Shown: positions 1 to 64,000 of the stretch, in pieces
Layout: each line of letters starts with the position of its first letter
How positions within the stretch are numbered: the stretch's first letter is position 1
From: a virus
Direction: 5' to 3' (one strand)
DNA: 64,000 nucleotides
Virus record (IMG/VR): IMGVR_UViG_3300012943_000029
Location: 66,176-130,175 of that record
Translations under genes and position numbers: made by a program
Notes under the pieces: generated by a model
The model's database searches: none
What the model was told of the DNA's origin: nothing
Seen by the model: only the letters and a program-made list of their open reading frames with translations

Positions 1-36
1 GGTTGGTTGTAGAACGATTTCGTCCTTAGCGGTCAT
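1..36 (-). CDS. 5' end of a gene running off the window (MTAKDEIVLQPT...)
   Basis: ATG at 36 with GGAG RBS at 43-46 and a TAAATA box at 110-115. Confidence 0.6.
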   Translation of the reverse strand, partial: MTAKDEIVLQPT

Positions 37-109
37 GAGTATCTCCTTTGGTATTTGGGGATAACGTGCGCACGTTTTGAAGAACCCCATGCCGTGGTCG
101 GCACCTGAT

Positions 110-115
110 TATTTA
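110..115 (-). promoter_or_regulatory. T4-late-like promoter TAAATA inside an inverted repeat
   Basis: Intergenic TAAATA enclosed by ACCTGA (103-108) / TCAGGT (129-134). Confidence 0.55.
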
Positions 116-138
116 TCGATTGGAGATGTCAGGTTGAC

Positions 139-459
139 CTACTGATTGACCAGGTTTACCCACGCTTCGTGTATGTCGGGGTCTTGCTCAGTGATTGAGC
201 GAAGGAGAACAGCGCACTCATCCATGGTCATGCGATCAGCGATGCTGCGCAGCATCGCCTTAGGAGCTTCGATCTGCTCGAACGTGCAGATCTCAAGCTC
301 GTAACGGTCCTTGTCTACGGCGCTGATGAAGCCGGATACCTCGTCAGTATCGTTGTCACGATGAACAAACTGCCCAGGCCTGGCGTTTTCGAAGTTGTCT
401 TCACTCATCCGCAGGCGGTAGCGCTGCGTCATTGTTGGTGTGATGTCTTGGAGCTTCAT
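139..459 (-). CDS. hypothetical protein (MKLQDITP...)
   Basis: ORF; start overlaps the stop of the upstream small ORF (TGATG). Confidence 0.7.
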   Translation of the reverse strand: MKLQDITPTMTQRYRLRMSEDNFENARPGQFVHRDNDTDEVSGFISAVDKDRYELEICTFEQIEAPKAMLRSIADRMTMDECAVLLRSITEQDPDIHEAWVNLVNQ

Positions 460-629
460 CAGTTCAGTTTTCCTATCTCGCTTTCGGGCACGACATACCA
501 ACCCTCAAAATCCGGGTTGGTTTCATTCTCGGCAAACCACAGCCGCCCCTCACTTTCAGTCTCGAAGATCTGCCTGATTGTACCAACGCTGTGCTCAACG
601 TCAATAGGCTGAATGAGAAAGTACCGCAC
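459..629 (-). CDS. small hypothetical protein, 56 aa (MRYFLIQPIDVEHSVGTIRQIFE...), absent from the ORF track
   Basis: GTG start overlaps the rnh stop and its TGA overlaps the next ATG, filling the gap exactly. Confidence 0.6.
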   Translation of the reverse strand: MRYFLIQPIDVEHSVGTIRQIFETESEGRLWFAENETNPDFEGWYVVPESEIGKLN

Positions 630-1627
630 TAGAACGCAATGAGCGCGGCCTTGCGGTGCACTTCCCTTGTCTCATCCTTGAGTGGTGAACGCTGACCAGT
701 TCGGCTGAAGAGGTCGGCAAATGATGCTGAGTTCTCAGCGATCTGGTTTAGGCCGTACTTGCCGCAGAACTTCGTGAAGTGGAAGTGGGAGAACTTACCA
801 TGGTGAACGAGCTCATGATCAAGGGTGGTCTTGATGACGCCCTTGATATGCTCTGGCTGGCCACTGAGGTCCATGAGCAGCATGTTCTCTTCGAACAGCT
901 CGTTGACCTTGAAGATGGTCTCGGCACCCGTGTCAGGATCCTTGAAGCTCCACGTCTCATTCATGATCTTCATGAGCTCATAGTCGTCCTCGATGCACTT
1001 GTGAAGGCGCTTCTTGAGAACGCGTGGGTAGGCTGGGAAAACGTTGTCGCCCTTGTCACCGCGGAATGCTTTCTCAAACATGAAAAAGAGGGCGTCGTCA
1101 GTGCCACATACGCTTTCAACGGTGCGTGGCTTGCCAGTATCCGGGTTGATGAGCTGGAAGTTGTCGAACTTCCACAGCTGCACGAAGTCCTTGTCGCCTG
1201 AGACACCAATCACGTCATCGCCTGCGGCGGTGAAGCGCTCAACATAGCCGGCAAAGAGGTCGTCGCCCTCAAGCACCGGGTTTGAGAGGCAGACGAGCGA
1301 GGTGTGATTGCGAACGAGGTCCTCGAACGACTTGATGAGCTCAAAGAACGGGATCATCGAAGCGTCCTTAACGCGGTTTGCCTTGTACACCCGCTTCGAC
1401 ACGCACTGGCTGGACTTGGTGTAGTCCTTGCGCCAGTTGTTGGCACCTTCAAAGGTGAGAGCAATTTGATCTGGGCGGTACTGCTTGTAGTACTTGTTGA
1501 GCGAGTTCAACGCCATGTGCAGGGCAAGGCCAGCCTTCTGCTCTGGCGTTCCTTCAGAGTTGTACTTGCCATGAGCGGCAGCTACCCTGAAGAGAAGGTT
1601 CGCTGTGTCAACTACCATGCGCTTCAT
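629..1627 (-). CDS. rnh: T4-type RNase H / 5'-3' exonuclease (PIN/FEN fold)
   Basis: VVDTAN, YKANR, LEGDD, SGDKDFVQL, GDKGDNV motifs; replication context. Confidence 0.9.
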   Translation of the reverse strand: MKRMVVDTANLLFRVAAAHGKYNSEGTPEQKAGLALHMALNSLNKYYKQYRPDQIALTFEGANNWRKDYTKSSQCVSKRVYKANRVKDASMIPFFELIKSFEDLVRNHTSLVCLSNPVLEGDDLFAGYVERFTAAGDDVIGVSGDKDFVQLWKFDNFQLINPDTGKPRTVESVCGTDDALFFMFEKAFRGDKGDNVFPAYPRVLKKRLHKCIEDDYELMKIMNETWSFKDPDTGAETIFKVNELFEENMLLMDLSGQPEHIKGVIKTTLDHELVHHGKFSHFHFTKFCGKYGLNQIAENSASFADLFSRTGQRSPLKDETREVHRKAALIAF

Positions 1628-2031
1628 GAAAGCTTCCTTGGAAAGAGGGCAGACTTGGCTTCAGCTGACAGCTTGTCAACGAGCTGCTCAAACATTGCTC
1701 TTGCGATATTCTCATGTACATTTCGAAGCAGCACCATCTCGTCAACTTCGAGGACCACGTCATGCAGTCTCCCGTTGATCTTGTAGATGATGCGCATTTG
1801 AGTGTTCGGCCCCTTCGCTGGGTCCCATACGCGCATCGCGTCAGCTCTAACTACGCGAACTTCGTTGTCAGCGCCGAGGTCAACTGCCACAGCACCGGCA
1901 AGTTCCTCGCTTGCTTTCTCCCTCACCTCACCGTAGAGGCGGGCAGCATCTGCCGTGTCGTGTGGCAGCATCTTGAAGGTGTTGTTGACCGTGGTTCGGC
2001 CGCCTTCGTGAAGGTGAAGTCTGTCAAACAT
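1624..2031 (-). CDS. hypothetical protein
   Basis: ORF with 4-nt overlap to rnh. Confidence 0.7.
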   Translation of the reverse strand: MFDRLHLHEGGRTTVNNTFKMLPHDTADAARLYGEVREKASEELAGAVAVDLGADNEVRVVRADAMRVWDPAKGPNTQMRIIYKINGRLHDVVLEVDEMVLLRNVHENIARAMFEQLVDKLSAEAKSALFPRKLS

Positions 2032-2032
2032 G

Positions 2033-2338
2033 TTAGCCTCGTACGAACTTGTTCGCCTCGTGTGTCAGGTTTGGCGTCGCCTCAGGGCTGACGGCATCCT
2101 CCTGTACCATGTCCTCTGGGACCATGCGCATCTGAAGGAAGAACAGTTGAACCGTTTCTTCGTCAGTCGTGCCACCCATTCCAAGGGTCTTGAGGTTCTC
2201 AATGAATGCCTTGTTGGCGCTGATAGAGAACTCTACGCGGCCTTCCTTGGTTGGGCCAGAAGTTTCGAAGCAGGCCCATGGCTTCTTTGAGCGCCATGAG
2301 ACAAACTCCTTTAGTGTGAGCAGCCAGCTTCTCTTCAT
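2033..2338 (-). CDS. hypothetical protein (MKRSWLL...)
   Basis: ORF; ATGA overlap with the upstream gene. Confidence 0.7.
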   Translation of the reverse strand: MKRSWLLTLKEFVSWRSKKPWACFETSGPTKEGRVEFSISANKAFIENLKTLGMGGTTDEETVQLFFLQMRMVPEDMVQEDAVSPEATPNLTHEANKFVRG

Positions 2339-2715
2339 GTTGGTAGACCTCTGCCACGCATCTTGATGGCGTTCTCGAGCGCGCGAGCAATGGTTGGCGC
2401 GATCTCGTTCTTGATTTGTTCCTTGTACAAGCGCTCCCACGCCATCTCAACAAGGTTGGCGATGAGCGTATCAGGGTCGTCAGCAAACTTGTCGAGCTCC
2501 TGCGGCACTACGTTGTACACGAAACCCGTCTTGTTGTTCTTCGCCACGCTGATGAGCAGCGTCTGCCCATCCTGAGCACCCTGAACCAGGGAGGTTGCTA
2601 CGTAGAGCTTCCACTTGGCAAGCTCGGTAGTAAGCTCAATGAGCCTCGCGTCGAGCTGCTTCAGCTTGGTCATAGTAGAGGTAAGGTCGCTAGAACGAAT
2701 GATGTCCATTGTCAT
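2335..2715 (-). CDS. hypothetical protein
   Basis: ORF in tightly packed operon. Confidence 0.7.
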   Translation of the reverse strand: MTMDIIRSSDLTSTMTKLKQLDARLIELTTELAKWKLYVATSLVQGAQDGQTLLISVAKNNKTGFVYNVVPQELDKFADDPDTLIANLVEMAWERLYKEQIKNEIAPTIARALENAIKMRGRGLPT

Positions 2716-2720
2716 CTTGA

Positions 2721-3443
2721 TTACTCCTCGATGTCTTCGTTGATTTTGGGCATCAGCACTACGAGGTGTCCGTTAACCTCAGCGTTGATGGTGCCTGCAG
2801 CGCCTATTACTATGCTCACTGGGTCGGCGTCGGTGGTACGCATAACGGCGTGGAACACGTCGGCATGGTAGTAGTGAACAACGGTATCGCTGTTCTCAAT
2901 AAGAAACTCTGCTGACGCTTCAAGCGTCGAGCTGAAGGCGTCATTCGTGGCATCAGCCAGGCTCACCTGAACCGTGCCATCCTTCTTGATGACCAGCGTA
3001 AGGGTCTTTCCAGCCATCACCTTGATAGCGCTGAGAAGAAGCTTCAGCTCTTCCTGCGAGAAGACGATCGTGTAAGCTGGCGTGTCGTTGATGCTCTTCG
3101 GCGCCTTGATGAGGGCCGTCGACGTGCAACGGAACTGGACCTTGTTGCGACCAGCCACGATCTCGAGCGAGCCAATCTCACCGCGTTCAGTCTCCTTGGC
3201 CTCAATGACGGTCGCTGCATTGCCACTGAACAGCTCGAGCCGTGCCTTCAGCATTGACAGACGGGCGAGGCCCATCTTCTGAGGCAGCTTCGGCACGTTG
3301 TGCTCTGAGATGATGACGAAGGTTCTGCCCTCGTTCACACCTCTTACAACCCCATCGTCAATGACTAGAGCCTCAATACCACCGACCGCTGCGGTTGCAA
3401 GGATGTTTGAGATGTTTGAGATGTCTTGGTTTGAAAGCTTCAT
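2721..3443 (-). CDS. DNA polymerase sliding clamp (gp45-like)
   Basis: 240 aa, MKLS start, clamp-like alternating beta pattern, C-terminal VVLMP, near the polymerase. Confidence 0.65.
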   Translation of the reverse strand: MKLSNQDISNISNILATAAVGGIEALVIDDGVVRGVNEGRTFVIISEHNVPKLPQKMGLARLSMLKARLELFSGNAATVIEAKETERGEIGSLEIVAGRNKVQFRCTSTALIKAPKSINDTPAYTIVFSQEELKLLLSAIKVMAGKTLTLVIKKDGTVQVSLADATNDAFSSTLEASAEFLIENSDTVVHYYHADVFHAVMRTTDADPVSIVIGAAGTINAEVNGHLVVLMPKINEDIEE

Positions 3444-3706
3444 GTCCGTCTCTGTCTGAGGGCTGCGTTAAATTTCAACTTTGGTGCGTAGATGGCGACG
3501 CCTGCGACTAAGCCCGTGCGCTTACCTTCGTCGTCGAGCTCCCACTCAATCTCAAGGCCTGTCGTGATGGCCTCAACGGTTGTGCGGCAGTCCTTCACGT
3601 GAACTCGCATCATGCCGAGGTTCTCATCGTAGTAGGCAACAGGCTCGAAGTCCTGCGCCTGCTTAAGAAGATCGCCTAGCTCTAGGAACTTTAGCTTCAT
3701 GATCAA
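3440..3706 (-). CDS. hypothetical protein
   Basis: ORF overlapping both neighbours by 4 nt. Confidence 0.65.
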   Translation of the reverse strand: MIMKLKFLELGDLLKQAQDFEPVAYYDENLGMMRVHVKDCRTTVEAITTGLEIEWELDDEGKRTGLVAGVAIYAPKLKFNAALRQRRT

Positions 3707-6507
3707 AACTCCAAGATGCTGTTCGTCAGCACCGACTGCGGAGATGGAACGTCCTTGCCGATCGCCCTGAAGATACCCTCAAGCTTGTTGTCAAACATGC
3801 GGGTCTCGGTCTTCTTGATATCGACGGCAAAATTCTCGGTGAACCATTTCGGAAACTTGGTGAACTCAGACGGGAAAGCAACGGCGTCATAGCCATGCTG
3901 GTTCGGCTTGAGGTAGAACACAAGCACCTTATCGCCAGCGCGGATAGGCTTTGCTCCCTTGTCGATGGAGTTGAGCAGCGCATTGTAGTTCAGCGCGGCC
4001 CTCACGTGTCCAGGAACGGTGAGCTTGTTGCCGTTCGAAGCGCGCATTGAACCTGGTGCATTGTACTCAGCGAGGAAGCTCTCCAGGTTATTTACCTGCT
4101 TGGCGACCCCTAGAAGGAACAGGTTGTCCTTCTTCTTGACGATGTCCTTACGCTGCGAGTTGACGAAGGTCGCCACCTCGTCGTACGACTTACCATCGAG
4201 GATCATGTCGACTGTCGTCTTGATGAACTTCTGAATGATCTTAGGTGTGTCAGCCTTCTTGATCTCAGAGCCCTGTGTTTTCATGTCCTTGCCCGGCTTC
4301 GGCGCAAACCCTTCCTTGTCGACGATCTTCACCATGTACTTCTTCTTGGCCTGGAAGAGGCCACGTACACCGACGATCTCGCGACCAGCTGAGATGAGCT
4401 CGTCAAATTCTGGCTGGCAGTTGAAGGCGCTGCGCATGAACGCTGGGAAGCTTTGGTTCGCTACCTCGGCAACGTCGTCTGCGATCTTGATCGCCGTGTC
4501 CTTGTCAGTTGCACCTACACACTGGTAGTAGCAGCTGTCAGTGTCACCGTAGATGATGGCGTTGGAGAACACCCACTCTTTGCCGTCGTGCATGAGCGGC
4601 TTGTAGATTGAGCTACCGCCGATAGATGACGACTTCGGCAGTGAAAGCCAACCGTCGATGATGTTCATGACTGCCTCAGCGCTTTTCTTGTTGTCATCTG
4701 TGATGACGCGCTTGTCAAGCTTATGCTTGTTGCCAGTCAAGCTCTCGCCGATTGTCTCGATCATATGCGTGGTGATGGCACGGCCTGTCGCCGTGACAGA
4801 TGCACCCATGCGTTCGTCGCCGAAACGAAACGCGATATTCAAAAGAGCGCCGTACAGGCTGTTCATCGAAATCTTTTTGGTGAGCTGAAGAAGGTCGTAA
4901 TGCTCTTCTTGGCGCTTCGCTTCCTCTTTTTCTGGTCCGTCGGGAAGCTGCTCGAACTTCTTTGCCCACTTCTTTTGTTCAGCCTGTAGGCGCTTACGCT
5001 CTGTGTACCAATAGCCAAGGATGTCAGCGACGACGCCCTTGCCTTTACCTTGATCGAATACCGTGCCATAGGCCGAGATGGCCCACTTCTGTTCAATGAG
5101 AGCCGCCTTCCACTCGTCGGCAGTGGCCATGTGCTGCTCGCCGCTCTCAAGTGTGAGGCAGAGGCGAACGCTTCCACCGTCCCTAATGGCCGCCCATGCA
5201 TCTTCACCAGCCTCGAACTGACCGACGATCATCTCAGGTGAGATGTTGAGAGAGCGGATGGTGTTCGGGTACAGTGACTTGATGTCGACTGAGCCGAGCC
5301 ACACGTGAAGGCCAATGTTTGGGTTGAGAACGATGGCGCCCTCTACCTTCTCATTGTCCTGGATCTTCTTGTCGTGAACGATCTTGTTCAGCTTGTAGTG
5401 CGCGTGGTTGGCAATGCCAGTCTCCACGTAACCCACTGTTCCTAGCACGGCATCAAAGTGAACCGTGTTCTCATGTGCCATCTGGTTGGCGAGGGCTATG
5501 AACTTGAACTTGCTGTCGAGCTGCACGATACCATCGACGTCGCGGAAGTTGTAGGCGACGAACGTTGGGAAGTCGTTGTGGTACAGCTGCTCGAGGGTTC
5601 CATCATACTCAAGCTTACCAACGCCGACCTCTTCTTGGAGGATGTTGCCTAGCGAGTATGAGACGCGACCTTCGAAGGTGAACTTTTGGAAGAGGCGCAT
5701 GTAGTCAAGGTGACTACGGCCTGAGAACTTCCACACTGGCTCCTCGGAACCGTAGCGGTTGACCATCTCTTTCTTTGGCGGCTTGACGCCGATATGGTCC
5801 AGCTTCTGCAGCAGCGGCTCTCCGCCTGCCTTGACTAAGCGCTCGCAGAGATACGGGATATCGAAGAACTCTGAGTTCCAGCCGGAGATGATATCGGCAT
5901 CAGCGATGGATGCCACGAACTTGTGGAGCAGTTCTATCTCGTCGCCGACTATGACGATCTTAGGAACATGGCCAGCGCGCAGCTGCTTGCTTTCAGTTAG
6001 CTCAGCTATCTTGTCTTCGAGATCTTTGACGGTGCCAGTGAACTCTGGCGGTGCGACGACGTACGTAAGGTACTTCTTCGTCCACGACTGGTAGATCGTG
6101 ATGGCGTTAATTGGGGCGTATGGGTCCATTGGACCAGCGAAGCCCATGCTCTGCTGATAGTCTACCTCGATGTCGAGGAACGCGTAGTGGACGAGTGGTG
6201 ATGGGCGATCGTAGTAGTAGTCCATCAGCACGCGCTTGAGCGGTGCGATGTCACTCTCAAACCTATGACCCTCAGGGAACATCCGCTTGGCTTGCTCAAA
6301 CTGATCGCGGCTATCGAACTCAGCGCGTGTCAGCTTGTCACCAAAGATTGAGGTGTACGGACCCTCATCATCTTTGATGTAGAAGTAGTATGGCGGGTTG
6401 TAGCGCACTCGATGGAGCTTTCCGTCATGATCGCGTTCGAGAACAACGATCTTGTCGGCGTTCCAATCGACCCACGCCGCAACGTAGTTGCGTTTGGTAT
6501 CGGTCAT
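3703..6507 (-). CDS. family B DNA polymerase (gp43-like) with 3'-5' exonuclease
   Basis: ExoI DIE, ExoII WNSEFFD, ExoIII YNFRD; motif A DIKSLYP, motif B KISMNSLYG, motif C YGDTDS. Confidence 0.97.
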   Translation of the reverse strand: MTDTKRNYVAAWVDWNADKIVVLERDHDGKLHRVRYNPPYYFYIKDDEGPYTSIFGDKLTRAEFDSRDQFEQAKRMFPEGHRFESDIAPLKRVLMDYYYDRPSPLVHYAFLDIEVDYQQSMGFAGPMDPYAPINAITIYQSWTKKYLTYVVAPPEFTGTVKDLEDKIAELTESKQLRAGHVPKIVIVGDEIELLHKFVASIADADIISGWNSEFFDIPYLCERLVKAGGEPLLQKLDHIGVKPPKKEMVNRYGSEEPVWKFSGRSHLDYMRLFQKFTFEGRVSYSLGNILQEEVGVGKLEYDGTLEQLYHNDFPTFVAYNFRDVDGIVQLDSKFKFIALANQMAHENTVHFDAVLGTVGYVETGIANHAHYKLNKIVHDKKIQDNEKVEGAIVLNPNIGLHVWLGSVDIKSLYPNTIRSLNISPEMIVGQFEAGEDAWAAIRDGGSVRLCLTLESGEQHMATADEWKAALIEQKWAISAYGTVFDQGKGKGVVADILGYWYTERKRLQAEQKKWAKKFEQLPDGPEKEEAKRQEEHYDLLQLTKKISMNSLYGALLNIAFRFGDERMGASVTATGRAITTHMIETIGESLTGNKHKLDKRVITDDNKKSAEAVMNIIDGWLSLPKSSSIGGSSIYKPLMHDGKEWVFSNAIIYGDTDSCYYQCVGATDKDTAIKIADDVAEVANQSFPAFMRSAFNCQPEFDELISAGREIVGVRGLFQAKKKYMVKIVDKEGFAPKPGKDMKTQGSEIKKADTPKIIQKFIKTTVDMILDGKSYDEVATFVNSQRKDIVKKKDNLFLLGVAKQVNNLESFLAEYNAPGSMRASNGNKLTVPGHVRAALNYNALLNSIDKGAKPIRAGDKVLVFYLKPNQHGYDAVAFPSEFTKFPKWFTENFAVDIKKTETRMFDNKLEGIFRAIGKDVPSPQSVLTNSILEF

Positions 6508-6515
6508 GGTCTTCC

Positions 6516-6562
6516 TCTGGTGCGCAGTGCGACTTTGTAGGTCGGTATTTACTGCGCCCAGA
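6516..6562 (-). promoter_or_regulatory. hairpin abutting the polymerase RBS, containing TAAATA (6546-6551)
   Basis: mRNA UCUGG-GCGCAGU...ACUGCGC-A-CCAGA stem with inner CGAC/GUCG; the 3' arm runs into the AGAGGA SD. Confidence 0.6.
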
Positions 6563-6576
6563 ACCAGTGAGTGATC

Positions 6577-6915
6577 TTACTCGTCGTCCTTCGAGTGAGT
6601 AAGCTGATTGTCAGTCTGCATCAGGGTCTCGATGACCGTCTCAAGCTGTTCAAGCTCTTCGCGCTTCTGCTCGAAGTTGTTGTTGAAGAACAGGGAGACG
6701 ATTGAGTTGAAGATTTTCGGCTGAATTCCGAGCTCTTCGATGGCGGCGGTGCGAATACCCTTGATGCTTTCGTTCTCATCGAGGATCTTCATCTTGCAGC
6801 GCACTGTCTCGTCGACATAGCTCTGCAGCTTGGTGCGCTGAGATGGGTTCTTCAGGATCTCGGCGACATCAGTGAATGATTTGCGGCCCTGCTTGGCCAG
6901 CTGGTTCTTCGGCAT
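6577..6915 (-). CDS. T4 DsbA-like double-stranded DNA binding protein
   Basis: Helical 112 aa; IKGIRTAAIEELGIQPKIFN pattern resembles T4 DsbA; replication context. Confidence 0.6.
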   Translation of the reverse strand: MPKNQLAKQGRKSFTDVAEILKNPSQRTKLQSYVDETVRCKMKILDENESIKGIRTAAIEELGIQPKIFNSIVSLFFNNNFEQKREELEQLETVIETLMQTDNQLTHSKDDE

Positions 6916-6955
6916 TATGCTCTCCTATGGGATTTGTTATGTAGAGCGTGTGTAG

Positions 6956-6984
6956 ATTATACCACGCGCAGCGTCAGCGTAAAC
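6956..6984 (-). promoter_or_regulatory. T4-early-like sigma70 promoter GTTTAC-N17-TATAAT with extended -10
   Basis: Exact motif in intergenic DNA upstream of the dsbA-like gene. Confidence 0.7.
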
Positions 6985-6989
6985 AACAA

Positions 6990-7403
6990 TCACTCGGTAA
7001 TCAGTTCTACCTTGAGTGATGCAACGTTGATCGCTGACTTGATCTGACCAACGATGTGATACTTGAGCGTCGCTTTCTTCAGCTCTTCTGGATCAGCGAC
7101 GTACACTCGCAGGATGGTGTGCTCGTCCCATGATGCCGCGTCTGCATGCTTCTTACCGCTTTCATCAAGCGCTGGGTTGACCTTGCTGACGATCACCATG
7201 TTCTTGTCGGCTGACTTACCTTCAACACGGGTGAGGGTCATCATCAGCCCGTTCAGCGACTTCTCGCACTCCTCATAGGTCTCAAACGGCCTCGATGAGA
7301 TGTTGATCTCACCGCAGTTTGGGATCTTCGTTTTGTATGGACCTGCGCGTAGCATGCTTGCCGCGCGGCCAACCTTTACATTGTATGAGAATGCTGCTTC
7401 CAT
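6990..7403 (-). CDS. hypothetical protein
   Basis: ORF, TGATG coupling. Confidence 0.7.
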   Translation of the reverse strand: MEAAFSYNVKVGRAASMLRAGPYKTKIPNCGEINISSRPFETYEECEKSLNGLMMTLTRVEGKSADKNMVIVSKVNPALDESGKKHADAASWDEHTILRVYVADPEELKKATLKYHIVGQIKSAINVASLKVELITE

Positions 7404-7939
7404 CAGTGAACCGTAATTTTTTTCTGTGGCTTAGGGAGGGTGCCTAGTGAATAACCTTCAGTGTCGCGGTGCTTCTCGAGAATGTAGTACTGTGGGTTGA
7501 TGGCGACCTTACCTTCAACCTTAAGCTCTGCGGTCTCAACTGTCCACCTAGCTTCAACAAAATCGCCGAGAGGATCAAACAGCTCAGTGATTGGAACCAC
7601 GGCCTTACCTTGACCCATCATTTCGTGGCGAAGCTCTTCTGCTTTCTCAAGCATGGCTTCCTGCGCCACCTTCTGCTCTTCAGTTGGTTCTATCGGCTTT
7701 AGTGTAGGAAAGAATTCTGGGTTGTATGAGATGTCCGCCTTGATGTCTTCAAGGTGAACAGCTTTCAGGATGTTTCGCATGGCGTCATTCATGCCAGCTA
7801 GTGCCATCATATCATTAGCGAAATCTGAAGAGCCGATATGTATCTTCTCTATGCCGTGATCTCCGTGAACTACACCTTTTGTTGCAGCTCCTTCAACCTC
7901 GATCATGTAGAAACTTGGGATCAATTTTTCTGCAATCAT
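7403..7939 (-). CDS. hypothetical protein
   Basis: ORF, 4-nt overlap. Confidence 0.7.
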   Translation of the reverse strand: MIAEKLIPSFYMIEVEGAATKGVVHGDHGIEKIHIGSSDFANDMMALAGMNDAMRNILKAVHLEDIKADISYNPEFFPTLKPIEPTEEQKVAQEAMLEKAEELRHEMMGQGKAVVPITELFDPLGDFVEARWTVETAELKVEGKVAINPQYYILEKHRDTEGYSLGTLPKPQKKITVH

Positions 7940-9081
7940 ACTGGTCCTATGATCTTGTTTGACACAAGCCTTGTTTCAGGTGTATCGTCGGAAACAGCAT
8001 CGTCGGTCGGGAAGGTATCAGCGACGACGTAAGAGGACGCCGCGAGGTTAGAGTTGTTGATGAGCTGATACGGAGGGTAGAGCTCTAGTGTGGCACCTTC
8101 AGCAAAGAGCTCGGTGATTGCACCAGTTGCTGATGTGAGGAGGTAGTCCTCTGACAGAGCCTCGACATCAATGCTGAAGCCGAGGTAGCGGTCAGTGTTG
8201 TCATATGGTGGAGCTGCAATGAAGAAGCGCGCATTCGTGAGGGCACCGATGGAACCAACCATGAGCGTAATGCCCGTGATCTTCAGCATCGAGGCAGTCG
8301 AAAGGTTTGAAACTGACGTGCACGTGTAGAGCCACCACTTCTTTCCGCCAGCTGAACGAAGAGCGCCAGTGGCTGGGTTGTATTCATCTACCCAGCGGAT
8401 ATTGCCCCAAGATCCATGACCTGAGCTTGCAATGAACGAGTAGTTGGCAGTGAATGTGAGGACCTGTGCGACAGTCGGCGCAACACCGAACACTGAGACC
8501 ACGACAACACCTGACGTAATCGGTGTGTTGAGCGTGATAACATTCGGTGTGGCTGTGTAGTCGTTCGGTCCTACGCCCTGTTGGCGCGCGACGCCATTTA
8601 CAAGGACGTGGATCAGATCGTTGTCGATCGAGCTCTGGTCAAAGCGAAGGTTCTTTCCAGCATTGTCCTTGCCTGAGATGATTGACGTTGTTGCCGTAAC
8701 GTTGTAGAGATACTCAGTCGATGGCACGTCAGCTGACAGGCGCTGTTGAAGCTGAAGCGTGATAGTTGGGTTGCTGGCTGCCGCCGCATCATCAAGCAGC
8801 AGCGCAAGTGTGAGGGCGCCCGTGTTTGAGCACGTGAGCGCCTGCGTCTGCTTTGGTGGTACAGGTACGGTCTGACCAAGCTGTTGCCCGCGCGGATACC
8901 AATCCGTGAGGCCAGACACTGGGTCAATCGACGACGCGACAAGCGTCTCGCCTATCTTGTAGAGCGAGCCCGCACAGCCTTTCGTTATGGTGCACTGGTT
9001 CGGCAAAACACGAACATTGTCCTGGACTATGTCCTTGGTTCTGCGGCAGACAGAGCACTGGTAAGTGATGTAAGTCGTCAT
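7936..9081 (-). CDS. putative virion structural protein with N-terminal Cys motif
   Basis: CxxC...CTITKGC N-terminus, Thr/Ser-rich beta body, preceded by TAAATA. Confidence 0.55.
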   Translation of the reverse strand: MTTYITYQCSVCRRTKDIVQDNVRVLPNQCTITKGCAGSLYKIGETLVASSIDPVSGLTDWYPRGQQLGQTVPVPPKQTQALTCSNTGALTLALLLDDAAAASNPTITLQLQQRLSADVPSTEYLYNVTATTSIISGKDNAGKNLRFDQSSIDNDLIHVLVNGVARQQGVGPNDYTATPNVITLNTPITSGVVVVSVFGVAPTVAQVLTFTANYSFIASSGHGSWGNIRWVDEYNPATGALRSAGGKKWWLYTCTSVSNLSTASMLKITGITLMVGSIGALTNARFFIAAPPYDNTDRYLGFSIDVEALSEDYLLTSATGAITELFAEGATLELYPPYQLINNSNLAASSYVVADTFPTDDAVSDDTPETRLVSNKIIGPV

Positions 9082-9097
9082 GTTCTTCTATGTAGTC

Positions 9098-9126
9098 GAG
9101 CGCTTTGTATTTATGCTTCTGCGCTC
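9098..9126 (-). promoter_or_regulatory. late promoter TAAATA (9108-9113) in the loop of a GAGCGC/GCGCTC hairpin
   Basis: Perfect 6-bp inverted repeat around the box. Confidence 0.6.
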
Positions 9127-9136
9127 ACGTAAAATA

Positions 9137-9328
9137 TCAAGAGGCTGGTGGTTCCACAACGTACAGAATAGCTGGATCAACCCACTTTTTCCAATCGAAC
9201 GTTGGGTCAGTCGGCGTGATCTCAACGAGGACCATCTCCTTCGTCTTGCCACCAGCAAGCTTTAGCACGCGCTTCGCCGTTCTGCCCGTCTGCTTCACCT
9301 CGGCGCTGTCAAATACGTAGGTTGTCAT
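9137..9328 (-). CDS. hypothetical protein
   Basis: 63 aa ORF, coupled start. Confidence 0.65.
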   Translation of the reverse strand: MTTYVFDSAEVKQTGRTAKRVLKLAGGKTKEMVLVEITPTDPTFDWKKWVDPAILYVVEPPAS

Positions 9329-9846
9329 GGCTGCCCGTGCCTCTCACAAGCTGCTGCCAACCAGCCGCTAACGTTCACAATCTGGCCTGGCCGACCACAC
9401 ACCTCACATATAGAAGCTGACTGGGTCTGCGCGGCTGAGATGAGCTGATTGATCTTGTTTTTGGCGGCGATGTGCTCAGGCGCTACAGTGATCTGCGTGA
9501 CAAGTTCATCCTGCACAACGGCGTGAGTGTAGACGCTTCCATAGAAGCGCAGCCAACCGAGCTTCTGCTTGACCTGTTCAACGCGCACGTTGAGGGTCGG
9601 GTTTGCGGCCATCACCATTGTGATGTCACTGCAGAGGCTATGAACAAGGGCAGCCCAGCCTGGTTGGATTGAGACACCGCAGCGCACGCTTGAGAGAAGG
9701 ACTGGATAATCCTTGACTAGATATTCCTTTGTGAAAGCGTTGGAAAGTTCCCAGCGCCTACTGTCAGTGCGGCTGACATAGTCCTCTTCAACAGCCTTAA
9801 CATACTCGTCGAGCCTTTCACTCCAAGCTGTGGTGATGCCGCTCAT
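9325..9846 (-). CDS. hypothetical phage protein (GW...QVKQKLGWLRFY...CEVCG)
   Basis: Resembles the widespread phage QxKEKFGxLRFY family with C-terminal CxxC. Confidence 0.65.
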   Translation of the reverse strand: MSGITTAWSERLDEYVKAVEEDYVSRTDSRRWELSNAFTKEYLVKDYPVLLSSVRCGVSIQPGWAALVHSLCSDITMVMAANPTLNVRVEQVKQKLGWLRFYGSVYTHAVVQDELVTQITVAPEHIAAKNKINQLISAAQTQSASICEVCGRPGQIVNVSGWLAAACERHGQP

Positions 9847-10502
9847 GTTGCGGCCATCTCGGCCTCAGCAATGCGGACCATGTGGCGCACTACGGCGGCT
9901 GCCTCAAGGGTTTGGCGTGCATCTTGCAGCGCGTTGTGATCGCCGCGATCTTCAAAGCCAACGCGCTTGAAGAGAAGGTCTGACTTGTACAGGCCGAATG
10001 CGATGAAGCCCATAGGCGAGGTGTCAAGGATAACGTGGTGCAGGCGGATCCAGCTTTCAAACTTTGGTGGGTCTGCACGCTCCTTACCAAACTCGATCTC
10101 GATAGTGCTGAGCAACTGCGCTGTGAAGTTGATGTCGAACTCGGCGTTGTGGCCGAGGAACATGACTGGCGTATCTGGACCCCAGTACTTGAGGATCAGC
10201 TCGGCGAGCTGCGTCGCTGCTTCTTCCTGTGAGACACCGTTTGCCTCGAGGTACTCACGGGTCTTGCCATGGATCTTCTCAGCACCCATGTCCCATTGAT
10301 ATTTTTCAGCGTTGAACTTGATCTCAACGTAGAGCTCGGCAACTGGCTCAAATGTGGTGGCATCGAACACGATAGCACCAAACGTAAGTCCTTGGTACTT
10401 CGCAATGCTCTGCGAAACACGACCCCAATCGGCACCAGACGTTTCCCAGTCAAGGCAGAGACCGAATTTTTGGGCTGGTTGTTTTGTTGTTTTTAGAGCC
10501 AT
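9843..10502 (-). CDS. DEDDh 3'-5' exonuclease (DnaQ/RNase T-like)
   Basis: LDWETSG, GHNAEFD, HNALQDA. Confidence 0.85.
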   Translation of the reverse strand: MALKTTKQPAQKFGLCLDWETSGADWGRVSQSIAKYQGLTFGAIVFDATTFEPVAELYVEIKFNAEKYQWDMGAEKIHGKTREYLEANGVSQEEAATQLAELILKYWGPDTPVMFLGHNAEFDINFTAQLLSTIEIEFGKERADPPKFESWIRLHHVILDTSPMGFIAFGLYKSDLLFKRVGFEDRGDHNALQDARQTLEAAAVVRHMVRIAEAEMAAT

Positions 10503-11074
10503 CTTGTTTCTACCTTCTCAAGGACGAGAGTGATCTCGAATGCGCGATCGCGTGGGGTGATGCCACGAATGGCATAGAACGGAAGTTCGTTTTGGATGAT
10601 GAAGTTCTTGATCGAGATTTCTACTGGCGCGCGCGAGGCAAGATCGGCGCGGTTTGGTTCCTCAACGAACGGAATTTGCTGCATCATCGGCACGAATACA
10701 AACTCAGCGTAGCGCTCGCTGAGCCTAAGGCACTCGCCTTTATACTGCAGCGCGCGGAGGTCTGTGTTCACGTCAATGTCGAGGCGCTCACACCACATCT
10801 TGGTGTACGCCCACATGTCAGCAGGTGTTCTCTCAACCAGCGTGGGTGCGGCGATGGCAGCATCACGCGCGTCCATTGCGGCGAGGATGGCATCTTGCAG
10901 CGCCCACATGTTGTCAGTGTTTTCTTGGGCGCGTGCAAGCGTGTCCCAACCTAGCGCCTTCTGCGCCGCCCTTGACAGCTGCGCTCGGCTTACGCTGTGC
11001 CCCGCATTTTCTGCACCATGGATGATGGTGCTCTTGCCGGTACCATGAGTACCGGTCAAACCAACGATAAGCAT
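10493..11074 (-). CDS. P-loop nucleotide kinase (AAA_28/NadR-like)
   Basis: Walker A GTHGTGKST; ERTPAD. Confidence 0.75.
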   Translation of the reverse strand: MLIVGLTGTHGTGKSTIIHGAENAGHSVSRAQLSRAAQKALGWDTLARAQENTDNMWALQDAILAAMDARDAAIAAPTLVERTPADMWAYTKMWCERLDIDVNTDLRALQYKGECLRLSERYAEFVFVPMMQQIPFVEEPNRADLASRAPVEISIKNFIIQNELPFYAIRGITPRDRAFEITLVLEKVETRWL

Positions 11075-11083
11075 AACCTTCCC

Positions 11084-11626
11084 TTATGAAGCTAGACGAC
11101 TGCTCCTTAGCAGCTCAATGAGCGCGTAGTACCTATCATCAGGGAAGAACACGATCTTCGGATCAAACCCACTCTCATTCTCACATGTGAATGAGTAGAT
11201 CTTCTTGTCATCAAAACGCGCAGCCATCTCCTTCGTCAGATCGACGTCGAGGGTGGCGTTGAAAATAAAATCTGGAATGACAGCGCCAACGCAGGTCCTG
11301 AGACCATCAAGCGCGCCTTCGCTCTCATGAAACTTTGCCCATGGCAGGTCTGTAGCAGAGATGATGTTCTGCGCGTGTGAGATACCATCATTGTCGCCAC
11401 CGTTCAGGATGATGAACGTCTTGTGATTGTCGGCCCAATCAACAACAACCGCAGCGCGACGCAGCTCTTCCACTGATGGGTCTTCTTCACCATCAAGCGC
11501 GTACTTGCGCACAAGGTCGACGGCAGCATGGCCAGTCTGAATTCCCTGCTGGATAGATGAAAGATAGAAGTTGACGAAGCAGTAGAACCGCAGCTCGATA
11601 GTGTCATTCATTGGGTTGGGTCTCAC
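11084..11626 (-). CDS. phage peptidyl-tRNA hydrolase type 2-like protein
   Basis: YCFVN..LSSIQQGIQTGHA and W...KTFIILNGG pattern of PTH2-like phage proteins. Confidence 0.55.
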   Translation of the reverse strand: MRPNPMNDTIELRFYCFVNFYLSSIQQGIQTGHAAVDLVRKYALDGEEDPSVEELRRAAVVVDWADNHKTFIILNGGDNDGISHAQNIISATDLPWAKFHESEGALDGLRTCVGAVIPDFIFNATLDVDLTKEMAARFDDKKIYSFTCENESGFDPKIVFFPDDRYYALIELLRSSRLAS

Positions 11627-11644
11627 GAGGCGTAAACCTGTTCT

Positions 11645-11673
11645 ATTTTACACTTCAGGTTATCTCAAGTACA
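11645..11673 (-). promoter_or_regulatory. promoter TGTACT-N17-TAAAAT
   Basis: Same class as the promoters at 33.0, 53.2, 57.8 and 63.0 kb. Confidence 0.6.
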
Positions 11674-13005
11674 TTAGGTCCGACCAATCAGCATGAAGCG
11701 GTTGTACTGCGGAAACTGTCGGGTTCCTTCGTACAGGCTCTTCGACAGGTTCAGCTGCTTCTTGAGCTGGTAAACTGAACCAACGCAGGACACATGTCCT
11801 TCACCACCCACGAAGTCGTTGTTCTGAGCGATCACGATCTTCCCTTCTGGTATTCCCTCCCTCCACTTTGAGATGTCAGGGATATGCTCTGACGAGGTGT
11901 TGATGATAATGTCGAACTTCGAATAGTTGATGTCGTACATGTCCATCGTCATGGTCGTGAAGTCATAGTCGTAGTTCAGCTTCTCGGCGATGCGGTTGCA
12001 TCGAGCATCGAGGTCGACGCTGGTGATCTTAAGCTTCAGCTCCCATGTGTTCATCATGAGCGCGAGCGTACCGATCCAGCCACCTAGAACCGCAACGCTG
12101 GCTCCTTCCCTAATCTCGCCAGCCTTGAGAAGCTTGTCAAGTTCCTCAATCAGCCATAGCTTGCTGAGCAGCTGGCCGTCGGATAGGGCATCCCTCAGCT
12201 CGTGCATTGGTAGCTTCTCAAGAACATATTCATCGTAGAGCGCTGATGCCACTCTAGTGGTAAAGAACAGCTCGTGCTTCATTGGGTTGTCTTCCTTCGG
12301 ACGAGGGGATGTCTCATCGTCATACTGTGGATTGCGAGCGGCGAAGCCAGCCAGCATCAGGTCGTGGTCATTGATGAAGAGAAGGTCGTCCTTCGTGCGG
12401 CGCTTGGCCTCAGCCACACCGTCTTCTGCGCCCTCGATGATGTGCTCTCTGAACTCACACTCGACTGGGTTCAGCCAAGCATTGAGACGTTCCTGAGCCT
12501 CCGCCCTTATGAACTCATCAGCATGGGTCGTGGCCGTTGTGTGCAGCTTCACTGCCTCACGGTATGCGCCGCGATACGAACGAAATTGGTCTGAGTTGAA
12601 GCGCGTGACACACGACACCTGAGGAATGATCTTCACGTCCTTCGTCAGGGTTGTCGAGAAGTCTAGCTGTGACTGCACGTTCTTGAAGAAGTGTCTGTCA
12701 AACAGCTTTACACCGCCATACCCGTATTCCTGCCCAGTCGCCGGATTGATGGCGTACCAAATGTGAACGTACCCACCATTATACGGGTCTGGCTTGTAAC
12801 TGAAATCGAACGTATCGAGGATCTCAGCATCACCATCAACGACATAGAAGAAGCGGGTATGTGAACGAGTAGATGCCTCGATGTGGGCGTTCGCGATGCC
12901 CTTCACCCCGTGAACACGCTTCGCGTGTGGGAAGCGAGCCTTCAATCTTCGCCAGTTGTAGTCGGCGTTCGGCTCGTCGTATGATATGAAGATGATGTCC
13001 AGCAT
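11674..13005 (-). CDS. fusion: GT-A glycosyltransferase-like domain + class I SAM-dependent methyltransferase
   Basis: N-half FISYDE...VVDGD...GYGGVKL is paralogous to 23041-24009; C-half has VAVLGGWIG, SVDLD, IINTSSEH. Confidence 0.75.
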   Translation of the reverse strand: MLDIIFISYDEPNADYNWRRLKARFPHAKRVHGVKGIANAHIEASTRSHTRFFYVVDGDAEILDTFDFSYKPDPYNGGYVHIWYAINPATGQEYGYGGVKLFDRHFFKNVQSQLDFSTTLTKDVKIIPQVSCVTRFNSDQFRSYRGAYREAVKLHTTATTHADEFIRAEAQERLNAWLNPVECEFREHIIEGAEDGVAEAKRRTKDDLLFINDHDLMLAGFAARNPQYDDETSPRPKEDNPMKHELFFTTRVASALYDEYVLEKLPMHELRDALSDGQLLSKLWLIEELDKLLKAGEIREGASVAVLGGWIGTLALMMNTWELKLKITSVDLDARCNRIAEKLNYDYDFTTMTMDMYDINYSKFDIIINTSSEHIPDISKWREGIPEGKIVIAQNNDFVGGEGHVSCVGSVYQLKKQLNLSKSLYEGTRQFPQYNRFMLIGRT

Positions 13006-13010
13006 GCGGG

Positions 13011-13016
13011 TATTTA
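13011..13016 (-). promoter_or_regulatory. late promoter TAAATA, 5 nt from the ATG
   Basis: GCGG-TAAATA-CCCGC-ATG; no SD, so possibly leaderless. Confidence 0.5.
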
Positions 13017-13295
13017 CCGCCGCTTGAACCCGAAAACCCTCTCAAGAAAAGGACGATGATAGCTAAAGCGCAGCTTGTAGATTAAGCCGGCTGGCCCGCC
13101 CATAGGTTGCACGCCGACGATCATCTGTGCAATGGTTCCAGGCATTATCTTCCTGATCATCGGAATGATGCTCTTAAACGAGTTCGCCATGACGGGACGC
13201 GGCATGGCAACCTCAGTGGCGATGACCACCTTCGGCATAAGCGGAACAGCCGCAAGAGCTGCGGCCATCCCAAAGAATGCGCGTCGACTTACCAT
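13014..13295 (-). CDS. Tat-signal-bearing mini-protein containing a gp23 major-capsid (Gol-region) fragment
   Basis: SRRAFF plus hydrophobic stretch; IIPMIRKIMPGTIAQMIVGVQPMGGPAGLIYKLRFSY matches the gp23 signature. Confidence 0.7.
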   Translation of the reverse strand: MVSRRAFFGMAAALAAVPLMPKVVIATEVAMPRPVMANSFKSIIPMIRKIMPGTIAQMIVGVQPMGGPAGLIYKLRFSYHRPFLERVFGFKRR

Positions 13296-14515
13296 CAGTC
13301 CTTCTCTTTAGCGAGGAACGTGTTGCTGATCGCCTTGAAGCTGAACTTGCCGTCAGACCGCTTGAACACGAGACCCTCACGGACGGCGTGGTGCAGGCTT
13401 GGGCCTTCAGCGAACTTCAGCAGGTCGTCGACTGTGTGGAGGTTCAGCGCCTGCAGCGTGGTGTACTGGTGCAGAACCGGCACATGGTCAACAAGATCTG
13501 CGCTCACGCCGAGGCTCTTCAACTGTTCAATGAGCGAGTAGCGGGCGCCAGTGCTGAAGTACTCTCCAGTGTCGAGGTGCTGCGCGTCGAAGATGAAGAG
13601 CTTGTGCGCCTTCAGATTTTCGCGGTTACCCTGAATGCCAGGACCCATGAGCTCACCTTGAATGGCAATGTTGCCAAATTCCGTGATGGCGCGACCAAGG
13701 CCGCTCTCAATGAAGATCTTCACGAATGAGTTGCCGCTGTTCTCGTCATTGATCTTGAGCTGAAGGTTGCGGCTGCAAACGCCAACGGCGCCGTTGTTGT
13801 GGAAGAACGTCGCGCTGCTGCCGTCTAGCTTCATGGTGATCTCGTATGCAGCATCAGGATCTGCCTGCGCTGGGTGAACGCTGTACACCTTGCCATCGAC
13901 CACCTTCAGACGGCCGGATGCCAGACCTTCAGCTGGTGCGTTCTCAACTGCCAGCCACTCAAGTTCCTTGAGCACCTCTTCATAGCCAAAGATCTGGCCT
14001 CTGATGTTCTGACAGCGCTCTTGATCGGTCTTCTTGATGAAGCTTGGGAAGTAGCCCTCAGCCTGGCCAGCAAGCTCAGCTGACATAGGAGCTTCATACT
14101 TCTTGATGCCAAGAAGTTCTGTTAGGTCGGTGCCCTCAGTGAAAAACTCGCTGAGCTCCTGTCCCTCATCTTCCCTGCTGCCGACAAAATTGTCAACGAA
14201 CATCTTGATTGGAAGCGCGAGGCCCTGGCTGATCTGTCCGCGCAGCTTGATGGTGCGAAGCTTGTGGCCCTTTACTCCCTCAAACTCACGCACACCGCTC
14301 TTCATGAGGAAGGCGTAGCGTGGATCGCTTTCAGGCAGAAAGCTATCGATCTCAAAGTAGGCGCAAAGATCGCCGACCTTGAACTCTCCCTTCTTCACGA
14401 CGAGCTTCCAACCATCGGCGTGGTCAATGGCAGCTACCTCGATCAGGTCAGCGCCTTCGATTGGGTTTAGCGTCGCGATGCGGCGGACGCTTACCATCTT
14501 TCTTTCAATTTCCAT
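13295..14515 (-). CDS. RNA ligase, DRB0094/Rnl5 family (N-terminal OB domain + ligase)
   Basis: PIEGAD...YFEIDS...LRGQISQGL; motif I KLDGSS; QGEL; EGLVFK; FKAISN. Confidence 0.9.
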   Translation of the reverse strand: MEIERKMVSVRRIATLNPIEGADLIEVAAIDHADGWKLVVKKGEFKVGDLCAYFEIDSFLPESDPRYAFLMKSGVREFEGVKGHKLRTIKLRGQISQGLALPIKMFVDNFVGSREDEGQELSEFFTEGTDLTELLGIKKYEAPMSAELAGQAEGYFPSFIKKTDQERCQNIRGQIFGYEEVLKELEWLAVENAPAEGLASGRLKVVDGKVYSVHPAQADPDAAYEITMKLDGSSATFFHNNGAVGVCSRNLQLKINDENSGNSFVKIFIESGLGRAITEFGNIAIQGELMGPGIQGNRENLKAHKLFIFDAQHLDTGEYFSTGARYSLIEQLKSLGVSADLVDHVPVLHQYTTLQALNLHTVDDLLKFAEGPSLHHAVREGLVFKRSDGKFSFKAISNTFLAKEKD

Positions 14516-14762
14516 CTGTCTTCTCCACGAGCTCATGGCTCGGTATGTCTCGCGGGCTATGTGGCTTCAGCCCCTCTTGCGCGCGGTAAAGTTGTTCAAT
14601 CTTGCCGTTCACCTGTGAAAACTTCAAGGCAGCGGTCTTCCACTCTTCATACAGCTCGGTATCAATCCACATCGACATCGGAACACCATGTGAATAATCC
14701 TTCGTTATCGGAAGGAAATGCCAGAACTGCTCAATGTCAATGCCTATCAGTGTCTTGCTCAT
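14505..14762 (-). CDS. hypothetical protein
   Basis: ORF in operon. Confidence 0.6.
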   Translation of the reverse strand: MSKTLIGIDIEQFWHFLPITKDYSHGVPMSMWIDTELYEEWKTAALKFSQVNGKIEQLYRAQEGLKPHSPRDIPSHELVEKTDGN

Positions 14763-14956
14763 CTGCGCACCCTCATTGTCTCGAGCAGCTTCTCCATGTT
14801 TGCTGGGTCTTCAAAGTACTTCTGGAGCCAGTACTTGATGTACCCGTCGTTGCCGCCAATGACGAGGTCCTCCACATTCCCTTCAGGCTTCCATGAGGCA
14901 TCAATGAAGTCTCGCACCTCGTCTGCCGATATTGGATACTGCACGATGTTTCTCAT
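14759..14956 (-). CDS. hypothetical protein
   Basis: ORF coupled to both neighbours. Confidence 0.6.
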   Translation of the reverse strand: MRNIVQYPISADEVRDFIDASWKPEGNVEDLVIGGNDGYIKYWLQKYFEDPANMEKLLETMRVRR

Positions 14957-15306
14957 CAGCCTCTCCTCATCTTAGCTATTGCCACCGCGTCCTCTTGCTT
15001 GAACACAGGCACGTAGTTACTCTTGTGCATCAGAGCCACACCAATTAGGTTTTCACCGGTGTAGCGCGGCGCATCAACTTTTGCTGTCGCGCAGGCCATT
15101 GTCTGCAGCGACGGTATTTTTACACCATCCTCAAACCTTGGGCTGAGGTTTGGTCCCGTATAGCGACCAAATGGTCGCTGTTGTGAAGTACGACGTGGTC
15201 CAAATGCGGCAACATGTGCGCGCCGCAACGCCTCGTACTTCTCAATCGCGCTCTTCTTCAGCTCTTCACGCCGTCTTTGCGACGCCATCACTGCTTTCCT
15301 GACCAT
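14956..15306 (-). CDS. conserved hypothetical protein of T4-like phages
   Basis: C-terminal YTG..LIG.A.MHKSN.VPVF...A..MRR motif. Confidence 0.7.
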   Translation of the reverse strand: MVRKAVMASQRRREELKKSAIEKYEALRRAHVAAFGPRRTSQQRPFGRYTGPNLSPRFEDGVKIPSLQTMACATAKVDAPRYTGENLIGVALMHKSNYVPVFKQEDAVAIAKMRRG

Positions 15307-15586
15307 TCTTTAGAACCTTCTTGTGCGTTCGATGATCATATAGCTCGTCCGTCCAGAAAATGGAGACCGCGTAGTCGGCCATCTCTATCGTGTATTCACG
15401 CCGCGCAAGTTCTTCTCGAGTGATTGTCCTGAAAGAACCATACCGAACACCATTCGTTCCCATCCTGGTCTGCCACACGAAGATGACGTCCTTCTCCCAT
15501 GGGCAGCGTAGCGCCTGGCGCTTGAACGTTTCCTCAAGCGCCTCTTCCCTTGAGCGCTTGTAGATCGTGTAGATCGTCTCGCTCAA
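15266..15586 (-). CDS. hypothetical protein (TTG start, SETIYTIYK...)
   Basis: GGAGG RBS, TTGA overlap with the upstream stop. Confidence 0.6.
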   Translation of the reverse strand: MSETIYTIYKRSREEALEETFKRQALRCPWEKDVIFVWQTRMGTNGVRYGSFRTITREELARREYTIEMADYAVSIFWTDELYDHRTHKKVLKNGQESSDGVAKTA

Positions 15587-15897
15587 GCTGCCTCCACCTG
15601 CGGCATGTTGCCAGGATGATACCACTCGACAAGCTTCAGCTTGCTCAACCCTGACGGTGAGACCTTGACAACTTCGAGCTGTCCATTGACAACCATCAGT
15701 GCATAGCCCATCTCTCCTTGAGCGGTCATCCAAGCCATGAGGTCGCGATACTTCGCATGGCGCTTACGCCGTTCCCTCTCTGCTCTGGCGGTTGCTGCCA
15801 GCTGCTTCTCAGCGAGGTCCCATAGCCCATCAAGCGGAACGCCGCAGCGGTGCTCGATGCCCATTCGCATTACGCGCTCAATGATTGGCGAGCTCAT
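15583..15897 (-). CDS. hypothetical protein
   Basis: ORF, ATGA overlap. Confidence 0.6.
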   Translation of the reverse strand: MSSPIIERVMRMGIEHRCGVPLDGLWDLAEKQLAATARAERERRKRHAKYRDLMAWMTAQGEMGYALMVVNGQLEVVKVSPSGLSKLKLVEWYHPGNMPQVEAA

Positions 15898-17120
15898 TCA
15901 GCCTCCGCAACCGTTGGTACGAGGTTGATCACTCGAAGCGTGTACTGCTGCTTCAGGATGTGCTTCTCGAAGTGCTCAATGTAGTTTGGCTCCTTGCCTG
16001 AAAACTTGTTCATGAGCAGGCCAAACAGAGCACCAGCCTTCTCGCGGTGCTTCATGACGAAGTCCTTGCGTTCCAGCTTGAAGTCCTCAGCTGGAGCGAT
16101 GGCGTTCAACGCCAGCTCGATGCCGCGAATGTCATTCAACACGCGCTGCTCAATCTCAAGGAGCTCCTTGATATCTACGCCGTCGCCAACCATAAGCGCC
16201 TTAAGGTCGTCCAGCTCCTGAGCAACAACCATCACGGCGATGTCTCGCTCCCGCAGGAACGTCATCGCCTTGTGACGGCGCAGGTACCACTCAGTCTTGA
16301 CCTTGACCATCTCTCCGTCTTCGAACTGAATTACCCAGCCCTCAACGTTCTCGCGGGTCTTGGCCGCCTCGAGCATTGCCGAGACAAGAAACTTGCGCTC
16401 AGATGGCTGCGTCATTTCATGGTACCAGAACTCATCAACCTCATTGACAAGGTTGATGCCATACCTGTCAGCCAGTCCAACCATCTCATGCGTGGACCAG
16501 TACCTGCCGCTCTCGTTCTCACGGACGGCGAGCAGATAAAACTCGTGCTTTGGGTAGTGCAGCACGATGCGCGCGTCAGGCGACGTGAACTCGAAGATGG
16601 CCGTGCAGTCAAGCTTGGCGATCTCGCGACAGAAGCACTGGAAATCGTAGAACGAGTTGTCGCTCACGCTGCCGATCTTGCCCCAGGCAAGCTTGACGAC
16701 GTCGCTCTCGAATGACTTCTTGGACTTCAGCATGAAGCCGCGCAGGTTTCCACCACCATTCGGGTTGGCAACCTCATGACCGCACCGAACGGTGTGGATC
16801 ATCGAGCCGTCTCGCTTCTCCATCACGCGTACTACCTTGTCCCAAGGCAGCGCGTTCACCTGCGTTTCAGGGCGCTCGTTCATGTTGAAGAACTTGTGGA
16901 ACGGTCGACCAGCAACTCGCGTACCACGGAACACGATGCCGCGGCACTCGCGCGACCATGCGTCATCGAACGTGTCGGCGCCTGCAACCATGTAGCAGAA
17001 CACGTTAAAGCGATCGGTGCTACCAACTGCCATGTTCGCGTTCGAGACCTCAGCATCCCTGATCTCCTCCTTGTGGGAGATCTTTGCACGTAGCTCGTCG
17101 ATGTGCTTGATGGTCAACAT
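15894..17120 (-). CDS. rnlA: RNA ligase 1 (T4 Rnl1/RnlA-like)
   Basis: ECRGIVF, RPFHKFFN, motif I EKRDGS, FEF, EGWV, KVKTEWY. Confidence 0.9.
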   Translation of the reverse strand: MLTIKHIDELRAKISHKEEIRDAEVSNANMAVGSTDRFNVFCYMVAGADTFDDAWSRECRGIVFRGTRVAGRPFHKFFNMNERPETQVNALPWDKVVRVMEKRDGSMIHTVRCGHEVANPNGGGNLRGFMLKSKKSFESDVVKLAWGKIGSVSDNSFYDFQCFCREIAKLDCTAIFEFTSPDARIVLHYPKHEFYLLAVRENESGRYWSTHEMVGLADRYGINLVNEVDEFWYHEMTQPSERKFLVSAMLEAAKTRENVEGWVIQFEDGEMVKVKTEWYLRRHKAMTFLRERDIAVMVVAQELDDLKALMVGDGVDIKELLEIEQRVLNDIRGIELALNAIAPAEDFKLERKDFVMKHREKAGALFGLLMNKFSGKEPNYIEHFEKHILKQQYTLRVINLVPTVAEAE

Positions 17121-17440
17121 TACATGGCCCTCTGCTTGAAGATGACGTCGGCTGAAATAAGACAACACAGCACCGCAAGCTGATCGTAGTACTCGAGCGT
17201 GAACTCGGTGATCTTCTCAGCCTGCTCCTTGGTCGCCATGAACCGAACAGGGATCATGCGTTCCTCAAGGAGCACGCCATTCGGGTCAACCCACTGTCCC
17301 TTTGACGGAGCGAAGATGGTCAGACCGCTGCTGATCTCGCGAACCTTCTGGTCCCACACGCGGTGGAACCTCGTCCTGAACGGCTTGCCGCTCCGACTTA
17401 CGGTTGGAACCAGAATTTCCCACAACTTCTGTGTGCTCAT
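17120..17440 (-). CDS. hypothetical protein (WEILVPT...GQW...ERMIPVR)
   Basis: ORF, TAATG coupling to rnlA. Confidence 0.7.
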   Translation of the reverse strand: MSTQKLWEILVPTVSRSGKPFRTRFHRVWDQKVREISSGLTIFAPSKGQWVDPNGVLLEERMIPVRFMATKEQAEKITEFTLEYYDQLAVLCCLISADVIFKQRAM

Positions 17441-17474
17441 GATCAATTCTATCATGAACCTGAGCCAGACAAAA

Positions 17475-17807
17475 CTAGTTGCCGAGGTGCTCGATGAACC
17501 CCTGCATCTTACGCTCGATGTTTCGCGCGCCGACTGGGTTCTGGCTGTGGACGGTGTAATTCTTTGGGAAGGCGATCTGCCACTTTTGGATCCCAATCTC
17601 AATCAGGTCGAGTGACAGGTCGATGAGGTGATTGATGTACTTCATCGAGGTGTCGTCACCACCCAGATCGTGGTCGAAGCTGATGAAGTCGGGAACCCCA
17701 TGCTCTTCGAAGATCTTGATGGCCTCATCAGAGGATCGAGCAATGCGCCACTGTCTCCCATCACGAGGTGGAAGACGCTCGTCATCGATGAACAGGTTGT
17801 AGCCCAT
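17475..17807 (-). CDS. cyclic-phosphate-processing receiver (cREC) domain protein
   Basis: LFIDDER, ISFDHDLG, VHSQNPVG motifs; adjacent to RNA ligases. Confidence 0.8.
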   Translation of the reverse strand: MGYNLFIDDERLPPRDGRQWRIARSSDEAIKIFEEHGVPDFISFDHDLGGDDTSMKYINHLIDLSLDLIEIGIQKWQIAFPKNYTVHSQNPVGARNIERKMQGFIEHLGN

Positions 17808-17833
17808 TGGTGAATTATACACCAACCGCAATC

Positions 17834-18430
17834 TTAGAGAATGGCAACAGCCTCGAAGACAAACTTCACGATCAACTGCTTGGCTGAGCTCGAACAGTAG
17901 CTCATTGGCGCGTGAGTGACGCTCGCGATGTTAGCCTTCTTGAGGTAGTACGAACGTAGAACTTTCTCATTACCATCAAGGATATTAACCCTGACGGTGT
18001 AGCGATCACGGCGCTTTAAGCTGTCGATCGCGTTGAACGCCTTCGAGAGGATGTCATCCTCAAGAGTGATGTCAATTGAGCGACTGTAGTCGGTGATCGG
18101 ACCAATAGAAATAACCTGCCTGGTTATGTCATTGGACTCGAAAACAGGTTTGAGCGTGAGCGTGTCAATGACTTCTACGACGAAGCGATTGTTGAGCATT
18201 GGTTGGAGGATACCAAAGGAGAAGTCAAACAGTGTTTTGCTTTCCTTCTTGACCTCTGCGGTTTCCTTGCTGAACTGGTCGAGGGCGTCTAGCGCCTTTG
18301 AAAGTTCTTCGCTTGCTGGCTGAGGTGTAGGACCAGGAGATGCCGCCTTTGCTGGAGCTGGCTTGCGCTTCACCGATGGCTTTGCTGTGATCTTCTTTAC
18401 TGAGCTCTTCTTTGATTTCTTATGCACCAT
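17834..18430 (-). CDS. tail-tube (gp19)-like protein with Lys/Pro-rich N-terminal extension
   Basis: GILQP...RF, TRQV, ITLEDD, ILDG...VL..Y.L pattern of jumbo-phage tube proteins. Confidence 0.5.
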   Translation of the reverse strand: MVHKKSKKSSVKKITAKPSVKRKPAPAKAASPGPTPQPASEELSKALDALDQFSKETAEVKKESKTLFDFSFGILQPMLNNRFVVEVIDTLTLKPVFESNDITRQVISIGPITDYSRSIDITLEDDILSKAFNAIDSLKRRDRYTVRVNILDGNEKVLRSYYLKKANIASVTHAPMSYCSSSAKQLIVKFVFEAVAIL

Positions 18431-18445
18431 CTTCGTATCCTCTTG

Positions 18446-20071
18446 TTATGCTACCTTCTGCAAGGTGATGCTTGCCCAAACGTTGGTGAAGCCACCAAAC
18501 GATGTCGAGGTCTGTCCCCACGCATCGCCAGTGCTGCTGTCAATACTTTGCAGCTGTATCTGCGCGGTGCTAGCAATAGTGATGATGCCATTGATCTGGT
18601 ACGGCACGTTGTTTGCACCGTCACCGCCGCGGTTCCAACCAGCGTTACCAAGTAGAAGCGTTGTGTTATTGGTTACGTTCTGAATGCGCGACTTGTGATC
18701 ATCGTTCTCAAAGAACACTGTGTACGCGGTAACCATGTAGACACCAGCCGGAAGCGTGATGCTACTACCGCCAAGCGATGCGCCAGGAATGCTGTTATAT
18801 TGAAGCACGTTGAGTGGGCGAGTTGCCCAGCTGGTTGAACCAGCGCCGCCATTGCCAGTCGTCTGGTGCTGCGCGCAAAGAACACCGATAGAAGACGAGC
18901 CGTTAGCGATGCTCGTAATTCTACCATAGTTGTCAACAGCCACGTTGACAGGTGTTGAGTAGACACCACCAACACCGAACGACGGAAGGTTGATGTTGAA
19001 GGTTCCAGTGCTTGTGATTGGACCACCAGAAACGTTGATCGTGCTAGATGAGATGTCGACGTACGACACTGGAGTTCCAGTTGATGCAGCGGTAATGCGG
19101 CCTTTGGCATCAACAGTGAGTGATGCAAAGTTGTAGGTACCAGGAACTACGCCGCTTGCAGCAAGCGTTGCTGCAAATGTTCCGGTGCCGCTACCTGAGA
19201 CATCACCAGTAAGGGTGATCGTCTGGTCGCCAGTGTTGGTGCCTGACGTGTTGCCGTTGTGGGTGCCTGAGAAGTTGCTTGCTGCGATTGGGCCTGACAG
19301 CGAGATGGACGTTGACGTCGATGCTGCTGTGACGCGGCCCTTCGCATCAACAGTGATGTTCGCCGAAGAGTAAGAGCCAGCAGAAACACCAGAGTTTGCG
19401 AGGGTGGTTGGGAATGAACCAGTACCAGAGCCGGTGACGTCGCCAGTAAGCGTGATCGTCTGGTCGCCAGTGTTGGTACCCGACGAGTTACCTGAGAACG
19501 TTCCTGAGAACGTACCGTTGACGCTAGATCCAGAAGCAAGACTTACACCGCTCGGGATGTTGCTAGCAATGATGGCGCCTGACAACGTAATCGATGTGGC
19601 GCTTGCAGCTGCCGTGACCCGTCCGTATGCATCAACAGTGATGTCGGCGGCGGCGTATGAGCCTGCCACCACACCTGAAGCGCCGAGATTTACGGTGATT
19701 GTGCCAGACGAGGTGATCGTGGGGTTGGAAACAACAAGCGTTGACGACGCAACAGTGAGGCTCGTGATGGTGCCGCCTGCACTATCGACGCCGTACCAAT
19801 TGTCGTCGGCCTTGTAGACCTTCATTAGCTGCGCGCTGGCGTCGTACCACAACTGACCAACCGTTGGGTAAACAGGTGCGTTCTCAGAGGCAAAGTTCTC
19901 GAGCAGACGAATGAAGTTTTCCTGCTGGTACTCACCAAAGCTGGTCAGGTTCTTTCCAGTGAGGATGAGCGACGTGGCAGTAGAGACTATCGCCTTATCA
20001 GGAATGGTGATAGGTCCCTTGTTAGGGATACCTTCGAGGTTGTTGCTTGTCCAATCTGCGACGTATGGCAT
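18446..20071 (-). CDS. virion fibre / baseplate-associated protein, Ser/Thr/Gly-rich with internal repeats
   Basis: N-terminal TSL.L.GK...ENF..LLENFA...P..GQLWYD anchor domain; repeated TVDAKGRVTAA and SGTNTGDQTITLTGDV. Confidence 0.75.
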   Translation of the reverse strand: MPYVADWTSNNLEGIPNKGPITIPDKAIVSTATSLILTGKNLTSFGEYQQENFIRLLENFASENAPVYPTVGQLWYDASAQLMKVYKADDNWYGVDSAGGTITSLTVASSTLVVSNPTITSSGTITVNLGASGVVAGSYAAADITVDAYGRVTAAASATSITLSGAIIASNIPSGVSLASGSSVNGTFSGTFSGNSSGTNTGDQTITLTGDVTGSGTGSFPTTLANSGVSAGSYSSANITVDAKGRVTAASTSTSISLSGPIAASNFSGTHNGNTSGTNTGDQTITLTGDVSGSGTGTFAATLAASGVVPGTYNFASLTVDAKGRITAASTGTPVSYVDISSSTINVSGGPITSTGTFNINLPSFGVGGVYSTPVNVAVDNYGRITSIANGSSSIGVLCAQHQTTGNGGAGSTSWATRPLNVLQYNSIPGASLGGSSITLPAGVYMVTAYTVFFENDDHKSRIQNVTNNTTLLLGNAGWNRGGDGANNVPYQINGIITIASTAQIQLQSIDSSTGDAWGQTSTSFGGFTNVWASITLQKVA

Positions 20072-20086
20072 GGCTACTTTGGCCCT

Positions 20087-20131
20087 TCAGCTAGATGGAC
20101 TATTTAGTGATTTCTGCCCATGTACGGCTGA
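20087..20131 (-). promoter_or_regulatory. late promoter TAAATA (20101-20106) in a hairpin
   Basis: UCAGC/GCUGA and AUGGGC/GUCCAU (one G-U pair) stems enclose the box. Confidence 0.55.
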
Positions 20132-20144
20132 GCGTGAACCTGAA

Positions 20145-21635
20145 TTAGAACACCTTCACGCCGTATTTGTGCTGCCAGCGGTTGGCATCTTCCACGGTGT
20201 TTACCAGCGGCTCTCCCTTGATGTTGAGGGAGGTGTTGAGCAGGACTGGACAGCCTGTCTTCTCGTACCACTTCTCAAGGATGGCCCTCAGGATCGGAGC
20301 CTCTTCATCTACGGTCTGTACCCTTGCAGAGTTGTCGAAATGTGAGATGGCTGGCAGCTCTTCTGGTCTGAGAACTTCAACGACGTATTGCATGTACGGT
20401 GCAGCAGTAATCGACTGAGGGAATTTGAAGTAGGTGTTGACGTGTTCCTTGAGAACCGCAGGTGCAAATGGCCTGAACTTCTGCCGGTGTTTGATCTCAT
20501 TGACCTTGTCCTTCATATCTGCTCTACGCGGGTCAGCAAGCAGTGAGCGGTTACCAAGGGCACGAGGACCGAACTCAGCCCTGCCATTGGCGATGCCGCA
20601 GATACCTGTCGTCAGCAGTTCATTTATGACGGCGTCAATGTCAAGCTTGCGCTCAATGTTGTGACCTAGGAACGGGCCTCTCCACTTTAGGGGGCGACCA
20701 ATGTAGTTGGCTGCTGCGCCCAATGAATTGCCCGCATCACCAGGATTTGGCATGATCCAGATATTTTCAAACGTGTGGGCGACATACGAGTTAGCAACGC
20801 AGTTGAGGGCGACGCCACCAGAGTAGACTAAGTTGTTGCTCTTGACAAGCTGCGCGGCCCTGAACATCAGGCGGCCAACATGCTCCTCAACGATCTGCTG
20901 TGCTGCTCTTGCAATGGCAAACTTACCTTCCTCAGTTCGAGCGATCGCCATGAGCGTGTCGTCATGGCGAATTCCCTTGTGAAAGTTGAAGCTCTGATTG
21001 AGAATGTTATTTTTGCTCTTGAAGTATTGGCCAATAATGTACTGGCCAATATCGTAAGCTAACGACTGTTCACCGTATGCAGCCATTCCCATGAGGATGT
21101 ACTCCTCTTCATTCGGCTTCAGACCAACCAGATCGGTGATGGCGCTGTAGAACAGGCCAATAGAATTAGGATACTTGAGCTCCCACTTTTTGATGATGCT
21201 ATCATTGCGACCTTCCCAAATGGAAGCAGTCGTGATCTCACCGATGGCATCGATCACGAGGATGGCGGCGTCGCTGAAGCCGCTCGTGTAGTAGCCGCCA
21301 GCGGCATGAGACTGGTGATGGTCTGAGTAGATCAGTGGGCAGTCCCAACCAAGCCACTCGCGCATGTACTTCTTTGGCGACTTCTCAAGCAGCAGCTTGT
21401 ACTGCCCGCTCTTGAGGTAGCGCAGCTTGCGTCCCCACGGGTTCTCAAACCACACAATCTTTTCAGGGTCGCCGAACTCATGCGCATCAATGATCAGCTC
21501 GTGGTTCAGCTCAGTGTCGTTCTTGACGCGGCTGTACCGTTCGGCGTGGGCGGCAAACAGGATCTCCTTCGTGTCTGAGTTCACGACAGATATCGACGCG
21601 TCGTGGTTCATTGCGTTGACGCCCCAAATGATCAC
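20145..21635 (-). CDS. carbamoyltransferase (NodU/CmcH/TobZ family)
   Basis: HDAS, HHQSHAA, DAIGE, SGGVALNC, GRAEFGPRALGNRS, FRPFAP, LNTSLN. Confidence 0.93.
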   Translation of the reverse strand: MIIWGVNAMNHDASISVVNSDTKEILFAAHAERYSRVKNDTELNHELIIDAHEFGDPEKIVWFENPWGRKLRYLKSGQYKLLLEKSPKKYMREWLGWDCPLIYSDHHQSHAAGGYYTSGFSDAAILVIDAIGEITTASIWEGRNDSIIKKWELKYPNSIGLFYSAITDLVGLKPNEEEYILMGMAAYGEQSLAYDIGQYIIGQYFKSKNNILNQSFNFHKGIRHDDTLMAIARTEEGKFAIARAAQQIVEEHVGRLMFRAAQLVKSNNLVYSGGVALNCVANSYVAHTFENIWIMPNPGDAGNSLGAAANYIGRPLKWRGPFLGHNIERKLDIDAVINELLTTGICGIANGRAEFGPRALGNRSLLADPRRADMKDKVNEIKHRQKFRPFAPAVLKEHVNTYFKFPQSITAAPYMQYVVEVLRPEELPAISHFDNSARVQTVDEEAPILRAILEKWYEKTGCPVLLNTSLNIKGEPLVNTVEDANRWQHKYGVKVF

Positions 21636-23044
21636 GCGCTCAGCCTCTTGTCTCTGATAAGCTTGCCGGCCGCGTAGGTATTTGCTAGCTCAGGGAAGGT
21701 GGCAAGGAAGTTCGTGCTGCGGCGCTTGTCATACTCATCAAAGTAGCCAACAAGGGCATCGAGCTGCTCAGGATCTGGCTCAACAGAATTCATGAAGTCG
21801 ACAAGGCGGCGGATGCGGTCTACCTCCTCAATCGTCATCACGTCGTTCATGTCTGACGGCTTGTCATCATGGTGCTTCTTGATCATGCCGCGCATTCTAA
21901 AGTCAAAGTCCACCTTCGCTTGCTTATCAAGCAGCGTGATGGACATGTGGCGCGGCCACCTAAGATAGGCGACGTCGTAGCCGACGCGACGACGGTGTGG
22001 ACGACCACCATAAGCCAGGCGCAGCTCACTTATCCAGTCAATGAACCAGTCAAATCTAGGTGCTGAAAGAATGTTGACGGTTGTCATCACCTGAAGGCGA
22101 ACTGCAGGTGGTGTGTTCTCAAGGAAGAATTGGATGTTGTCATTGAACAGCTTCCAGTCAAGGCCGAAGCGCGAGTACTCAAGCTGATCGCCGACGCTCT
22201 CAGCTGACGTATAGATCACGATCTCTCTGATCTTACCATGCAGCTGGTTGATCTTACCGCACAGCTTCTCAATGAGCTTGTGCGGCACACCCATGTTCGT
22301 GTTGATGCCGATCTTAAAGTCAGGGCGAGGGTTGGCGATGACGTAGTCAAGGATCTTCCAGGTGTTTTCAGACAGGAGCGGCTCGCCGCCAGTAATGCGG
22401 AATGTGTCGAGCGACTTGTAGAGCTCAGGCCACCATTCCCAGAAGGCGTCAATGTATGGGTTCTTTTCCTTCCAGTGAATTGGGAAGCGACCGACCTTCT
22501 TCATCCACTCGAGATCGTGATGTGTCTCACCGCTCGGCAGCTTGTAACCACCATGCTTCTCAACCTCTTCCATCCAGCGTGAGCTGACGTCAGGTGAGCA
22601 GTAAGAGCACTTGAAGTTACAGACGTTCTCGAAGGCAACCTCGAGGTAAGCAGGAGCGATGCTCTCACCAAGCCCTGATGCAAGCACGTCATCAAACTTC
22701 TGCCAGATGCCCATGCCCTCGTTCGCCGACTTGTAGTGGCGATCAGAGAAGTGTTCCTCTGGCAGGTTCTCAATGTTCCAGCAGTAGTCGCACTCCTTAG
22801 TCTGAATACCCTTGAGCATGTCATCACGAGCCGCAAGCTTCGTCGGTGTGTTGTGCAGCCCGCGTGGGTTGGCCTTGATGTCCTCAACCTTGATCTTGTG
22901 GGCCGACGGGTGGTGGCACGAGTGAGTGAAACCGTTGTAGAGGGTAGTGGTAGACTGCAACCACTTCGCGAGACAGAACGAGCCGCTTACTGAGTTCAGC
23001 TTCTCTACACGGTCCTTCAAACCTTTCAGCTGCTCAGCGTTCAT
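21632..23044 (-). CDS. radical SAM protein with N-terminal twitch/SPASM-like Cys cluster
   Basis: CNFKCSYC (CxxxCxxC), TGGEPLL; N-terminal CLAKW, SCHH, CDYCW. Confidence 0.9.
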   Translation of the reverse strand: MNAEQLKGLKDRVEKLNSVSGSFCLAKWLQSTTTLYNGFTHSCHHPSAHKIKVEDIKANPRGLHNTPTKLAARDDMLKGIQTKECDYCWNIENLPEEHFSDRHYKSANEGMGIWQKFDDVLASGLGESIAPAYLEVAFENVCNFKCSYCSPDVSSRWMEEVEKHGGYKLPSGETHHDLEWMKKVGRFPIHWKEKNPYIDAFWEWWPELYKSLDTFRITGGEPLLSENTWKILDYVIANPRPDFKIGINTNMGVPHKLIEKLCGKINQLHGKIREIVIYTSAESVGDQLEYSRFGLDWKLFNDNIQFFLENTPPAVRLQVMTTVNILSAPRFDWFIDWISELRLAYGGRPHRRRVGYDVAYLRWPRHMSITLLDKQAKVDFDFRMRGMIKKHHDDKPSDMNDVMTIEEVDRIRRLVDFMNSVEPDPEQLDALVGYFDEYDKRRSTNFLATFPELANTYAAGKLIRDKRLSA

Positions 23045-24009
23045 CTGTCGGCCTCCATTTCGGTAACGATCGGGTTTGAGGTGCGACGAGGGGCCTCGTA
23101 CACCTCCTTGAAAAACGCTGACTGTTGTGCGTTCATGTCCGCGATCTTAAGACCGAGGTTCTTGTATAGAAGATCAAGCAGCTTGGTGCTCTCTTCAAGC
23201 AGCACCTTCTCATCCCAGACCAGCCCTGTCCTGCGGCACTTCTGCGTGCCATCGCCGACAAAGCGCTGAGCTACGGCCATGCTGTTAAAGTACTGCTTGA
23301 ACCAATCGTAGTCAGAGATAAGTGAGAGGTCAAAGCTCTTGTCAATGTTGGCGGCGAAGATGCCAAGACGCGTGCCATAGATGGACCACAGCCCATTCTC
23401 TACGTCAGCACCGACAGATGCCCACACAAGCAGGCGCTTGAAGTTCTTCTCATGTATCTGCTTTGCGATGACACCGTCTCCGGCCGCCTTGCCGCGGTCA
23501 AGCGTCATCTTCACACCCTCACGGAAGCCAGCGCGAAACGCCTGGAATGGTGAGCCATTTGGGCAGGTATCTGAGTAGAGGTTGTTGAGCTGAACGTACT
23601 TGTCATCCCAGCAGAAGTCCACTTTTTCTTCAGCACGAGTGGCATTCTCATGCGTGCGCATACCAAGCACGAACTCTTTTGTCCACAGCTTGAGACCACC
23701 ATTGCCATAGCATAGACCATTGATAGTGTTGCGACCAGCCCAGCTAAGGGTGCAATCTTTTAGACGCTCGGGAATGTCTATCTGAAGGTCGAAGAAATGC
23801 GGGTAGACGATGTTGTCACCATCAACGGTGATGAAGCGGTCTGTCTCTGACGCAACAGCACATGCCTTGTGGGCGCTGTCAAATCCCTTAACGCCGTCAA
23901 CTCGCTTGGCCCATGGTGCTAGCTCTTGAAGTTTGGCCCAGAATTCTTCCTTCTGTGGCTCGTCGTACGAAAGATAGAAAATGTCGAACTCAGTTATTGG
24001 TTGCTTCAT
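23041..24009 (-). CDS. GT-A glycosyltransferase-like protein
   Basis: YLSYDEP, RVDGVKG, FITVDGD (DxD), YGNGGLK, AFRAGFREGVK. Confidence 0.65.
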   Translation of the reverse strand: MKQPITEFDIFYLSYDEPQKEEFWAKLQELAPWAKRVDGVKGFDSAHKACAVASETDRFITVDGDNIVYPHFFDLQIDIPERLKDCTLSWAGRNTINGLCYGNGGLKLWTKEFVLGMRTHENATRAEEKVDFCWDDKYVQLNNLYSDTCPNGSPFQAFRAGFREGVKMTLDRGKAAGDGVIAKQIHEKNFKRLLVWASVGADVENGLWSIYGTRLGIFAANIDKSFDLSLISDYDWFKQYFNSMAVAQRFVGDGTQKCRRTGLVWDEKVLLEESTKLLDLLYKNLGLKIADMNAQQSAFFKEVYEAPRRTSNPIVTEMEADR

Positions 24010-24673
24010 GTCGCTTGATGGCCATCTTGATGCCTGATCTGATAGAATAGACTGAGATGTCGCTGGCGCTCTCGAGCTTGAGAGCGATTGGGTTTGGCCA
24101 TTCTTCGAGGTTGTTGTGCCCGGCGATCTCGTTCAGGTTATTTACGCTTAGCGTGAACGCACATTTTAGGTGGCTCGGATCGCCCTCGGCGGTGAAGTAC
24201 AGCTTTGCAGGTCGAGGCCACTTTGAGATGTTCTCACCATTGAAGTGAATGAGCACGGCGTCAGGTTCAGCGCCGACCTCAATCACGACGTCTGGATATG
24301 GAACCCGGTCTGGCGTCGAGGTGATCTCAAATGCCTGCATGTCGTTGACGCGCTCAAGCTTCTCGCGCTGAATGCTCAGCTCGCTCATGATCATGTACTG
24401 ATCATCGCGGAAGACTACCACCCAGCGGCTCACGTTCTCTGTGCCAATGATGAACTTTTCGGCTAGCTCATAGTCGATCTTAAGGCAAGCTGCATCTTCG
24501 CTCTGCTCGATTGGCTGCGGTGAGATAGCAAGGATCTTCAGCAGCTTCTTGTCTACGTGGGCGTAAAACTGCGGACGAACCTGCTTTGGCTGCGTGATCT
24601 CGAGTGTGATGCTTTCCTCAATCGGTTCTCCAAGCAGGCGCGCTAGCGCCTCTTCATGGGCGGCAATGCTCAT
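23990..24673 (-). CDS. hypothetical protein in the glycosylation cluster
   Basis: ORF overlapping both neighbours. Confidence 0.7.
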   Translation of the reverse strand: MSIAAHEEALARLLGEPIEESITLEITQPKQVRPQFYAHVDKKLLKILAISPQPIEQSEDAACLKIDYELAEKFIIGTENVSRWVVVFRDDQYMIMSELSIQREKLERVNDMQAFEITSTPDRVPYPDVVIEVGAEPDAVLIHFNGENISKWPRPAKLYFTAEGDPSHLKCAFTLSVNNLNEIAGHNNLEEWPNPIALKLESASDISVYSIRSGIKMAIKRHEATNN

Positions 24674-25524
24674 ATGCCCACCTTCTCTTCCATGAAGCTG
24701 ATCATCTTGTCAGTGACAAACGTCTTCACTTGATAGTGGAATGGCAGGATCTGCCGGTAGTTTCCAATCTTCAGCTGACACTCACGGCTGAAGTGGGCTG
24801 GGATCATCTTAGTCCAATCGTCCACCATGTACTGATCATTCGGCCAACCTTGAAGCTGGCTCTTCATGTGTGTGAACGTTGGAACGTTGATATGCGGCAG
24901 CTTGTTGTTTGCGCCGAAGTCCAAGATCTTTGAGGCGATGGCGAACACGACGTCTGTTGAGACGTACTTGGGGCGATGGTCTGGCTGAAGGAACTCGTAG
25001 AAGCAGCGCTCCCAGTTGTTGTAGATAAACTCGGCCTGCTTGAACAGCTCAAAGGTGATGTCAGTCTTCTTGAAGTAGAACATCGCCGTGTAGACGTTTG
25101 GCAGCCCGCTCTCAGTAAACGTTTTGCGGTAAAAGTCGCTCGTGATCTGGTCACCACGGTAGGTCTGAGCTGTGGTTGCAAATACACCGTCGCTCTCAGC
25201 GAGGTAGTCCCACCATGGGCTGATGTCAGCTGGAAACAGCATGTCAGCGTCGAGCTTGATCGTCTCATCATACGGCGTCATGTAGATCGCCTTCCACTCG
25301 TTCTCGAGCTTCCACTCTGAATTCTTTGCAGCGTCGTCCCATGGGATTGTGATGATCTCGTCGAAGACTGCAGCGTACTTTGGATTTACCTTCTCACCTT
25401 CAGCCACACCGATCGACAGCTTAGACAGCTCAGCTGGCTGTGAGATTTTCAGTGACAGGGCCATGGCGTATGCAAGCCGATGGTACAGCTCGCCCTGTGC
25501 TATTGTGAAGAAACCTCGGCTCAT
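24670..25524 (-). CDS. GT8-like nucleotide-diphospho-sugar transferase
   Basis: A..LALSL, TPYDETIKLDADM (DxD), FTHMK. Confidence 0.75.
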   Translation of the reverse strand: MSRGFFTIAQGELYHRLAYAMALSLKISQPAELSKLSIGVAEGEKVNPKYAAVFDEIITIPWDDAAKNSEWKLENEWKAIYMTPYDETIKLDADMLFPADISPWWDYLAESDGVFATTAQTYRGDQITSDFYRKTFTESGLPNVYTAMFYFKKTDITFELFKQAEFIYNNWERCFYEFLQPDHRPKYVSTDVVFAIASKILDFGANNKLPHINVPTFTHMKSQLQGWPNDQYMVDDWTKMIPAHFSRECQLKIGNYRQILPFHYQVKTFVTDKMISFMEEKVGI

Positions 25525-26408
25525 TGCAGCGTATCCATGATGTCGGTCATGTTGTTGATGAGGGAGATCTTGTTCATGCAGTGGACGTTCAGGCCACGCG
25601 TACGCGACATGTAGAACTTCCAGGTGTCCTTGCGATCATTGACGAAGAACGATAGGTCGTCTTTCCCATTGATGCTGTAAAGCTGATCCGTGTCGAGCGC
25701 GGTCAGCAACACTGGATCTGGCAGCGGTGCAGCATAGTCATCGCTCTCAGTGAAGCCGTTGAGAATGTGAAGCGCGATGGAGAATGCGTAGTCATTGCGG
25801 TACAGGTGGCCAGGCAGATCGTACGTGAGCTTATAGAAGTCCCAGTTCTCCTTGATGTGCTCGATGAGCCTAAAGAGGAGCTGAGCTTTCTCGCCTTTCT
25901 TGAAGTAGACTACCGTCGCCCAATACATCTTGATGCCGAATGAGTTGAGCCGAAACTCAGGACCGTCAAGTGGTTCATGAAGCAAGCTTGTCGCCCGCAT
26001 GTTGATCATGATCTCCTCATCACTTCCCCAGCAGCAGTTGAGGATTGGGTTACCAACCAGATAGTCGCTGTCAATGAGAAGCGTCTCATCGTACGGTGAG
26101 AGGTTGTACACTAGCGAGCGCGTTTCGTTCTTGAACGTATCTTCAAAGTGGTAGTAGCGCGTGTCCTTGTAGGTGCGTGTATTCTTGAACAGCGCCTCGG
26201 TCTCTGGAAGAATTGTGTGACTGGTGAAATGATCCTCAACCCGCCAGCAGCCCTTCTTGTCCTGCCATTCCTTGCTGCCCGCATCGGTGATCAGGTGAGT
26301 GTTGATGCCTGGCATGTTCTTGCGCACGAAAGCGGCGCACATCACGGCAAGCTGGATGTAGTCCACCTTGGCATTGTTGACGCCGTAGATTACCACACCA
26401 CGCGACAT
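25521..26408 (-). CDS. GT8-like nucleotide-diphospho-sugar transferase (paralogue of the neighbouring gene)
   Basis: SPYDETLLIDSDY (DxD), RNDYAFSIA, HCMNK. Confidence 0.75.
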   Translation of the reverse strand: MSRGVVIYGVNNAKVDYIQLAVMCAAFVRKNMPGINTHLITDAGSKEWQDKKGCWRVEDHFTSHTILPETEALFKNTRTYKDTRYYHFEDTFKNETRSLVYNLSPYDETLLIDSDYLVGNPILNCCWGSDEEIMINMRATSLLHEPLDGPEFRLNSFGIKMYWATVVYFKKGEKAQLLFRLIEHIKENWDFYKLTYDLPGHLYRNDYAFSIALHILNGFTESDDYAAPLPDPVLLTALDTDQLYSINGKDDLSFFVNDRKDTWKFYMSRTRGLNVHCMNKISLINNMTDIMDTLQ

Positions 26409-26410
26409 GT

Positions 26411-26791
26411 TTATGCTCCAACGATGGCTTTGACTGTGCGAGACTTGTTGATGCCCTTCACCTCAGTAAGGTACTCGTTCATGCACTCGTAGTAGGTGTC
26501 AGAGATATTCTCAAGGAACTCCTCGAGATTGGCGATCTCGATTGGGTTCTCATTGACGTCGAGCATGATGGTCTCTTTGCGGCCCTTAGAAAGAAGGGCA
26601 GAGACGAAGGAGATAAGCTCAGGCGATACCTTGAAGGTGCCACCATTTGTAGAGAAGGTGAGGTTCTTCTGGAGCTTGAGGCGAGCGTTCTGTTTCTGGA
26701 TGTTGAGCGTCGTGCGGTAGTTCGCGTGAACCAACGCCTCTTCAAGGCGCTTGTCAATGGCGACCTGAAGGTCTGGATTAACCTTCCTCAT
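26411..26791 (-). CDS. hypothetical protein, first gene of the cluster
   Basis: ORF following TAAATA and an AAGGA RBS. Confidence 0.7.
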   Translation of the reverse strand: MRKVNPDLQVAIDKRLEEALVHANYRTTLNIQKQNARLKLQKNLTFSTNGGTFKVSPELISFVSALLSKGRKETIMLDVNENPIEIANLEEFLENISDTYYECMNEYLTEVKGINKSRTVKAIVGA

Positions 26792-26815
26792 ATCATATTC
26801 CTTATGGAGATGTTC

Positions 26816-26821
26816 TATTTA
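26816..26821 (-). promoter_or_regulatory. late promoter TAAATA heading the glycosylation operon
   Basis: Box overlaps the upstream stop codon and precedes the RBS. Confidence 0.5.
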
Positions 26822-27250
26822 GCGTGCGCTGGCGTTCAGGCTTTTCTCGACGGCTCCAAGGCCCTCATACTTGTAACCTTCACTGTGAATGAGCTCGAGC
26901 AGCGCCCTCGCCTCATCTGTGTCGCCGTCTTTCAGTAGCTGAAGGAGGCGCGTCATCGTGCCCCTCTCATCATCTAGATCTACATGGTCGCGCTGTAGTA
27001 TCAGCGCGAGGTAGTAGTCATTCTTAGATATGTCATGTCTCTTGAACCACTCGGCGTTGCTGTTCCAACCATCATCAGGATCAAATCCGTCTTTGGTCAT
27101 TCTGTCAATGAGCTCTTTCATCTTTGGGTGATCTCCGCCCAAGATGAATGCCGAGACGGCGCCAAGAGGTGCATCAAAGTCATGAGCCAGCTTCGACACG
27201 ATACGTGGTGTTCGCGCATGCTCAGCTATGAACTGCTTGAATGTTGTCAT
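26819..27250 (-). CDS. putative internal head protein with capsid-targeting sequence
   Basis: N-terminus MTTFKQFIAE versus T4 IPIII MKTYQEFIAE. Confidence 0.55.
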   Translation of the reverse strand: MTTFKQFIAEHARTPRIVSKLAHDFDAPLGAVSAFILGGDHPKMKELIDRMTKDGFDPDDGWNSNAEWFKRHDISKNDYYLALILQRDHVDLDDERGTMTRLLQLLKDGDTDEARALLELIHSEGYKYEGLGAVEKSLNASAR

Positions 27251-29070
27251 TATGGTGCCGTGACGAAGGTTCCAGACTGCGCGACTGATGGCAGCGCGAT
27301 GCCTGGGAAGTTCGAGTTGAGCGAGTTGGCGAGGTAAGCAGTGATGTTCGATGACAGCGTTCCATCAAGCGAGGTATCGATCGGCTCACCGGTAATATCC
27401 TGCAGGTAGAACTCAATGCTGACGTTGAGAACATAGTTCGCCCCCTCGACAGGGTCTACCTTCACAATGACGCCGCCATGGGTTGGTGGGTCTGAAGCGT
27501 AGAGGCCACCGCCCGGTGTGTCAAGCACGTCGCGCTCAAACACTCGCTGGTCTGGTGCATCGTTGATTGAGAAGTAGAAGCCGCGAGTGCTTCCACCAGC
27601 TGGAATGTATGGCTCGTAATCTGCACCAAGCTTCGTACCGAAGTAGTCGTACTTCAGGCCGGTGAAGGCGGCTAGGAAGTTCTGCCAATCAAGCTCGACA
27701 TCTGACGGTGATCCAGATGGGGTGAACGACCAGTTAAACTCAAGCTTGCCGCCCGCGTTGAAGAACGCCTGCGCCTTTGCCTTGTTCAGGAAGGTGAGCT
27801 CAACAGTATGAACGTAGGTGCCTAGCGTAGATGGAACACCAAGCGACTGACCTGGCGTCGTGCGCGTTGATGTTGCAAGCGAGCTCACCTGCGTCGACGC
27901 TACTGCCAAATCGAAGCGAGCTGCCTCGAGAGCATCAAGCGCAAGCTTAGTGGCGTTGAGATACGTCATCACAGAGCCAATGCCAAGTGGACCAAAGCCT
28001 GACGTGATGTTCGCAACTGTACCCTGATTTGGGCTTGGGCCCATATCTAGGTTGTTGTAGACGTTTGCAAGCGTGTTGCCAGGAATTAGTGGACGACCAT
28101 CTGAGATGAAGCCGACAGGTGAAGTGTTGCTCTCATCAATGCCGACTTCACGCAGCGCCTTACGAAGGCGCGAGACGAGAATTGACCAGCTCGCATTTGA
28201 GAACTGAGCTGGGAAGCTCTGCGAATATGGAAGACCTGCTTCATCACTTGCGTTGCTGAGAACACCTGCGCTGTCGTATGTTGGTACAAGGTCAGTCTGA
28301 CCCCAGCCAAACGCCTGCGTCGTGTCGGCACCAGAATAAATCGGTGGGCCGATGATGCGGTTGAGCCGCGTTGCCATGCCAGTGAGCGTGCCGCTCTCTT
28401 GATAGAGCTCTATGGTGGCGTTGCCCTTCGGTCCATACCACGCCGGAATATAGAACTGAATGTGATCCACACCGATGATGGCGTCATTGCCGGAAACAAT
28501 CTCAGTGCCGTAGCCGGCAAGGGTGATGTGAAACGTGAAGGCTGATGGGTTTGCATTCACAGCATCGCGAAGATCCTGTGAGTAGAAGTAGATCTCACCA
28601 TATGTCTGCGCTGAGACCTTCACCATGTCTGGATAGCCGCCCAAGTTGATGAGCGTTCCAGATGGTGGTGACAGCTCCCAATCGCCGCCAGCGCCAGTGA
28701 CGGCTTCAAATGGTGTAACGGGCGGGCCTGCATCTGGCGTCATGCCGTAATCGGCTAGACCGCCAACGACGATGACAGCTGGAGATGACTGCTCCCAGTA
28801 CGTGCCGTTCCACACGTACATGATGCGCTCATCAAGCTTGTACCAATTCTGACCAATCGTTGGGTACAGAGGCGGGATGTCGCGCGCAAAATTTTCCATC
28901 AGCTGAATGAAGTTCTGCTGCTGGTAGAGACCGTAGTTGTTGAGCCCCTTGCCGGTAAGGGTGATGGACGTCGATGCGGTGTCAGCCGTCTGCTGCGCCA
29001 CCGTGATCGGGTCTTTGCTCGGCGGATGGCCGGGATCTGGCGACGATGACCAGTTTACTGTGTAGTCCAT
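27250..29070 (-). CDS. virion structural protein (baseplate/fibre anchor domain)
   Basis: Same N-terminal domain as 18446-20071 (TSITLTGK...NFIQLMENFA...PTIGQNWY); FFNAGG motif. Confidence 0.75.
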   Translation of the reverse strand: MDYTVNWSSSPDPGHPPSKDPITVAQQTADTASTSITLTGKGLNNYGLYQQQNFIQLMENFARDIPPLYPTIGQNWYKLDERIMYVWNGTYWEQSSPAVIVVGGLADYGMTPDAGPPVTPFEAVTGAGGDWELSPPSGTLINLGGYPDMVKVSAQTYGEIYFYSQDLRDAVNANPSAFTFHITLAGYGTEIVSGNDAIIGVDHIQFYIPAWYGPKGNATIELYQESGTLTGMATRLNRIIGPPIYSGADTTQAFGWGQTDLVPTYDSAGVLSNASDEAGLPYSQSFPAQFSNASWSILVSRLRKALREVGIDESNTSPVGFISDGRPLIPGNTLANVYNNLDMGPSPNQGTVANITSGFGPLGIGSVMTYLNATKLALDALEAARFDLAVASTQVSSLATSTRTTPGQSLGVPSTLGTYVHTVELTFLNKAKAQAFFNAGGKLEFNWSFTPSGSPSDVELDWQNFLAAFTGLKYDYFGTKLGADYEPYIPAGGSTRGFYFSINDAPDQRVFERDVLDTPGGGLYASDPPTHGGVIVKVDPVEGANYVLNVSIEFYLQDITGEPIDTSLDGTLSSNITAYLANSLNSNFPGIALPSVAQSGTFVTAP

Positions 29071-29134
29071 GTTGTCTCCGAGTTGCGCCGGCTCACAAGC
29101 ACCCGACCTGCCGGTTTAGTTTGGTCGCGCAGTG

Positions 29135-29140
29135 TATTTA
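29135..29140 (-). promoter_or_regulatory. late promoter TAAATA
   Basis: Intergenic, upstream of a structural gene. Confidence 0.55.
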
Positions 29141-29156
29141 TCGCCTCGGCAACTAA

Positions 29157-29190
29157 CTGAGGGGCTGTCCACCTCTGTACAGCCCCTCAG
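29157..29190 (-). terminator. probable intrinsic terminator after phoH
   Basis: Perfect 12-bp stem CTGAGGGGCTGT/ACAGCCCCTCAG followed by TTAGTT. Confidence 0.6.
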
Positions 29191-29251
29191 GTCCAGTTGA
29201 ACTTACGTCATGCTAAGGATGTAGTGCGGCAGTTAAGCCGTCTATGAAGCC

Positions 29252-29995
29252 CTAGACAGACCCCTTCTTCGGGTCCGGAGCATCGAGCAGCGTTAGGATC
29301 TTCTTCACGATCTCGGACCGGACTACGTCCTGGTTTTCGAATGCAATGTAGTTGATTTGCTCGTCCCTCCCTGTAAGTTTTCGAATAGCGTACTGAAGCC
29401 CATTTTCCCACGGGCCAACATGGTCTCTCGGCTTCTTGAGATCTGATTGAGTGACATCACCATTGATCGAGAACGTGCTGCCGTGACCAATGCGGGTCAG
29501 GAACATTCTCATCTGCTCTATGGTGGTGTTTTGCGCCTCGTCTAGAATGACGAACGCATTGTTGAAGGTTCGACCGCGCATGTATGCCAGCGGGGCGATC
29601 TCGATCTTCTGATCCTCAAGCAACAGCTTTGCCTTCATCGGACCTACGTGGTCTTGAAGAGCATCAAAAAGCGGGAGGAGATATGGATCGAGCTTTTCCT
29701 CTAGCGTTCCAGGCAGGAAGCCGAGGTCTTCACCTGCCTGAACGACAGGGCGCGTAACAACAATGCGATTGACTTCGCGTGAGAGCAGTTTTTCTAGAGC
29801 TACTGCAGTGACGAGGAACGTTTTGCCTGCACCTGCAGGGCCGCCGCAGATGGTAAGAGACATGTTCCTCAGACTTTCTAAGTAGAGCTCCTGTCCGAAG
29901 TTTCTAGCTTTGATAGGCTGCTTGATGTGTACTGGCTTACCTTCATGCTCGACAGCAGCATTAGGTGGGTATTTCTGCTTCTTACGCTTAGGCAT
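29252..29995 (-). CDS. phoH: PhoH family ATPase
   Basis: GPAGAGKT, LGFLPG, YMRGRTF, DEAQN, GDVTQSD. Confidence 0.95.
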   Translation of the reverse strand: MPKRKKQKYPPNAAVEHEGKPVHIKQPIKARNFGQELYLESLRNMSLTICGGPAGAGKTFLVTAVALEKLLSREVNRIVVTRPVVQAGEDLGFLPGTLEEKLDPYLLPLFDALQDHVGPMKAKLLLEDQKIEIAPLAYMRGRTFNNAFVILDEAQNTTIEQMRMFLTRIGHGSTFSINGDVTQSDLKKPRDHVGPWENGLQYAIRKLTGRDEQINYIAFENQDVVRSEIVKKILTLLDAPDPKKGSV

Positions 29996-30100
29996 ATGAA
30001 GTCCCTTGTGTGGTGGTTAGTGCCAGTCACCGGGTACAATCATCCGTGAGAGTGGGTCATTCTCCTTTTTGAAGTTGAGCGTGAGGTTACGAACAAGCGC

Positions 30101-30496
30101 TTAGTCTTGCTTCTTGAGAACCAGCTTGACCCACTCGATCGCTGAAAGCTGTGGGTTGCAAGCATATGGATTTGCCTCGAAGTTTGCTGGACGCTGGAGC
30201 TCAGCGAGCAGCCAAGTTGAAACTTGAACTGAGACCTCAGGGGTGAACGCCTTTACCTGCTCAATGAGCTCGGCATTCGTCGACATGCTGTATGGAGCAA
30301 GCTCGCGTGGCCAGCTGTATGGACCACCGTTTCTGAACATCTCAATGAGAGCGGCAACGATGAAGTACTGGACGTTGTTCGTAACGCCACCATCGCGGAC
30401 TACCTGTTCGAGGGTCATGGTGATGTGGACTGGGATCACGCCTTCCTTGAGGTCGACTGAACCGGCTACGACTGTCTTGATTTCGTTAAGTCTCAT
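30101..30496 (-). CDS. hypothetical, probably virion, protein (MRLNEI)
   Basis: Late promoter upstream; propeptide-like N-terminus. Confidence 0.65.
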   Translation of the reverse strand: MRLNEIKTVVAGSVDLKEGVIPVHITMTLEQVVRDGGVTNNVQYFIVAALIEMFRNGGPYSWPRELAPYSMSTNAELIEQVKAFTPEVSVQVSTWLLAELQRPANFEANPYACNPQLSAIEWVKLVLKKQD

Positions 30497-30529
30497 GGTA
30501 TGTCCTTTGTGCCCTGTAGGCTCTCAAAG

Positions 30530-30561
30530 TATTTATACGTGCCGCCTGGCAGGCATAAATA
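30530..30561. promoter_or_regulatory. back-to-back divergent late promoters
   Basis: TATAAATA on the minus strand (30530-30537) and TAAATA on the plus strand (30556-30561). Confidence 0.7.
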
Positions 30562-30589
30562 CCAGGGCACGACATCACCAGGAACATCA

Positions 30590-31012
30590 ATGAAGCTCTC
30601 ACAACTCAAGCGCCTCAACGAGGCTATCACAGGTTCAACCGTAGAAGCTGCTGATCTTAAGGACAAGAGGTTTGTCGACAAGCTAGCAAACGAGCTGCAT
30701 GACAATGGCTTTCCAGATACCTTCAAGCTGGACGTCAAGCTGTCAAACGGCCATGTGCTACCGACCACGTGGAAGCTTACGAACAAGTCGATCAACGACA
30801 GCCCAACTTGGCACCAACTAACGTTCGCCTACGAACCAGATCATGAGAGCAGCACGCGCAAGTTTGATTACCTACGCCACGCCGAGAAGGATGACAACGA
30901 TCCTGAAGGTGAGACATACGATGAGCTTCAGCACGACCTCAACTTCGACATGCTCGAGGTAATGGCCGAACTCAGATCAGATATTGAGAAGGTGTATGGA
31001 CACCTCACCTAA
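30590..31012 (+). CDS. hypothetical acidic protein (MKLSQLKRLNE...)
   Basis: AGGA RBS and plus-strand late promoter. Confidence 0.7.
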   Translation: MKLSQLKRLNEAITGSTVEAADLKDKRFVDKLANELHDNGFPDTFKLDVKLSNGHVLPTTWKLTNKSINDSPTWHQLTFAYEPDHESSTRKFDYLRHAEKDDNDPEGETYDELQHDLNFDMLEVMAELRSDIEKVYGHLT

Positions 31013-31241
31013 GGCTGAAGATGCCAAGATCGCGCCGCGCACAGAGTGGGCGAAGCTGTCTGTTACTCAGCTGTATGACAACCGCAACAAGCTGATGGAC
31101 CTCTACTACAACATGCGTGGGGCAGGTGCCACATTCGCTGAGCAGTACAAGAAGATCATCAGCGACCTTGATATCCTGATCCGTCGGCGTGAGGCTGAGC
31201 AGCTAACTGAGCAGCTTGCCGAGCAGGAAACTAATCGATAG
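30996..31241 (+). CDS. hypothetical protein
   Basis: ORF overlapping the upstream plus-strand gene. Confidence 0.6.
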   Translation: MDTSPKAEDAKIAPRTEWAKLSVTQLYDNRNKLMDLYYNMRGAGATFAEQYKKIISDLDILIRRREAEQLTEQLAEQETNR

Positions 31242-31731
31242 GCTTGCTCTTGAAGTGCGCTTCAAGGCGCGCGTACAGGCCACGCTCTAGCCCGTAGGCC
31301 TCAACCTCCCACTTCGACAGATAGTAGTCAACATCTGTTTGCTTCTCGGGGTATGGGCTTCTCTCTCCACGAAACACCGTGCAGGTGGCTAGGTCCCTTA
31401 GCTCTCCGCGAGCGTACTGTTTGACATGAACCAGCTCATGGCACAGGTCTCGCATGATGTTGCCGAAGCGCTTTTGAAGCTTATCAGAGCGCTTTGAAAC
31501 TCGCCTGTCATTCAACCATATGCGGGCATACTTGCCAGTTTCCGTCTCATCATACCCACATTCAGCCTTCGTCTTTTCTCTGCGCTGTTCATCATTAGGT
31601 GGGGCAAGTGAGATAATAACGTTGAGGTTCTTTCTGGCCCGTCTAGGAATTAGAAAGTCGAGCGTATAAACTGTGGCGCGTCGGATGAGAGCGCGCTCCT
31701 TTTCTGTCATGTTGCCTTGAATGCGGATCAT
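31231..31731 (-). CDS. zinc metallopeptidase-like protein (HExxH)
   Basis: LCHELVHVKQY...WEVEAY. Confidence 0.75.
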   Translation of the reverse strand: MIRIQGNMTEKERALIRRATVYTLDFLIPRRARKNLNVIISLAPPNDEQRREKTKAECGYDETETGKYARIWLNDRRVSKRSDKLQKRFGNIMRDLCHELVHVKQYARGELRDLATCTVFRGERSPYPEKQTDVDYYLSKWEVEAYGLERGLYARLEAHFKSKPID

Positions 31732-31741
31732 TGACCTACCC

Positions 31742-32422
31742 TCATGTCCATAGGTACTTTCTAATCGCAAGCACACGCTGAAGCATGCGCTCACACATGA
31801 TGTCGTGTTCGTCTTCAATCTCACGAAGCTCATTCCACGTGATGAGCTTCTCCTTACCATTCGGTACCATCTTCAGCTCGTTGCCGGTGAACACGTACTT
31901 CTCACCGGTCTTCTCATATAGTTTCCAATGATCAATGTCGTACTTCTCATCCTTGTACCACTCGTACAGACGGAATACTTCAACGTTCTTGCGGTAGTAG
32001 ATGTTGGCGGTCTTTTCAAGCTCGCACAGCTCGTCAACGCTCATGCCCTCGTAGGGTGGTTTCAGAAGCTCGAGGCGGGCCTGCTCGATGAACTGTGTCA
32101 TTGCAGGGCGGTCAGTGTAGCGCTTGCCGCTCCACTTGGTTTCCCAGTCCTTGAACGGCTGCTCGAGCTCGACAAAGTCTACGAGAATTTGGAACATGGC
32201 GTGGAACATGATAGCATCACGATCAGACCACGTTCGAGGGAGGGCGTGAAGCGTGAGGCGGTTGTGCGGCTTGAAGTAGCAGCGCACGTCGTAGATGGCG
32301 CTGTGGAAGTGGTTGTTGAGAGCGCGAGCGCGCCTGATGGTGCTTTTTACGAGCGCACGGATCGACTGCTTGCTAAAGCCGAACTTGACTTTTGTTTCGA
32401 CCGTAAAAAGGGTAGGGTTCAC
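31742..32422 (-). CDS. hypothetical protein
   Basis: GTG start with GGAG RBS; W.DRD...HAMFQILVDFVE...LWT. Confidence 0.7.
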   Translation of the reverse strand: MNPTLFTVETKVKFGFSKQSIRALVKSTIRRARALNNHFHSAIYDVRCYFKPHNRLTLHALPRTWSDRDAIMFHAMFQILVDFVELEQPFKDWETKWSGKRYTDRPAMTQFIEQARLELLKPPYEGMSVDELCELEKTANIYYRKNVEVFRLYEWYKDEKYDIDHWKLYEKTGEKYVFTGNELKMVPNGKEKLITWNELREIEDEHDIMCERMLQRVLAIRKYLWT

Positions 32423-32427
32423 GTTCA

Positions 32428-32471
32428 GTCTCCGGTGCTGCCATTCGCCGGCACGTGTATTTAGCCGAGAC
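32428..32471 (-). promoter_or_regulatory. late promoter TAAATA (32458-32463) within a hairpin that pairs with the RBS
   Basis: GUCUC upstream pairs with GAGAC, which overlaps the GGAG SD; inner CGGC/GCCG stem. Confidence 0.55.
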
Positions 32472-32546
32472 AGCCGATGCGCCGGCCAGAGCCCGACACA
32501 AACCCACCGCCGAGAGGCGGTGGAACAGGTCAACGAGAGATTGAAC

Positions 32547-32987
32547 TTAGGTCAAAGTCAGGAGAGGCTTTGGGCCAAAGAAAATCCAGGAGATGCGAGC
32601 GGCTTTCCAGCCCGCGTAGATGGTAAGCACGTGGAAGATGATCAGTGGGATCGAGGTGAACTTGACCATCAAGAGGTACCACAGCTTGGCGAAATACCAG
32701 GCTCCCTCAAACGGAACCAACAGCATCTGCCACAGCTCTCGACCCTCCAGCTGCAGGCCATTGAGCTGGACAACTGCATCACCGAACGAGTACCAGTAGG
32801 TCTCGTCGACGTAGAAGAACATCACGAGGCAGCCCATGATTGCGGCGAAGGTAAGGAATGCCGGCGTGAGGATGGTCCAGATAGCGAGCAGCCTGGCAGC
32901 TGGCGCGCTTGCGAAGATGCGATAGAAGAGGTACAACGCGTAGCACGTGACAATCGCGTAGGTAATACCGACAACCATAACAAACAC
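32547..32987 (-). CDS. multi-pass membrane protein
   Basis: Three to four hydrophobic segments; directly after an early-type promoter. Confidence 0.65.
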   Translation of the reverse strand: MFVMVVGITYAIVTCYALYLFYRIFASAPAARLLAIWTILTPAFLTFAAIMGCLVMFFYVDETYWYSFGDAVVQLNGLQLEGRELWQMLLVPFEGAWYFAKLWYLLMVKFTSIPLIIFHVLTIYAGWKAARISWIFFGPKPLLTLT

Positions 32988-33012
32988 CCTTGTCCAACCT
33001 ATCCTAGGAAGG

Positions 33013-33060
33013 ATTGTAAGCCAGTCCTAGGAAGAAGTACACAGGTCAAGTTATGTTAAA
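33013..33060 (-). promoter_or_regulatory. early-type promoter TTTAACATAA...TGTACT-N17-TACAAT
   Basis: Motif repeated at 53.2, 57.8 and 63.0 kb. Confidence 0.75.
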
Positions 33061-33064
33061 TGGG

Positions 33065-33856
33065 TCAGCGGAAGATGACCTTGAGCTTCTTGAGCTTGAA
33101 CAACTTCGGTGCTACCTTAGGCGCCTTCACCTCAGCAGCTTCCTTGACGCGCTTCCTTGGTGTCGGTGCCACGTCAACAGACTTGAGCAGGCTTCCACCA
33201 AGATCCTCAACGACGCTTGAGACGATCTGCTTCACCATCTCCTCGCGAGTTTGCATGTTGATCTGCACCTTAGGGGTGGGCGCTGGCGCTGGTGCTGCGG
33301 TCTTTGCAGCTGCCTTAGGCGCTGGAGCCGCATCATCTTCTGGCTTGCTGTCGGCAGCCTTATCATCTGCCGCCTGAGTTGTTGCGGCGTTGCTGTCAGC
33401 AGCCTTCGTGTCTGCCGCCTTTGCATCAGCAGCCTTCGTGTCTGCAGCGGTGCTGTCGGCTGGCTTGCTATCAGCAGCCTTCGTATCGGCAGGCTTTGAT
33501 GTGGCGGCGACTGCCTCGGCGGTTGGAGCTGGTTCAGGCTGTGCGACAGGTTCTGGGGCTGGCGTAACAACAGCCTCAGGCAGCGGCTCAATGGTTGCGG
33601 CTGACTTGAACGGTGTGAAGATGCGGTTGTTGACGATGACGTGAATGCCAAGCTTCACCTCACCCGCGCCAAACACAGCACCAGGGTTGTCGACGCGAGC
33701 TACCCAGTCTTCACCGTTTCTGGTGGCTGCGTAGCTAAGCGAGCGTCCGTCCTTCTCTAGGACGAGCGCGACAGATGATGGCACGGCCTGGGTACCAGCA
33801 ATTCCCACCTTGAAGGCGAGCTCAACTGGATTAGAATGTGGGAATGAGAGTAGCAT
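33065..33856 (-). CDS. hypothetical protein with a low-complexity pentapeptide-repeat linker
   Basis: Beta-rich N-domain, about 10 (A/P)ADxK-type repeats, basic C-terminus. Confidence 0.7.
   Translation of the reverse strand: MLLSFPHSNPVELAFKVGIAGTQAVPSSVALVLEKDGRSLSYAATRNGEDWVARVDNPGAVFGAGEVKLGIHVIVNNRIFTPFKSAATIEPLPEAVVTPAPEPVAQPEPAPTAEAVAATSKPADTKAADSKPADSTAADTKAADAKAADTKAADSNAATTQAADDKAADSKPEDDAAPAPKAAAKTAAPAPAPTPKVQINMQTREEMVKQIVSSVVEDLGGSLLKSVDVAPTPRKRVKEAAEVKAPKVAPKLFKLKKLKVIFR
33341..33495. repeat. degenerate 15-bp tandem repeat (about 10 units)
   Basis: Units such as GCAGCCTTCGTGTCT; encodes ADTKA-ADSKP-ADSTA-ADTKA... Confidence 0.75.
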
Positions 33857-34500
33857 TAACTGCGTCGAACCTCAAAGTAGACCTCAAAATCTTTGCAGCG
33901 GTACAGCATGTTCGGGGTGACCTTACCATGCTTCTTCAGCAGCGCCTCGAAGTTGGCATAGTTCACCTCATAGTTAGGATCCGCCTGCAGTGCGTCCCTA
34001 ATCAGCTCAATGCACGTCAGCTTGTTGTCCTTGGCAAAGTCAAACAGCGTGTCGTACTTACGGCCAACATATGTCCTTGACTTGTCCATCACCTGCGTCC
34101 ATTGTTCAATGGTGAAGGTGCGCGGCTTAAGCAGCGCGACTGAGCTTACGTTCTTGAACACCAAGTTGAATGGGTCGTATGAGACGCCACGCTTAGGCGT
34201 CGCCTCAACAAGACGAAAGTCATCATCGGACATAACCTCGTCTTCCAGGTTCATAAGACAGTGGGCGTAAAATCCAAACCTGCCAGTCATGACCAGGTCG
34301 GTAAGGCCAACAAACCACGCCGAAAGAAGGTTACTCGAGCGAGTGCAGATCAAGTAGTAATCCTTGGCCAGCATGTCCTTGATGTTCTCGAGCTCTTCCC
34401 CAGAAAGCGGGTCCCTCTGCTTCCATCTAACGCAGCTAATCAGTCTGACCACCAAGGTCGGCAACCAGCCAAGGTACTTCCTGAAGAAGGACTTGACCAT
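33856..34500 (-). CDS. permuted papain-like amidase (YiiX/YebB-like NlpC/P60)
   Basis: FYAH, VEAT, GRKYD..F, CIELI (His before Cys), VTP. Confidence 0.75.
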   Translation of the reverse strand: MVKSFFRKYLGWLPTLVVRLISCVRWKQRDPLSGEELENIKDMLAKDYYLICTRSSNLLSAWFVGLTDLVMTGRFGFYAHCLMNLEDEVMSDDDFRLVEATPKRGVSYDPFNLVFKNVSSVALLKPRTFTIEQWTQVMDKSRTYVGRKYDTLFDFAKDNKLTCIELIRDALQADPNYEVNYANFEALLKKHGKVTPNMLYRCKDFEVYFEVRRS

Positions 34501-34506
34501 GTGGGC

Positions 34507-34881
34507 TTACCTCTTAATGAGCCGAACGTCAGAGATATTTACAGTTTCTAGGATTGAATTGGCGATCTTCAGGCCATGGACTGTGATGAGCGGTACCATG
34601 GTCTCGTCACCACGCTCCAGCGTATGAAGATAGGTCTGGCCATTGAACTCGATGGTGACCGCGATCGCCGGCATCTCCAGCGTGCTGACATCAACCGTAT
34701 CATCCTCAACCTGACGACGGAAGATGCCGAGGTTCTCATAGTTAGCATTGACCTTCTGCTGCTGCCCACCACCAACTGCGGTTGGGATGAACGGTGGCAG
34801 GGTCGAGATAATAGCCGCACGACGATACGAGCAGATGTCATCGATCTGCGAGCAGTTGATTGTGCAGGCGTTGATGGACAT
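34507..34881 (-). CDS. hypothetical protein
   Basis: ORF in fibre operon. Confidence 0.65.
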   Translation of the reverse strand: MSINACTINCSQIDDICSYRRAAIISTLPPFIPTAVGGGQQQKVNANYENLGIFRRQVEDDTVDVSTLEMPAIAVTIEFNGQTYLHTLERGDETMVPLITVHGLKIANSILETVNISDVRLIKR

Positions 34882-35483
34882 TAGCTCTGCTCTACATCAG
34901 TCCAAGTGACAGCATTTACATCGGCCACAGATGTCATAGCGAGAACAGCATCCTTAACACCGTTGAAGGTGACGAGCACCTGCAGCTTGAACGCTGCGCC
35001 GTCATCTAGCACCTGACGAAGCTGGGTGTACGTGTGTGGAAGATATGCTTTCACACCAGTGCTTGGATCACGTGAAGCGTAGTACATCGACGTACCTTCA
35101 GGATTTGCCACAGATGGTGATGTCGCTAGAATGGAACCGAGCATGTTGGCCTGGTCTTCTAGCTCGGCATCATAGCGCCGCGATGAACCGATCGCATCAG
35201 AGATAACACCTGACGTGATGTTATTTCCGGCAGCCACGCTAAGCTCAGTAATTTTGGCAACCTTAGCTTCCGTCAGCAGGCTAGCATCGGCGTCCATCTC
35301 TTCAGGTGTCATAATGCGAACGTTGTTCTCACCATAGAAGACCCAAAAGCGTGGGCTTACAAGCTGCGCGGCCTCGAAGTCATCAAACACTGGGTCAATG
35401 ACGAATTCTTCTGGGCTCTCCAGCGTCTCGATATCCTCGACGCTGTTCCAGGTGTGCTTTGTTTTGTGGAAGATTACTGACAT
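34881..35483 (-). CDS. DUF4376-like tail fibre assembly protein
   Basis: K..KI.EL...YD...DQAN...HT..QL..V..D...VNAVTW pattern; downstream of fibre genes. Confidence 0.65.
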   Translation of the reverse strand: MSVIFHKTKHTWNSVEDIETLESPEEFVIDPVFDDFEAAQLVSPRFWVFYGENNVRIMTPEEMDADASLLTEAKVAKITELSVAAGNNITSGVISDAIGSSRRYDAELEDQANMLGSILATSPSVANPEGTSMYYASRDPSTGVKAYLPHTYTQLRQVLDDGAAFKLQVLVTFNGVKDAVLAMTSVADVNAVTWTDVEQS

Positions 35484-35484
35484 C

Positions 35485-38400
35485 TTACATCTTCTCAATG
35501 ATGTGGAAGTTCGTTACCCACGTGGTGCCTGTTCCGCTAAATGAAACTGCTATCGTGAGCGTCTGCGCTGCACCACTATTTACAGCCGCCGTACCGTTGA
35601 CTATGGCGAAGGCGTTAATTGAAGCCGTGTTAAGATCACCAGCCGTACCCACCGTTACGTTGCCGGTGCCACCAATGCGCACGGTGCCATTCAATATTTG
35701 CGCGTTGGCAGAATTGTTCGATGCGAGAATCAGGTCGAGGTCCCATGCACCATCGGAGTTTCCGGCCTGGTTCGCTGTAGTATCTGACCACAGCGTAGTG
35801 CCACCGTATGAAACAGTGATCGTAACGCTTCTCGCACTGCCAGTTGTTCTCGCAAATGTTCCACAGGTCCTGATGTGTAGCAAATTCGTTGTTCCAAGCG
35901 TACCACCTGGGACTGAATATGAAAGGACGTTACCAGCCGCGTTGGTCAACGTAGTTGGTATTACGGATTTGGTAATGACGCCAACACGCTGAGCCCAAGC
36001 TCCACCACCAACATAATCTTCTGGTGAGCCGATGCTGCTGTTATAGCGCTCCATACCAACTACCGCGGTTGGGCGCTGAGCAGTTGTGCCACTTGGAATG
36101 CGGAGGAACTGTGTGTCCAGCTCCATGATTGGGGCGTTGGCAGTGATTAGGGCGCCGGCATCGGTATTAGCGCCGACATACCATGAAAAGCCTGATGCAG
36201 CACCAGCCGTTCTGGCAGCATATGTGCCACGCGCGCCGAATACTGAAACATACAGCGGGTTCGCGTATGTGCCAGTACCAATCGTGTTGAACGTAATATA
36301 CGGCGCATCATCATCTGCGTCGGTGAGACGTAGGTATGGGGTGCTGCCGTCATATGCGTATGAAATATATCCTGATGTTCCCGGCACACCAGAATTGAAG
36401 TACACTAGCTGTGCGTCTTGGTCTGTATTGCCGGTTTCAATGTACATCGTGGCCGGCCCAGCGAGATACTGTGCTGCAAGCCCTGGTGCCGTGTAAGCTG
36501 GGCCAACGCGCATCTGGTTCGTAGCTGAAGTGCCAGTAACTGATACGTATGGGTTTGCACCAGTAACAAAGTTGAAGTTGTTGCTGCCACCGAGAACGCC
36601 GTTGTTATTCCACTGAACGTTCGTATTGGCTCCAGCTGGGACGACATTGAGCGTTACTGCACCTGTTGCACCAGAAACCGAGATATTGCTGCCAGCAACC
36701 GCGCTTGTTACGCCAGTGTTGGTAATCGTTGGGTTACCAGCAATGCCATCGCCGTTGCTGATTGAAATTGCCGTGCCTGCTGTAATCGTGCGAACTGTCC
36801 ACGTGTCAGTTGCTGTGCGGACTGCCATGCCGTTTGCAGCAAGAGCCTCAACGGCGGCGAGGTCGTTAGCGAGGGCGAGAGTTGGGTTGCCTGCAACACC
36901 GTTACCATTCGTGACGGTGATACCCGCAGCTGGACCCGTGAGGGTGCGACCAGTGAAGGTATCTGCGGCCGTCTGCGTCAAAAGACCGTTGGTGTTAAAT
37001 GCAGCAAGTGATGTTAGCGTAGCATCGAGCGGCTGCTTACCAGCAAGATCTGTTACGAGATTCGTGACTGCGCTTTCCGGAATGCCGGTGAAGTTAGCTT
37101 CAACGATCGTCAGCGTTGGGTTACCCGAAACGCCATCACCGTTGGCGACGGTGATCTTGGAGTTGGCTGAGACGATTGAGCGCTGTACCCATGTGTCTGA
37201 TGCAGAGCGAACTGCGATACCAGTCGAGGCGAGAGCTTCAAGAGCGGCAAGGTCATTCGCGAGAGCAAATGTTGGTGTGCCCGTAGAAGTTATTGGAGTA
37301 CCCGATCCAGTGATGGTCAAACCAGCTGCTGGCTGAGTAAGAGTGATAGACGTGACAGTGCCACCGCCACCAGTTGCCGAGATCGTTGGATTGCCAGATA
37401 CACCGTCGCCATTGCTGATGGAGATACCTGCACCGGCTGTAAGTGTTCTGTTGACAAATGTGCCTGCTGCAGTCTTCACAACAACACCGTTGCCAAGTGC
37501 AGCGAGGTTTACAATGAGCGTATTCTGCGTAGCCGTCGTGTGATAGTATTCGTCAGTCGTACCACCCTGCAAACCACCAAGTTCATTGTGAGAAGTAACA
37601 GATCCACCGGTGAACACCACATTGAACGCGCTCTGAACTTCCGTGAAGTCAGCATCGCTCTTCTTAATGATGATGCGGCCGATCAATGAGGCAGTAAGCA
37701 GTGGGTTTGGTGGGGTCGTTGGCGGTTGTGAGGCGGTTGTCGTGTCCAGGTTCGTGCTGTTCGTTATGCCATACACAACGTGGATCTGCCCGTCAGTTGA
37801 CAGATAAACCCAATGCGAGCCATATGCCTTGTTGCTGAGCGCGACTAATCCAGACGATGGATCGTTGTACTGTGTATTGTCGATCTGCGTCTGTGACGCA
37901 GCAGAAGCCCATGTTGTCGGCGCAGTGCGATACCAGTACGTGAACGTATCAGAGCCGCTGGTATCCTTGGCCGTCAACGTGTAGCGGTCAATGCCTTCCC
38001 AAAATGCGCCAGCGCTGATAGCAAAGTTGCGAGTGCCAGTTGCCGAAAGGATTGCGCCGCTCTCACGCTCGAACCCTTGAACCGACTCGAAACGATTGAT
38101 AATGCCGGCGAGCGAGTTGTCAAGCTTGAGGCGCGTGTAGTTGTTAAGCGTTAGCACCGTGCCAGCACGGTACACCTGCCCGATGATGACGTGGTCGACA
38201 GCGAAATTAGGTGTCGTCGTAGCTATTACAGTTGGCGAGCCGCCGTTGTAATCAACGAAGATGTAGTTCAGCGCGTTGTTCGTCAGCGCAAGTGATGGAA
38301 CAGCTGCGAAGTCAAAGAAGTAAAGATGGCTGAGCGTGTTGTCTGTCGCGTGGATTTGACCGGTGCCACCAGTAACTGCAAGCGTACCATCACCGTTGTC

Positions 38401-38694
38401 AGTGAACGTGCCGCCACTGAAGGTGCCACGCGAACCGATGATGTCGATGAACGCCTGGATGGTCTTGAACGTGGAGCCTGGCAGGTACAGCGCGTCAGTA
38501 TAGTTGATCCACGCGCCATCTTGGTATACCTCAACGCGATTGAGGTCTGTGTTGTAGCGGGCTGAGCCAGCGTCTGCCCCAACAGGGCGCTCTGCCGTAG
38601 TTCCATTCGGCAGATCGAGAGCCCCAGTACCACCGATGGTAATCGTACCAGTACTTTCGGGGGTAATGGTCTCTGTGTCGTAGTTAAAATCCAT
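35485..38694 (-). CDS. long tail/head fibre protein
   Basis: GTTAERP motifs, repeated NGDGVSGNPT and LANDLAA.EAL, Gly/Thr-rich. Confidence 0.8.
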   Translation of the reverse strand: MDFNYDTETITPESTGTITIGGTGALDLPNGTTAERPVGADAGSARYNTDLNRVEVYQDGAWINYTDALYLPGSTFKTIQAFIDIIGSRGTFSGGTFTDNGDGTLAVTGGTGQIHATDNTLSHLYFFDFAAVPSLALTNNALNYIFVDYNGGSPTVIATTTPNFAVDHVIIGQVYRAGTVLTLNNYTRLKLDNSLAGIINRFESVQGFERESGAILSATGTRNFAISAGAFWEGIDRYTLTAKDTSGSDTFTYWYRTAPTTWASAASQTQIDNTQYNDPSSGLVALSNKAYGSHWVYLSTDGQIHVVYGITNSTNLDTTTASQPPTTPPNPLLTASLIGRIIIKKSDADFTEVQSAFNVVFTGGSVTSHNELGGLQGGTTDEYYHTTATQNTLIVNLAALGNGVVVKTAAGTFVNRTLTAGAGISISNGDGVSGNPTISATGGGGTVTSITLTQPAAGLTITGSGTPITSTGTPTFALANDLAALEALASTGIAVRSASDTWVQRSIVSANSKITVANGDGVSGNPTLTIVEANFTGIPESAVTNLVTDLAGKQPLDATLTSLAAFNTNGLLTQTAADTFTGRTLTGPAAGITVTNGNGVAGNPTLALANDLAAVEALAANGMAVRTATDTWTVRTITAGTAISISNGDGIAGNPTITNTGVTSAVAGSNISVSGATGAVTLNVVPAGANTNVQWNNNGVLGGSNNFNFVTGANPYVSVTGTSATNQMRVGPAYTAPGLAAQYLAGPATMYIETGNTDQDAQLVYFNSGVPGTSGYISYAYDGSTPYLRLTDADDDAPYITFNTIGTGTYANPLYVSVFGARGTYAARTAGAASGFSWYVGANTDAGALITANAPIMELDTQFLRIPSGTTAQRPTAVVGMERYNSSIGSPEDYVGGGAWAQRVGVITKSVIPTTLTNAAGNVLSYSVPGGTLGTTNLLHIRTCGTFARTTGSARSVTITVSYGGTTLWSDTTANQAGNSDGAWDLDLILASNNSANAQILNGTVRIGGTGNVTVGTAGDLNTASINAFAIVNGTAAVNSGAAQTLTIAVSFSGTGTTWVTNFHIIEKM

Positions 38695-38723
38695 TGCTTA
38701 CCCTTGTGAGGCAGCGACTTCGG

Positions 38724-41174
38724 TTAGTTCGTAACCTCGGTCGTGCGAACCGTTGCCACCCAGCGGATGGTCTTAGCAGCTTCACCAGTGACAGTGATGC
38801 GAAGATCACCGGTCGTGGCGTTAGCCGTAACGGCGGCATCCCAAGAAGCATTGGTCTCACCGACGACAGTCTTCGACACAGCGCCGACGAGTGTGTTCGA
38901 TGCGGCAGTACCATCCTTACGGATAACACCGACGAAGCGGTAACCTGAACCACCGCCAGTTGCATCAGTGCGGCGGGCTGCGATGAGAATGTCAAACGTA
39001 ACGACTGAGTTGTTTGAGAACACGAGGCGCTGAGTTGCAGCAGCACCGTCAAGGAACAGAGCCGCTGGTGTGGCGTTGTTCGTGATGGCGCGAAGAACGT
39101 AGGTTCCTGCCTGTGCATCACCGTCAGTTGCAAACTTGCCGTTGGCGAATGCCTTGCTACCGAAGATCGATGCGCTTGAACCCTCACCGAACGCCTGAGC
39201 GTTGGTGCCAGTTGCTGAAGGTGCTGATGGCGTAACAGCGTTCTCAGCGTAGAGCTCAAGACCTGCATTTGGCGGCAGATCTGCAGCAACGATGGCGCGG
39301 AAGGTTGGCTCATCGCTACCACCACTTGCTGGACCGGCGAACACCGTGTTCGCGGCCTGTGAAGCGAGTGTGAGTGTGAGAGTGCCGGTCGTTGTGACTG
39401 GTGAGCCGCTGATCGTGTAGATCGGAGCGGCTGAAGCATCTGCTAGGGCGACGCTCGTAACACCCGTGTTGGCGATCGTGATCGTGCCTGCGCCGTTGGT
39501 GACGGAGATACCCGCACCTGCGGTGAGAGCCGCAACCGATGGGGCACCGCCGGTAGAACCGATGAGGAGCTGACCATTCGTTGGAGCGGCCGACGAAACA
39601 ACCTGCTTGCTTGCGTTCGAGTAGACGAAGGTGTTCGCCGTGTTCGAAGCAACTGCGAGGGTGGTCGTAACTTCAACAGAACCCGGAGCGATGAGCGCTG
39701 AAGGCAGGCTAAGCGTGACCGAGCCAGTTGATGCCGAGGCGGTGATCTGGTTGGTGGTACCAGCGATTGAGGTGACACCATCGTTGGTGATGGTGACGGT
39801 GCCAGTTGAAGCATCAACGCTGATGCCATCACCAGCAACTGCTGACGTTACGCCAGTGTTGTTGATGGTGATCGTGCCTGCGCCGTTCGTGATACCGATT
39901 GCAGTGCCTGCAGTAATGGTGCCAAGCGTGTAGCCGGTGCCGTTACCAATCAAAAGCTGACCGTTAGTTGGGGTAGCCGAAAGTGCCGTACCACCGTTGG
40001 CGGTAGAAACTGGCGATGAGAGCGCGAACTCTGTACCAGTCAGCGTCAGACCGTTACCTGCCGTGTAGGTGTTCGTACCAGCAAACTGCGTGAAGCTTAC
40101 TGGATCAGTGTCAATGTCTGAAACGTCATTGAACTGTACCCATGCGGTGTCCGCAAACAACGTACCCTGCTCGACGAATACGGCAGCGCCGTTGATTTCG
40201 TTGATTGGCGTAGTTGCATCCATGTCTGTGGCGCGAACCCATGCACCAGCGTGGGCGACATAGATACCGTTTTCTTCAGGGGCAGCCTGATCCTTGACGA
40301 GGACGCGCTGACCGTCGGTCACAGTTACACCGTCAACAGTCAGGAGACCGCCGGTGGTGAGATCAATGTCAGCAGTAGTAGCGGCAGTTGCGGTCTGCTT
40401 CCATGACAGGCCCGTGGCAATTGCGTCGACGTATGACTTGTTGACAACGTCGCTGTCAGCCACTGGGTCTGGAACGCCGGTTACTGTTGCGCCACCGGTG
40501 AATACGAGATCACCAGACATCGTGTCGCCGGTGACATTCACGTATGTGCTGTCGACGAGAGGGGTAATGTCGCCTGCAACAACTGCTGAAGTGGCGGTTA
40601 CGCGACCCTTTGCATCAGTCGTAATCTTGACGAATGCGCCAGATACTGGGGTGCCAGCATCGACGAGGTTGATTGTTGGGTTGCCAGATACACCATCACC
40701 GTTCGTGACTGAGATATTACCGGCTGTGCCAGCGATTGAGCGTTCGACAAATGTGTCGACGCCTGACTGAACAACAATGCCAGTTCCACCGCCAGCGGCG
40801 AGGGTAGCAACAGCCTGGAGACCAGTTGAAATATTGACAGTGAGAGTACCAGTGCTAGTGACTGGACCTCCACCAACGGTAACACCAGTTGAAGACGTGC
40901 CGATGTCTACACTTGTTACAGAACCAGAAGACGTGGAGAGAGTTTCCCAGGTAGTGCCGTTGTAGTACTCGAGAAGAGTAGTTTCGGCGTTCCAACGGAA
41001 CATACCGCCAACGCCAGTTGGGCGTTCAGCTGTCGTACCCTGAAGCAGTGTAAGAGCGCCGGTTCCGAGGAGCGATAGAACTCCAGCAGTTCCACCAAGC
41101 GGTGGCAGCTGCGAACAATCCAGGGTTTGAATGGTATCAATCAACCCGGTGTCAAAATTAAAGTTCATGCTCAA
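38724..41174 (-). CDS. fibre protein
   Basis: GTTAERP, NKSYVD, RVLVKDQ...ENGIY, PTNGQLLIG repeats. Confidence 0.8.
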   Translation of the reverse strand: MSMNFNFDTGLIDTIQTLDCSQLPPLGGTAGVLSLLGTGALTLLQGTTAERPTGVGGMFRWNAETTLLEYYNGTTWETLSTSSGSVTSVDIGTSSTGVTVGGGPVTSTGTLTVNISTGLQAVATLAAGGGTGIVVQSGVDTFVERSIAGTAGNISVTNGDGVSGNPTINLVDAGTPVSGAFVKITTDAKGRVTATSAVVAGDITPLVDSTYVNVTGDTMSGDLVFTGGATVTGVPDPVADSDVVNKSYVDAIATGLSWKQTATAATTADIDLTTGGLLTVDGVTVTDGQRVLVKDQAAPEENGIYVAHAGAWVRATDMDATTPINEINGAAVFVEQGTLFADTAWVQFNDVSDIDTDPVSFTQFAGTNTYTAGNGLTLTGTEFALSSPVSTANGGTALSATPTNGQLLIGNGTGYTLGTITAGTAIGITNGAGTITINNTGVTSAVAGDGISVDASTGTVTITNDGVTSIAGTTNQITASASTGSVTLSLPSALIAPGSVEVTTTLAVASNTANTFVYSNASKQVVSSAAPTNGQLLIGSTGGAPSVAALTAGAGISVTNGAGTITIANTGVTSVALADASAAPIYTISGSPVTTTGTLTLTLASQAANTVFAGPASGGSDEPTFRAIVAADLPPNAGLELYAENAVTPSAPSATGTNAQAFGEGSSASIFGSKAFANGKFATDGDAQAGTYVLRAITNNATPAALFLDGAAATQRLVFSNNSVVTFDILIAARRTDATGGGSGYRFVGVIRKDGTAASNTLVGAVSKTVVGETNASWDAAVTANATTGDLRITVTGEAAKTIRWVATVRTTEVTN

Positions 41175-41187
41175 TCTCCGGAAACGT

Positions 41188-41216
41188 CTTTGGACCTACT
41201 GGTATTTATGCCAAAG
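41188..41216 (-). promoter_or_regulatory. late promoter TAAATA (41203-41208) in a CTTTGG/CCAAAG hairpin
   Basis: Perfect 6-bp inverted repeat around the box. Confidence 0.55.
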
Positions 41217-41260
41217 GGCATGTGGCGCTGTTATGGGAACAACAGCGGCTGGAGATTTGA

Positions 41261-42493
41261 TCAGTTTGTAATTTCTACGGTCTCTACAACCGCCAACCAG
41301 CGGATTGTCTTTCCGTTCTGACCCTGCACCGTGAGCTTCAGGGCGCCGGTAGTGGCGTCTGCCGTAGCTACAACGTTCCATGAGGTGTTGCTTCTGGCAA
41401 TAATTTGGCTGCTTACCTTACCCTGCAACGCTGTAGTGGCTGCACCGGCACCACGGTAGATGACGCCCTTGAGCTCGAACCCAGCGTGACCATCACCTGC
41501 ATCCGTGCGATGAGCCGTGACTGTGGCCTTGAATGACCAGGTAGCATCATCAGGGAGGGCCAGAGAAATTGAACCACCTGGACCATCAATGAACATCGGC
41601 GTTGCGGCACCATTGATTGTGCTAGCGCGCAGCGCGTAACGACCAAACTGGGCGTCGCCAGAACTTGCGAAGCGACCATTGGTCCAAGCAAGTTGACCTT
41701 CTGTACGAGTAAGTGACTGTGGGCCGAGAGCAATGGAATTTGGAGCCTGGGCTGCCGATGCTTGACCGATTGCTACAGCATTGGTACCTGTCGCAGAGGG
41801 TGCAGAAGGTGTGACAGGGTTCTCAGCATACAGCTCTAGCGCGCTACCCCCACCACCTCCACCGGTTGAAGAGATGGTGATCGTGCCGGCCCCGTGCACA
41901 ACTGAAACGTTGGAGCCGGCGTTGATCGTCTTGTACTCAAGAGCCGTTCCACCAGCATTCATTCCAAGGATCTGGTTCGCAGTTCCAAGATCAAGTGATA
42001 TTGTAGGATTTCCGGCTACACCATCGCCATTAGCAATGTTGATGAGCGGGTTGCTTGAAACTATTGAGCGGGCTGCGCTCGTCGTTGGGCTCGTGATTAC
42101 ATAGATGCCGTTTGCAGCGATGTTGTTGAGAGCGCTAACGTTGCCGCCATCCTGACCGCCGTAGATGAACGACTGGTGAACGGTCGCGGCGGTGATGCGA
42201 TGGTCAACGAGGGTATCACCTGCTGGCCATGACTGCGCTGTCGTGCTTTCCCAACCACGCACGAGGCCGGTGAGAACGTCGCCTGAACGGCCAGTGACCT
42301 TGATAATTTCACGGCTAACAGGTGATGCGACATCCTCAAGCGTGATGAGGAAGAACTCGCCAGGGTTTGCTGGCTGAGGGAACTTGGCACCAAGACCTGG
42401 TTGAACTGTAAGCGTTACATCGCCAGCGCCAATGCTGTTCTGCAGCAGTGATACGGCGTTGTTGGTCCACAGTTGAAGAATTACTTGGCTCAC
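41261..42493 (-). CDS. fibre protein
   Basis: N-terminal EIIKVTGRSGD.LT..RG.E.T...W anchor domain; C-terminal domain shared with 38724-41174. Confidence 0.8.
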   Translation of the reverse strand: MSQVILQLWTNNAVSLLQNSIGAGDVTLTVQPGLGAKFPQPANPGEFFLITLEDVASPVSREIIKVTGRSGDVLTGLVRGWESTTAQSWPAGDTLVDHRITAATVHQSFIYGGQDGGNVSALNNIAANGIYVITSPTTSAARSIVSSNPLINIANGDGVAGNPTISLDLGTANQILGMNAGGTALEYKTINAGSNVSVVHGAGTITISSTGGGGGGSALELYAENPVTPSAPSATGTNAVAIGQASAAQAPNSIALGPQSLTRTEGQLAWTNGRFASSGDAQFGRYALRASTINGAATPMFIDGPGGSISLALPDDATWSFKATVTAHRTDAGDGHAGFELKGVIYRGAGAATTALQGKVSSQIIARSNTSWNVVATADATTGALKLTVQGQNGKTIRWLAVVETVEITN

Positions 42494-42717
42494 TCGACGA
42501 TGCCTCCAAACTTCACGGCAATCTCAGTGAGCTGTGTCTTCGTCGTAGGCTGAGCTGCAGATGTAGCCGCCTCAAACTCGGCAGCCTTTTCTGCTGGGAT
42601 AGTGCATGTGGCACGTGAAATACCAAGCTCAGCCTCGTACACCTGGTACTTCCTTTTAGGCGGTGCCTTCTGCTCAGCTTCAATGCCGGTAATAAAGTCG
42701 AAGCGCTTCTTCGTCAT
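42490..42717 (-). CDS. hypothetical protein
   Basis: ORF, GTGA overlap. Confidence 0.6.
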   Translation of the reverse strand: MTKKRFDFITGIEAEQKAPPKRKYQVYEAELGISRATCTIPAEKAAEFEAATSAAQPTTKTQLTEIAVKFGGIVE

Positions 42718-42730
42718 TTTTCGTGGTGTC

Positions 42731-42934
42731 TTACTTTAGAATTGCCACCACAAGGGCGATCACTGAGATGATGATCGCGACGGTTGTTGACTTGATGTGG
42801 AACTTGCGACCAAGCTCAACAGACTTAACGCGGGCCTCAACATCGGCGGCCTTAGTTTCGAGCTCTCTGATGATGTCATCTTCGAGTTTCTCAATGTCGG
42901 CGACGGTGGCAATGTCATGTCCAAGCAGCTTCAT
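42731..42934 (-). CDS. small protein with a C-terminal transmembrane helix
   Basis: Coiled coil followed by VAIIISVIALVVAIL. Confidence 0.6.
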   Translation of the reverse strand: MKLLGHDIATVADIEKLEDDIIRELETKAADVEARVKSVELGRKFHIKSTTVAIIISVIALVVAILK

Positions 42935-43011
42935 TCTTCGCTCCAATAAAGTATGAGGCGAGACCGCATGGTCATCGCCGAAGAAAATGTCCCAATTAGA
43001 AAAGCTTACGT

Positions 43012-43197
43012 CTAGTCTAGGTCGTCAAGCTCTTCATCTAGTAGCTCTTCTTCCAGCTCTTGAACGTAACGCTTGAAGTTGATGCGAGCAGAGCGGTTGT
43101 CTCTTGCATCTTCTGAAAATCCGCGGGCGCGGCGCTTTTTCTTATCAAGTGCACGTGGCTGATGGTGGTTGCTACCATCTGAATTTTGGGTTCCCAT
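43012..43197 (-). CDS. small protein with basic middle and acidic tail
   Basis: AGGAG RBS; ends ELEEELLDEELDDLD. Confidence 0.6.
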   Translation of the reverse strand: MGTQNSDGSNHHQPRALDKKKRRARGFSEDARDNRSARINFKRYVQELEEELLDEELDDLD

Positions 43198-43210
43198 CTT
43201 CTCCTGTCCT

Positions 43211-43241
43211 AAACAAATAGGGCCTGTGTATTTATGCCCTA
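43211..43241 (-). terminator. intrinsic terminator with a late promoter TAAATA (43229-43234) in its loop
   Basis: UAGGGC/GCCCUA stem followed by UUUGUUU. Confidence 0.6.
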
Positions 43242-43772
43242 CGGAAGTTTGAATGTGCTCAAGTCGTACTTCAGGGCTCTCTTTCCGCATACGTAGTCGC
43301 CCAGCTCAATCCCGCCAGCCCGATACGCCTGCTTCCAGTCATCTGCAAAGCTTGGGTTAGCTGTGATGATGCCTTTCAGGGCTGTGTTCTCTGCCGATGA
43401 GGTGTAGTGAACCTGACGGTAGTCGTCTACTATGTCCCTGATGACGAATGGGCTGACTGAGGAGCTGCTCAAGACGTGTCGGAGCGCTGAGACGCCGCCC
43501 TCCTGTCGCCCGCGAAAGTGCTCTTTCGTCTTGTGGAAGCTCTTGCCTGTCGCCAGAGCGCGCTGCCATGCAAGAACACACTCCTTGCTGATGAGGCCAG
43601 AATGGATCGGGCTCATCTCATAGAGGAGGGTTCCAATGATGCGCGCGTAGGTATTGTGAGTGAGCTTATCCTTGTTGGGATCCGCTAAGAAAGCGGTGCA
43701 GCTCTCAAGAATTCTACCAAAGCGAATGTCGTCGGCGCGGTTTTTGTAGTACGGTTTTCTTGTACCAGCCAT
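43239..43772 (-). CDS. hypothetical protein, possibly HNH-like
   Basis: EH...H...EN spacing is weakly HNH-like. Confidence 0.6.
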   Translation of the reverse strand: MAGTRKPYYKNRADDIRFGRILESCTAFLADPNKDKLTHNTYARIIGTLLYEMSPIHSGLISKECVLAWQRALATGKSFHKTKEHFRGRQEGGVSALRHVLSSSSVSPFVIRDIVDDYRQVHYTSSAENTALKGIITANPSFADDWKQAYRAGGIELGDYVCGKRALKYDLSTFKLP

Positions 43773-43802
43773 GCCGTATCTATAGGCATGGCAACCAACA
43801 GT

Positions 43803-44294
43803 TTACTGTTCAAAAATCCAGAGGTGATGGTTCACTGTTGGAAAGTTATCGAATACCGCATCAATGATATCTGATATGACGGCCCAGCTGCCATTGCCTA
43901 GCCCAGCACCGATGAGCGGGTAGTGCACGTCAAGCTTGAGATTGTCAGCAAGCACGGCGACTTGAAAGAAACTGCTGTGAACAGCCTTGTAGCTGACGTA
44001 CTGCTTCGTCTGGTCCTTACCAAAATTTTCCTGTGTGATTGCGTTTACGACCCACAGCTCAGGCCCCTTCAACAGCGAGTTGCTGCCGACGCGCTGCGGT
44101 GCGATCTCACCAAGCACTGGTTCGCCAAGTGAACGGCGATGGCGACAAAAGTCGGCGTACGTTTGAAAAGCGGCTGGGTATTTTTCCTTGATGGACTTTG
44201 CTACACCGCTACCCATCACGCCCTGCGCGTTGCAGCCATGAACGATAAGCCCCTCCTGAACGGAGAGCAGATCACCAAATCTAACCCGCTTCAT
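43803..44294 (-). CDS. macro domain (ADP-ribose binding/hydrolase) protein
   Basis: GDLL, IVHGCNAQGVMGSGVAK, NAITQ, PLIGAGLGNG. Confidence 0.9.
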   Translation of the reverse strand: MKRVRFGDLLSVQEGLIVHGCNAQGVMGSGVAKSIKEKYPAAFQTYADFCRHRRSLGEPVLGEIAPQRVGSNSLLKGPELWVVNAITQENFGKDQTKQYVSYKAVHSSFFQVAVLADNLKLDVHYPLIGAGLGNGSWAVISDIIDAVFDNFPTVNHHLWIFEQ

Positions 44295-44694
44295 ATGCCT
44301 TCCTTGAAGTACCAGCCAGCTCCTTGGCCTCAAGAAGTTTCTTGTTAGCGTACCCATTGATGATGGTGATTGACAAGAGCTGCTTGCTCGCAGATGATGG
44401 CAGCGCCATGTTCTCGTTCACCACGTAGCGGGTCAGCACATCGATGATAGGCTCTTCATTGAGAACGACGGTTCCAAATGGGACTGTGCCACGGCCAACC
44501 GTATCGCGCAGCGCCTTGACGGCCTGCTTGGCTGAGAATTCTACTTCCTCTGGGCAGATGTAAACCCAAAAGTCGTATGTTCGTTCCGACTGCGGTCTAA
44601 GCAGGAACGATATGCCACCGCGTGAATGGACCGCTAGGCGATGCGCCCGTCGATCATACCACTGTGGTCTAACGTGTCGAAATATCTCACTCAT
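44281..44694 (-). CDS. hypothetical protein
   Basis: ORF in operon. Confidence 0.65.
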   Translation of the reverse strand: MSEIFRHVRPQWYDRRAHRLAVHSRGGISFLLRPQSERTYDFWVYICPEEVEFSAKQAVKALRDTVGRGTVPFGTVVLNEEPIIDVLTRYVVNENMALPSSASKQLLSITIINGYANKKLLEAKELAGTSRKAYEAG

Positions 44695-45179
44695 TCAGCC
44701 GATCTTGGTTCCAGCCCGTGCTGCTGGCGAATTTCATTGATGACTGTATAGCCATCATGGTTCGGCGAGAACTTCGAGCCAGCTCCATGCTTGTAATCGA
44801 GCTCACGCTCGAGCAGCGTAAGCTCATCGTAGAACTTTTTCTCGGCCTCAACGAACACCTCGAGGTCCCTTGCAGCATTGACAAGCGCAAGGTCTGAAGT
44901 GCGAAGGTTGTCGAAGTTCTCATCCCACCAGAACTTCACGAAGTCTGGTTCACAATCATCACCGAATGTGAGGGTGCCTGAGGCGCCAGTAGAGAAACCG
45001 ATAACAGACAGGCGAATGCGTTGGCCGTCATAGTCGATGGCACTGTTTCCCTGGTGAAGCAGCGTGACATTGTAGCGCTTCTCCATGGTGCGCAGCCACT
45101 CGAGCACCTTGACTGGGATCGACTTGAGCAGCTTCTCTGAGAGCTGGTCGTCTGCGTAGTATTCGTTGAGTTCGTCCAT
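44691..45179 (-). CDS. hypothetical protein
   Basis: GGAG RBS before MDELNE. Confidence 0.65.
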   Translation of the reverse strand: MDELNEYYADDQLSEKLLKSIPVKVLEWLRTMEKRYNVTLLHQGNSAIDYDGQRIRLSVIGFSTGASGTLTFGDDCEPDFVKFWWDENFDNLRTSDLALVNAARDLEVFVEAEKKFYDELTLLERELDYKHGAGSKFSPNHDGYTVINEIRQQHGLEPRSAE

Positions 45180-45190
45180 TGTTGTCTCCA

Positions 45191-45463
45191 TCACGCGTTT
45201 TTGTCGGCGTGCCATTTCTTGAAGAGCGCAAGTTTCTTTTCTGTGCGCGTCATTATGTGTTCTTCGTTGAGCCCAAAGGTCTGACATACGAGGCCGATGG
45301 CAGCGATCACGTCAGCCACTTCTTCCTCGAGGCGCTGCTTCATTGAGCCAGCTCCATCTGGATGCACGTCAGTGTGCATGAAGGCGACCTTCTTGGCGGC
45401 AATCGCTGTCAGCTCGCCACATTCTTCCATGAGCTTCGTGAGCCCGTTGTTTGACATCGTCAT
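45191..45463 (-). CDS. MazG-like nucleotide pyrophosphohydrolase
   Basis: KLMEECGEL...LEEEVADV. Confidence 0.75.
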   Translation of the reverse strand: MTMSNNGLTKLMEECGELTAIAAKKVAFMHTDVHPDGAGSMKQRLEEEVADVIAAIGLVCQTFGLNEEHIMTRTEKKLALFKKWHADKNA

Positions 45464-45663
45464 GCTGATTTCACCTGCACTTCCTTCAAGTGGTTGCCAG
45501 CTGTCAGACAGTCTGGGCAGAAGTCGACGCGCATGCCATTCCACTTTGAGATGGCGCCAGTCAACCAGCCGTACTTGCTCAGCAGGTGCGTGATGTTCTC
45601 ACCTGCTGGGAACTCCTCATGGTTCCGGCAGCCATTGCACTTGATGACTGTGTGAAGGCTCAT
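45460..45663 (-). CDS. small zinc-ribbon protein
   Basis: CNGC...GW...CPDC. Confidence 0.6.
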   Translation of the reverse strand: MSLHTVIKCNGCRNHEEFPAGENITHLLSKYGWLTGAISKWNGMRVDFCPDCLTAGNHLKEVQVKSA

Positions 45664-46517
45664 ACCGCCATCTCACCCTTGATTGAGCTGTGCGAAACAT
45701 AGTTCATCAGCTCAATGTCTTCCATCTTGAAGGCATCGATATCAGTGACGTTTGGGTTCAGCTTCAATGTTGGTGCCGCATATGGTTCACGTGACAGCTG
45801 CTCGTTCACCTGATCAAGGTGGTTCAGGTAGATGTGCGCATCGCCAATGTTGATGATCAGCTCGCCAGGCTTGTAACCAGTTGCTTGAGCAAGGAGATGC
45901 ACGAACAGAGCGTACGATGCCATATTGAACGGCAACCCTAGGAACAAATCGTTCGAGCGAATGTAGACGACACAGTTCAGCTCCTGCTTCTCCATAGAGA
46001 CGTGGAACTGAGCAAACATGTGGCATGGTGGCAGCGCCATCTGGCTGAGTTCGCCGGGGTTGAACGCCGTCAACACCATGCGGCGGTCTGCCGGATTTGT
46101 CTTCAGTGACTTGACAATGTTGGCAAGCTGGTCAGTTTCAATTTCCTCTTGACCTGTCTGCCAATGACGCCACTGAACGCCGTACACTCGGCCGAGGTCT
46201 CCCTCGAACTTCGCCTTTGGCTTCCAGTAGTCTGCATTTGCATTTGCCGTCCAGATGGTGGTGCGAGCTGGATCGCGGGTGCCGTAGGTAATCTCGGCAA
46301 GACGCCGCTCGTCTGAGCTGCCTTCAATGAACCACAACAACTCGCCAACTACTGGTTTCCACGCGACCTTCTTTGTCGTTATGAGTGGGAACCCCTCGCT
46401 GAGGTGGTGGCGCATCGTGATGCCGAAGAGTGAGAGCGTGCCCACCCCAGTGCGATCAATTTTCTTCTCGCCCTTGTCGCGAACATAGCCGAGCAGATCT
46501 AGGTATTCGTATTCCAT
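45660..46517 (-). CDS. thyA: thymidylate synthase
   Basis: DRTGVGT, ELLWF, MALPPCH, RSNDLFLGLPFN (dUMP-specifying Asn), DAHIY. Confidence 0.97.
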   Translation of the reverse strand: MEYEYLDLLGYVRDKGEKKIDRTGVGTLSLFGITMRHHLSEGFPLITTKKVAWKPVVGELLWFIEGSSDERRLAEITYGTRDPARTTIWTANANADYWKPKAKFEGDLGRVYGVQWRHWQTGQEEIETDQLANIVKSLKTNPADRRMVLTAFNPGELSQMALPPCHMFAQFHVSMEKQELNCVVYIRSNDLFLGLPFNMASYALFVHLLAQATGYKPGELIINIGDAHIYLNHLDQVNEQLSREPYAAPTLKLNPNVTDIDAFKMEDIELMNYVSHSSIKGEMAV

Positions 46518-46541
46518 GTTGTATTTCTTATCTGGTGCAGA

Positions 46542-46547
46542 TATTTA
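46542..46547 (-). promoter_or_regulatory. TAAATA box upstream of thyA
   Basis: Intergenic, flanked by CAGAT/ATCTG. Confidence 0.45.
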
Positions 46548-46725
46548 TCGGGTCATCTGATCAACAATAGGATCAGAATTTCATTCCATACTGAAAGCAT
46601 GAAGTTCTTAATTTTTTGAAGGAGTGAAAGCGGTTCGCGAACGACAACAAGGGTTCCCAAATCTGCAGCATCAATGTTTGAGAATGAGATCCGTACGTAT
46701 CCGTATTTTTCCTGAACAGGATCCA

Positions 46726-47010
46726 TTACTCGTACGTTCTTTCCCAGTCACGTGGCTGACGTGTTCCGTCGCTATAGATGCTGATCATGCGCTTGTACTT
46801 CACCTCTTGGCCAACCATCACAGGTCCGAGGATTTGACCGAACTTTCCGGTCTCGTACTTCACAACACACTTCACTAGACGCTGGACTGGAACACACTGC
46901 CCAACCTCAGCGATCTTCTCAGTCTTGGTCTCCCATTCCCAGGTGCTTGACAACGCATCGCACCCAGCCATTAAGGCTGCAGCGAGCAGAAGAATTGAAA
47001 GCTTAGTCAC
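46726..47010 (-). CDS. lipoprotein
   Basis: Signal KLSILLLAAALMAG-C (lipobox). Confidence 0.65.
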   Translation of the reverse strand: MTKLSILLLAAALMAGCDALSSTWEWETKTEKIAEVGQCVPVQRLVKCVVKYETGKFGQILGPVMVGQEVKYKRMISIYSDGTRQPRDWERTYE

Positions 47011-47308
47011 CAATTGACACCACCTTTCCATACACTCCGTCGGGACTAACCCAACCATTCACAAAACCTGAGGCGTTCGATATCTGATAGCGGTTCGCTG
47101 AGGAGACCGCAGAGATGAAGTGCAGGTACTGCCTTCCATTCACCTTACAGAGAACGATGTCGCCCTTCTTCAAGAGGAACAAATTCGATGGCTTGACGAC
47201 AACTGTCTGCCCACTTTCAATGTGGGGGCGCATTGAGTTACCGCGCGGCTTGAACGTTACCGTCTTTCCCGCCTTCAGCTGTTCAATGTAGGCGGTCGCC
47301 CAGCTCAA
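47003..47308 (-). CDS. S24/S26 peptidase-like protein
   Basis: GNSMRP (catalytic Ser), GDIV, YLH. Confidence 0.65.
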   Translation of the reverse strand: MSWATAYIEQLKAGKTVTFKPRGNSMRPHIESGQTVVVKPSNLFLLKKGDIVLCKVNGRQYLHFISAVSSANRYQISNASGFVNGWVSPDGVYGKVVSIGD

Positions 47309-47763
47309 ACGATCTCTACCCTCGCGCAGTACTTGCCCTTCCAGGCGGCATACGCTTCCTTGATGAACGAAGGTGGCTTCGGTGGTGGCGCAGGAATGCG
47401 ACCTTCTTCGATTTCCCACTCGCGCCTACGCTTCTTCGCCTTCCAACGTTCCCATAGAAAAGCGATGCCAACACATGCGCCGCCGAAAAGTTCAGCGCCA
47501 AACATACCAGTGCCGAAGTTGGCCCACTTTTGACCGCCGATGTTGGCATCGAAGAGGTACCAGCAGAGCGCGTTGATCGGCCCAACGATGGCACCTGCAA
47601 AAATCACCGCGCAGATGCTGACAATCAAGGTCCACATGAAGAGCCCCCATAGCACGCAGCGCGTGTACGCGCAGATGTCACGATGTGAGTGGCGGCTAAA
47701 GCCTCCAGTCGATGTCGCGAGGAAGTGGTGCCAGGTTCCGTCTTTGATCTTGATTGTGTTCAT
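47305..47763 (-). CDS. membrane protein
   Basis: Two hydrophobic segments. Confidence 0.65.
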   Translation of the reverse strand: MNTIKIKDGTWHHFLATSTGGFSRHSHRDICAYTRCVLWGLFMWTLIVSICAVIFAGAIVGPINALCWYLFDANIGGQKWANFGTGMFGAELFGGACVGIAFLWERWKAKKRRREWEIEEGRIPAPPPKPPSFIKEAYAAWKGKYCARVEIV

Positions 47764-47767
47764 GAGG

Positions 47768-48280
47768 TCATTCTACCTTCTTGCTAACCTGAAGTAAACC
47801 GCGGGTGCTGAGAACGCTGAGAACGTCTGAGACGATTGAGCGGGCCGTGTTGTGGTGGTACTCAGGTCGAAGGTGGTTGCCGGCCACGTTGAGCACCTCG
47901 ATTGAATTCGCGGCGATCCAGTCGGCAATCTCTTCACCACACTCGCCGGTTGGAACCTGAACTATGTGAGAAGGCTTGCCCCACTTCTTGATGAATTTCC
48001 TGGTTAGCGCGGTGCCTGGCGAGCTGAGCGCTGAGGCGATGATGAGAGTTCCATCTCCAAGCTTCACGTTCTCTTCAGTTCGCGGTGGATAGCCTGGAGC
48101 CTGGTGCTCAAGCAGCCCAAACTTGTCACGTAGCGTAACGTCTTGCCCGCGAGCCGTTCTCCACCCGCGTGGGGCCCAACCGCCGGTCCTTACCCCTGCG
48201 CTGTGAGCTGCCTCGATGGCGCCACGATCCACTCCATCCTGTCCACCTGAGATGACCTGCTTCAGTCCAGCATAGTCCAT
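47768..48280 (-). CDS. SLOG-family (cpYpsA / 'MoCo carrier'-like) protein
   Basis: ISGGQDGVDRGA, GGWAPRG, RTEENV..GDGTL, LNVAGN. Confidence 0.8.
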   Translation of the reverse strand: MDYAGLKQVISGGQDGVDRGAIEAAHSAGVRTGGWAPRGWRTARGQDVTLRDKFGLLEHQAPGYPPRTEENVKLGDGTLIIASALSSPGTALTRKFIKKWGKPSHIVQVPTGECGEEIADWIAANSIEVLNVAGNHLRPEYHHNTARSIVSDVLSVLSTRGLLQVSKKVE

Positions 48281-48281
48281 C

Positions 48282-49274
48282 TCAAGCAGCATCTGGCGTT
48301 TCCTTTTCGGCTCTCTCAGCAATGACGGCGTCGAGCGCCGTTTTCATCTCGCTGAGCTCCTTGTCCGTATAGTCCTTGAGCTGCTTGACAACTGGGAAGA
48401 CGCGCAGCATGCAGTTGCCGCGTCGAACGGCGCGAGGATCAGTCCAGTACCCCTTCTCCTTCAAGTTGAGGAGGGCCCCGATACCAAGGCCAGCCGGAAT
48501 GCGCACGTTGAGAACCACGCCATCGATCGTCTTGAACTCGATGAAGCCGCCAGTGATCATTGTGAGGGCAGACACAGCAATGTTCTTCATGATGTTGCCG
48601 CCCTGATAGTCTGACGTTCCATACTGGACGTTGTAGTCAGAGCGCACGCGCACGTACACGAGCACGGTTGCATTTGATGTTTCAATCTTCTGAACACGCT
48701 CGCCGTCCGAAACGCCGGCAGGTATCTTCACCTGGATCATTCGTCCTGAGATGGACGCTGGATCAGGTACGCTTATCTGGCGCATGCCGCCGACGAACGC
48801 CTCTTCAAGCGTGACATTGACAATGTGCGTCAGCGTTTGAAATTTGTTGTACTCGTGGTTCTTGGCGCCGGGCCCAGAGGCGCCCCAGTTTGTCTGGTAC
48901 TCCTCGTTGTTTCCCTCAGGCTTCGGGCGTTCCTTCTTGAACCGGTCGCTCTCCTCCTTGTACTGCCGCATCATTTCTTCGTACGCCGTCTTCAGCGCGT
49001 CGTTGATGTCGGCAACGTCCTCAGCAGTTGCGCCCGACCAGTAGCGGCGCTCGCCGCGATATTGGTTGCTGCTACTGTTCGAGGAGGTGCCCGCCTTGCC
49101 GCTCTCGATGAGCTCAAAGGCCTCCTTGATTTCCTTGAACTTTGCCTCAGCCCCGGCTTCCTTGTTGCGGTCGGGGTGGTACTTCATCGCTAGGCGACGG
49201 TACTGCTTCTTGGCATCCTCCACCGTAGCTGAAGGATCAAGCTCAAGGATTTGGTAGGCCTCTTGACGGTTCAT
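48282..49274 (-). CDS. DnaJ/CbpA-like co-chaperone (J domain + C-terminal domain, no zinc finger)
   Basis: YRRLAMKYHPDRN; VTLEEAF.G, KIPAG, LKEKG. Confidence 0.9.
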   Translation of the reverse strand: MNRQEAYQILELDPSATVEDAKKQYRRLAMKYHPDRNKEAGAEAKFKEIKEAFELIESGKAGTSSNSSSNQYRGERRYWSGATAEDVADINDALKTAYEEMMRQYKEESDRFKKERPKPEGNNEEYQTNWGASGPGAKNHEYNKFQTLTHIVNVTLEEAFVGGMRQISVPDPASISGRMIQVKIPAGVSDGERVQKIETSNATVLVYVRVRSDYNVQYGTSDYQGGNIMKNIAVSALTMITGGFIEFKTIDGVVLNVRIPAGLGIGALLNLKEKGYWTDPRAVRRGNCMLRVFPVVKQLKDYTDKELSEMKTALDAVIAERAEKETPDAA

Positions 49275-49537
49275 AGATACCCGTTGAACCACTTGAGCCG
49301 CATTGCATTCAGCAGCTCAGCCGTGAGCGGGTAATCTGGAATGTTGTCAGGTAGAACCGCGTCAATGCCGCAGTACGGGCAGTTAGCCGTCTGTCCACCA
49401 TCTGTCCACTCAAGGATGCGAGCTGGTCGAATGCGCTGCGTGCAGGCGAAGCAACCGCACAGCTCGCTGCGCAGCACCTCATCGCGGTGAAACGACGAGT
49501 GCTTGTGGAGAACTGTGAGGTGAAGGTCGTCCGCCAT
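49271..49537 (-). CDS. small zinc-binding protein
   Basis: CGCFAC...TANCPYCGIDAV. Confidence 0.7.
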   Translation of the reverse strand: MADDLHLTVLHKHSSFHRDEVLRSELCGCFACTQRIRPARILEWTDGGQTANCPYCGIDAVLPDNIPDYPLTAELLNAMRLKWFNGYL

Positions 49538-49538
49538 G

Positions 49539-49733
49539 TCAGTTGATCTGGCTGCCGATCTTCTTCTTGAGATTGGCCACGTCAGTCTGAGCTGTTTCCA
49601 GCTTGGCCTCGTAGAGGCGCTTCTGATCGGGGTCCTTCGAGGTGGCGATCAGGGTGCCATACTCGGCGATGTTTGCCTCACGGCGGACAAGGGCACCTTT
49701 GCGACGTGCCTGGGCTTGGACGTTATTGCTCAT
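49539..49733 (-). CDS. hypothetical coiled-coil protein
   Basis: GGAGG RBS before MSNNV. Confidence 0.6.
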   Translation of the reverse strand: MSNNVQAQARRKGALVRREANIAEYGTLIATSKDPDQKRLYEAKLETAQTDVANLKKKIGSQIN

Positions 49734-49789
49734 GCGTTCCTCCAGCACGTGATGTGCCTTCGTTGGGTTGTTTGAAGCTACATTCTATC

Positions 49790-49808
49790 TATCGGCTTTG
49801 CGCCGATA
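49790..49808. terminator. hairpin after the 49811-51097 gene
   Basis: TATCGGC-TTTGC-GCCGATA. Confidence 0.4.
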
Positions 49809-49810
49809 AA

Positions 49811-51097
49811 CTACGCGCGATCAGTGACGATCAACTTGTGGATGATGCCCTTTTCCTGGCACAGGTTGCACCACGCAATGACCTCGTCCACCGTTCTGAA
49901 CTTCGGAAGCACCAGCGCCTGGCTGGCCGCGTCGCGTTGATATGAGATAGGCATTGTGCGGTGCCACGAGTTGTGGCCAGCTGTGATCGTAAACTTCGCG
50001 TCATTGATGTCGAGCGTACCCATGCAGCTCTTGCTCTTATCGTTGAAGATTGAGCTCTGCTGGTCGAAGTGGCTCGAGAACAGCCTGTCACCTTCCTTGA
50101 GGATCAGAAAGTCGGGCCAGTCGTTGAAAAAGTGCATCTGACCGGCAGACTTCTCGGTGCTAGCCGTGAAGTGGTGACGCATATGGCCAATAGATTTCAG
50201 CTGCTTCTCGAATTCCATTCCGGTGATGGGGCGCGTGGTGTACCGCAGGTGTACCGGCTTCTCCTCACCGACCCAACGAATGTTGCCTTTCTTGGCGGCC
50301 GAGGCGAAGCGAAGTTCACCGTCAAGCCACACCTCTCGTTGGTGAGCCGTCATCTTCTTTCCGGTCGGGCTGATCAGCGGGGCTTTCTTGTAGAAGGTTG
50401 CCACCTTGGTCTCAGCGGAGTACACAGCGTCGTAAAGCTCAGGCTCACCGATGCCGCGCGAGTACGCCCTTGCCTCGAAGACGTGCTCGTCAATCTTAAT
50501 GCGAGCATGTTCATTGCCGTGTTCGACATAGTCGTCAGGTGAAACCCAACGCTTGCCGACGTAGTAGGCCGACGTGCCATCGAGAAGCAGGTACTCAAGA
50601 CCCTCTTCACCCTTGCCAGTCTTCGGCTTCTTCAGGCTTTCAGCGGCAAGGATCGCGTTCTTGAACTCTTCACTGCTCTCGTGCAGCAGAATGTTGGTTG
50701 AGCCGTCACGACCCCACAGGCACCTGCCTGGTATCTCGCCGCCTGGCTGGATGCCGCAGACGAGGAGGAGCGCCATCAGGTTCTGCGACTGGATTTCAAG
50801 CTCGTACCCATACGGGTCGTACACGCGAAAGACCACGTTGCCGCCACCCCAGTAAACGCGCTTGACGTCGTCGGTGATCTTGAAGCCGGTGCGTGGAACA
50901 TTCTCCACGATCTTGGTATCTGGGGTCTTGCGATCGTAGCCGCGGCACCATGTATCGACGGTCTCCTGCCGCTTGCGTCCCTGTGCGTTGTCCTCATATG
51001 GCGTGGCGAAGCCGAGCTTCTCAGTACCACGACCTTGCGTCTTCACTCCAACGTAGAGCTGAGAGAACACCTTCATCTTTCGATTGACTTCTGTCAT
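49811..51097 (-). CDS. hypothetical phage protein
   Basis: LYVG...LGFATPY...N.P..GFKI...DP.G.E.EI...NL N-terminal pattern. Confidence 0.75.
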   Translation of the reverse strand: MTEVNRKMKVFSQLYVGVKTQGRGTEKLGFATPYEDNAQGRKRQETVDTWCRGYDRKTPDTKIVENVPRTGFKITDDVKRVYWGGGNVVFRVYDPYGYELEIQSQNLMALLLVCGIQPGGEIPGRCLWGRDGSTNILLHESSEEFKNAILAAESLKKPKTGKGEEGLEYLLLDGTSAYYVGKRWVSPDDYVEHGNEHARIKIDEHVFEARAYSRGIGEPELYDAVYSAETKVATFYKKAPLISPTGKKMTAHQREVWLDGELRFASAAKKGNIRWVGEEKPVHLRYTTRPITGMEFEKQLKSIGHMRHHFTASTEKSAGQMHFFNDWPDFLILKEGDRLFSSHFDQQSSIFNDKSKSCMGTLDINDAKFTITAGHNSWHRTMPISYQRDAASQALVLPKFRTVDEVIAWCNLCQEKGIIHKLIVTDRA

Positions 51098-51099
51098 TA

Positions 51100-51276
51100 C
51101 TACGCCTCTTCTGCGTTTGCGGTAAGGAAGATCTTCTTGTAGCTGTCGGCAGAGCCGAGAAACATTTTGTGTGGCACTGGCGGCTGCGGGTTCTTTGGAT
51201 CCTGCTTGCCAAGCGGCTGCACTACGGCAAGGCGCTCCATGAAGTCATCCCACATTTCTTCTGGCGTTTTGATCAT
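51100..51276 (-). CDS. small hypothetical protein
   Basis: ATGA overlap. Confidence 0.5.
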   Translation of the reverse strand: MIKTPEEMWDDFMERLAVVQPLGKQDPKNPQPPVPHKMFLGSADSYKKIFLTANAEEA

Positions 51277-52013
51277 ATTACCACCGGTCGGCTCTGAAGA
51301 ACGTGCAGCTTGCCGTCGTGATCTATAGCCCATTCGATTTCCTGTGGGCGGTGACAGTGCCGCGCAATATCGATGCCTAGCACGCGAAGGTTGTCGAGCT
51401 GGCTCTCGCTCAGCAGCTGATCGTCGCAGGCAAGGTATGAGGTTATGCACGAGCCGTTCTTCGCCACGTCGTAGTGGTCAGGTGTCAGCTCACCGCTGAC
51501 GAGGGCGGCGCAGGAACCAGGTACGGCCTCGATGACGACCGTTTCATTGTCGCCGTTCATTGGGTTGCACGTCATCATCACGCCGCCGATCTTCGCGTTG
51601 ATCATGCGCTGGACTATCACGGCCATCTGCGCATCGATAAGCCCAGCACCCATCCTATAAGCTACCGCCGTTCGGGATAGCAGGCTATCAAGGCACTGAC
51701 GAGCGAACTCTTCTATGCGCAGCGCCTCGACGTTGAGGTAGGTGTCGTGCATCCCAGCGCAGCTTGCGGCTGCGCTGTCTTCAATTGTGGCAGATGAGCG
51801 AACCGCAAAGAGGGTTGGACCATCGGTCTGCAGCTTCGCGACGGCCCTGGTCAGCTCGGTGTCCAGCTGATCGGACTTGAACGCACCAACCCTTATGACG
51901 AAGCCTGCTGGAACTTGGAACCCCCAGCGCATGAGGGCACCCAGCATCGCGGCCTTGCCGCCAACAAACTCACCTTCTTCCAGCGAGACATCCTTGAGGT
52001 CGCTGATAAGCAT
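51273..52013 (-). CDS. stand-alone PEP synthase/PPDK N-terminal (ATP-grasp) domain
   Basis: VGGKA, VPAGF, AVRSSA..ED....S.AG...T.LNV, MAVIVQRM, EIEWA, LQSRP. Confidence 0.85.
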   Translation of the reverse strand: MLISDLKDVSLEEGEFVGGKAAMLGALMRWGFQVPAGFVIRVGAFKSDQLDTELTRAVAKLQTDGPTLFAVRSSATIEDSAAASCAGMHDTYLNVEALRIEEFARQCLDSLLSRTAVAYRMGAGLIDAQMAVIVQRMINAKIGGVMMTCNPMNGDNETVVIEAVPGSCAALVSGELTPDHYDVAKNGSCITSYLACDDQLLSESQLDNLRVLGIDIARHCHRPQEIEWAIDHDGKLHVLQSRPVVI

Positions 52014-52234
52014 CAGTCGATGGCCTTGACAAGAACAGAGATGACGGCGCACAGCGCCATGATCATGGCGGCAACGCCAGCTGCCACTGCACCAAAGCCA
52101 AACACGTCAAGCGACATGGTGACTTCGGCAATTGATGCAAGCTTTTTCAGCCCGATGCAGATTGCCGAGAAGCCGAGCAGCGTGGCCGCGGCGACGGCAA
52201 AGCGAACAGCTGCTGAGATGATCTTGATCTGCAT
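52013..52234 (-). CDS. small membrane protein
   Basis: Two hydrophobic helices. Confidence 0.55.
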   Translation of the reverse strand: MQIKIISAAVRFAVAAATLLGFSAICIGLKKLASIAEVTMSLDVFGFGAVAAGVAAMIMALCAVISVLVKAID

Positions 52235-52244
52235 GCGGTTCTCC

Positions 52245-53141
52245 TTACTTGTTCAAGTCGTCGTAGAGGGCCTGCACCTTCGCGAGGTGTGAGGCGTCCT
52301 GTGGGACGCCGCGGTTCACCTGCAGGAAGAGCTCGAGCATTTCCTTGCGGTTGACGTTCTCTTCCTCGATCATGCGGTACGAGCACATCATGTTCATGAT
52401 CGCGTGCTGATCCTTCCAGTTGAGCTGCGAAAACTTGCGTCCCTTGTATGCCCACTGGTTGGTGATGTACTGGATCAGCGTCGTCAGCCGCTGCTGCCCG
52501 TCGATGATCTCGATGGCATAGTTGTTCTTCTTCGGCACGAAGATCGTGTCACCCTGAAGAGTGATGTACTTGACGGGTGTATCGTCATCCTTGTGGAGAT
52601 AGCCGTGGTTGCGAACGAAGATGAAGCCGCCGATCGTCGTGCGGTTGAAGATGGACTCGAGCAGTGCCTCGCGATCGCTCTGCGTCCACACGTACCCGCG
52701 CTGGTATTCAGGGTTGCACACAAGACCATCGTTGCCGTACATGTGTGCAACGGAATCGAAGGAGCAAGTAGTCACTGAGCCGCGCCATTCGGGGCGCGTG
52801 AACGCTGGTGCAGTAGCATCGTTCTCACCGCGGAAAGCTTCATACCACCACCAAATTCCAAAGTTAAACTCAGGAAGTGGAACAGGATCCGATGTAGCTG
52901 AGCGTGGCTTGTTCAGAGGCCGATGCTTGATGAGAAGCGCTTTGCCACCCTCGAGCACCTCGTGTACGACGCACTCGTCCAGATTTCCCACCTGAACTTT
53001 GTCGCCGACGCTGAACGTCCGGTCTGGAACCGCTATCGCTGATGCGCTGATCGCCGAGAAATTGTAGAAGTCGGCGTGCGCCCTCGCGATCAGCTCAGCT
53101 TCAGTTGGCGGTGCGACAGGGGCTTTGGGCTTACGGGCCAT
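52245..53141 (-). CDS. DUF262 (ParB/Srx-like, GmrS-type) domain protein
   Basis: PEYQRGYVW, IIDGQQRLTT, FLQVNRG. Confidence 0.85.
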   Translation of the reverse strand: MARKPKAPVAPPTEAELIARAHADFYNFSAISASAIAVPDRTFSVGDKVQVGNLDECVVHEVLEGGKALLIKHRPLNKPRSATSDPVPLPEFNFGIWWWYEAFRGENDATAPAFTRPEWRGSVTTCSFDSVAHMYGNDGLVCNPEYQRGYVWTQSDREALLESIFNRTTIGGFIFVRNHGYLHKDDDTPVKYITLQGDTIFVPKKNNYAIEIIDGQQRLTTLIQYITNQWAYKGRKFSQLNWKDQHAIMNMMCSYRMIEEENVNRKEMLELFLQVNRGVPQDASHLAKVQALYDDLNK

Positions 53142-53167
53142 GGAAAAACTCCTCGGTTGAGGGAGCC

Positions 53168-53215
53168 ATTCTATCACGAAGTGCAGGTCGGGTACACCAG
53201 CCACATTATGTTAAA
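53168..53215 (-). promoter_or_regulatory. early-type promoter TTTAACATAA...TGTACC-N17-TAGAAT
   Basis: Repeated promoter motif. Confidence 0.75.
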
Positions 53216-53262
53216 TGAGGACCAGGGCCTCCCGGTGGCAGGGCATATGACCCATCATCTCC

Positions 53263-53469
53263 TCAGGTATCTTGTCCCTGGCGTCCTCTGGTTGCCTTTG
53301 CTTGAAGCCAGAAGTCAACTACTCCCTGCTGCATCTGCAGGAATTCCTGCTCGCTTTTCAGCCACGCTGGCTTTGCAGTTGATGCGTTGGCCTCGATGCG
53401 GTCCTTGATCCTCTTGTGCAGCGCTTCGGCTGCAGCGAGGCCGCGGTTGATTTCGTCGATGACGCTCAT
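53263..53469 (-). CDS. hypothetical protein
   Basis: ORF in early operon. Confidence 0.55.
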   Translation of the reverse strand: MSVIDEINRGLAAAEALHKRIKDRIEANASTAKPAWLKSEQEFLQMQQGVVDFWLQAKATRGRQGQDT

Positions 53470-53915
53470 AACATGATTGCCCTTTCTGGTGGAACACCCA
53501 TCTTTTCTGCCCAGTCATCGCCGAGAACTGCCCTTACGGACGGGCCCAGGTACATGCTGCTTCGCCACCTGCTGGCCGTTGCGCGATGGTGGCGCAAAAT
53601 TGTTTCGAGGCGCGGGTCGTAGTGCTTGAGGCCGGTGAATGACATGATGCGACGCTTCAGGCGCCTCCCCTCCATGTCGATGCTCGTCGGTTTCGGGCCT
53701 GACATGGAGGCTCGCGCCTTGGCCAGCTTCTGGCGGTTCGACTTGCTCTTGCGCACTTCCTCTTCAGTCTGACCAGATTTTTGCATCATCTGCGTGAGCA
53801 GCTTCCGCTCGGCCTTGTTTGGGATGTGGCGTTCACCGCGCCCGAGAGGCTTGCCCAACTTTCGAGGGGCGAGGTGGCGGGCTAGTGGCCGATCATTGTA
53901 GTCTTCATCGTACAT
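53466..53915 (-). CDS. basic hypothetical protein
   Basis: Arg/Lys-rich ORF. Confidence 0.6.
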   Translation of the reverse strand: MYDEDYNDRPLARHLAPRKLGKPLGRGERHIPNKAERKLLTQMMQKSGQTEEEVRKSKSNRQKLAKARASMSGPKPTSIDMEGRRLKRRIMSFTGLKHYDPRLETILRHHRATASRWRSSMYLGPSVRAVLGDDWAEKMGVPPERAIML

Positions 53916-54393
53916 TTGCGAGCGCCTTTTCTAGGATTGCTGTCTCCGCCTTCATCGCATCTATGCGCGTCTGAAGAGCTTTCTTTCGCGCCTTCACAAA
54001 CATTGCATCTGCTGCGGCCTTGCTCATCTTGCGCTTGCGCGGACGGAAGAGCTTCTCAAGCTGTTCCTTCTCGCCTGCCCTGAGGCGGAACGGGGCAGGA
54101 TTTGGCGGCGTGAGACCCATCTTCTTGAAGCGTGGGTCGCGCGACAGGTACGACTGACACATGTACCGCATCTCGGCGTCGGTAAGATATACCTCAGCCT
54201 GTGGGTTCAACGCAAGCAGCTGCTTCGCGCGCTTCTTGCCAACGTTCTTCGTGAGGCGTTCGAGGGTGCGGCGCCAGCCGTTGGAGATGCAGATGTGCCG
54301 CCCATCGCCGTACGCGTAGGTCAGCGAGAACTCGTCATCCTTCGGCTCACCCTTGCGGAGATGAAGGTTTGTGCTGCAGCGTATGTAGCTCAT
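53905..54393 (-). CDS. basic hypothetical protein
   Basis: ORF with overlap coupling. Confidence 0.6.
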   Translation of the reverse strand: MSYIRCSTNLHLRKGEPKDDEFSLTYAYGDGRHICISNGWRRTLERLTKNVGKKRAKQLLALNPQAEVYLTDAEMRYMCQSYLSRDPRFKKMGLTPPNPAPFRLRAGEKEQLEKLFRPRKRKMSKAAADAMFVKARKKALQTRIDAMKAETAILEKALANVR

Positions 54394-54722
54394 GCGTTGA
54401 ACCTGAACTGCTGATTGAGCTGCTTCTCCACCATGTCGCGCACCTCACGAGAAGCTCCGTTGAGCTCCTCCTTTAGGAGGTTTCGCACCTTCGCGGAGAT
54501 GCTGTTGTAGTGGGCCTCAGCCTTGTTTCCGGGCGACTGATCGGCCATGTCGTCGACCTTCAGGCCGTTCCTTTCGAAGAGGTCGTTGCGGAAGGCGTCG
54601 ACATCGACAACTGCGCCGTGTTCGTTCTTCAGCACCCACTTGCCAGCATGTGGACCACCTACGGCACGCTTGATGGTCCAGCCATTTGCGGCGGCGTATC
54701 CGATTTCACGTACCTCGATCAT
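54390..54722 (-). CDS. hypothetical protein
   Basis: AAGGAG RBS, ATGA overlap. Confidence 0.6.
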   Translation of the reverse strand: MIEVREIGYAAANGWTIKRAVGGPHAGKWVLKNEHGAVVDVDAFRNDLFERNGLKVDDMADQSPGNKAEAHYNSISAKVRNLLKEELNGASREVRDMVEKQLNQQFRFNA

Positions 54723-54991
54723 TTGATCTCCTTCGGCGTAAAGCCACTGCAGGTTTCCAGCCACGCCGGGTCGAAGTTTCCGGGCCAGTTGAACCAACCA
54801 GAGCGCACGCCGTGCGGGTTGGCGGTGATGTTCAGCTGCCGGGCGGCCTTGACAGCTCGACCATCCAGCATCGCAACGATGCCATCAAACATGTCGCCGC
54901 TCGTTCCTGTTGCTGGGTTGGCGCACGCTGAGTGCGCGTCGCCTGGCACGCTGCGACGGTGAACGCACTCGTAGCAGTTTGGCTTGCTCAT
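54719..54991 (-). CDS. hypothetical Cys-containing protein
   Basis: CYEC.HR..VPG..HS.C and GWF.WP.NFDP.W...C. Confidence 0.65.
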   Translation of the reverse strand: MSKPNCYECVHRRSVPGDAHSACANPATGTSGDMFDGIVAMLDGRAVKAARQLNITANPHGVRSGWFNWPGNFDPAWLETCSGFTPKEIK

Positions 54992-55350
54992 GCTGGGGCA
55001 TCCGCAACGCTGACCATCTCTGGCGCTGTCTCGACATCTTCATACGCCTTGACTGGCGGACCCGACGTCTGCAGAACCTGGTACCCGACGATCAGCTTCT
55101 CATCAAGAAGCTTCGAGCCGACGACGTACAGCAGGTGCTTGTTCTCCTCGCTGGCGACGACGATCTTGTCGACGTTGCTGGTCCGTTTGGTCTTCGCAAT
55201 GCTGACCTCGCCATCCTCCTTCTCGATCATGAGCAGGAAGGCAGGCTTTCGCTCAGGCTTCTTTCGAAAGAAGTGGTTGATGAGGGGGCGGGCACCGAGG
55301 ACGATGAGAGCGCCACCGATTGCCGTGATGATGTAAGCTGTGTAGTTCAT
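54988..55350 (-). CDS. membrane-anchored hypothetical protein
   Basis: N-terminal hydrophobic helix. Confidence 0.6.
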   Translation of the reverse strand: MNYTAYIITAIGGALIVLGARPLINHFFRKKPERKPAFLLMIEKEDGEVSIAKTKRTSNVDKIVVASEENKHLLYVVGSKLLDEKLIVGYQVLQTSGPPVKAYEDVETAPEMVSVADAPA

Positions 55351-55607
55351 GTCTCCACCTTTGCCAGCTCATCGCTGACCCTGTCCAGGAAAACCTTCTT
55401 GATGCGAACCTCCGCGTTGCTGAGCTCACCATCGCAGGTGAGGTTCTCAGGCGAGAGCTCGGCCTCCAGCTTTTCCCGGAGCTGGATCTTGTCGTTGCTC
55501 GTAAGCGCTGCAGGGTTGATCTCCCTGCAGTTGAAAACTCTGGCCCACTTGTTGTGGTCCTCAATGAAGCGCAGTAGCGCGAGCGAGGTTGTAGGAACTG
55601 CGCTCAC
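55347..55607 (-). CDS. hypothetical phage protein (LSPENLTCDGE)
   Basis: Recurrent phage motif. Confidence 0.65.
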   Translation of the reverse strand: MSAVPTTSLALLRFIEDHNKWARVFNCREINPAALTSNDKIQLREKLEAELSPENLTCDGELSNAEVRIKKVFLDRVSDELAKVET

Positions 55608-55891
55608 AGGTCCGCGTCCCGACGCTCGTCCATCAGGCGGTCTGCCATCGAGTGAACGTCGTTCTCGATGCCACTGTAGTGGTCAGCCAACCACTGGTGC
55701 GGGTCTCCATCGCGCGCCTTCATGGTGCCGTACGGCATGTCCTGATAGTGCTTCTCGTACAGCGCGTCGAAGTTGCGCTCGATGAACTCGTCGAGCGGCA
55801 GCTTGCCAGCTTCGAACTGATCTTCATCGACGGTGAGCTGCGCTGCCTGGTTGATTTCGCGCTGCGAGCGGAAGGTTGCAATGTTCGTCAT
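55604..55891 (-). CDS. hypothetical phage protein (MPYGTMKARDGDP..W)
   Basis: Recurrent phage motif; GGAG RBS. Confidence 0.65.
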   Translation of the reverse strand: MTNIATFRSQREINQAAQLTVDEDQFEAGKLPLDEFIERNFDALYEKHYQDMPYGTMKARDGDPHQWLADHYSGIENDVHSMADRLMDERRDADL

Positions 55892-55902
55892 GTTGTTCTC
55901 CG

Positions 55903-56271
55903 TCAAACCGAAAGACCGAAAGCTTTGGCGCGGACCCTCGCCTCAGCAAGGCTTGGGTCTGGAATGTTGCGACCGCTCGTGTAGTCAGGGCCGTTGTCGC
56001 CGTAGCGAGCGATGACCGTCGGCAGCTCCTCCAGCTGGTAGCAGTGGTAGAGATCGACCTCGCCGCGGTGAAGATCGACGCGACGCCCGAGGAAGGTGCA
56101 TGCGTGGCAGTCATGCTCGTACCGTGGGTTCTCGGCGGCGAGCTTTGCGACGCTGATCATCGCGACCGCGTCCTTCGCTCGCTGCACTATCGAGGCAGTG
56201 TGGATCGATCCACCGAGTGTGGCGAGCGTCTCCACAAGGAACTGCGTCTGCGTGTCGGTGAGCTTGATCAT
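55903..56271 (-). CDS. hypothetical protein (HDC..C.FLG...DLY.C...ARYG)
   Basis: ATGA overlap; recurrent phage motif. Confidence 0.65.
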   Translation of the reverse strand: MIKLTDTQTQFLVETLATLGGSIHTASIVQRAKDAVAMISVAKLAAENPRYEHDCHACTFLGRRVDLHRGEVDLYHCYQLEELPTVIARYGDNGPDYTSGRNIPDPSLAEARVRAKAFGLSV

Positions 56272-56732
56272 ACAGCCGCCAGCTGCTCGCGCAGGCGCTG
56301 CGCCTGCTTCTCGGCGTTGGCCAGCTCGGTGGTGAGCTTGTTCCGCTTCACGACCTTGTCGAGGTCGCGCTGCTGGGCGATCTTGTCCTTGATGAACTGC
56401 TTGTAGTCGTCGTACTTTCCGTCGACGAACCACGGGTGGAACTTGAACTGACAGAGCTCTTCGTCGCGATCTCCGCAGGTACCGTCCTCCCACATCATGA
56501 TCGTGCCGTCACTGTCGATCACGAGGCGGTCCATGCGGCGGTAGCTGTCGAGCTCGTGCCCGAACCGTTCGAAGTCAGATGGCTTGCACTCGCTGATGGC
56601 CGTCCGAGCGATGGCGATTTGCTCCTTCGCCAGCGCTTCGACCTGGGTTTCAGGTGCGCTGCGCTCGAGGATGAGCGCGCTGATCTTGGCGCTGATCTCG
56701 TTGAACTTCCCGATGATTTCGATGTTGCTCAT
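56268..56732 (-). CDS. hypothetical protein
   Basis: GGAG RBS. Confidence 0.65.
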   Translation of the reverse strand: MSNIEIIGKFNEISAKISALILERSAPETQVEALAKEQIAIARTAISECKPSDFERFGHELDSYRRMDRLVIDSDGTIMMWEDGTCGDRDEELCQFKFHPWFVDGKYDDYKQFIKDKIAQQRDLDKVVKRNKLTTELANAEKQAQRLREQLAAV

Positions 56733-56758
56733 GTCGTTCTCCGTGGTGTCCGTTGCAG

Positions 56759-57721
56759 TTAGGCGGCCGTCAGCAGGTATTCTGCGCGGCGCTCCCAGTT
56801 GTCGCCGCGGCCGGCGACCTTCACGACCTGGATCAGCGTGCGGAGCGAGAGCTCCTTGGCCTGCGTCTGGAACTTCTCGAGGAAGTCCAGCGCCTGCCGC
56901 TTGACCTTCGCGCTGTATTCAGGCAGGAATTCTTCGGCCTTGATCAGCGTCTCCATGCGGTCGATCTTCTGCTGGGTGGTCATTGAGAGATCGATCGGCA
57001 GGGCGCGTGACTTCACGGCCTGGTCGATCTTGTAGAGCTGAAGGTTTGAGATAAAGATGACGCCGCCCTTGAACTCGAAGCTGCGTGGCAGCTCCTCGTC
57101 GCCGCCGAAGCTGCTCTCGGCGTTCCATGAGATGATGCGCTTGTCGTAGCTGTCGAGCGCACCCTTCAGGAGGTTGAGAGCGACTGGATCGCGGAGGACC
57201 GTATCGCAGTCGTCGAAGATGATGATGCGGTTGCGGTTCTCGTAGAGGGTGCGGTAGAGCCCCTTCGCGGTGGAGTAGCCCTTGACGACCGCGTAGAACT
57301 TCTTGTCGTCGATCTTCGTGCCGGCAGCGAGAGCTTCGAGGTCGAGCATCTCACGGCCTGCCTTGCGCATCGCCTTGTTGACGGTGAAGGTCTTGCCGAG
57401 GCCGCCCTCGCCGGTAACCAGCAGAGATGGGCAGGTGCCGTCAGCGACCATCAGCACGAAGTCAGTGAGGAAGTCGAAGCGTTCGTTGATGCCGAACTTG
57501 TCGACGGCCTGAACAACAGGTGAGAGCGTGCTCGTTTCGACGCTGCCGCCAACTTCCTGGACATCTACGATGCCCATCATCTTGGCTCGCCGGCAGTGGC
57601 CTTCACGAATTCGGATGCAGACGTAGTCCTTCGAAGGTGACTGCGCCAGCACCTTGCCGGCGTACGTTGCCTGCCACTTGCCGACACCGTTGTTGAAGGA
57701 AAGATTTGCGACCTTGCTCAT
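56759..57721 (-). CDS. AAA+ ATPase
   Basis: Walker A GEGGLGKT, Walker B IIFDDCD, LLKGALDS, FISN, SR arginine finger. Confidence 0.85.
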   Translation of the reverse strand: MSKVANLSFNNGVGKWQATYAGKVLAQSPSKDYVCIRIREGHCRRAKMMGIVDVQEVGGSVETSTLSPVVQAVDKFGINERFDFLTDFVLMVADGTCPSLLVTGEGGLGKTFTVNKAMRKAGREMLDLEALAAGTKIDDKKFYAVVKGYSTAKGLYRTLYENRNRIIIFDDCDTVLRDPVALNLLKGALDSYDKRIISWNAESSFGGDEELPRSFEFKGGVIFISNLQLYKIDQAVKSRALPIDLSMTTQQKIDRMETLIKAEEFLPEYSAKVKRQALDFLEKFQTQAKELSLRTLIQVVKVAGRGDNWERRAEYLLTAA

Positions 57722-57756
57722 CGTGAAAATCCTCATCAGGTTTCAGAACGTAGGGC

Positions 57757-57817
57757 ATTGTAGTCCGCAACCGTCGGGAAGTACACAAAAACCTTCGGAA
57801 GGTTCCAGTTAACATAA
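57757..57817 (-). promoter_or_regulatory. early-type promoter TGTACT-N17-TACAAT with palindrome and inverted TTAACATAA box
   Basis: AACCTTC-G-GAAGGTT at 57790-57804; box on the plus strand at 57809-57817. Confidence 0.7.
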
Positions 57818-57870
57818 TATCTGGGCCCCGGGACCGAATGGCTGGCAGCAGGTCGAAGCCTCTGGTACCG

Positions 57871-57876
57871 TAAATA
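57871..57876 (+). promoter_or_regulatory. late promoter TAAATA for the plus-strand fibre gene
   Basis: Upstream of a GAGGAG RBS. Confidence 0.55.
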
Positions 57877-57954
57877 GTTGTATGCTCTCCTCCTCGAGGG
57901 CCATCACATCAGATCAAATAGTACTGACCGACCCCACTTGAGGAGACTTCCCAA

Positions 57955-60426
57955 ATGCTTTTCGACAACATCACAATGCTCGAAGGTTCTGAAATTTCGA
58001 ACCTTACCGTGAGCGTAGGTGCCGATTTTCCAGATGACCCTTCTGTCGGTGAGCTCTTCTATATTGGCAGCTCAGGACAGGGCAACGACATCGGCCTGTA
58101 TGTCTACAGCAATGGCGACTGGCAGCTCGTTGCAGATGCTGAAAATGGTGGTGGCGGAAGTGGAGAGGTCACGCTCACCGGTGACATCACCGGCACGGGT
58201 ACTGGATCAGTTGCAACAACGCTCGCGACGGTCAACTCATCTCCTCAGTCGAACACCTTCAGGAAGGTAACGGTCAACGGTAAGGGTCTCGTTATCGCAA
58301 CCTCAGCCGTAAGCCCGAGCGATCTCACAACCGCGCTTGGCTATACCCCACTCAACAAGGCTGGCGACACAATGTCGTCAGGCTACATCACCCTCAGCGG
58401 TGATCCAATTTCAGCGCTGCACGCAGTAACCAAGCAGTACGCTGACAGCATCGCGGCCGGCCTGGATCCAAAAGGTTCTGTCCGCGCTGCAACGACAGCC
58501 AACATCACCCTCTCTGCGCCACAGACGATTGACAGCATCTCTGTTATCGCTGGCGATCGCGTGCTCGTCAAGAACCAGACGACTGGCTCTGAGAACGGCA
58601 TCTACGTTGTCGCGGCTGGTGCATGGCAGCGCGCTGCCGATTTTGATGGCTCACCTTCAAATGAGGTGACCGGCGGTGCGTACACCTTCGTTGAAGAAGG
58701 TACGTCAAACGCCGACACCGGCTGGGTGCTCACGACGAACAACCCAATTACGATCGGTAGTACCGCCCTCACCTTCACTCAGTTTACAGGCGTAAGTGGT
58801 GGCGGCACAGCCTTGACTAACGCGTACATCGCCTACGGTAGCGCATCGAACCAGCTGACCGGTACGGCTGACTTCACCTGGACCACTGGTACCCAGACCC
58901 TCGCGCTCGGCACCTCTAGCGTCGGTGCGAAGATCGTGGCGGCGGCTGGTGCTACAAACGGTCTCACAATGACGATTACCGGGAGCGCAGGCACGGGAAC
59001 AAACGTCAATGGTGGTGGCATCACGCTTACTGGTGGCGCAACTGGTACCTCAAACGGTACTGGTGGTAGCATCATCCTTCAGGGCGGCCCACCTCTGACC
59101 GGTTCGACGTCATCTGTGGGTGGCAATACAACAATTATTGGTGGCTTCCTCAACACCTCACAGGGAACCACTGGATCTGTTTGGGTTGGTGGTGGACAAG
59201 CGCTTGTAAACTCTGTCGCTACCGCTGGATCGAGCGGCATGACGGTCATAACCGGTCCGAGTGCTGGCGCAGCCAACTCAAACATGACAATGAACACGTC
59301 GCCAGGTCTAACGGTGACGCCGCTCGGCACGAACAACACATCAGCTTTCATTGTAGATCGCGCACAGGTATTCATCGTGCCTGGAGCGTCAAGAAATGCT
59401 GCAATAACACCAGGCAACGTCATCATCTCGGGTGGTCCAATTGCATCAACTGGATCTATCACTACTACAGCCGGTATCGCTACAATCATGGGCGGTTCAT
59501 GGAGCGACAACAACGGTCAGTCGTTCCCTGGAAGCACAAGAATAAATGGCGGTGCTGTCAACGTTGTTGGCGGTGTTGGTCAGGCGGACTCGAACCCTGT
59601 TACCGGTGGTAACGCTGTTATTCAGGGCGGTTCTGTCTACACACGCACGTCTGGTGCAGGTACGGCGGGCAGCGTAGTAATAACTGGTGGCACCAAGAGC
59701 GCAAACAGCACCCTTGCTACAGGTATGACGGTGGTTGGCGGCAACGTCACAATCGCTGGCGGTAACGGCGCAGCTAACGCAGCTGCAATTGGTGGCGGTA
59801 ACGTCATCATCAACGGTGGTGTAGCAACAACAAGCGTCTCAGGTATCGCGAGCGGCGGCTACATCGCAATCTCGACGGCGCCTGACAGCGCATCACCTGG
59901 CACCGCCACCCTTGTTGAGCGTCTCCGCATCCTCAGCAACGGTGCATGGTCAGTTGGTACTGGCGGTACCGCAACTGGTACATCCGGTCAGGTGCTCACT
60001 TCAAACGGCAACACCTCTGCGCCAACATGGCAGACACCAGCGGGTGGCGCGTCTGATGGATCGTTCACCGGCAACTTCGGTGGTTTGAACCCAACCGGAA
60101 CTGCAACAGTTTACTACTCGGTTGTTGGTAAGACATGTACGCTGAGAATTCCATCAATCACTGGCACCAGTTCTGGCACAAACTTCTATATGGAAGCTAC
60201 CAACGTTCCTGCGGTATGTAAGCCACTTCGCGCACAATACGTGCCAGCAACCGGCACTAGCGTCTTCAACAGCAGCGGTGGTGCAACGCAGCCGAACCTA
60301 ATTGCAGCTGTCGATACCGGTGGAAGCATTGACTTCTACATTAATGGCAGTGGAAGTAACTGGTCTGGTTCAGCTGGCAACAGAGGCTTTGGCCAAGGGT
60401 TGACAATTACGTACGGCCTGAACTAA
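57955..60426 (+). CDS. glycine-rich fibre protein
   Basis: TKQYAD, RVLVKNQ...ENGIY domain, repeated GGNV.I.GG, ERLRI; GAGGAG RBS. Confidence 0.85.
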   Translation: MLFDNITMLEGSEISNLTVSVGADFPDDPSVGELFYIGSSGQGNDIGLYVYSNGDWQLVADAENGGGGSGEVTLTGDITGTGTGSVATTLATVNSSPQSNTFRKVTVNGKGLVIATSAVSPSDLTTALGYTPLNKAGDTMSSGYITLSGDPISALHAVTKQYADSIAAGLDPKGSVRAATTANITLSAPQTIDSISVIAGDRVLVKNQTTGSENGIYVVAAGAWQRAADFDGSPSNEVTGGAYTFVEEGTSNADTGWVLTTNNPITIGSTALTFTQFTGVSGGGTALTNAYIAYGSASNQLTGTADFTWTTGTQTLALGTSSVGAKIVAAAGATNGLTMTITGSAGTGTNVNGGGITLTGGATGTSNGTGGSIILQGGPPLTGSTSSVGGNTTIIGGFLNTSQGTTGSVWVGGGQALVNSVATAGSSGMTVITGPSAGAANSNMTMNTSPGLTVTPLGTNNTSAFIVDRAQVFIVPGASRNAAITPGNVIISGGPIASTGSITTTAGIATIMGGSWSDNNGQSFPGSTRINGGAVNVVGGVGQADSNPVTGGNAVIQGGSVYTRTSGAGTAGSVVITGGTKSANSTLATGMTVVGGNVTIAGGNGAANAAAIGGGNVIINGGVATTSVSGIASGGYIAISTAPDSASPGTATLVERLRILSNGAWSVGTGGTATGTSGQVLTSNGNTSAPTWQTPAGGASDGSFTGNFGGLNPTGTATVYYSVVGKTCTLRIPSITGTSSGTNFYMEATNVPAVCKPLRAQYVPATGTSVFNSSGGATQPNLIAAVDTGGSIDFYINGSGSNWSGSAGNRGFGQGLTITYGLN

Positions 60427-60986
60427 GGACCGTAGAAAGCGACAGACACAAACTTGAGCGGCCGCGTGGCCGCTTGATCTGCAGTTAACCCCTTCGCCGG
60501 GTACAGAGCGTGATACTTGTTGGTGTGCAGCAAGATCGCCTCTCCCTTCTTAGGGGTTCGCAGCTTCCCTCCCTCAGCCCACAGACGGTGGCCCAGTGGG
60601 TTGTCGACGATGAACATCACCTGCGATCCAGCAAGACCATTGCCATCATTGTGTTCCATCGCCCAGTACCCGCTGAACGAGAACGCTTCCTTTGCTTGGA
60701 TATCATCGTTCTCGCCGAAGATGCGCCAGAAGATGTCGATGATGTTCTGCTCTGTAGGGTTCATGTAGCTGCTGAAGTTGGCCCAGTCCTTGATCTCGCG
60801 AGCGAGGTAGGTGCTGAGGTCGACACCAAACTTCTTTGACTTGGTCTTATCGCCACGCTTCAGATGGAACGTTTCGAACCCATCATCACCAAGCTCAGGC
60901 TGCTCCCACATTTTACTGAACTGACGTAGGCGGTAGCTTGACAAGCGAGCCACAACATCAAGGTTCTTGGCGCGTAGAAGGTTCAT
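60423..60986 (-). CDS. possible 2OG-Fe(II) oxygenase / cupin-fold protein
   Basis: HND (HxD) and distal YHAL His, DSBH-like strands. Confidence 0.45.
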   Translation of the reverse strand: MNLLRAKNLDVVARLSSYRLRQFSKMWEQPELGDDGFETFHLKRGDKTKSKKFGVDLSTYLAREIKDWANFSSYMNPTEQNIIDIFWRIFGENDDIQAKEAFSFSGYWAMEHNDGNGLAGSQVMFIVDNPLGHRLWAEGGKLRTPKKGEAILLHTNKYHALYPAKGLTADQAATRPLKFVSVAFYGP

Positions 60987-61336
60987 CGCGTGATGTTGCT
61001 GCTCTCTAGCACATACGCATTACTGTCACTGCTCGATGTAGTTGTCGCTGGGCGAGGTGCAATGCTCGTCAGCTCTTCACCCGGCTTCTTGACGCAGTGC
61101 AGTGCCAACCCTGTCGAGCCACGGCTCACAACAGTGCAGTGCTCGCCGAGCGAGTTGTCGAACTCGGTGATCGTGTAGATGTAGTTCTCTTCGAGGTAAA
61201 TACTGCGGCCATCGAGGCGCTCGTATTCGCGCTTCGTCTGACCAGTGGTTGACGCTGGGGCGCAGGCAGATACGACTATGGCTGTGCCGGCCATAAGCGC
61301 TGCAGAAAGTAGGCACGTGATTGCAATGCGGTTCAT
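60983..61336 (-). CDS. lipoprotein
   Basis: Signal ending VVSA-C; AAGGAG RBS. Confidence 0.6.
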   Translation of the reverse strand: MNRIAITCLLSAALMAGTAIVVSACAPASTTGQTKREYERLDGRSIYLEENYIYTITEFDNSLGEHCTVVSRGSTGLALHCVKKPGEELTSIAPRPATTTSSSDSNAYVLESSNITR

Positions 61337-61345
61337 GGTCTCTCC

Positions 61346-61585
61346 TTACGAATACGGCTGAGTGTCACGAGTAGCCTTCATGTCCTTCGTCAGGGCCTTG
61401 TGCTTCTCGATGAGCTCCTTGTCCACCGTGCCGCAGCCGTCTGACACCTGACACCCGTCGACAATGAGCACGGTACCAGGACGCATGACTTGGTTGTACC
61501 AGATGTGATGAGCGATGTGCTCAGATGAAACGCCGTTGTCCTGAATGGAGCCGTTCGGATAGATGCGACGTGAATGGTGGATCAT
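61346..61585 (-). CDS. hypothetical protein (MIHHSRRIY...)
   Basis: ATGA overlap. Confidence 0.6.
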   Translation of the reverse strand: MIHHSRRIYPNGSIQDNGVSSEHIAHHIWYNQVMRPGTVLIVDGCQVSDGCGTVDKELIEKHKALTKDMKATRDTQPYS

Positions 61586-61812
61586 TTCGACCACCAGTTG
61601 TGGTAGCCAGCCACAAAGATGAGGATCGCTAAGACGACGGCCCCAATGTTGATGGCGAGAGCGTGGCGCAACAGTCCTTTGAATTGTTCGTGAAGATACG
61701 TTGGCGCATTGCCCTGCAGCGACACGATGTAGCAGCGCATGTTCCATGCCATGAACGACAGGATCGCTGGTCCAAGACAGATGAGCGAGATGATTATGAA
61801 GCGAGTATCCAT
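61582..61812 (-). CDS. small two-TM membrane protein
   Basis: GAGGAGG RBS; two hydrophobic helices. Confidence 0.65.
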   Translation of the reverse strand: MDTRFIIISLICLGPAILSFMAWNMRCYIVSLQGNAPTYLHEQFKGLLRHALAINIGAVVLAILIFVAGYHNWWSK

Positions 61813-61821
61813 GTGCCCTCC

Positions 61822-61998
61822 TCAGGCAGACCAATCAAAAGTAACGGACTTGATGTGCATGCCTCGATCGGTCAGCGACTTCTTGCGCTCCTCAATGCGA
61901 GGGTCGTTTTCGTCGGTGACACCGAAGTTTTCAGTGCCGCCAGACTGGCTGGTCGGTGACCAGCGATAGACGATGGTGCAGCGCTTGTGGGCGTTCAT
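61822..61998 (-). CDS. small hypothetical protein, 58 aa (MNAHKRCTIVYRW...), absent from the ORF track
   Basis: ATGA overlap with the upstream gene; fills the gap. Confidence 0.55.
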   Translation of the reverse strand: MNAHKRCTIVYRWSPTSQSGGTENFGVTDENDPRIEERKKSLTDRGMHIKSVTFDWSA

Positions 61999-62294
61999 GC
62001 TGGCGCCCTACCAAAGAACAGCCATTCAAGGCGACCGACTGGAATTGCTCCAGCAGGACCATCCTCGCGGTTCAGGTGCTCGTAGCCTGCCTCGCCGCGC
62101 ATGATCTTCATGGCGGTTTCGATGGCGGCCGCAACTTCCATCACCTCATCTGTGATCAGCTGGAACGTTGCCTTCGTGGCGATGGTGCCATTGCGGCTGT
62201 CGCCACCAAACTCGGCCTTCGCCTTGCGCTGCTCAAGCTCGAACGCATGGGCAGCAGAGAGGTTCTTGGCGCGCGTCAGGAAAATCGTGTTCAT
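61995..62294 (-). CDS. hypothetical protein
   Basis: GGAG RBS. Confidence 0.6.
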   Translation of the reverse strand: MNTIFLTRAKNLSAAHAFELEQRKAKAEFGGDSRNGTIATKATFQLITDEVMEVAAAIETAMKIMRGEAGYEHLNREDGPAGAIPVGRLEWLFFGRAPA

Positions 62295-62467
62295 GTCGTC
62301 TCCAACTTGCCAGCGTGCTTGTCCTCGATGAGGTCAGACAGCGTCTTGCCCTGCGCGAGGTACTGCTTCACGAACTTCACAGGAACTCCGATGATCGCAG
62401 CCGCGTCCAGGTCTGCACGGTCCTCGTGCTCCTGCTTGGTCATACGGCGAGGTGGGCGCTGCTTCAC
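62291..62467 (-). CDS. small hypothetical protein, 58 aa (MKQRPPRRMTKQE...), absent from the ORF track
   Basis: GTGA and ATGA overlaps on both sides. Confidence 0.55.
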   Translation of the reverse strand: MKQRPPRRMTKQEHEDRADLDAAAIIGVPVKFVKQYLAQGKTLSDLIEDKHAGKLETT

Positions 62468-62667
62468 GCGTTCGGCCCTACGTTGATGATGAGAACGCCA
62501 GGGGCCGGCTTGCCGCCGATCTGCACGATTGAGTGGCGCGAGTAGGCGAGCGCGTTGCCAACCTGCTTCTCGCGGGCGACTTGAGCGATGAGGGCCTGCG
62601 CGAGCTCAAGGGCTTCGTCGCTGGTGATTTCAAGGCGGACGTTGTTGTTGACCTGTTCGATGTTCAC
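62464..62667 (-). CDS. hypothetical protein
   Basis: GAGGAG RBS, GTG start. Confidence 0.6.
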   Translation of the reverse strand: MNIEQVNNNVRLEITSDEALELAQALIAQVAREKQVGNALAYSRHSIVQIGGKPAPGVLIINVGPNA

Positions 62668-62954
62668 TTGCCGTTCTCCTCGTTGAAGGTGAAGGGCTTG
62701 AAGCCGAAGGTGTCGACGACGAAGAACTTGCCGTCGTGTTCGAGGATGTCGCCCATCGAGGTAGAGCGGCAGCCGTCAGGAGGACCGAGGTAGGTGACGT
62801 CGATGCCACGCTTCCACGCGCTGTCGATGTTGTTCGTCAGGCGGTAGGCGTCCTCGAGATCGTCGGACTTGACCTCTGCAACCAGCACCACTTCGTCGAG
62901 AGCGAGCGGCCTCGGGAAGAAGGTGGGGTTCTTGACGTGGTAGACCTTGATCAT
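62664..62954 (-). CDS. YodL-like domain protein
   Basis: LEDAYRLTN...RSTSMGDIL...FVVDTFGF. Confidence 0.6.
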   Translation of the reverse strand: MIKVYHVKNPTFFPRPLALDEVVLVAEVKSDDLEDAYRLTNNIDSAWKRGIDVTYLGPPDGCRSTSMGDILEHDGKFFVVDTFGFKPFTFNEENGK

Positions 62955-62983
62955 CGTAGCGTCCTCATCAGGTTGGTGAGGAC

Positions 62984-63031
62984 ATTCTATCACGACCCCA
63001 GCCCAAGTACAACAGGTCAAGTTATGTTAAA
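62984..63031 (-). promoter_or_regulatory. early-type promoter TTTAACATAA...TTGTAC-N17-TAGAAT
   Basis: Shares 24 identical bp with the 33.0 kb promoter. Confidence 0.75.
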
Positions 63032-63417
63032 TGGGCCGCCTGCTGGTTCATAGCGCGACGGAAGCGACGCTCCTGCTTCGTGTACAATTTGGCGTTCATC
63101 TCCCAATTGCTGTCGACGAGGTTCGTCCAGTCGCCATCCTTGAAGTGACAGCGGCCCTTGAGCTTTGGGAACATGTAGTGGAAGAAGCTTTTGCCGTCTG
63201 TCTCGCCGCTAGCCTTGTCATAATTGGTCAGATTTCCAGCTGGATCGGCCTTGACGAACAATGCCATCTGACCTTCAGGCGTTTCGAATGGGTGGACTGT
63301 AGCGCCGTGGATCTTTGCGCGATGAACGCCACGGCAGCGCACGGTTGCCGAACCACCATCTCGCAGGAAAACAGTTGCCTCGACTATCGCGAGGGCTTCT
63401 TCACGTTCGTCCATCAC
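63022..63417 (-). CDS. hypothetical protein
   Basis: ORF in early operon. Confidence 0.6.
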   Translation of the reverse strand: MMDEREEALAIVEATVFLRDGGSATVRCRGVHRAKIHGATVHPFETPEGQMALFVKADPAGNLTNYDKASGETDGKSFFHYMFPKLKGRCHFKDGDWTNLVDSNWEMNAKLYTKQERRFRRAMNQQAAHLT

Positions 63418-63665
63418 ATGGCCTTCGCATCGATGCCGGGCTTTCCAGCCTTCAGCACGACGGTCTTGACAGCGGCGTAAACCTGGTCAATGAACACCCG
63501 CGCGTTGCCGAAGCGGCGAATGTAGGGTGTAACCTCGGCTGGCGTGCCGAACAGGCGCGCCTTGTTGAGGTCGGCCGTGTACTCGATCTTGTCGCGGGTG
63601 ATAGCCTTGACGTAGCCAGTTCCTAGCACCTCGACGGTGTAGAAGGGCGGGTCGATTTCCTTCAT
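63414..63665 (-). CDS. hypothetical protein
   Basis: GAGGAG RBS. Confidence 0.6.
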   Translation of the reverse strand: MKEIDPPFYTVEVLGTGYVKAITRDKIEYTADLNKARLFGTPAEVTPYIRRFGNARVFIDQVYAAVKTVVLKAGKPGIDAKAM

Positions 63666-63674
63666 GCGATCTCC

Positions 63675-63905
63675 TCAGTAGCCGTTGTCGTCTGCAAACT
63701 TTTCGATGTTCTCGATGGTGGGCTCGGGGATCGTAAGAACGGAACCGTCATCGTGGTTCTCGATGCCGCCGATTTCCTGCGCCAGGCGCAGGCTCGATGC
63801 GTACTTACCCTTGGAGATGGTGCAGCTCGACACTGGCTGCCCATCCTCCATCACAACCTCGACTTCCACGAGGAAGCCGCCAATGGTCTTCGAGGCAGAG
63901 CTCAT
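63675..63905 (-). CDS. hypothetical protein
   Basis: GGAG RBS. Confidence 0.6.
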   Translation of the reverse strand: MSSASKTIGGFLVEVEVVMEDGQPVSSCTISKGKYASSLRLAQEIGGIENHDDGSVLTIPEPTIENIEKFADDNGY

Positions 63906-63908
63906 GGC

Positions 63909-64000
63909 TTACTCCACGACTACCAGGCGCAGGTGTCGGACAGGCGGCTTGACGACCTGAGGCTTCTCTTCATCGGTCGGCGGCTTGACGGCGCGATCGT
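63909..64000 (-). CDS. 3' end of a gene entering from outside the window (...KPPVRHLRLVVVE)
   Basis: Open frame to TAA at 63909. Confidence 0.5.
   Translation of the reverse strand, partial: DRAVKPPTDEEKPQVVKPPVRHLRLVVVE

What the first reader, a model, noticed from the sequence alone, without database searches (positions are those of the whole stretch)
13014..13295. Stand-alone major-capsid 'Gol' peptide fused to a twin-arginine signal: possible immune-sensor decoy
Seen: a 93-aa ORF made of SRRAFF plus a hydrophobic helix (Tat-like signal), followed by IIPMIRKIMPGTIAQMIVGVQPMGGPAGLIYKLRFSY. Known: this matches the gp23 segment that in T4 is the Gol peptide (VRRAIPNLIAFDICGVQPMNSPTG), which binds EF-Tu and activates the Lit protease; capsid proteins are common triggers of abortive-infection systems. 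Nothing else of the capsid fold is present, and the gene is coupled to an RNA ligase gene in a translation-repair block rather than sitting among head genes. Inference: a membrane-tethered or exported mimic of the capsid epitope that titrates a capsid-sensing defence or EF-Tu, or alternatively a membrane nucleator for prohead assembly.
Basis: partly seen in the sequence, partly recalled or inferred. Interest (0 to 1): 0.8.

Follow-up and report, generated by a model that had tools for sequence, protein, structure and literature searches.

The report
Export-tagged mini copy of capsid segment
A giant uncultured T4-like phage keeps, under selection, a 93-residue gene that joins a bacterial export (twin-arginine) leader to a stand-alone copy of the most conserved stretch of its own head-shell protein; it belongs to an undescribed family in which the same leader also carries other pieces of the shell protein, and its job is untested.

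Summary
Window 13014-13295 (minus strand) is an intact 93-codon gene. Its ATG overlaps the stop of an Rnl5-type RNA ligase gene.

- **Architecture:** residues 1-26 look like a Tat signal (SRRAFF, a 16-residue uncharged core, Lys22, VIA|T). Residues 38-80 match Pfam Gp23 positions 3-45 of 376 (E 3e-11) and align to T4 gp23 94-133, the Gol stretch. A basic tail follows.
- **Selection:** two intact orthologues (63-68% identity) sit behind the same ligase with the same overlap. pN is 0.16-0.21 against saturated pS of 0.71-0.79.
- **Rate:** the resident capsid proteins of two of these phages are 96% identical, while their mini-proteins are 68% identical.
- **Family:** at least 46 sequence clusters from uncultured T4-like phages share the design. 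RR is invariant, and F and L/F follow in 44-45 of 46.
- **New here:** in relatives the same leader carries other gp23 excerpts (residues 217-287 and 416-463). Many copies lie 6 bases or less after a tRNA gene inside tRNA arrays.

I found no paper and no cultured phage with this design. This scan had already met the family on other genomes. The function is inferred only. The likeliest reading is a Tat-routed mimic of unassembled capsid protein that acts on a host factor.

The parts
13014..13295 (-). Mini-gene: 93 codons plus a TAA stop (P0001)
   Evidence: intact orthologues P0002 and P0003; purifying selection
13218..13295 (-). Residues 1-26: Tat-type signal peptide (MVSRRAFF, uncharged core A6-P21, K22, VIA|T)
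   Evidence: Seen in the sequence. RR is invariant and F / L-or-F / K follow in 44, 45 and 35 of 46 family members. Pfam TAT_signal gives 14.6 bits, below its cut-off.
13185..13217 (-). Residues 27-37: Pro-rich linker
   Evidence: alignments A2 and A3; pN 0.10-0.25 against pS 0.55-0.92
13056..13184 (-). Residues 38-80: excerpt of gp23 (N-arm / Gol stretch, T4 gp23 about 90-133)
   Evidence: Pfam Gp23 E 3.3e-11, profile positions 3-45; T4 alignment; 57% identical to the resident gp23
13017..13055 (-). Residues 81-93: basic amphipathic tail (HRPFLERVFGFKRR). It is not derived from gp23 and is shared with distant family members.
   Evidence: similar tails in P0069, P0056, the P0153 group, and P0089/P0187
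13293..13306 (-). Coupling site: GAGAAGGA, then the ligase TGA overlapping the mini-gene ATG (TGATG)
   Evidence: the same overlap occurs in L003 and L004
13295..14536 (-). Upstream Rnl5-type RNA ligase (N-terminal OB domain plus nucleotidyltransferase domain)
   Evidence: Pfam PF21189 E 1.9e-33 and PF09414 E 4e-20; PHROG 968

Best explanation
This is a working accessory gene of an uncultured T4-related phage of roughly 350 kb. Its product is a small pre-protein with four parts: a twin-arginine (Tat) type signal peptide, a short linker, a stand-alone copy of the gp23 N-arm / Gol stretch, and a basic amphipathic tail. In T4 part of that gp23 stretch is flexible and unassembled until the head expands. 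Shown: the gene is intact, conserved and constrained over its whole length. It belongs to a family whose defining features are the RRxF(L/F)K leader and a capsid excerpt. The excerpt resembles the gp23 clade of the carrier phage. The same leader carries other gp23 excerpts in related phages. Inferred: in this clade the protein is made together with the RNA-repair enzymes by translational coupling to the ligase, and the leader takes it to the host Tat translocon. It therefore ends up at the inner membrane or in the periplasm. There it acts as a molecular mimic of unassembled capsid protein towards a factor that recognises that protein. The most plausible such factor is a membrane-associated host system that senses capsid protein (the Lit or PifA type), which the mimic would occupy or remove. 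I put Tat routing at about 0.7 and the anti-defence mimic role at about 0.3. The confidence given below is for the whole statement.
For: - **Real gene.** Two intact orthologues show 63-68% identity over the full length. pN is 0.16-0.21 against pS 0.71-0.79, and all four segments are constrained. Start/stop overlap with the ligase is kept in three phages.
- **Family.** 46 leader-bearing members were found among the proteins fetched, at 30-45% identity to ours. R4, R5, Q63, P64, M65 and P68 are invariant.
- **Leader.** RR sits at residues 3-9. The next positions are a small residue, then F (44 of 46), L/F (45 of 46) and K (35 of 46). An uncharged run of 9-23 residues follows (median 15, mean hydropathy 1.6-2.4). 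Basic residues right after the core would disfavour Sec export. This is the only such ORF in the 157-kb contig.
- **Mimicry.** The resident gp23 proteins of two phages are 96% identical, while their mini-proteins are 68% identical, so the mini-gene evolves like an accessory gene. Even so, the motif tracks the resident clade. Members from AT-rich phages are 60-82% identical to the AT-rich resident motif, against 45-55% to ours. A tree holding the mini-proteins as one clade is 40.9 log-likelihood units worse (AU p 0.03).
- **Modular cargo.** The same leader (86-90% identical) is joined to gp23 217-287 (Pfam E 1.3e-14, BLASTP E 4e-16; 13 distinct sequences in that cluster) and to gp23 416-463 (E 2e-5).
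- **Context.** The genes sit in RNA-repair islands or tRNA arrays. In T-even phages such loci counter defences that target translation (PMC13096335, PMC3014915).
- **T4 background.** T4 gp23 66-105 is disordered in the unexpanded head (PMC9546572). Gol binds EF-Tu and is the most conserved part of gp23 (PMC3014915).
Against: - There is no experimental evidence for export or for any target.
- Pfam TAT_signal reaches E <= 0.1 in only 6 of 47 members, and NCBIfam reports nothing for the three close orthologues.
- Some subfamilies lack a clean AxA cleavage site.
- A hydrophobic, unfolded passenger is a poor Tat cargo (my own recall of Tat quality-control work), so it may stall at the translocon rather than cross.
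- In T4 a free Gol peptide activates Lit, so a decoy must bind without activating.
- The host, and so its defence repertoire, is unknown.
- Neighbour genes differ between subfamilies, and these regions are general hot-spots for accessory genes, so association by location is weak.
- No cultured phage carries the gene.
Confidence: 0.4

Rival explanations
1. Head-assembly factor. The leader and basic tail hold the capsid excerpt at the cytoplasmic face of the inner membrane, possibly stalled on TatBC. There it binds gp23, the scaffold core or the portal, and so nucleates, times or limits prohead assembly.
For: In T4 the equivalent stretch contacts the scaffold core and the portal whiskers, and head-length mutations map to residues 94 and 97 (PMC9546572). 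The excerpt tracks the resident gp23 clade. All three excerpts seen (N-arm, spine helix, C-terminal strand) are elements of one capsid domain (the domain assignment is my inference).
Against: The gene lies far from the head genes, in variable accessory regions. It evolves about eight times faster than gp23 at the protein level (32% against 4% divergence). It was not detected in most relatives with closely similar gp23, of which more than 120 clusters are 78-96% identical but only 3 carry this form. A signal-peptide-like leader with a short core suggests export rather than cytoplasmic display.
Confidence: 0.15
2. Envelope-acting exported peptide. After Tat export and cleavage, the strongly cationic peptide of about 67 residues works in the periplasm. 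It could act in superinfection exclusion, in control of lysis timing, or as a membrane-active lysis helper. The capsid-derived sequence would simply be raw material that was reused.
For: The predicted mature part has 11 Lys/Arg against 2 Asp/Glu and an amphipathic basic tail. T4 makes small exported proteins for such jobs (RI, Sp, Imm; my own knowledge). One subfamily lies near an amidase gene.
Against: The residues conserved among the mini-proteins are the same ones conserved in gp23 (VQPM..P, IPMIRR). The cargo follows the resident gp23 clade. Other cargo variants are not cationic. These points indicate selection for resemblance to gp23, not for generic membrane activity.
Confidence: 0.15
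3. Binder of the translation or folding machinery. The Gol-like stretch binds EF-Tu (domains II/III) or GroEL, as the N-terminus of T4 gp23 does. It would tune or protect translation during infection, in concert with the RNA-repair genes.
For: Gol binds EF-Tu and inhibits its GTPase, and the gp23 N-terminus directs fusion proteins to GroEL (PMC3014915, PMC3012670). The gene is coupled to an RNA ligase here, and in relatives it sits among tRNA genes, Pnkp, and RF-1-like and YqeY-like genes.
Against: An export leader removes the peptide from the cytoplasm. The same leader carries gp23 excerpts that do not include Gol. EF-Tu is too abundant to titrate with a small accessory protein (inference).
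Confidence: 0.1
4. Tat-pathway blocker. An unfolded hydrophobic passenger behind a strong Tat leader jams TatBC and shuts down host Tat export.
For: A consensus leader is joined to a passenger that AlphaFold2 cannot fold with confidence (pLDDT 61). Unfolded hydrophobic Tat passengers are known to be rejected or arrested (my own recall).
Against: This does not explain why the cargo must be a gp23 excerpt, or why it keeps the invariant residues of gp23.
Confidence: 0.07
5. Decaying fragment of a duplicated capsid gene with no function.
For: It is short, and it covers only 43 of 376 profile positions.
Against: There are intact orthologues of the same length. Synonymous sites are saturated while pN is about 0.2. 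The leader and tail, which are not capsid-derived, are also conserved, and the coupling to the ligase is conserved. The family has at least 46 members.
Confidence: 0.02

Closest known systems
Gol region of T4 gp23 (residues 93-122) in the Gol / Lit / EF-Tu exclusion system of prophage e14
   Same: It is a homologous stretch: residues 42-81 align to T4 gp23 94-133 and keep the GVQPM..P core. In T4 this short peptide is active on its own.
   Different: In T4 the peptide is part of the full capsid protein. Here it is a separate gene with an export-type leader and a basic tail. Binding to EF-Tu and any relation to a Lit-like protease are untested.
Twin-arginine signal peptides of bacterial periplasmic proteins (for example SufI and TorA)
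   Same: An RRxF(L/F)K motif sits at residues 3-9, followed by a moderately hydrophobic core of 9-23 residues, a basic residue and Pro at the end of the core, and in this protein V-I-A before the predicted cut.
   Different: The leader is phage-encoded. The passenger is a capsid excerpt of 55-70 residues that is probably unfolded, not a folded cofactor enzyme. The score is below the curated Pfam cut-off.
gp24, the vertex paralogue of gp23 in T4-like phages
   Same: It is a second gene derived from the major capsid protein within the same genome.
   Different: gp24 keeps the whole HK97 fold, lies in the head module and is a virion protein. The mini-gene keeps about 11% of the fold and lies in an accessory region.
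Small exported accessory proteins of T4 (RI antiholin, Sp, Imm)
   Same: They are about 80-100 residues long, have an N-terminal export or anchor segment, and are accessory genes outside the structural modules (my own knowledge).
   Different: There is no sequence similarity. Those proteins use Sec-type or signal-anchor-release segments and carry no capsid-derived sequence.

Membership tests
T4-type major capsid protein (Pfam PF07068, HK97 fold) | Significant match to the family profile | tested here: met
   E 3.3e-11, 43.6 bits against a cut-off of 24.4
T4-type major capsid protein (Pfam PF07068, HK97 fold) | Covers the whole fold (P and A domains, about 376 profile positions) | tested here: not met
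   Only profile positions 3-45 are matched, and the protein has 93 residues. It is therefore an excerpt, not a capsid protein.
T4-type major capsid protein (Pfam PF07068, HK97 fold) | Encoded in the head module beside the scaffold and protease genes | tested here: not met
   The resident gp23, with the scaffold gene upstream, is at G000:C1:3058-4122. The mini-gene is at 79189-79470, in an RNA-repair block.
Twin-arginine (Tat) signal peptide | Consensus (S/T)-R-R-x-F-L-K near the N-terminus | tested here: met
   SRRAFFG in this protein. Across 46 members RR is invariant, F occurs in 44, L/F in 45 and K in 35.
Twin-arginine (Tat) signal peptide | Uncharged core of moderate hydrophobicity, then a c-region with a basic residue and a small-x-small cleavage site | tested here: met
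   The core is A6-P21 (16 residues, mean hydropathy 1.77), followed by K22 and V-I-A|T. The cleavage site is less clear in some subfamilies.
Twin-arginine (Tat) signal peptide | Score above the curated threshold of a Tat-signal model | tested here: not met
   PF10518 gives 14.6 bits against 22.7. Only 6 of 47 members reach E <= 0.1 (best 4.9e-5). NCBIfam gives no hit for the three close orthologues scanned.
Twin-arginine (Tat) signal peptide | Export depends on TatABC and on the RR pair | not testable with these tools
   Needs reporter fusions in wild-type and tat-deleted hosts.
Gol-type activator of Lit | Homology to T4 gp23 93-122 | tested here: met
   Aligned to T4 gp23 94-133
Gol-type activator of Lit | Binds EF-Tu domains II/III and makes EF-Tu cleavable by Lit | not testable with these tools
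   This is a biochemical property (PMC3014915). No computation was attempted with EF-Tu.
Pseudogene or gene remnant | No intact orthologues; no excess of synonymous over non-synonymous change | tested here: not met
   Intact orthologues exist. pN is 0.16-0.21 against pS 0.71-0.79.

The most novel reading that the evidence does not exclude
The family is a cargo-swapping counter-defence cassette. A constant Tat leader is recombined with whichever excerpt of the phage's own capsid protein the local hosts' abortive-infection sensors recognise. The leader then uses the ability of the Tat pathway to move bound partners, so that the sensor is dragged to the membrane or out of the cytoplasm. This would be immune evasion by eviction rather than by inhibition.
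Probability: 0.1. Interest if true: 0.9.

Novelty: categorically new. Interest (0 to 1): 0.68.

Why it matters
Capsid proteins are among the commonest triggers of bacterial abortive-infection systems. No phage counter-measure built from pieces of the capsid protein itself has been described in the papers I could search. The family gives a concrete and testable candidate: a short gene, a recognisable leader, and natural variants that carry three different capsid excerpts. It would also be the first phage use of the Tat pathway for a capsid-derived peptide. It adds to a pattern seen in this scan, where giant T4-like phages keep stand-alone mini-copies of virion-protein segments. If the function turns out to lie in head assembly instead, it would point to a membrane-linked step in building very large heads.

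Tried and rejected
- **Complex prediction.** I ran the mini-protein (residues 27-93, 47-row alignment) with the resident gp23 (residues 40-411, 40-row alignment). The result was no verdict, with score 0.00 in both runs and no controls run. This is evidence neither for nor against binding.
- **AlphaFold2 of the mini-protein** with the family alignment gave mean pLDDT 61 and pTM 0.26, with only short helices. It was too weak for a fold search.
- **ESM Atlas** gave no usable feature hit and only low-TM structural neighbours.
- **Megablast** of the 6-kb region against phage records found no match.
- **tblastn of three family members against 50,697 phage records** hit only full-length gp23 genes. 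The two hits annotated 'hypothetical protein' proved to be a normal 411-residue capsid gene (RsoM2USA) and a frameshifted capsid gene in an unverified record (CMSTMSU).
- **A conserved neighbour across the family:** none was found. The small ORFs coupled downstream in L094 and L097 are unrelated, and the large genes downstream in the window and in L008 are unrelated.
- **T4-type late promoter TATAAATA:** none lies near the gene, and there is only one in the window, at 30530. The sigma-70 and terminator scans were uninformative. Timing of expression therefore remains inferred from context.
- **P0004 (1194 residues, 19 'matches')** is a perfect tandem repeat that resembles the motif by chance. 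I discarded it.
- **The profile match that reads through the stop codon** is alignment noise. The read-through frame has no gp23 similarity.
- **Literature:** six full-text searches found no description of such proteins.

Full report
**The observation.** Window 13014-13295 (minus strand) is an open frame of 93 codons ending in TAA. It starts MVSRRAFF, continues with an Ala/Gly-rich uncharged run to Pro21, then Lys22 and VVIATE, a Pro-rich linker, the stretch FKSIIPMIRKIMPGTIAQMIVGVQPMGGPAGLIYKLRF, and a tail HRPFLERVFGFKRR.

Pfam Gp23 (PF07068) matches residues 38-80 to profile positions 3-45 of 376, with E 3.3e-11 and 43.6 bits against a cut-off of 24.4. PHROG 138, major head protein, gives E 2.9e-10. 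phmmer against the PDB aligns residues 42-81 with T4 gp23 residues 94-133 (entries 5VF3, 6UZC, 7VS5), which covers the 29-residue Gol peptide. No other part of the capsid fold is present.

The ATG at 13295-13293 shares one base with the TGA (13297-13295) of the upstream gene, and GAGAAGGA lies at 13306-13299. The upstream gene is an RNA ligase with an N-terminal OB domain (PF21189, E 1.9e-33; PF09414, E 4e-20).

**The genome.** The window is part of a 156,921-base IMG/VR contig estimated at 44% complete, so the phage is about 350 kb. Its real gp23 lies about 75 kb away, directly after a scaffold-like gene. The database form of this gp23 has 411 residues and starts MELFENW (P0252). The mini-protein is 57% identical to it over 44 residues (E 3e-16). 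A scan of all six frames of the contig found no other ORF with an RR leader followed by a hydrophobic run.

**It is a real gene.** A search of 5.8 billion proteins limited to 51-163 residues found two intact orthologues. P0002 has 94 residues and is 63% identical. P0003 has 93 residues, is 68% identical, and lies on a 358-kb contig. Both match over the full length. In both, the gene follows the same ligase with the same start/stop overlap.

Pairwise Nei-Gojobori counts give pN of 0.16-0.21 against pS of 0.71-0.79. Synonymous sites are saturated, so the ratio is below about 0.1. The leader, linker, capsid excerpt and tail are each constrained. The mini-gene is about as conserved as the ligase (68-77% against 69-80% protein identity).

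The resident gp23 of the 358-kb relative is 96% identical to ours (P0253). The mini-gene therefore evolves like an accessory gene and is not kept identical to gp23 by gene conversion.

**The family.** I built a profile from the three orthologues and searched 1.84 billion representative proteins. It gave 973 hits, most of them pieces of real gp23, but about ten short proteins matched from the leader onwards. A second word-index search with a 13-member alignment raised this to roughly 45 clusters at 90% identity, of 76-141 residues, on contigs of up to 358, 210 and 191 kb.

Among the 46 leader-bearing members:

- RR is invariant and lies at residues 3-9.
- The next four positions are a small residue, then F (44 of 46), L or F (45 of 46), and K (35), R (5) or G (5).
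- An uncharged run of 9-23 residues follows (median 15), with mean hydropathy 1.6-2.4.

This is the textbook Tat consensus (S/T)RRxFLK. The basic residues that follow the core (K22 here, KLLPKK in the largest subfamily) are typical of Tat leaders and are unfavourable for Sec export. That last point is from my own knowledge.

There are caveats. Pfam's short TAT_signal model scores 14.6 bits here against a cut-off of 22.7, and it reaches E <= 0.1 in only 6 of 47 members. NCBIfam reports nothing for the three close orthologues. Some subfamilies lack a clean cleavage site.

In the capsid excerpt Q63, P64, M65 and P68 are invariant, and P45, P52, G70 and F73 are nearly so. These are the same residues that are fixed in gp23 itself. 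Many members, including distant ones, end in a basic aromatic tail like ours, for example KKLPWWKKIFKRTK.

No cultured phage among 50,697 records carries such a gene, and six full-text literature searches found no description. This scan had already met the same design on other genomes (notes e1-5378204 and e1-5691478). My searches agree with those notes independently.

**New evidence: the cargo is exchangeable.** Searching IMG/VR with a 78-residue member (P0181) returned loci in which only the leader matched, at 86-90% identity over 23-29 residues.

- **Central excerpt.** In L100, from a complete 224.7-kb genome with terminal repeats, and in L101, the leader is followed by a different excerpt of gp23. 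It matches Pfam Gp23 positions 141-195 (E 1.3e-14). It is 41% identical over 71 residues to residues 217-287 of that phage's own gp23 (E 4e-16). By analogy with other capsid proteins of this fold, I take this to be the strand and long helix of the peripheral domain. This variant has 13 distinct sequences in its 90% cluster, all with an intact leader.
- **C-terminal excerpt.** In L104 the leader is followed by a copy of the C-terminal YAPYIPL block (31% identity over 48 residues to gp23 416-463, E 2e-5), joined to the end of the helix excerpt.
- **Unknown cargo.** In L105, from a complete 184.5-kb genome, the cargo shows no gp23 similarity.

Some variants even share the last residues (GELV) with members that carry the N-arm. 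The middle has therefore been replaced inside a constant frame.

**The excerpt follows the resident capsid protein.** Over a 40-residue window around VQPM, members from AT-rich phages are 60-82% identical to the resident gp23 of AT-rich genomes, but only 45-55% identical to our gp23. P0001 is 60% identical to its own gp23 and 53-55% identical to the AT-rich ones. P0002 and P0003 show no such bias. P0069, P0089 and P0187 group with a third gp23 type.

In a tree of these 40 columns the mini-proteins are interleaved with gp23 clades. Forcing them into one clade costs 40.9 log-likelihood units (AU p 0.03). With so few columns this is suggestive, not firm. Together with the exchangeable cargo, it points to a constant leader frame whose passenger is repeatedly taken from, or kept similar to, the phage's own capsid gene.

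**Context.** Coupling to the RNA ligase is confined to our three close relatives. Other members sit in different settings:

- beside unrelated genes (a glycosyltransferase, a metallopeptidase, an AdoMet decarboxylase near gp32 and gp59);
- about 2 kb from a polynucleotide kinase-phosphatase, and less than 1 kb from a 68-residue RF-1-domain protein;
- inside arrays of 17-21 tRNA genes, starting 6 bases or less after a tRNA. This is an 83-88-base tRNA-Thr(tgt) in L096, L097, L100, L101 and L105, a tRNA-Gln in L099 and a tRNA-Leu in L104.

In T-even phages, tRNA loci and RNA-repair genes counter defences that attack the translation machinery (PMC13096335, PMC3014915). The neighbourhood therefore fits a host-interaction role. 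These regions are also general hot-spots for accessory genes, however, so the association is weak evidence. I found no conserved protein partner.

**What the T4 literature adds.** In T4, residues 66-105 of gp23 are disordered in the unexpanded head. They probably face the scaffold core and later form the N-arm and N-fist. Head-length mutations map to residues 94 and 97, and Met98 touches the portal whiskers (PMC9546572). The N-terminus of gp23 directs fusion proteins to GroEL (PMC3012670). The Gol peptide binds EF-Tu domains II/III and makes EF-Tu cleavable by the Lit protease, and Gol is the most conserved part of gp23 (PMC3014915). A free Gol peptide thus activates Lit, so a simple 'titration' decoy would need to bind without activating.

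**Interpretation.** The mini-proteins lack the rest of the fold, yet they keep the residues that gp23 keeps and they resemble the carrier's own gp23. Selection therefore appears to act on likeness to gp23, or on binding whatever binds that stretch of gp23. The conserved leader argues that the protein is routed to the Tat translocon, and so to the inner membrane or periplasm.

Four features fit a host-interaction gene better than a core assembly gene: fast evolution, accessory location, patchy distribution and exchangeable cargo. My best reading is therefore a Tat-routed mimic of unassembled capsid protein that acts on a capsid-recognising factor, most plausibly a membrane-associated abortive-infection sensor.

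I hold Tat routing at about 0.7 and the anti-defence role at about 0.3. The rivals are listed with their tests: an assembly modulator, an envelope-acting peptide, an EF-Tu or GroEL binder, and a Tat blocker. A dead gene fragment is excluded.

**Attempts that gave nothing.** AlphaFold2 folded the mini-protein with low confidence (pLDDT 61). The one complex job, the mini-protein with the resident gp23, returned no verdict, and I do not count it either way.

**Verdict.** The family has no described counterpart. The exchangeable capsid cargo behind a constant Tat-type leader is, as far as I could find, new.

Noticed in passing
L100:1001-1276 (IMGVR_UViG_3300036770_007495, complete 224.7 kb), L101, L104:1001-1276, L105:1001-1177: The same Tat-type leader (86-90% identical over 23-29 residues) is fused to other cargo. 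The cargo is gp23 residues 217-287 in L100/L101, the C-terminal YAPYIPL block plus the helix end in L104, and a non-gp23 sequence in L105. The L100-type variant has 13 distinct sequences in its 90% cluster.
   Followed up: partly
L096:7908-8237, L097:7913-8261, L099:921-1267, L100:907-1276, L104:925-1276: Leader-tagged mini-genes start 6 bases or less after a tRNA gene inside arrays of 17-21 tRNA genes. After 3' processing of the tRNA, the mRNA would be almost leaderless. The adjacent 'tRNA-Thr(tgt)' is unusually long (83-88 bases).
   Followed up: partly
proteins P0015, P0025, P0063, P0137, P0189, P0192: Other stand-alone proteins of 88-94 residues carry the same gp23 N-arm stretch but have unrelated N-termini that are not Tat-like. 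Capsid-excerpt mini-genes therefore exist in several architectures.
   Followed up: no
P0004: A 1194-residue database protein made of 19 perfect tandem repeats scored 80 bits because each repeat contains ISPMIRDVMPAF. It looks like a translated satellite repeat and is not related to the family.
   Followed up: yes
window 13003-13016; L003:8338-8794; L006:388-911: In the window, the next gene (443 residues, 11674-13005) starts 8 bases after the mini-gene's stop. In the two orthologous loci, two extra small ORFs (82 and 65-87 residues) lie between the mini-gene and the equivalent large gene. One of them contains a Gly/Asn repeat of variable length.
   Followed up: no
L094:8478-9074, L097:6053-6661 and L097:8673-9611: HNH-type homing-endonuclease genes lie within 0.2-1.4 kb of the mini-genes in two AT-rich subfamilies. 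They could drive the exchange of cargo by recombination.
   Followed up: no
L094:5165-6052 and L094:7165-7371: A polynucleotide kinase-phosphatase and a 68-residue protein consisting of little more than an RF-1 GGQ domain lie just upstream of a family member. This is another translation-rescue neighbourhood, like the ligase block in the window.
   Followed up: no
L001:1480-2754 (G000:C1, resident gp23): The longest ORF starts at a TTG and gives 424 residues. The database form and all close relatives start 13 codons later at ATG (MELFENW, 411 residues). The likely maturation cut is after LQE, at residue 39 of that form.
   Followed up: partly
L115 (MH494197.1, Escherichia phage CMSTMSU, 284560-285732): The capsid gene of this 'unverified' record is split into three overlapping annotated ORFs. 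These are probably sequencing frameshifts, so it can be mistaken for a capsid-fragment mini-gene.
   Followed up: partly
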